From: Candidatus Micrarchaeota archaeon
GTDB lineage: Archaea; B1Sed10-29; WALL01; WAMD01
Assembly: GCA_964652335.1 (NCBI GenBank)
Contig: CAZZDL010000013.1
Location: 3,865-22,149 of the forward strand
Direction of reading: 5' to 3'
Length of the DNA: 18,285 bases
In this document: positions 1-18,285 of the stretch, one piece after another
Layout of the letters: each line of letters starts with the position of its first letter
Numbering within the stretch: position 1 is the first letter of the stretch
Program-made: the position numbers and the translations under genes
The notes under the pieces: generated by a model
The model's input: only the letters and a program-made list of their open reading frames with translations
Told to the model about the DNA's origin: nothing
Databases searched by the model: none

Positions 1-213
1 AATCCTGCTGCTATGGCAATTGTAGGGATACTTGCCGTGATATTTATGTTGCTGATGGTTGTAGTAATTTCAGTGATTTATCTGGCTTCTACTTATGCAA
101 CCTATGAAGCCCTGGCTGGCTCTGGGACAGGACCTAAACCAAGACCTATCATCAGGCATCCACCTAAGGTAAGGAGAACAAAGAAAGCTAAAACGGTGAA
201 GAAAAGGAGATGA
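1..213 (+). CDS. Membrane protein with Lys/Arg-rich tail; probably the 3' end of a gene starting before the window
   Basis: Frame is open from base 1 (NPAA precedes the ATG at 13). Hydrophobic helix followed by a basic tail (RRTKKAKTVKKRR). Stop overlaps the next start (ATGA at 210-213). Confidence 0.65.
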   Translation, partial: NPAAMAIVGILAVIFMLLMVVVISVIYLASTYATYEALAGSGTGPKPRPIIRHPPKVRRTKKAKTVKKRR

Positions 214-833
214 AGGTAACCTATCTTACTCCCACAGACATAAATGAGTTTTTGTACTGTCAAGTTCAGTTTTACCTACATAAGGTACTAGGCTATTATC
301 CAAAGAAAAACAAGAATATGCAATTTGGATTTCAGAAGCATGCGGCGTTGTATGAAGAATCTTTGAAGGAGGAATTACCATTTACTTTTGAGGAAGGGCT
401 TCCTAAGGCGTTTGCAGGAGAGGTTCAGCCCTTCTCAGTAAGGGAATTTGATTTACTGTCAGAGAAATACAAACTAAAGGGCAGGGTTGATGAGATACAT
501 GTTGAGAAGAATCTTGTCAGAGTAATAGATGATAAGAAATCAGACAAGGTTTATTCAAGCTATAAGATGCAAGTATATGCGTATGCATTAGCTTTTCAGG
601 ATATTTATGGACCCTATCCTACAGAGGTAGTAATACGAAATCTAGATTCTGGAAATGAAATGTGGAAAACAAAATTTACATCTGACAAAAAAAGAGAGAT
701 AAAAGAATTATTGGATACAATGTGGGATGTTGTTAATAGGGAGAAAAAACCGATCCCCAGCTCAGGATACAAATGCGAGAAATGTGGATTAAACTACATT
801 TGTGACTTTTACAAAAGAAGAAAGGGGATTTGA
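210..833 (+). CDS. cas4: Solo Cas4-family / PD-(D/E)XK RecB-like nuclease with predicted Fe-S cluster
   Basis: N-terminal Cys (YCQ) plus C-terminal CxxC-x5-C (CEKCGLNYIC). G..H motif, GRVD, IDDK (ExK position) and QVYAY motifs present. Confidence 0.8.
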   Translation: MKVTYLTPTDINEFLYCQVQFYLHKVLGYYPKKNKNMQFGFQKHAALYEESLKEELPFTFEEGLPKAFAGEVQPFSVREFDLLSEKYKLKGRVDEIHVEKNLVRVIDDKKSDKVYSSYKMQVYAYALAFQDIYGPYPTEVVIRNLDSGNEMWKTKFTSDKKREIKELLDTMWDVVNREKKPIPSSGYKCEKCGLNYICDFYKRRKGI

Positions 834-837
834 GATC

Positions 838-1224
838 TCAATCTCCTAGGATTCTCCTTCCAGCAGATATATCATCTAATACAAAAACTACATTCACCTT
901 GCCTTGATGGAACGTTCCAAGATATATCGCTTCAATGTTTACTCCTTCCTTTGCAAGAGCATCTGCAACCTCTGCCAATGCATTGGGCTTATCATCAAAT
1001 GCTTTTACTAATACCTCTCCTTCAGTGTAAAGAAAGTCCCCATCCTCAAGAACCTTCTTAGTTTTTTCTTCATTATCTACCAAGATTCTGATGTAGCCCT
1101 GTTTTCCTATTCTCTCAGTTGTTATTGCTTTTATGTTTATTCCTTCTTTTCCAAGGGTTCTTGCCACCTTAGCTAGCTGCCCAGGAGTATTCTCGACCTC
1201 AATAACGAATTCTGTTGCAATCAT
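838..1224 (-). CDS. ACT domain-containing protein (two ACT repeats)
   Basis: ENTPGQLAKVARTLGKEGINI and DDKPNALAEVADALAKEGVNI are tandem ACT signatures. Confidence 0.9.
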   Translation of the reverse strand: MIATEFVIEVENTPGQLAKVARTLGKEGINIKAITTERIGKQGYIRILVDNEEKTKKVLEDGDFLYTEGEVLVKAFDDKPNALAEVADALAKEGVNIEAIYLGTFHQGKVNVVFVLDDISAGRRILGD

Positions 1225-1578
1225 TTACTCACCTCCAATAATAACAACCCCTGTTTCAGGGGAATAGTATCTTATCGGCCTACACTCTGGATCAACTTCT
1301 ACAAACGAATCTGCTGTTTTTCCATATTCTGAGCATTGATTAGCTGGGTCGTTATCTACTTCTTGCCTTGGCCAATGGGCGACGTCACATACCCAACCTT
1401 TTTCTAATGAATTGGATAAGCAAGGCCCGTTGGACAGATCTATTTTGGCTGATTTACATAGCTCAACGCATTTTTCCACAACGTCAGGATAGGCCTTTTT
1501 ACTGTTAATGCACCCAGTACTTAGTATCAGAACACTTAAAGTTAGAAATAACGCCGGCGCCAGTATGAATCGTTTCAT
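1225..1578 (-). CDS. Small Cys-rich predicted lipoprotein
   Basis: MKRF, hydrophobic stretch, then lipobox-like STGC. Six further Cys in the mature domain. Start is the ATG at 1578 or the GTG at 1587. Confidence 0.75.
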   Translation of the reverse strand: MKRFILAPALFLTLSVLILSTGCINSKKAYPDVVEKCVELCKSAKIDLSNGPCLSNSLEKGWVCDVAHWPRQEVDNDPANQCSEYGKTADSFVEVDPECRPIRYYSPETGVVIIGGE

Positions 1579-1586
1579 AATTACCA

Positions 1587-1817
1587 CTACAAACTTGGCG
1601 ATATGAATAGGACGTTATCTCCTCTGACTACTAAGGTTCCAAGTCTTCTTACCACTTGGTCATTCTCTAGCTCCTCTGCCCCGTCAAGCACTAGATTCAT
1701 ATGTACATCAAAGGCCTTTAGTGTCCCTCTGAATTCTCTCTGCCCCTTGACTTTCACTAAAACAGTCTTCCCTATCGCATCACTCAGAAAATCAAATGGT
1801 CTTGCTCCATTTGTCAT
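1587..1817 (-). CDS. Archaeal Sm-like (Lsm/SmAP) RNA-binding protein
   Basis: RPFDFL...V.VK.KG.REFRG.L.AFD.HMNLVL (Sm1) and VVRGDNVLFISP (Sm2). Confidence 0.95.
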   Translation of the reverse strand: MTNGARPFDFLSDAIGKTVLVKVKGQREFRGTLKAFDVHMNLVLDGAEELENDQVVRRLGTLVVRGDNVLFISPSL

Positions 1818-2629
1818 TTTGTTCCCTCCTTCTTTCCAATTATTGGTAATTTAGTGAATATATTCTTGATAGCTTCTATAATCCCAACCTTTTTCTCTAT
1901 CTTTACAACCTTTGACACGCCAGTCAGCTTGGATGCAAGTGACATTATCACCAATGAAGATGGCGCATCTGGATATTTTATCACAACAGGAACACCTTCA
2001 ATTGAAGATTTCCTCAGTAGTGGATCTTCAGGTATAGTCGCTAGCAAAGGAAGCTGTATAAGCTTAGTAATCTCCCTTTCTTTCATCTCTTGCTTTATTC
2101 CTTTGTACATGTTTACAACAACACCTGTCATGTCCATGCTTAGTCTTCTTTCTGCAAACATGGCTAGTTTCATTGCATCTGCAACGGACACAGGCTCTGC
2201 CATTGTTATTAACAGCATTTCATTTGCAGCATGGAATGCAGCCAACGCATCTGGTCCTACACCTGGTGGACAGTCTATTAACACAAAGTCATGCCCCTCT
2301 GATAGTTCAGCTACTACTTCGCCTAATTTTTCTTCGTCAACTCTGAGCATTTTCTCCAACGAGAGACCTGACGGAACGAATTCAACATTTTCTCTAACAT
2401 TATAGACAGCATCAATTGGTTTTACGGTTCCCATTAGTGCATCTTGTAAAGTTACTGGTCTTTGTTCCATCCCTAGCATTAGCCCCAAATTTGCCATTTG
2501 TATGTCCGCGTCAATTAGCAAAACTTTCTTTCCAAGCATACCAAGAGCAATTCCTAGATTAGCAGTAATTGCAGTCTTGCCAACCCCTCCCTTTCCTGAG
2601 GCAATTGCTATTATCCTTGGTTTACTCAC
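1814..2629 (-). CDS. minD: Archaeal MinD/ParA-family ATPase
   Basis: Deviant Walker A SGKGGVGKT, DAD and IDCPPG motifs, IPED. C-terminal amphipathic helix GIIEAIKNIFTKL. Confidence 0.9.
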   Translation of the reverse strand: MSKPRIIAIASGKGGVGKTAITANLGIALGMLGKKVLLIDADIQMANLGLMLGMEQRPVTLQDALMGTVKPIDAVYNVRENVEFVPSGLSLEKMLRVDEEKLGEVVAELSEGHDFVLIDCPPGVGPDALAAFHAANEMLLITMAEPVSVADAMKLAMFAERRLSMDMTGVVVNMYKGIKQEMKEREITKLIQLPLLATIPEDPLLRKSSIEGVPVVIKYPDAPSSLVIMSLASKLTGVSKVVKIEKKVGIIEAIKNIFTKLPIIGKKEGTK

Positions 2630-3041
2630 CGTACCCTTCCCTCCTAAACTTTTTTGATAGTAGTTTCATTTCCAGTGGTGATACATATCCTTTTGCTTTT
2701 GCTATGTAAATATACTCACCATCACTATAAATAACTCTCGTTCCATTCTCAACACGAACCAAGACGTAGTCCGCATCCGGCAGTTCACTTCGGATATACT
2801 CAAACAATGCGGAGCCCTTTACACTTTCTATTCTTGATCCTCCATTACCTATGACTACCCCGTCTGGTTTGGATATAACTATTGAATCTAGGGTAAAGTC
2901 ATTTAGTAATCTGTGAAGCTTGTCATCTGGATTTGTTAATCCTCTTTTAACGGCTAGTAATTTCCTAAACCTTTCCTCTTCTAGAGTCTCTCTTCCAGAG
3001 AGTCTTCTGGCTAGATTTCTTATGTGCCAAAAGATTGTCAT
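2622..3041 (-). CDS. Hypothetical protein, possible roadblock/MglB- or profilin-like fold
   Basis: Overlaps both neighbours (translational coupling). SIVISKPDGVVIG hairpin and an apparent helix-2 strands-helix-3 strands-helix pattern. Fold is inferred. Confidence 0.6.
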   Translation of the reverse strand: MTIFWHIRNLARRLSGRETLEEERFRKLLAVKRGLTNPDDKLHRLLNDFTLDSIVISKPDGVVIGNGGSRIESVKGSALFEYIRSELPDADYVLVRVENGTRVIYSDGEYIYIAKAKGYVSPLEMKLLSKKFRREGYGE

Positions 3042-3736
3042 TTCTTATTCTCCTTTAGAGCTATTTTTTTGAACTTTTCAATACCATGGCCCACTGGATA
3101 GTCTTCTCCAGATACTGGTGGTTTTTCCATTGTAGGTGGCTTTCCTGAGGCTTTTAGATATTCCTCAATCATGCTTTCTAATTGTTTGTGTTCTGATATG
3201 GCAGCTTTCTTTATATCTTCTGCCATTTCCTCCTCTATCGGTTTCTCTCTTCCCTTTATGTCCGTGATCTTGTATTTTTCCATTACGTCTTCCTTTGACT
3301 CTTCCTTTTCAAGGAATTCTTCTAGATCCTTTGTTTCATAGTCTTTGAATTCAGCCAGAAGGGCAGATAGCTTTACAACAGTTATTGGTTCCAAAAGTAA
3401 GCAGTCTTCATTGAATACCTTAAACAACTCCACTTGTTGTGTCTTCCATTTGTATATGCTATACAATCCTTTCTTTGAATTCAAATAACTCATAAATCTT
3501 GTTAATGCATTGGATGCGTTGATTCTCTTGCCAAATCTTATGTAGTAAAAGCTTGAACCGATTATTGCTCCATTCTCAATTATTACGAGACCCTCCACCA
3601 TTGTATGATTTGCTTCAGCTATATAGACAAAATATCCATTTTCTCTCTTGTTCATGAAGTCTCTAAGGTCAGAAATAGCTTTTTCTACCGCAAGCTTTTC
3701 CATTCTTTTTACAGGCTCTCCAATTGGGATGTTCAT
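3038..3736 (-). CDS. DUF2226-like protein with charged C-terminal tail
   Basis: MNIPIGEPV N-terminus and NGYFVY...EGLVIIENGAIIGS pattern, with position upstream of archaeal minD. Confidence 0.6.
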   Translation of the reverse strand: MNIPIGEPVKRMEKLAVEKAISDLRDFMNKRENGYFVYIAEANHTMVEGLVIIENGAIIGSSFYYIRFGKRINASNALTRFMSYLNSKKGLYSIYKWKTQQVELFKVFNEDCLLLEPITVVKLSALLAEFKDYETKDLEEFLEKEESKEDVMEKYKITDIKGREKPIEEEMAEDIKKAAISEHKQLESMIEEYLKASGKPPTMEKPPVSGEDYPVGHGIEKFKKIALKENKK

Positions 3737-3740
3737 CTAA

Positions 3741-4196
3741 TCACTCCTTATCAATCATTATCACAACATCCGCAGTATTCTTCAATGCAGATGAAAACCC
3801 TGGTTCGACGCCAATTACTATTGTTTCCTTTCCTCTTGCCTTTGCCTTTAATATCACTGGTTGGTAATCTGCATCTCTTGTCATCAATGCTATTATATCT
3901 ATGGCCGGATTGTATATCTGCTCCATAGCATCAACTGCCATCCATACGTCCACGTCAGTGGATGTTATCACAGGTTCAAACCCCTGGTTTGATACTGCTT
4001 CTATTAACTTGTCAGATGCATATTGATCAAGGAACACCTTAGCTATTTTTACGTTACCGTGCTTATTTAGCTTTTTCTTTACCTTGTCCAAGTCTATCTT
4101 GAATTCTTTCCTTAATATGTTTGGCCCGTCAACTAGTAATGCTATATTCTTTTTCTTTTTCACTAATCCAAGTTTGTATTTGAATTCCTCAAACAT
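3741..4196 (-). CDS. NYN domain protein (LabA/DUF88, TIGR00288-like PIN-fold nuclease)
   Basis: LLVDGPN, TDVDV.MAVDAM, TRDADY.P, GKETIVIG and S.ALKNTAD motifs. Confidence 0.9.
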   Translation of the reverse strand: MFEEFKYKLGLVKKKKNIALLVDGPNILRKEFKIDLDKVKKKLNKHGNVKIAKVFLDQYASDKLIEAVSNQGFEPVITSTDVDVWMAVDAMEQIYNPAIDIIALMTRDADYQPVILKAKARGKETIVIGVEPGFSSALKNTADVVIMIDKE

Positions 4197-4935
4197 TTAT
4201 ATCAAACACCTTTTCAACGTTTTTGCATATTTGATTACTAACTTCTTCCACGTCTAACTCCTTTATCCCAGCTATTGTATAAATGCTTTTTTCAACATTC
4301 CATGGAACATTTGCTTTCTTGTCTGGGGACAGGTATGGAGCGTCTGTTTCTGTGAGTATATATTCTAGGGGAACATTCTTTATTAATTTTGTGTAGTCTT
4401 TCTTGAACCTGACTATAGCTGTGGACAAAGACACAAACCCACCCAAGTCAATTATCTGTTTAGCCCTTGCCCATTTGTACTTGAATGAGTGTATGAAGAA
4501 TTGCTTGGGAGTATTCCTTTCTAGAATTTTAACAGTATCATCAAACGCGTCTCTAGTATGTATAACCAAAGGCATTCTCAATTCCTCAGCTAGTCCTATG
4601 CTCTTGGCGAAAAACTCCTTTTGCAACTCTCTTTTTGTGGGAATTTTTTCCCAATAGTAATCTAGACCCACTTCACCTATTCCAAGAATGCTATCCTTGT
4701 TTTCAATTACAAATCTTTCAAATTCATCCCATGATCTTGCCTTGACATTGACAGGACTGAATCCTAGAGTGACTTCTATTTTTTCACTTCTACTGGCTAT
4801 TTCCAGGCTTTTTCTACCATCGTTTATGTCTATCCCAGATGTTACCACTAATTTCATTTTGTTTTCAATTTCCTTGATAGTCCTCTCTTTCCCTTTGACT
4901 AGCGTTAGATGGCAATGCACGTCTATTAGATCCAT
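4189..4935 (-). CDS. tatD: TatD-family metal-dependent hydrolase/DNase
   Basis: DVHCH, GEVGLDY, HTR, HSF and ETDAPY motifs. Start set at the ATG at 4935 (MDLID), which has a TATA-like box 22-29 nt upstream. Confidence 0.92.
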   Translation of the reverse strand: MDLIDVHCHLTLVKGKERTIKEIENKMKLVVTSGIDINDGRKSLEIASRSEKIEVTLGFSPVNVKARSWDEFERFVIENKDSILGIGEVGLDYYWEKIPTKRELQKEFFAKSIGLAEELRMPLVIHTRDAFDDTVKILERNTPKQFFIHSFKYKWARAKQIIDLGGFVSLSTAIVRFKKDYTKLIKNVPLEYILTETDAPYLSPDKKANVPWNVEKSIYTIAGIKELDVEEVSNQICKNVEKVFDINV

Positions 4936-4956
4936 GCATGAGTTTATGGTTGTAGG

Positions 4957-4994
4957 AAATAAAAGCCTTTTAGCGATAATCAATCTTTTAAATA
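4957..4994. promoter_or_regulatory. Divergent TATA-like boxes for tatD (minus) and the UPF0104 gene (plus)
   Basis: Minus-strand TTTTATTT at 4957-4964 and plus-strand TTTTAAATA at 4986-4994, each about 20-29 nt from a start codon. Confidence 0.5.
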
Positions 4995-5013
4995 TCTTTT
5001 TGGTAATATCAGT

Positions 5014-6105
5014 GTGAAAGTTAAATCTAGGAAATCCGGTGGGATATCTAAGCGAAAGGCTTTATTCTCAGCTATTGGAATAGCCATCGTTTTATTGATC
5101 TTGCTAGTTGTCTGGTTAGGTCCACAGAATATTTTAGAAAGGTTAGAAAAGGCAGACTTATTCTTTATAGGTTTGGCTTTGGTAGTTGAGATAATCAATT
5201 TGTTTATTCTAGCCTTTAGATGGCATATATTCATAAACTCTGTTTCAAAGGTTGATTTCAAGACAACATTCATGATAACCCTTGCAGGATCAGCCACGAG
5301 TAACATAACTCCAAGTGGGAGGGTTGGAGGGGAGCCACTTAGGGTCTATCTCCTCAGAAAACTTAAAGGAGTCAGGTATGGGACCGGATTTGCAACCATT
5401 ATAGTAGAGCGGATCGCAGACATGCTAGCCTTCCTAGTCTTAGCATTTGTGGCAGTTGTATATTCTGTATTCTTTATCCGATTGCCGCCTCATGTTATTT
5501 TGCTGATGATCTTGTCTCTTTGCTCTACAGCCTCACTCATAATCGGGTTATGGTATGTGACATTTAGGAAGGAAATAAAATCCACCACAATAGAAGCTTG
5601 GTTGTCCAGACATGAATGGATAACTAAAAAGATACCTGTGCTTAACTATTACAAATCTCAGCTGGAGGAATCTGTAAGTAATTACTATAAACAGATTTCA
5701 AATATAATGCAGAAAAGGACATGGTTTTATTCTGGTTTTATTATTTCCTTTGTTTACTGGACGCTTGAGATAATGAGGGCTTACTTTCTCTTCTTAGCCT
5801 TTGGTGAGGTAGCTCATTTACCAGTGATTGCATTAGCTTATATCCTTTCAGCGATCATTGGTTCGTTGCCGTTTGGGATTGGAGGGATCGGCCTAACAGA
5901 GGGTACAATGATAATTATATATTCAACGTCCAACATTAACACAGTCGTAGCAGGAATTGTTACCGTGTTTGATAGACTGTTCTCCTATTGGTTGGTGATC
6001 CTTCTTGGATTGCCACTAGCGGGTTACTTAGGTATAGAATCTTTGGAGGTAGGTAAATATGCCAGATTACATGATAGCAACAGTAAAGGATCTAAAAAAG
6101 GGTAA
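5014..6105 (+). CDS. UPF0104 / lysylphosphatidylglycerol synthase TM-like (flippase-like) membrane protein
   Basis: Multiple TM helices with RW, NITPSGRVGGEP.R, ERIAD, P.GIGGIG.TE and DRL.SYW motifs. Confidence 0.88.
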   Translation: MKVKSRKSGGISKRKALFSAIGIAIVLLILLVVWLGPQNILERLEKADLFFIGLALVVEIINLFILAFRWHIFINSVSKVDFKTTFMITLAGSATSNITPSGRVGGEPLRVYLLRKLKGVRYGTGFATIIVERIADMLAFLVLAFVAVVYSVFFIRLPPHVILLMILSLCSTASLIIGLWYVTFRKEIKSTTIEAWLSRHEWITKKIPVLNYYKSQLEESVSNYYKQISNIMQKRTWFYSGFIISFVYWTLEIMRAYFLFLAFGEVAHLPVIALAYILSAIIGSLPFGIGGIGLTEGTMIIIYSTSNINTVVAGIVTVFDRLFSYWLVILLGLPLAGYLGIESLEVGKYARLHDSNSKGSKKG

Positions 6106-6445
6106 GTATGTCATCATAGATGGAATCCCATGCAAGGTTGTGGATATCCAAGTATCTAAACCAGGAAAACATGGTTCAGCCAAGGCAAGGGTTACTGCCA
6201 TAGGTATATTCAATGGAGAAAAAAAGCAGTTGCTAAAGCCAGTGGACGCGGAAGTTCATATTCCAATAGTTGAAAAGAGAGTTGGACAAGTGGTTGCAGA
6301 CATGGGAGACAAATATCAGCTTATGGATATGGAGACATATGAGACCTTTGAGATAGATAAGAATCCAGATGTTTCTGCCAATGTAGGGGATGAGGTTGAG
6401 TATATTAAGGCGTTGGGTCAAATGCAAGTAGTGAGGAAGAGATGA
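6059..6445 (+). CDS. eif5a: Translation factor aIF5A
   Basis: Hypusination motif SKPGKHGSAK. GGAGGT RBS at 6045-6050. Confidence 0.97.
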   Translation: MPDYMIATVKDLKKGKYVIIDGIPCKVVDIQVSKPGKHGSAKARVTAIGIFNGEKKQLLKPVDAEVHIPIVEKRVGQVVADMGDKYQLMDMETYETFEIDKNPDVSANVGDEVEYIKALGQMQVVRKR

Positions 6446-7227
6446 CTGATTGGAGATTCCTAGTCAGGCAGACCAGTCTAATCTGGGAGAACACTATGGA
6501 TCTTAGTGAAGCCGAAAAGGTGATTATCGGAATACCATTCGATTCCACTGCGACTGGTCTGTCTGGGGCTAAACTTGGGCCAGATAGGATAAGAGAAGAG
6601 TTTAGGTTATGGGCTCCCAGCTATGATTCTAGCCTAGGTTCCTTAGAAAACGTAAAGGTGTACGATGTTGGGAATGTTGAAACTATCCCTGGCGACCCAA
6701 AGGAGACCAGTAGACGCATATACTCTGTTGTTTCTGGCATTCTTGGGGAGAATCCTAATGTAAAGATAATTATCCTTGGCGGTGAGCATAGCATAACTTA
6801 TCCTGTGGTTAAAGCCTTAGCCGATAGTGGGAAAGGATTTGACTATCTTTGTTTCGATGCTCACTTGGATCTGCTTGATTCTTATCTTGGCTTAAAGGAG
6901 AGCCACGCTTCTGTAAATAGAAGAGTGTCTGAGATTGTCGGACCAGATCACATGGAAATAAGAGGAGCTAGGATAGGTGAGAAGGAGGAATGGGAGCTTG
7001 CCAGGAAGCTAGGTAGTGCGAAGGACCCAGTTTATCTTAGCATAGATCTAGATGTCCTTGAAGGCGTGCCTACAGGCACGCCTGTTCCAGACGGATGGAC
7101 ATTTACTAGACTGTGGAATGAGATAAAAGATAGAGAATGGGTTGCAGTGGACATTGTTGAGTACAATCCCATGCTTGGTGTGTCGCCAGTTCCTAGTGAG
7201 CTACTGAGGAGGTTTTTACTCCATTAA
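6442..7227 (+). CDS. speB: Agmatinase / ureohydrolase (arginase family)
   Basis: GIPFD, GP..IR, GGEHS, DAHLD, SIDLD and DIVEYNP motifs. Coupled to aIF5A by an ATGA overlap. Confidence 0.88.
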   Translation: MTDWRFLVRQTSLIWENTMDLSEAEKVIIGIPFDSTATGLSGAKLGPDRIREEFRLWAPSYDSSLGSLENVKVYDVGNVETIPGDPKETSRRIYSVVSGILGENPNVKIIILGGEHSITYPVVKALADSGKGFDYLCFDAHLDLLDSYLGLKESHASVNRRVSEIVGPDHMEIRGARIGEKEEWELARKLGSAKDPVYLSIDLDVLEGVPTGTPVPDGWTFTRLWNEIKDREWVAVDIVEYNPMLGVSPVPSELLRRFLLH

Positions 7228-9260
7228 TGTATCTTTGCTCCTGGAGCTATTGGCTTTTCTGGAACCAGTAGGACTACATCGTCTCCTTGTTCTGCTGCTA
7301 GTAACATTCCTTGTGATTCTAGACCCATCATCTTTTTTGGTTGCAGGTTGGCTAGTATTATTATTAGCTTCCCTTCTAAATCTTTGGGCTTATACCATTT
7401 CTTTAGCCCGGCTACTATTTGTCTTTTACCTAGTTCTCCCACATCCAGCTCTAGCCTTATCAGCTTTTTTGATCCTTCCACGTCTTCGGCCTTTACTACC
7501 TTTGCTACTCTGATATCTAGCTTTGCAAATTCATCATATGGTATTTCGTTTACCATCTTTATTCCCTCCAGCTCTTTCCCTCTTTTTCCTCCGAATTTTT
7601 CTTTCCATTTTTCTATCTCTTCTTCTGTTATCTTCTTAACAAGTATCTTTGGATTGCCTAGCTTTGTCCCAGGTTTAAGGTTCAGTTCCCCAGCTGTGTT
7701 CCAGTCTGCGGCTTCTACACCTAGTAGCTTTAATGCTTCTCCAGCTATGTCTGGGATGAAAGGCATTAGTAGTATGGATGATGTCTTTACTGCATTTAGG
7801 GCCAGGTACAGAACAGTATTTCTCCTGTCTGCGTTTTCCTTTTTCCATGGTTCCTCTGCATTGAGATAAGCGTTCGCTTCCCTAGCTATGTCCAACGCTT
7901 TTTTCAATGCTTCTCTGAACTTTGGAATTTCAAGTTCTTTTCCAACTTCATTTGGAGCTTTCTCTAAAATGTTAATTAGCCTTTTGTCTGACTCATTGAA
8001 TTCTCCAGGTTCTGGTACAACAGAGTCAGAGAATTTCTTTGACAGAACCAGGACCCTGTTTACTAGGTTACCGTAGGCGTCTGCCAGTTCATTTACAGCT
8101 TTGGCAAACTCTTCCCATGTGAAATCTGTATCTCCTGTTTCTGGCATGACCATGGTTAGGGCCATCCTCCAATAGTCTGGAGGATAGGGCAGCTCTCTTA
8201 CGTCTTTGAGGAACACTCCAATTCCTTTGCTTTTTGAGAACTTCATTCCTTCGTAATTTAGGAATTCCATTGCAGGGACATTGTATGGCAGAATGAATCC
8301 CTCATTTGTTCCCATTAGTGTAGCTGGAAATATTATTGTATGGAATGGGATGTTATCCTTTCCTATGAAGTGTATTAGCCTAGTCTCTTTGTCCTTCCAC
8401 CATTCTTCCCAGTTTTCCCCAGCTTGGTCTGCCCAGTTCTTTGTTATGCTGATGTAGCCGATAGGCGCGTCAAACCATACGTAAAAGACCTTGTCCTCAT
8501 AGCCTTTTAGAGGTACGGGTACTCCCCACTTTAAATCTCGCGTGATTGGCCTAGGTTTTAGTTCGGGTATTAGTGACAATGCCCAGTTCCTGACATTTGG
8601 TTTCCAGTGTTTGTTGCCTTCCAGCCATTTTTTCAGAGGTTCTTTGAACTTTGGAAGGTCCAAATACAAATGCTTTGTTTTCTTGATTGTTGGCCTATTT
8701 CCACAGACTGCGCACTTGGGCTCTAGTAGCTCCTTAGGCTCCAGCAGCCTTCCACAACCTTCGCATTGGCCGGAATGCGTTTCCGTCCCGCAGTATGGAC
8801 ATTTTCCGATTATGTATCTGTCAGGAAGAAACATTTTACAATGCTCACAGTACAGTTGCTCTGTTTCCTTTTCTAGTATGTATCCGTTTTCCCATAGTTT
8901 GAGGAATATGTGTTGGGTCGTCTCATGGTTTGTCTTTGAGCTGGTCCTTCCAAATCTAGTGAATGCAATATTGAACCATTCGTAATCCTTCTTATGTTCC
9001 TCATGCATTTTTTCTACCCATTCTTCTACTGACACTCCTGCTTCCCTAGCAGCCATTTCACTGGCTGTCCCGTGTTCGTCTGTTCCACATATGTATATCG
9101 CGTTTTCTCCCCTTAGCTTTAGGAACCTAGTGTATATGTCACCAGGCAGGATGCAGCCTACCAAGTGCCCTAGGTGAGGTCTGTTATTTACATAGGGCAA
9201 CGCGGATGTAATTAGCCAGCGCTTTGGCTTTCGGCTTTCGGCTGCGTCCTTGTCGGTCAT
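7224..9260 (-). CDS. metG: Methionyl-tRNA synthetase with C-terminal tRNA-binding OB domain
   Basis: TSALPYVN..PHLGH, GTDEHG, four CxxC knuckles, YVWFDA, GKDNIPFH and KFSKS. C-terminal domain with SQGMLLAA. Confidence 0.98.
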   Translation of the reverse strand: MTDKDAAESRKPKRWLITSALPYVNNRPHLGHLVGCILPGDIYTRFLKLRGENAIYICGTDEHGTASEMAAREAGVSVEEWVEKMHEEHKKDYEWFNIAFTRFGRTSSKTNHETTQHIFLKLWENGYILEKETEQLYCEHCKMFLPDRYIIGKCPYCGTETHSGQCEGCGRLLEPKELLEPKCAVCGNRPTIKKTKHLYLDLPKFKEPLKKWLEGNKHWKPNVRNWALSLIPELKPRPITRDLKWGVPVPLKGYEDKVFYVWFDAPIGYISITKNWADQAGENWEEWWKDKETRLIHFIGKDNIPFHTIIFPATLMGTNEGFILPYNVPAMEFLNYEGMKFSKSKGIGVFLKDVRELPYPPDYWRMALTMVMPETGDTDFTWEEFAKAVNELADAYGNLVNRVLVLSKKFSDSVVPEPGEFNESDKRLINILEKAPNEVGKELEIPKFREALKKALDIAREANAYLNAEEPWKKENADRRNTVLYLALNAVKTSSILLMPFIPDIAGEALKLLGVEAADWNTAGELNLKPGTKLGNPKILVKKITEEEIEKWKEKFGGKRGKELEGIKMVNEIPYDEFAKLDIRVAKVVKAEDVEGSKKLIRLELDVGELGKRQIVAGLKKWYKPKDLEGKLIIILANLQPKKMMGLESQGMLLAAEQGDDVVLLVPEKPIAPGAKIH

Positions 9261-9282
9261 GGGTTTATTTTAGATATATGAA

Positions 9283-9290
9283 ATTTAAAA
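9283..9290 (-). promoter_or_regulatory. TATA-like box of metG
   Basis: Minus-strand TTTTAAAT 23-30 nt upstream of the ATG, consistent with a leaderless transcript. Confidence 0.55.
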
Positions 9291-9355
9291 AGAGTTTGTA
9301 TCCGTTGCAATCGTTAGTGTTTTTGCTGATCTTTTAGTCGTTTTCGTTTAATGGC

Positions 9356-9955
9356 CTACTCAAACAAGTTTACCGAGTCTTCTGTGAATTCAGATAAAAG
9401 CCTGTCTAGAGCTTTTTCTATGTTCCTTTCTTTTTCCAAGTATTCCTTAAGCTTTTCTACATTCTTTACCACGAATATCCTCTTTTCCAGTGGCAGTTTT
9501 GTTTTGTAGAGGTGTCCATACAGATATCTTACAGCAGATTTTGTGTCATCACTGTTCAGCTTTTCCTCTGCTGTTTTAAGAAGGCCATTGTTCTGTATAA
9601 AAAATTTGAAGTTCTTGTCATAGGCTGTGTCAAAGTCTTCACCACTCATAGCTTCATTTAGAGTATGGATCGCTACTATTTCTCCTAGAACACGCTTTCC
9701 TGCCTCGCTTATGTCCTCTTCAATTTCTTGTATCGCGTGTTGGGTTAGCTCCTCTTTTGCTAGATTTATGGCTTGAATGCTTGACTTGAGTGCATCATTT
9801 ACAAGTCTTCTGTACCAGTTTTTTTCTTTAGGGTCTGTCTCTGCTTTATGCTTTTCATATAACCTGTCTGCATCTTCCCTAGCTGTTAGGTAATCCTTCA
9901 GATAACTCTTTGCTAATTTGTAATGTTTTGTTTCTTTCTTTGGATATCTTGGCAT
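9356..9955 (-). CDS. Hypothetical charged alpha-helical protein
   Basis: 199-codon ORF with a TATA-like ATTTAAAT at 9977-9984. No recognisable motifs. Confidence 0.75.
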   Translation of the reverse strand: MPRYPKKETKHYKLAKSYLKDYLTAREDADRLYEKHKAETDPKEKNWYRRLVNDALKSSIQAINLAKEELTQHAIQEIEEDISEAGKRVLGEIVAIHTLNEAMSGEDFDTAYDKNFKFFIQNNGLLKTAEEKLNSDDTKSAVRYLYGHLYKTKLPLEKRIFVVKNVEKLKEYLEKERNIEKALDRLLSEFTEDSVNLFE

Positions 9956-10122
9956 GTTTAGATTTAGGTGTTGCCAATTTAAATGTATTTTTTGTTTGCT
10001 TATTAGTCTGACACGATATGGCGGACCAACTAATGATAGTGAAAAACCCTAAACAGCTAGACGTAAAAACCCTCTAGACAAGGCAAGGAAGAAATGGGAG
10101 AACTAGCCTCTTAAAAAATCTC

Positions 10123-10163
10123 CCTTTAGGGGGAAATATTTTTAAATTATTTCCCCCTAAAGG
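10123..10163. repeat. Palindromic site copy 1: 16-bp perfect inverted arms around a 9-bp spacer (33-bp core at 10127-10159)
   Basis: CCTTTAGGGGGAAATA-TTTTTAAAT-TATTTCCCCCTAAAGG. The spacer lies 22-30 nt upstream of the ATG at 10169. Confidence 0.97.
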
Positions 10164-10168
10164 AAACT

Positions 10169-11398
10169 ATGAAACTAGAGCAATACTTGCTGGATAAAAA
10201 AGAAGAGATATCTGAAGCCGAGGTCATACCTAGGGACTACAAAGTGCGCCTAAGTAAAGAATATGTAAACGTTCTAGTTGGACCTAGAAGGGCTGGAAAA
10301 AGCTTTCTCTTATTTGACATAATAAAAAACAAGATGAAGATACCTGAGGAAGATTACGTTTACTTGAACTTTGAGGATCCAGAAATTAGTGTTGAGAGAA
10401 GCATCCTAAAAGAGTGCATAAATGCCCACATATCAATATACGGAAAGAAACCAAGTTATATCTTTTTGGACGAGATACAGTTTCTTTCGAACTGGGAGAG
10501 GCAACTTTCATCATTGCACCTAGGAAAAAGATACAAGATTGTAGTTACTGGGTCAAACTCCAGAGTAACCAGCAAGGAGATTGCAACATCAATGCGGGGG
10601 AGAAGTCTATCGCATTTGATCCTTCCTCTTTCATTTCCAGAATTTCTGAGATTTAGGTATAGGGAGAAGTTAGATGAGTTCATGTCTTCTTATACCGAGG
10701 CGAAGATGAAGAGGAGGGTAAAGGAGTTTATGGAAATAGGTGGCTTTCCTCAGGTGGTTCTGGATCCCAAGTCCAAATCGCAGTTTTATAGAGACTACAG
10801 AAATGTTGTAGTATATAGAGATATTGTGGAAAGATACAACATAAGGGACTTGAAGCTCTTGATGTATCTTATGAGTACAATTGAATCTAGTGTTGGAAGG
10901 CCATTCTCAGTTCATAAAGTATTCAATGAAATCAAGTCAATGGGTATTAAAGTCAGCAAAAAGACTGTCTACAACTACTATGCATACATAATGAACTCTA
11001 TGTTTTTCTTTGAGCTGAAAAAATACTATCCCTCTATGAGGGAGAGAGAAAAAGCTCTTCCAAAGGTATATTTGTGTGATCATGGTTTCTTGGAAGATGA
11101 TGGAAAAAGGTTTGAAAACATGGTCTTCTTGGAGTTAGCTAGGCAGTTGAATATGGAGGATATGTTCTACCTTTCTAGCCCGGCGTCCGAGTTGGATGTG
11201 TATATCCCTAAGGGGATGATCGGGATTCAGATAACCCTAAATCCAAAGAGCGCTGTTGATAGGGAACTAAAGGGATTTTCCATAAAAAAGCTGAGGAGAA
11301 AATACATCATCTCTCTTGAGAAATTCGAGTCCATGGACAGTTCGATACGCTCTCTTAGTTTTTTAGATTTGGTTTCCCATAGGGGGAAATATTTTTAA
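10169..11398 (+). CDS. AAA+ ATPase, COG1373 type (AAA_14 + DUF4143)
   Basis: Walker A GPRRAGKS, Walker B IFLDEIQ, VTGSN, GGFP, DIVERY, KVYLCDHG, FENMV, and C-terminal ELD...IQI motif. Confidence 0.92.
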   Translation: MKLEQYLLDKKEEISEAEVIPRDYKVRLSKEYVNVLVGPRRAGKSFLLFDIIKNKMKIPEEDYVYLNFEDPEISVERSILKECINAHISIYGKKPSYIFLDEIQFLSNWERQLSSLHLGKRYKIVVTGSNSRVTSKEIATSMRGRSLSHLILPLSFPEFLRFRYREKLDEFMSSYTEAKMKRRVKEFMEIGGFPQVVLDPKSKSQFYRDYRNVVVYRDIVERYNIRDLKLLMYLMSTIESSVGRPFSVHKVFNEIKSMGIKVSKKTVYNYYAYIMNSMFFFELKKYYPSMREREKALPKVYLCDHGFLEDDGKRFENMVFLELARQLNMEDMFYLSSPASELDVYIPKGMIGIQITLNPKSAVDRELKGFSIKKLRRKYIISLEKFESMDSSIRSLSFLDLVSHRGKYF

Positions 11399-11412
11399 AT
11401 TATTTCCCCCTA
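11380..11412. repeat. Palindromic site copy 2 (12-9-12), identical direct repeat of 10127-10159
   Basis: TAGGGGGAAATA-TTTTTAAAT-TATTTCCCCCTA. Contains the ATPase stop codon TAA (11396-11398). Confidence 0.97.
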
Positions 11413-11526
11413 GAGATAGCCAAGAAAAACAAGATTTAGCTAGCTCACACTAGATTTTTAATATCTTCTGTTTTAATTGAATAGTCATTGAAAAGGAGAT
11501 TAGCGTCTAGTGGCAAAGGTGAGTCT

Positions 11527-11925
11527 ATGTTGGAAGTAGTTCCGATGAAATTGGAGCATCTAGAAGAGATAAAAAAATTATTTGCCAGCGAGGGATGGCA
11601 TCCCGAGGAGCTGCATTCCGGAAATACTATTGTTCTAGTAAATGAGCATGGCAAAGTGTTTGGAGGCATCCACTTTGAGGTTTTGCCGAATGGTATGGGG
11701 GAAATAAAATTCATCAAGGTTTCTGAACGCGGAGAAAGACATGGAGATAAGCTAGTGCAAGAGGCTTTGAAGGAATTATTCAAGCATGTAAATATGGTTG
11801 TTGCCACACCAAAAGGGCTAAGCCCAAGGATAAAGCGATTTTTTGAAAGGAATGGCTTCAGGGAGGCTCTAGGTGGAAAAATGGCAATAAAAAAAGGTGA
11901 GTGGAGGGCAAGGAGGAGGGCCTAG
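11527..11925 (+). CDS. GNAT-family N-acetyltransferase
   Basis: EIKFIKVSERGERHGDKLV (degenerate acetyl-CoA motif A) and FFERNGF. GGTGA RBS at 11518-11522 supports the ATG at 11527 over the TTG at 11488. Confidence 0.75.
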   Translation: MLEVVPMKLEHLEEIKKLFASEGWHPEELHSGNTIVLVNEHGKVFGGIHFEVLPNGMGEIKFIKVSERGERHGDKLVQEALKELFKHVNMVVATPKGLSPRIKRFFERNGFREALGGKMAIKKGEWRARRRA

Positions 11926-11949
11926 TCTGAACCCAATCCCAATTATCCT

Positions 11950-13245
11950 CTATCCTTTGGATGGATCAACCATCTTGCCCATGAATAATATTAGGCCTGT
12001 CCTGTTGTCCTTTATCAAGAATATAAATGGATGATCTGCCTTGAATATGTGAGTAGGCCTTACGGCTGTGATCATACCAATCGCTGTTGCGGCTGCGGCT
12101 TCTGTCCCCTCTTCGTTCACGTCAACGTATGCCTTGTGTAATACAAAGCTTATGAAAACCCTTTTTGGTGTCATCCCACTGAAATTTGCAAAAGGAGTAA
12201 ATGCCTTTTTCATCCCCATATCCTGGAGAGAATCGGAAAGTGAGTAACTGGTTTCTAGCTTGAACTTTGGCAAGTATATCCCGTCTAAATGCGTTTTTAT
12301 CATTTGAGATTCCCATGACTTAAGCTTTTCATAGCTCAGCTCCCCCTCAATATCATCTATGGTATAATTGTATACCTTTCTCTCTCCGGTCATGTGGTCT
12401 ATCATTTCTCCTTGTTTTGGCAGTATGATTATCATTGATAGATTCCCTTTGTATGGAAGCTCTAATATCTCAGCCTTTCCAGTATCCGCATAATTGAACC
12501 TTGCCTTGTCTGGCTTCATATGCATCATTTTCACAGTGACCGGCCCTTCTGGCGTTTTGAACTCCATATCTCTTGTTTCAGCTTTATCAAACTGCCATAC
12601 CCATGTCCCTTTGAAGTATATGGCATTGGTTATTATGAGCACAGTGTCAGGAGTTATTGCGGACGCAGGGAGAAGATCCTTTATTTTTCCGTTTGTCTGT
12701 TCCTCTATGAAACTGTTTATAGTTTCTCTTGATTTTTCTGGTTCGTTATTGAAGTCAAGGTTTGCAGCCTTCCCTCCATAATAGCTTTCAACCCTTTCTA
12801 CGTATTCCTTCATCAATGGGAAATCTTTTTGGACCCATAATGCGTTCCCTGTTCTGAGGGTGTACTTGTCTGATTTTTCATTTATCTTGTTGTAGATCCA
12901 AGCAAAGTTTGGAGCTAGTTCTTCCCTGTCTGGGAAGTGGAACACAGATGCGATCTCGTTGGCTGTATCTCCTCTGGCTCCTTCATATACTAGGCCAAAT
13001 GCGGAGGATATGCTGTAAGGTGAGAAGAAAACATTCTTGTTTTTATTTGTCTTCTCAAGCTCTAGAAACATGTTAATTGCAAACTGGTTATTCGCATGAA
13101 CTACTCTTTCAACTCCTTCTTGTGTGTAGCCTGTAGCATTTGCAACAGGTGGATTGGTGGGAGCGTATGGATAAAGGAAGAGTGCAGCTGTGATTATTAC
13201 TATTGCCAGCCCAGCAATTATCAGGGAAACATTTCCGGATTTCAT
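11950..13245 (-). CDS. Serpin (serine protease inhibitor) with N-terminal signal/membrane anchor
   Basis: NVFFSPYSI, NAIYFKGTW, LPKFK, hinge EEGTEAAAAT and FKADHPFIFLI signature. Confidence 0.97.
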   Translation of the reverse strand: MKSGNVSLIIAGLAIVIITAALFLYPYAPTNPPVANATGYTQEGVERVVHANNQFAINMFLELEKTNKNKNVFFSPYSISSAFGLVYEGARGDTANEIASVFHFPDREELAPNFAWIYNKINEKSDKYTLRTGNALWVQKDFPLMKEYVERVESYYGGKAANLDFNNEPEKSRETINSFIEEQTNGKIKDLLPASAITPDTVLIITNAIYFKGTWVWQFDKAETRDMEFKTPEGPVTVKMMHMKPDKARFNYADTGKAEILELPYKGNLSMIIILPKQGEMIDHMTGERKVYNYTIDDIEGELSYEKLKSWESQMIKTHLDGIYLPKFKLETSYSLSDSLQDMGMKKAFTPFANFSGMTPKRVFISFVLHKAYVDVNEEGTEAAAATAIGMITAVRPTHIFKADHPFIFLIKDNRTGLILFMGKMVDPSKG

Positions 13246-13355
13246 GGTTGTATATTGGTTTGCTTGTTTTTATCTATTTCCTTTTTCTTAGTGATTTACC
13301 TTAATTCTTGAGAAGCCTTTTAAACTAGTCACTCATTGAATTCTTAGGTGAACGC

Positions 13356-13832
13356 ATGGGCAGAGAAAAAACAGCAAAGCAATGGCCACTAGTTCTAGGC
13401 CTAGTGATCCTAGGGCTAGCTATCGGGGCTTTTTACCTTGCGCTTGGACATCAATCAGAGCCTCCTAGCGTGCTTGGCTTTGTCTATTCTGTATCTGGAT
13501 GCGCGAATAGCTCTGGACAGACGAAGTCTCTAGGACCTGGGGAAGAGGTAAAACCAGAGATCATAGTAAAGGGCAACAATATTATCTACCATAGAGCTAT
13601 AAATCATCTCTGCTGCAGAAAGGTGAATATCAGCTATGATATAAATGGAAATGAGGTCCGCATATACGAGGAATGGTACGGAGAGCCTTGTAAATGCATT
13701 TGCTTTTCAGAGCTGAAAGCCAACCTCACTCTTTCTCCAGGAAGCTACAGAGTGTACGTATACGCCAGGAACTTCAATCCAGGGGAGAACAAGGATGAGC
13801 TGGTTGTGTCCAAGGAGGTAGTAGCGAGGTAA
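13356..13832 (+). CDS. Membrane-anchored/exported Cys-rich beta-rich protein
   Basis: N-terminal TM helix with SGC, HLCC and CKCIC motifs and PGSYRVYV. GGTGA RBS, and TTTTAAA about 35 nt upstream. Confidence 0.8.
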   Translation: MGREKTAKQWPLVLGLVILGLAIGAFYLALGHQSEPPSVLGFVYSVSGCANSSGQTKSLGPGEEVKPEIIVKGNNIIYHRAINHLCCRKVNISYDINGNEVRIYEEWYGEPCKCICFSELKANLTLSPGSYRVYVYARNFNPGENKDELVVSKEVVAR

Positions 13833-13922
13833 CCTTAGCTTTTTAGCAAGGCAGTATCTGTCTTTTTACTACAAAACCAAAAACTAATTAAAAGTCATTA
13901 CCTATAACAATATCCGATTCTC

Positions 13923-16004
13923 ATGGAGGACATAGCATACGTTCAGGAGCTAGAGAATTTCTTCAATGACAAATACAGGAAGAAATTGGAAGACCTTGCA
14001 GAGTTCTATCCAGATTCAAGAAGCATAGAGGTCAGCTACACAGATCTTGAGAGGTATAATCCGGAACTGGCCGACGAGCTCTTGGATAATCCTGATCTTG
14101 TTTTAAAAGCTGGAAAGGAAGCAATAGCGAATCTGGGAATAAAAAACGCTAGTGGCGACAAGGTCATACCAAACATTAGGGTTATAGATCTTCCAGAGGA
14201 AAGGAGGAAATTAATAAGGGATCTAACTAGCATTTACTTGAATAAACTAGTCGCCGTGGAAGGAGTAATAACAAAGATAACAGACGTGAGACCAAAGCTG
14301 CATCTAGCGCAATTTGAATGTAAGCATTGCCACAGGATATATACAATACCTCAGAACCAAGAGCTGTATGGAAAGCTACAAGAACCAGGCGTCTGTTCTT
14401 GTGGCAGAAAGGACTTCAAACTCAACCTTGAGAATTCTATCTTCATAGACATGCAAAAAATGCAGATCCAGGAGCCATTGGAGGCTTTGGTTAGAGGGGA
14501 GCAGGCAAAGACGATAGATGTCTGGGTTGAGGATGATCTAACTGGGAGGTTATTCCCAGGAGACAAGATAGAGATAGTCGGAACACTGAGGCTAATCCCT
14601 CCAAAGCAAAAGAACGTTGTTTACGGCGTTTATTTGCAGGCCAATTCTATACAGAAAAAGGAGAAGGAGTTTGAAGAGCTAGAGATAACAGAAGAGGAAG
14701 AACAGATGATAAAAGAGCTGGCCAGGGATCCAGCCATATACGAAAAGCTGGTCAGAAGCATAGCCCCCAGCATTTATGGTCATGACATGGTTAAGGAGGC
14801 CATTGCCCTTCAGCTATTTGGTGGGACAAAGAACAAGATATTCCCTGATGGCACTAGGGTTAGGCCAGATATACACATTCTCTTGATAGGAGATCCAGGA
14901 ACTGCTAAATCTCAATTGCTCTACTATGTGTACAAACTAGCTCCAAAGGCAGTATTCGTTGGAGGTAAGGGATCTACAGGGGCAGGACTAACAGCCACCG
15001 CAGAAAAGGATGAATTTGGAGAGGGTGGATGGACACTAAAGGCAGGAGCATTGGTTCTAGCCTCTGGCGGAATAGCAATGATAGACGAATTTGACAAGAT
15101 GAGCCCAGAGGATAGATCAAATATTCACGAAGCAATGGAACAGCAAAGGATAAGCATAGCAAAGGCAGGGATAGTAACTCAGTTCAAGAGTGAAACAGCA
15201 ATCCTAGCAGCGGCAAATCCAAAGTATGGAAGGTTTGATGAGTATTCCACTCTGGTTGAGCAGTTCAATATTCCTCCAACTATACTCTCCAGATTTGACC
15301 TCATATTTCCAATAAAGGATATACTTGATACTGAAAGAGACAAAAAGATGGCAGAGCATATCCTGTCTGCCCATCAGGTTGCATCCATCTTGTCAACGAA
15401 GAGAAAGGGTGTTCTGGAGACAGAGGAATTGGAGGAAAAGATAGAACAAATAACCCCAGCAATAGAGCCTGAGCTGTTGAGAAAATACATAGCATATGCG
15501 AGAAAATACATTAGCCCTGTTCTTACTGAGGAGGCAATGGACAAGATAAAGAGATATTACGCAGACCTAAGGGCCATGGGTAAAAAGCTAGGAACCGTTC
15601 CAGTGACTCCTAGGCAGTTAGAAGCATTGGTTAGACTAGCAGAGGCATCTGCAAAGGTCAGGCTCAGCGATAAGGTGCTTGTGGAAGATGCAGAGAGAGC
15701 AATAGCTTTGCATGACCTAGTTATGAGGGAAGTGGCCACAGATAGAAGGACAGGAAAGGTTGATTGGGACATAATATCTGTTGGGCAACCTAGATCCAGA
15801 ATGGACAAGATAAAGACAATGATAAACGTGATGAAGGATCTGCAGGATAGGTATGACGGTATGACAAAGCAGCAAATAATTGACGCTGCAGTTGAGGCTG
15901 GTATAGACAAGGACGAAGCAGAGAGCTTGTTAGAATATCTAGTCAAGAATGGAGACGTCTATAAGCCTAGGACCGGCTTGTACAGACTTTCGGGGGAAGA
16001 CTAA
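13923..16004 (+). CDS. mcm: MCM replicative DNA helicase (no intein)
   Basis: Zn finger CKHC...CSCG, Walker A GDPGTAKSQ, IDEFDKM, AAANP, SRFD, TPRQLE, and C-terminal wHTH. Confidence 0.98.
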   Translation: MEDIAYVQELENFFNDKYRKKLEDLAEFYPDSRSIEVSYTDLERYNPELADELLDNPDLVLKAGKEAIANLGIKNASGDKVIPNIRVIDLPEERRKLIRDLTSIYLNKLVAVEGVITKITDVRPKLHLAQFECKHCHRIYTIPQNQELYGKLQEPGVCSCGRKDFKLNLENSIFIDMQKMQIQEPLEALVRGEQAKTIDVWVEDDLTGRLFPGDKIEIVGTLRLIPPKQKNVVYGVYLQANSIQKKEKEFEELEITEEEEQMIKELARDPAIYEKLVRSIAPSIYGHDMVKEAIALQLFGGTKNKIFPDGTRVRPDIHILLIGDPGTAKSQLLYYVYKLAPKAVFVGGKGSTGAGLTATAEKDEFGEGGWTLKAGALVLASGGIAMIDEFDKMSPEDRSNIHEAMEQQRISIAKAGIVTQFKSETAILAAANPKYGRFDEYSTLVEQFNIPPTILSRFDLIFPIKDILDTERDKKMAEHILSAHQVASILSTKRKGVLETEELEEKIEQITPAIEPELLRKYIAYARKYISPVLTEEAMDKIKRYYADLRAMGKKLGTVPVTPRQLEALVRLAEASAKVRLSDKVLVEDAERAIALHDLVMREVATDRRTGKVDWDIISVGQPRSRMDKIKTMINVMKDLQDRYDGMTKQQIIDAAVEAGIDKDEAESLLEYLVKNGDVYKPRTGLYRLSGED

Positions 16005-16766
16005 ATGCTTAAGACCCTAGCCATATTCTTACCTATAGAATTATTTGGGTTATGGCTAGGTATGAGACTTACCTCTCTAATTGCACCTACTTCTGAAGGG
16101 GTTAGCTCTGGTGTTGGATTGTTCGTCTATATCTTAATTGCCACGGCATTTATCCTGCTTCTGATAAAATTCTTCCGCAAATTCCTAAAGGTTCTTGAAA
16201 TATTTTCTATCTTCTTTGCCACAGAAATATTCTTTGAGATATTGTTTATAGACATACCCAACCCCGGCTTGTTAGCTTTGCCATTAGCTTTGTTGGTTGT
16301 TGCTCTGAGACTGATATACCCAGACAATTGGATATCAAAGGACATAGCAGTGGTGTTCTCTATTCTAGGAATTGGGGCCTTTTTAGGAGCATCTTTGGGC
16401 ATTATTGCAGCATTTGCACTTCTAATATTACTAACCATCTACGATTTTATAGCAGTGTTTAAGACAAAACATATGATAACGATGGCAAAGTCAATAATCA
16501 AAGAGAACCTAGCCTTTGCCATGGCGATACCAGAAAGAAAAAGAGAGATACACATTGGAGGCGGGGATTTAGTAATGCCCATTATAGTATCCACTGCCAT
16601 ATACAGGGAGTACGGCACTCTAGCGGCGTTGTCTAGCCTGTTGATTGGTTTGTTGATTTTGGCAGTGGTTATTGCAGTGTTTGTTGAGAAGAAGGGGAAG
16701 GCTATCCCAGCTCTTCCACCGATTGCATTTGGAATGATTTTGGGGTTGATACCATGGCTTATGTAA
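16005..16766 (+). CDS. Presenilin/SPP-type GxGD intramembrane aspartyl protease
   Basis: Multi-TM protein with YDFIAVFKTKHM, GGGDL and PALP motifs. Confidence 0.92.
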   Translation: MLKTLAIFLPIELFGLWLGMRLTSLIAPTSEGVSSGVGLFVYILIATAFILLLIKFFRKFLKVLEIFSIFFATEIFFEILFIDIPNPGLLALPLALLVVALRLIYPDNWISKDIAVVFSILGIGAFLGASLGIIAAFALLILLTIYDFIAVFKTKHMITMAKSIIKENLAFAMAIPERKREIHIGGGDLVMPIIVSTAIYREYGTLAALSSLLIGLLILAVVIAVFVEKKGKAIPALPPIAFGMILGLIPWLM

Positions 16767-17218
16767 GGAGCATAGCCAAAAAGGTTCCGATAGATACTTT
16801 GCTTAGAGGAGAATTTGTTAGGTCCCAGGAGAGATATGAGCCTAGCTATGTCAGCTTTAACGGCATGAGAATATCGCGAGTGCATGTGGTTGCAAAGGTA
16901 ACCGACAAGTATGTTAATGAAGAATCAGACTTTATTGCTTTGACAATTGATGATGGAACAGGAAGAATAAGGGTGAAGCTGTTTGGAGAGGATACTAGAT
17001 TTGCCAAGGATGTGGATGTTGGTGATTTGGTTAGAGTCATAGGAATGGTTAGGGATGATGGAGAAAGGTTCATAAATGGAGAAATAGTTAAAAAGCTGGA
17101 AGACGAAAACTGGAAAAGGTTATGGGAAGCAGATGTAAAAAGGCTAGCAAAGGTTTATATGCAGGAAACTGAAGAAGAAAAAGAGAGCGAGCCACAACCA
17201 GAAGAGATAGAGGTGTGA
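16754..17218 (+). CDS. OB-fold protein, RPA2/RPA32-like
   Basis: ISRVHVVAKV, LTIDDGTG.IRV and GDLVRVIG motifs, with an acidic C-terminal tail. Confidence 0.8.
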   Translation: MAYVRSIAKKVPIDTLLRGEFVRSQERYEPSYVSFNGMRISRVHVVAKVTDKYVNEESDFIALTIDDGTGRIRVKLFGEDTRFAKDVDVGDLVRVIGMVRDDGERFINGEIVKKLEDENWKRLWEADVKRLAKVYMQETEEEKESEPQPEEIEV

Positions 17219-17220
17219 TA

Positions 17221-17631
17221 ATGGAGGATTATGAAAAATTGCTTGATGAGGCATATGCAAATCTGCCAGAGAAGGTTAAGGAAAAACCTAGGTTTGAACT
17301 TCCTAGTTTTGAGATTCTCCCTCAAGGAAATCAGACAATAATAACAAATTTTATGGAAGTCGTCAAAAAGCTTAGAAGGGATCCAAAGACATTGTTGAAA
17401 TATCTTACAAAGGAGCTTGGTGCTCCTGCCAATGTCGTTGGTGATAGGTTGATAATAAAGGGGAAGGTTAGATACGACAAGATAAATAAGAAGTTAAAAG
17501 ATTTCATTGACACTTATGTTTTATGCAGAGAGTGTGGAAAGCCAGATACTGATTTGATTACTATAGAGGGCATATTGTATATTAGATGTTCGGCCTGTGG
17601 AGCTAGATATCCTGTCCCACCAATTGGCTAG
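17221..17631 (+). CDS. eif2b: Translation initiation factor aIF2 beta subunit
   Basis: YEKLLDEAY..LP, RFE.P, TIITNF, KELG, YVLCRECGKPDT and CSACGA motifs. Start is the ATG at 17221 (alternative GTG at 17215). Confidence 0.96.
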   Translation: MEDYEKLLDEAYANLPEKVKEKPRFELPSFEILPQGNQTIITNFMEVVKKLRRDPKTLLKYLTKELGAPANVVGDRLIIKGKVRYDKINKKLKDFIDTYVLCRECGKPDTDLITIEGILYIRCSACGARYPVPPIG

Positions 17632-17639
17632 GTGAATAA

Positions 17640-17936
17640 ATGATAGTTGGAAAGATGCATGAGTTAATGGGCGAGAAGGTGTTAGCAGCCTGTGACAAGG
17701 ATTTGTTGGAGAAGGAGTTTTCCCAGGGTGATCTGTCAGTTAAGTTAGGGAAAAACTTTTATGGAGAGGATGTTATTTCAAAGGAAGAGCTCATTGCGTT
17801 GTTGAAGGAATGTACCACTGCAAACCTCTTTGGTGAGGAAACCATTGCAGTGGCAAGGGAATTGTATGAGATAACTAATGTGATTACCATAGCAGGAATC
17901 CCTCATGCTCAGATATTCAAGATCAAGGATGTTTAG
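17640..17936 (+). CDS. DUF424 family protein
   Basis: VLAACD.DLL, FYG, ANLFG and IPHAQ motifs. GGTGA RBS upstream. Confidence 0.9.
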   Translation: MIVGKMHELMGEKVLAACDKDLLEKEFSQGDLSVKLGKNFYGEDVISKEELIALLKECTTANLFGEETIAVARELYEITNVITIAGIPHAQIFKIKDV

Positions 17937-17948
17937 GAGAGTGTTTAG

Positions 17949-18275
17949 ATGGCAAAGAAGGAAAAAACCCGTGAAGAAATGATACAAGAAGAGATAGCTA
18001 GAACTAGGATTCCCAGAGGGAAGGAATGCATTGGATATGTGGATCAGCTAGTGGGCGGAAAGAGAATGTATGTTGATTGCACTGACGGGAAAAGAAGGCT
18101 GTGCAGAGTCCCTGGCAGGCTCAAGAGGAAGCTTTGGATAAGAGAAGGAGATTACGTTATTGTTGAGCCATGGGATGTTCAAGGAGATGAGAGAGGAGAT
18201 ATAATCTGGAAGTATAAACCTCACCAGGTTGAGTATTTGAGAAGTAAAGGTTACCTGAAGGGTATTGAGGGATGA
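17949..18275 (+). CDS. eif1a: Translation initiation factor aIF1A
   Basis: C.DGK.RLCRVPGRLKRKLWIREGD.VIV.PW..Q...GDIIWKY. Confidence 0.96.
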   Translation: MAKKEKTREEMIQEEIARTRIPRGKECIGYVDQLVGGKRMYVDCTDGKRRLCRVPGRLKRKLWIREGDYVIVEPWDVQGDERGDIIWKYKPHQVEYLRSKGYLKGIEG

Positions 18276-18285
18276 TTTTATTCTT

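Follow-up and report, generated by a model that had tools for sequence, protein, structure and literature searches.

A COG1373 gene in a small-genome archaeon, recognised as such by its archaeal marker genes, is flanked by two identical copies of a palindrome that sequence comparison predicts to be its own promoter-operator. On balance we consider it probable that the gene and its palindromes form an excisable cassette bounded by its own operator, in which host homology-driven recombination would remove the gene and leave behind a solo operator, and in which the copies would be homogenised by re-entry or by expansion and contraction. The excision of a 1,253-bp single-gene unit, proposed in an earlier sequence-only reading, is supported by an empty single-site allele in one metagenome run (X4), by the repeat pair of a second paralogue and by an enrichment of flanking repeats across the family. 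The window is the whole 18,285-nucleotide stretch of DNA analysed here, and G000 denotes the genome to which it belongs. Two hydrothermal vent metagenomes contain the full locus, and a second genome, G005, has the same layout. The features of the locus are as follows.

9261..13922, no strand: variable interval between metG and MCM, with an orphan 199-aa ORF, the cassette, GNAT and serpin genes and a 158-aa ORF
10118..10126, + strand: host-side left outer half-site flanking the upstream copy; unlike the versions in the downstream copy, G005 and the solo sites, and probably worn
10127..10159, + strand: upstream 33-bp copy, putative promoter-operator core with a purine-rich, BRE-like left arm, a TATA-like spacer and an inverted right arm; the family-wide motif starts about 39-40 bp before the ATG
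10127..11379, + strand: 1,253-bp unit absent from the empty allele (X4 contig 20 joins 10126 to 11380)
10139..10147, + strand: 9-bp spacer, read as a TATA box; starts 30 bp before the ATG, at the genome-wide TATA-like peak
10160..10168, + strand: right outer half-site on the cassette side, between core and start codon
10169..11398, + strand: COG1373/PDC-S01 gene, 409 aa, with AAA_14 and DUF4143
11371..11379, + strand: left outer half-site flanking the downstream copy, within the coding sequence
11380..11412, + strand: downstream 33-bp copy, which gives the last codons and the stop, the stop lying within the TATA-like spacer
11413..11421, + strand: degenerate right outer half-site, host side; resembles the G005 and G018 versions, a homology read from the alignment

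The two 33-bp repeats (10127-10159 and 11380-11412) are identical, in direct orientation and spaced by 1,253 bp, which confirms the pair of palindromes around one COG1373/DUF4143 gene that had been described at the outset. Each consists of 12-bp arms and a 9-bp spacer (12-9-12) that also reads as 13-7-13 when one mismatch is tolerated, and around the upstream copy perfect arms lengthen to 16 bp (10123-10163). The description of the repeats as enclosing the gene holds for the upstream copy, which lies outside the ORF, but not for the downstream copy, which overlaps the 3' coding end. A genome-wide search for the 33-mer and degenerate variants, as had been suggested, returned only these two copies: the 821-kb genome holds no further 33-mer at up to 9 mismatches and no arms elsewhere at up to 6 mismatches. 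Both copies are among only 17 perfect hairpins genome-wide with arms of at least 11 bp. When 569 ORFs of the genome were tested for a flanking direct repeat with a score of at least 18, five were positive and both DUF4143 genes were among them, a layout far beyond chance. Other genes in the same genome, unrelated to COG1373, are flanked by 26-51-bp repeats, which suggests a general host process.

The assembly (821 kb, 96.8% complete) comprises 51 contigs with N gaps, and short-word graphs branch at a 33-bp repeat, both of which would be expected if the pair were an assembly artefact. Against this, contigs from run X1, possibly the source sample, span both junctions at even depth and stop exactly where a 31-mer graph branches at the 33-bp repeat; an X5 contig runs from the left flank through the upstream copy to 10166; and G005 shows the homologous layout with substitutions of its own. 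We regard an artefact, which had been named as a finding that would undo the claim, as having a negligible chance of being correct. Partial cover of the locus in X3 and X5 proves nothing.

The enclosed ORF (10169-11398, 409 aa) matches AAA_14 and DUF4143, both above the curated cut-off, and its best PADLOC match is the PDC-S01 model PDLC04787 (E 6e-82, residues 18-402). It is the single ORF in the unit and has no methyltransferase domain. The protein combines a STAND-like ATPase, with a Walker A motif (38-45) and a Walker B motif extending to residue 102, a helical and winged-helix region (~228-302) and the DUF4143 domain, which is assigned to the PD-(D/E)XK type. A structure model (pLDDT 93) shows a helix-turn-helix and wing at ~228-302. 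In a fold search that barely covered the C-terminal domain, residues ~13-309 matched SSO1545 (2fna; Z 15.7, rmsd 4.5, 267 aligned) and PAB2304 (2qen; Z 15.1, rmsd 4.7, 267 aligned), and the top Foldseek row was DNA-bound Orc1/Cdc6. Over this region the fold resembles that of these archaeal STAND-like ATPases and of Orc1/Cdc6, but identity is 12-18% and fold likeness shows no function. PD-(D/E)XK motifs are expected to combine catalytic acidic residues with a lysine. E316 and D343 are invariant in 98 of 98 aligned homologues and Q354 is conserved in 88 of 98; these residues, together with R365 and E366, agree with the family consensus. The canonical catalytic lysine is absent, its position being T356, with T or C there in 84 of the 98 homologues.

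In published work PDC-S01 is an ATPase joined to a PD-(D/E)XK domain; it ranks fourth in frequency among defence systems and has often been transferred across domains, and most candidates of this kind still await validation (PMC12988326). DUF4143 was entered as a PD-(D/E)XK domain of unknown function (PMC3424549), and COG1373 is listed among genes co-shared between genera (PMC10782964). The present gene is a candidate antiviral gene and probably serves in defence. The gene has the AAA_14 and DUF4143 domains of PDC-S01/COG1373 in one ORF of ~400 aa, with PDC-S01 as best PADLOC match, and differs in that the cassette lineage ends in an operator-derived tail rather than the usual C-terminal motif. 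The tail comes from the downstream repeat, which supplies the third base of a His codon followed by RGKYF and the stop (11396-11398); it stands in place of the usual family motif, which is lost here. Two homologues at 56-58% identity (P0003 and P0004) do not carry the operator-derived tail, and most members of the wider clade end in the usual motif. Elsewhere in the interval, the orphan 199-aa ORF gave sub-threshold atlas matches only, and searches of the window for Rfam families and tRNAs found none.

To place the palindrome in its family, homologous loci were drawn from relatives, metagenomes and viral contigs, giving 125 family genes and 217 control ORFs once duplicates, open-ended ORFs, ORFs flanked by less than 150 bp, family ORFs shorter than 330 or longer than 520 aa and 19 arm-scan loci had been left out. 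A motif of a purine-rich arm, an AT-rich spacer and an inverted arm lies upstream of 40 of the 125 family genes vs 2 of the 217 controls, mostly starting at -38 to -41 relative to the start codon. It tracks the protein subfamily (39/78 high-scoring members vs 1/47 lower-scoring ones) and is found at the 3' end of just two family genes out of 125, this gene and that of G005. Strong upstream palindromes of any sequence (score 10) precede 48/125 family genes vs 7/217 controls. TATA-like words peak genome-wide at -31 to -27, with 105 matches over these five positions vs mostly 1-9 per position elsewhere, and the 9-bp spacer starts within this peak, 30 bp before the ATG; we take the spacer and left arm to be a TATA box and BRE. 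Together these sequence comparisons indicate that the palindrome is the gene family's own conserved promoter-operator, and the structure model suggests that the winged helix would bind it. The full element measures ~50 bp including the outer half-sites, of which the host-side ones are degenerate and the cassette-side ones closer to consensus. Entry into an aged scar would be expected to give degenerate host-side half-sites; weaker constraint on the outer flanks would explain them too.

Comparison of the two full loci points to exchange between the copies. Those of G005 are identical over 48 bp and have two substitutions in common relative to G000, both of which break the palindrome and alter an amino acid in the 3' copy. 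Fourfold-degenerate sites of the G000 and G005 genes agree at 13/43, synonymous sites being saturated, and in both genomes the end of the gene meets the operator at an identical junction. Since binding alone would not select for one set of mismatches in both copies, the copies appear to exchange sequence or to pass through a single-copy state. On this comparison, the two operator copies evolve in concert.

Metagenome runs were searched for the empty single-site allele that excision predicts, and it was found on an X4 contig that keeps one copy. This contig of 300 bases runs from 10005 to 10126 and then continues from 11380 onward, skipping 1,253 bases; 33 letters at the joint fit either side, and the shorter side measures 122. 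It shows 7 differences and a gap over the left 121 bases and 2 differences over the right 179, in keeping with other X4 pieces, which represent a strain ~3-8% diverged. The allele consists of this one contig, at depth 3.4 and placed at 80% likeness, and joints of this kind can arise from other organisms or repeats. Within the gene, X4 depth over six bins was zero in four, 0.72 in one and an unexplained 15.1 in one, and every flanking bin over 9105-10190 and 11458-12362 was covered. Because the X4 passage is unbroken, whereas the X1 contigs, where the gene is present, break at the repeat, the cassette junctions appear to be absent from the X4 strain. In X1, depth was 29.6 over the cassette, 30.1 over the left flank and 23.3 over the right flank. 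Since cassette depth equals that of the left flank, neither amplification nor an abundance of free circles is indicated; the X1 contigs cannot reveal circles, since they break at the repeat.

Across the 31 genomes of the phylum, the operator subtype gave six matches, two each in G000 and G005 and one each in G018 and G002, and a reversed control pattern gave none. It is thus seen either as a gene-flanking pair (two genomes) or as a solo site (two genomes). The G018 solo lies between convergent genes, and the G002 solo in the gap upstream of a RIO kinase, a gap that holds no such operator site in G003 and G000. Neither the 16 kb surrounding the G018 site nor the 9.8-kb contig that carries the G002 site yielded a family gene or remnant. 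A search with the subfamily alignment found no match in G002 (89% complete) and distant members only in G018 (91% complete). As the motif is the family's own, these solo sites are best read as scars. They belong to other genera and families and are 83-89% identical over 45-58 bp. An earlier caveat held that the palindrome might prove an ordinary operator, occurring singly in front of many unrelated genes; it does occur singly, but as an operator of the COG1373 family and not of unrelated genes.

The immediate neighbours differ at all four operator sites. In G003 and G004 metG directly adjoins MCM, in G000 the two are 4.6 kb apart, and in G005 the cassette sits on a different contig from both. 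A serpin gene lies within 3.3 kb of the cassette in G000 and G005 alike. In G018 the solo lies ~2.2 kb upstream of MCM, a gene that the G000 cassette also precedes, and ~4 kb from the RIO kinase that adjoins the G002 site. Between G000 and G005 the cassette protein is 59% identical and metG 63%, which is consistent with vertical descent. Taken together, movement of the cassette between loci is likely but not proven. Searches with GNAT and serpin in relatives gave no syntenic empty locus. A metagenome scan with the four-sequence alignment returned 599 pattern matches and no relative, so that no close cassette beyond that of G005 could be read in context. The core had no exact match in viral contigs and no plasmid match.

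The association with flanking repeats extends through the family. Repeats with a score of at least 20 flank 24 of 125 family genes vs 4 of 217 controls (Fisher p 3e-8, a value overstated by the non-independence of kin), and the remaining 101 family genes lack strong repeats of this kind. Two other archaeal groups gave 8/56 family genes and 0/72 controls with such repeats. Eleven of 42 family genes from the host phylum have repeats at the position of their own operator, nine of them clear by eye and two, in G009, resembling target duplications; among the clear cases, repeat lengths are 25-58 bp. The corresponding counts are 1/69 metagenome loci, 0/8 viral loci, 0/6 other archaeal loci and 0/56 in the two other archaeal groups. 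G017 retains a recognisable, diverged and non-identical operator at the 3' end, below the score. In a FastTree phylogeny, midpoint-rooted and without a support test, the operator-bounded layout falls in three separate clades, of which the two further ones have unrelated operators (contig C8 of G000; G003, G004, G005, G013 and G018). It had been suggested that other COG1373 paralogues might carry flanking palindrome pairs of their own, and one does: the second cassette of G000, on contig C8, has an unrelated 58-bp operator as its own palindromic repeat pair. Among the 31 genomes the C8 operator occurs in G000 only, with no solo sites of its type, and G005 also carries a solo site of the second operator type. 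Weak matches to the second-type operator in G000 (contig C29) and G003 (contig C34) lie inside coding sequence and were set aside as chance. On these counts, duplications of the target type are a habit of the whole family, and those of the operator cluster in this phylum.

These data allow us to propose how such a cassette would arise and persist. The repeat is a conserved palindromic element with a TATA-like spacer at promoters of a COG1373 subfamily, and the winged helix of the protein would bind its inverted half-sites and repress its own leaderless transcript. In an ancestor of the lineage, as the common junction records, a second operator copy was joined to a truncated 3' gene end, probably by an insertion with long target duplication at a resident operator. 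Recombination between the copies would then remove 1,253 bp and leave the solo operator seen in X4, the reciprocal product being a circle with the whole gene and an intact promoter. Re-entry at solo operators, or tandem expansion and contraction, would keep copies identical within genomes and divergent between them. The reaction would be homology-driven and supplied by the host (RadA, slippage or end-joining at repeats) rather than by a tyrosine recombinase, and may begin with a break made by the cassette's own nuclease. Two RadA-family genes are present in G000. A repeat of 33 bp is short for homologous recombination, which counts against this cassette model, as do the many family genes without a strong flanking repeat and the tail-less homologues P0003 and P0004.

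The gene could instead drive its own movement, the other option raised in the earlier reading, as an autonomous one-gene element whose ATPase-winged-helix-nuclease binds both operators, synapses, cuts and rejoins them, staggered opening of the circle duplicating the operator. Three separate clades have each duplicated their own, unrelated operator, the end of the G005 repeat falls exactly one base ahead of the ATG and the G018 solo stops at that base as well, G017 retains its diverged 3' operator, the five nuclease residues match the consensus and most carriers have no PF00589 match, all as such an element would predict. We nevertheless think it unlikely: the layout clusters in a single host phylum, a pattern that implicates the host and not the protein, its repeats differ in length, the catalytic lysine is absent, and the same genome has repeats around unrelated genes. 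We judge it unlikely too that the pair is a one-off duplication scar, laid down by a single insertion with long target duplication and inherited vertically with passive loss and no re-entry, the 3' copy then serving as a second operator or a terminator that gene conversion occasionally tidies, with solo sites as plain deletions. Restriction-modification genes offer a described case of such an insertion (PMC2853133), duplications of the target type are common around family genes in other archaea (the 8/56 vs 0/72 above) and around other acquired genes here, and the neighbours in common (serpin, MCM, RIO) allow one ancestral region; X1 depth shows no amplification, and no circle was seen in contigs, which break at the repeat. 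A scar of this kind does not account for the palindrome-breaking substitutions in both G005 copies, which require exchange beyond selection, nor for solo sites whose identity implies recent presence in several lineages, nor for the separation of the G005 cassette from the metG/MCM contig or the siteless state of the G002 position in G003 and G000.

Sites of the loxP, FRT and dif type consist of inverted arms around an asymmetric spacer, and the crossover spacer of tyrosine recombinases is usually 6-8 bp. The original interpretation was a site of this kind served in trans by a tyrosine recombinase, and the palindrome resembles one in its inverted arms, asymmetric spacer, direct orientation and the one site that remains in the empty allele. 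It differs in the TATA position of its spacer, which is 9 bp or, with one arm mismatch tolerated, 7 bp, in being the family's upstream motif, in that a cognate enzyme was not found and in the presence of two unrelated sites in this one genome, the last arguing against one common recombinase. PF00589 was not found in G000 (96.8% complete), G001, G002, G003, G004, G005 or G018, with completeness of 87-98% across the PF00589-negative pair and solo carriers, such that an incomplete assembly can miss a gene; the same search was positive in 14 of 14 reference genomes. Resolvase and Cas1 likewise gave no match in G000. PF00589 occurs in 10 of the 31 phylum genomes, G013 with its operator-bounded gene among them, and visiting viruses could bring an integrase; the core has no exact match in viral contigs. 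We consider this interpretation very improbable. An integron gene cassette was also considered and rejected, as there is no PF00589 match to suggest a nearby integron integrase and the repeat, on inspection, shows no canonical attC core ends.

The cassette has its closest described parallels among restriction-modification genes with long target duplications (Furuta, Abe and Kobayashi 2010, PMC2853133), which also pair a nuclease gene with direct repeats of more than 30 bp, have no mobility gene, show a one-copy empty site and often have repeats that span the start or stop codon. Where that work looks for a repeat above 30 bp, an insert below 20 kb and a one-copy empty site, the present locus has 33 bp, 1,253 bp and the X4 contig. 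The same paper hypothesises a cycle of insertion, amplification and release. The systems differ in that theirs duplicates a host target, whereas the repeat here is an operator that belongs to the gene itself and is conserved together with it across genomes, and in that the cassette has no methyltransferase partner. Unconventional circularizable structures (UCS) and the recombinase-less H47 island likewise have no recombinase gene, and loss between their direct repeats leaves one repeat; excision yields a circle, for which re-entry at a pre-existing repeat has been proposed (PMC7843796, PMC5426353). UCS repeats are long and may contain genes, and UCS carry resistance cargo in bacterial hosts (PMC7843796), in contrast to a 33-bp promoter-operator repeat and a unit of gene plus 23 bp whose circle is hypothetical. 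Membership among UCS was rejected, as 33 bp falls short of the long repeats, well beyond att-site length, by which they are defined (PMC7843796). The description of PDC-S01 that we consulted (PMC12988326) mentions no promoter palindrome, flanking repeats, excision or solo sites. The main text of the PDC preprint (bioRxiv 10.1101/2024.01.29.577857) does not name S01, and its supplementary tables may bear on it. In the literature searched, whose coverage leaves out most subscription journals, we found no description of operator-bounded COG1373 cassettes.

The palindrome offers a concrete candidate DNA target for PDC-S01, predicted from the structure model to be bound by the protein's own winged helix, and so bears on what ATPase-nucleases bind and cut. 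Filled, empty and solo alleles give a concrete route for gain and loss of PDC-S01, a patchily spread family (PMC12988326), and bear on how individual defence genes appear and disappear in small-genome archaea without a detected tyrosine recombinase, as well as on the release and re-invasion that the hypothetical cycle of repeat-flanked restriction genes would include (PMC2853133). A bolder generalisation, which we hold to be doubtful, is that COG1373/PDC-S01 genes in this phylum are minimal autonomous mobile elements that need no integrase or transposase, a single protein binding and cutting its promoter palindrome at either end of the gene, and that move as a gene-plus-23-bp circle with operator-duplicating re-integration. 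Were this true, a single operator would act as promoter, repressor site and attachment site together, and a defence candidate that ranks among the commonest would be, at least in part, selfish DNA.

An exact scan for the arms over genome contigs gave 19 scattered single sites, mostly in unrelated bacteria, which were kept out of all counts. The unit minus its gene measures 23 bp in both G000 and G005, the gap from stop to start if the unit were closed as a circle.

The COG1373 gene of the window is one of two in its source genome, and both are bounded by repeats. The second lies within a unit of 1,283 bp, with identical 58-bp repeats on both sides, between a valyl-tRNA-synthetase-like gene and a glucose-6-phosphate isomerase gene. 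The repeat is a four-half-site palindrome with a TATA-like box at its end, and is unrelated to the operator in the window. This gene and the COG1373 genes of two relatives, G005 and G013, are as follows.

C8 9463-10803 (L002), source genome: COG1373 gene, 396 aa
C18 (L052 3748-7762), G005: three consecutive COG1373 genes
C27 (L034 218-1519), G013: operator-bounded COG1373 gene

Two of the three genes in the G005 row carry their own operator pair. Directly after the type-1 cassette of this row, an operator of yet another, third type stands solo, with no cognate gene adjoining. In G013, the unit length equals that of the called ORF exactly (1,272 bp), and the start codon may have been called too far upstream. 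In a further relative, G017, two tandem 12-6-12 palindromes lie 3′ of the gene (C23, L099) and resemble the upstream pair without being identical to it.

G017 also has a tyrosine recombinase gene (PF00589). This family was not found in 21 of the 31 genomes of the phylum searched, among them 9 of the 11 genomes with a completeness of 90% or more; its absence is unusual for circular chromosomes. A search for Cas1 in the source genome gave no match. The window has a Cas4-like nuclease, listed here with two genes that share the metG-MCM interval with the cassette.

210-833: stand-alone Cas4-like PD-(D/E)XK nuclease
9356-9955: orphan, 199 aa, low GC (0.377)
11950-13245: serpin

In metagenome run X1, the genes next to the serpin are unsplit at ~30x; the serpin itself is split into two alleles, one at ~15x and the other at ~17x. 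The orphan gave no match in Pfam or PADLOC and no confident match in the atlas, and is still present in the diverged strain of run X4. The metG-MCM interval of G005 holds one PIN gene.

Repeats also enclose other genes. Direct repeats of 21-37 bp surround PIN-domain genes of G005 and G003 (L076, L101), and further repeats and hairpins occur in the source genome.

C11 805-1353: HicB/HicA-like pair, named by reading the sequences
C17 11197-12319: repeat-like orphan, 323 aa
C39 719-3553: two archaeal ATPase genes in tandem, 457 and 451 aa
C1 50040-50260: nested perfect hairpin cluster and 78-bp-spaced repeat

The HicB/HicA-like pair is enclosed by exact 51-bp repeats, which contain the downstream gene's promoter region and look like a target duplication. 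The C17 orphan is bounded by 26-bp repeats identical to the start of the adjoining amidohydrolase-like gene, and the tandem ATPase genes are identical over 241 bp at their 3′ ends. The C1 hairpin cluster with its spaced repeat may represent a regulatory element or one resembling an origin. Separately, a GC-rich hairpin repeat family adjoins tRNA-like sequence on C1, C3, C5, C7, C9, C23, C26 and C28.
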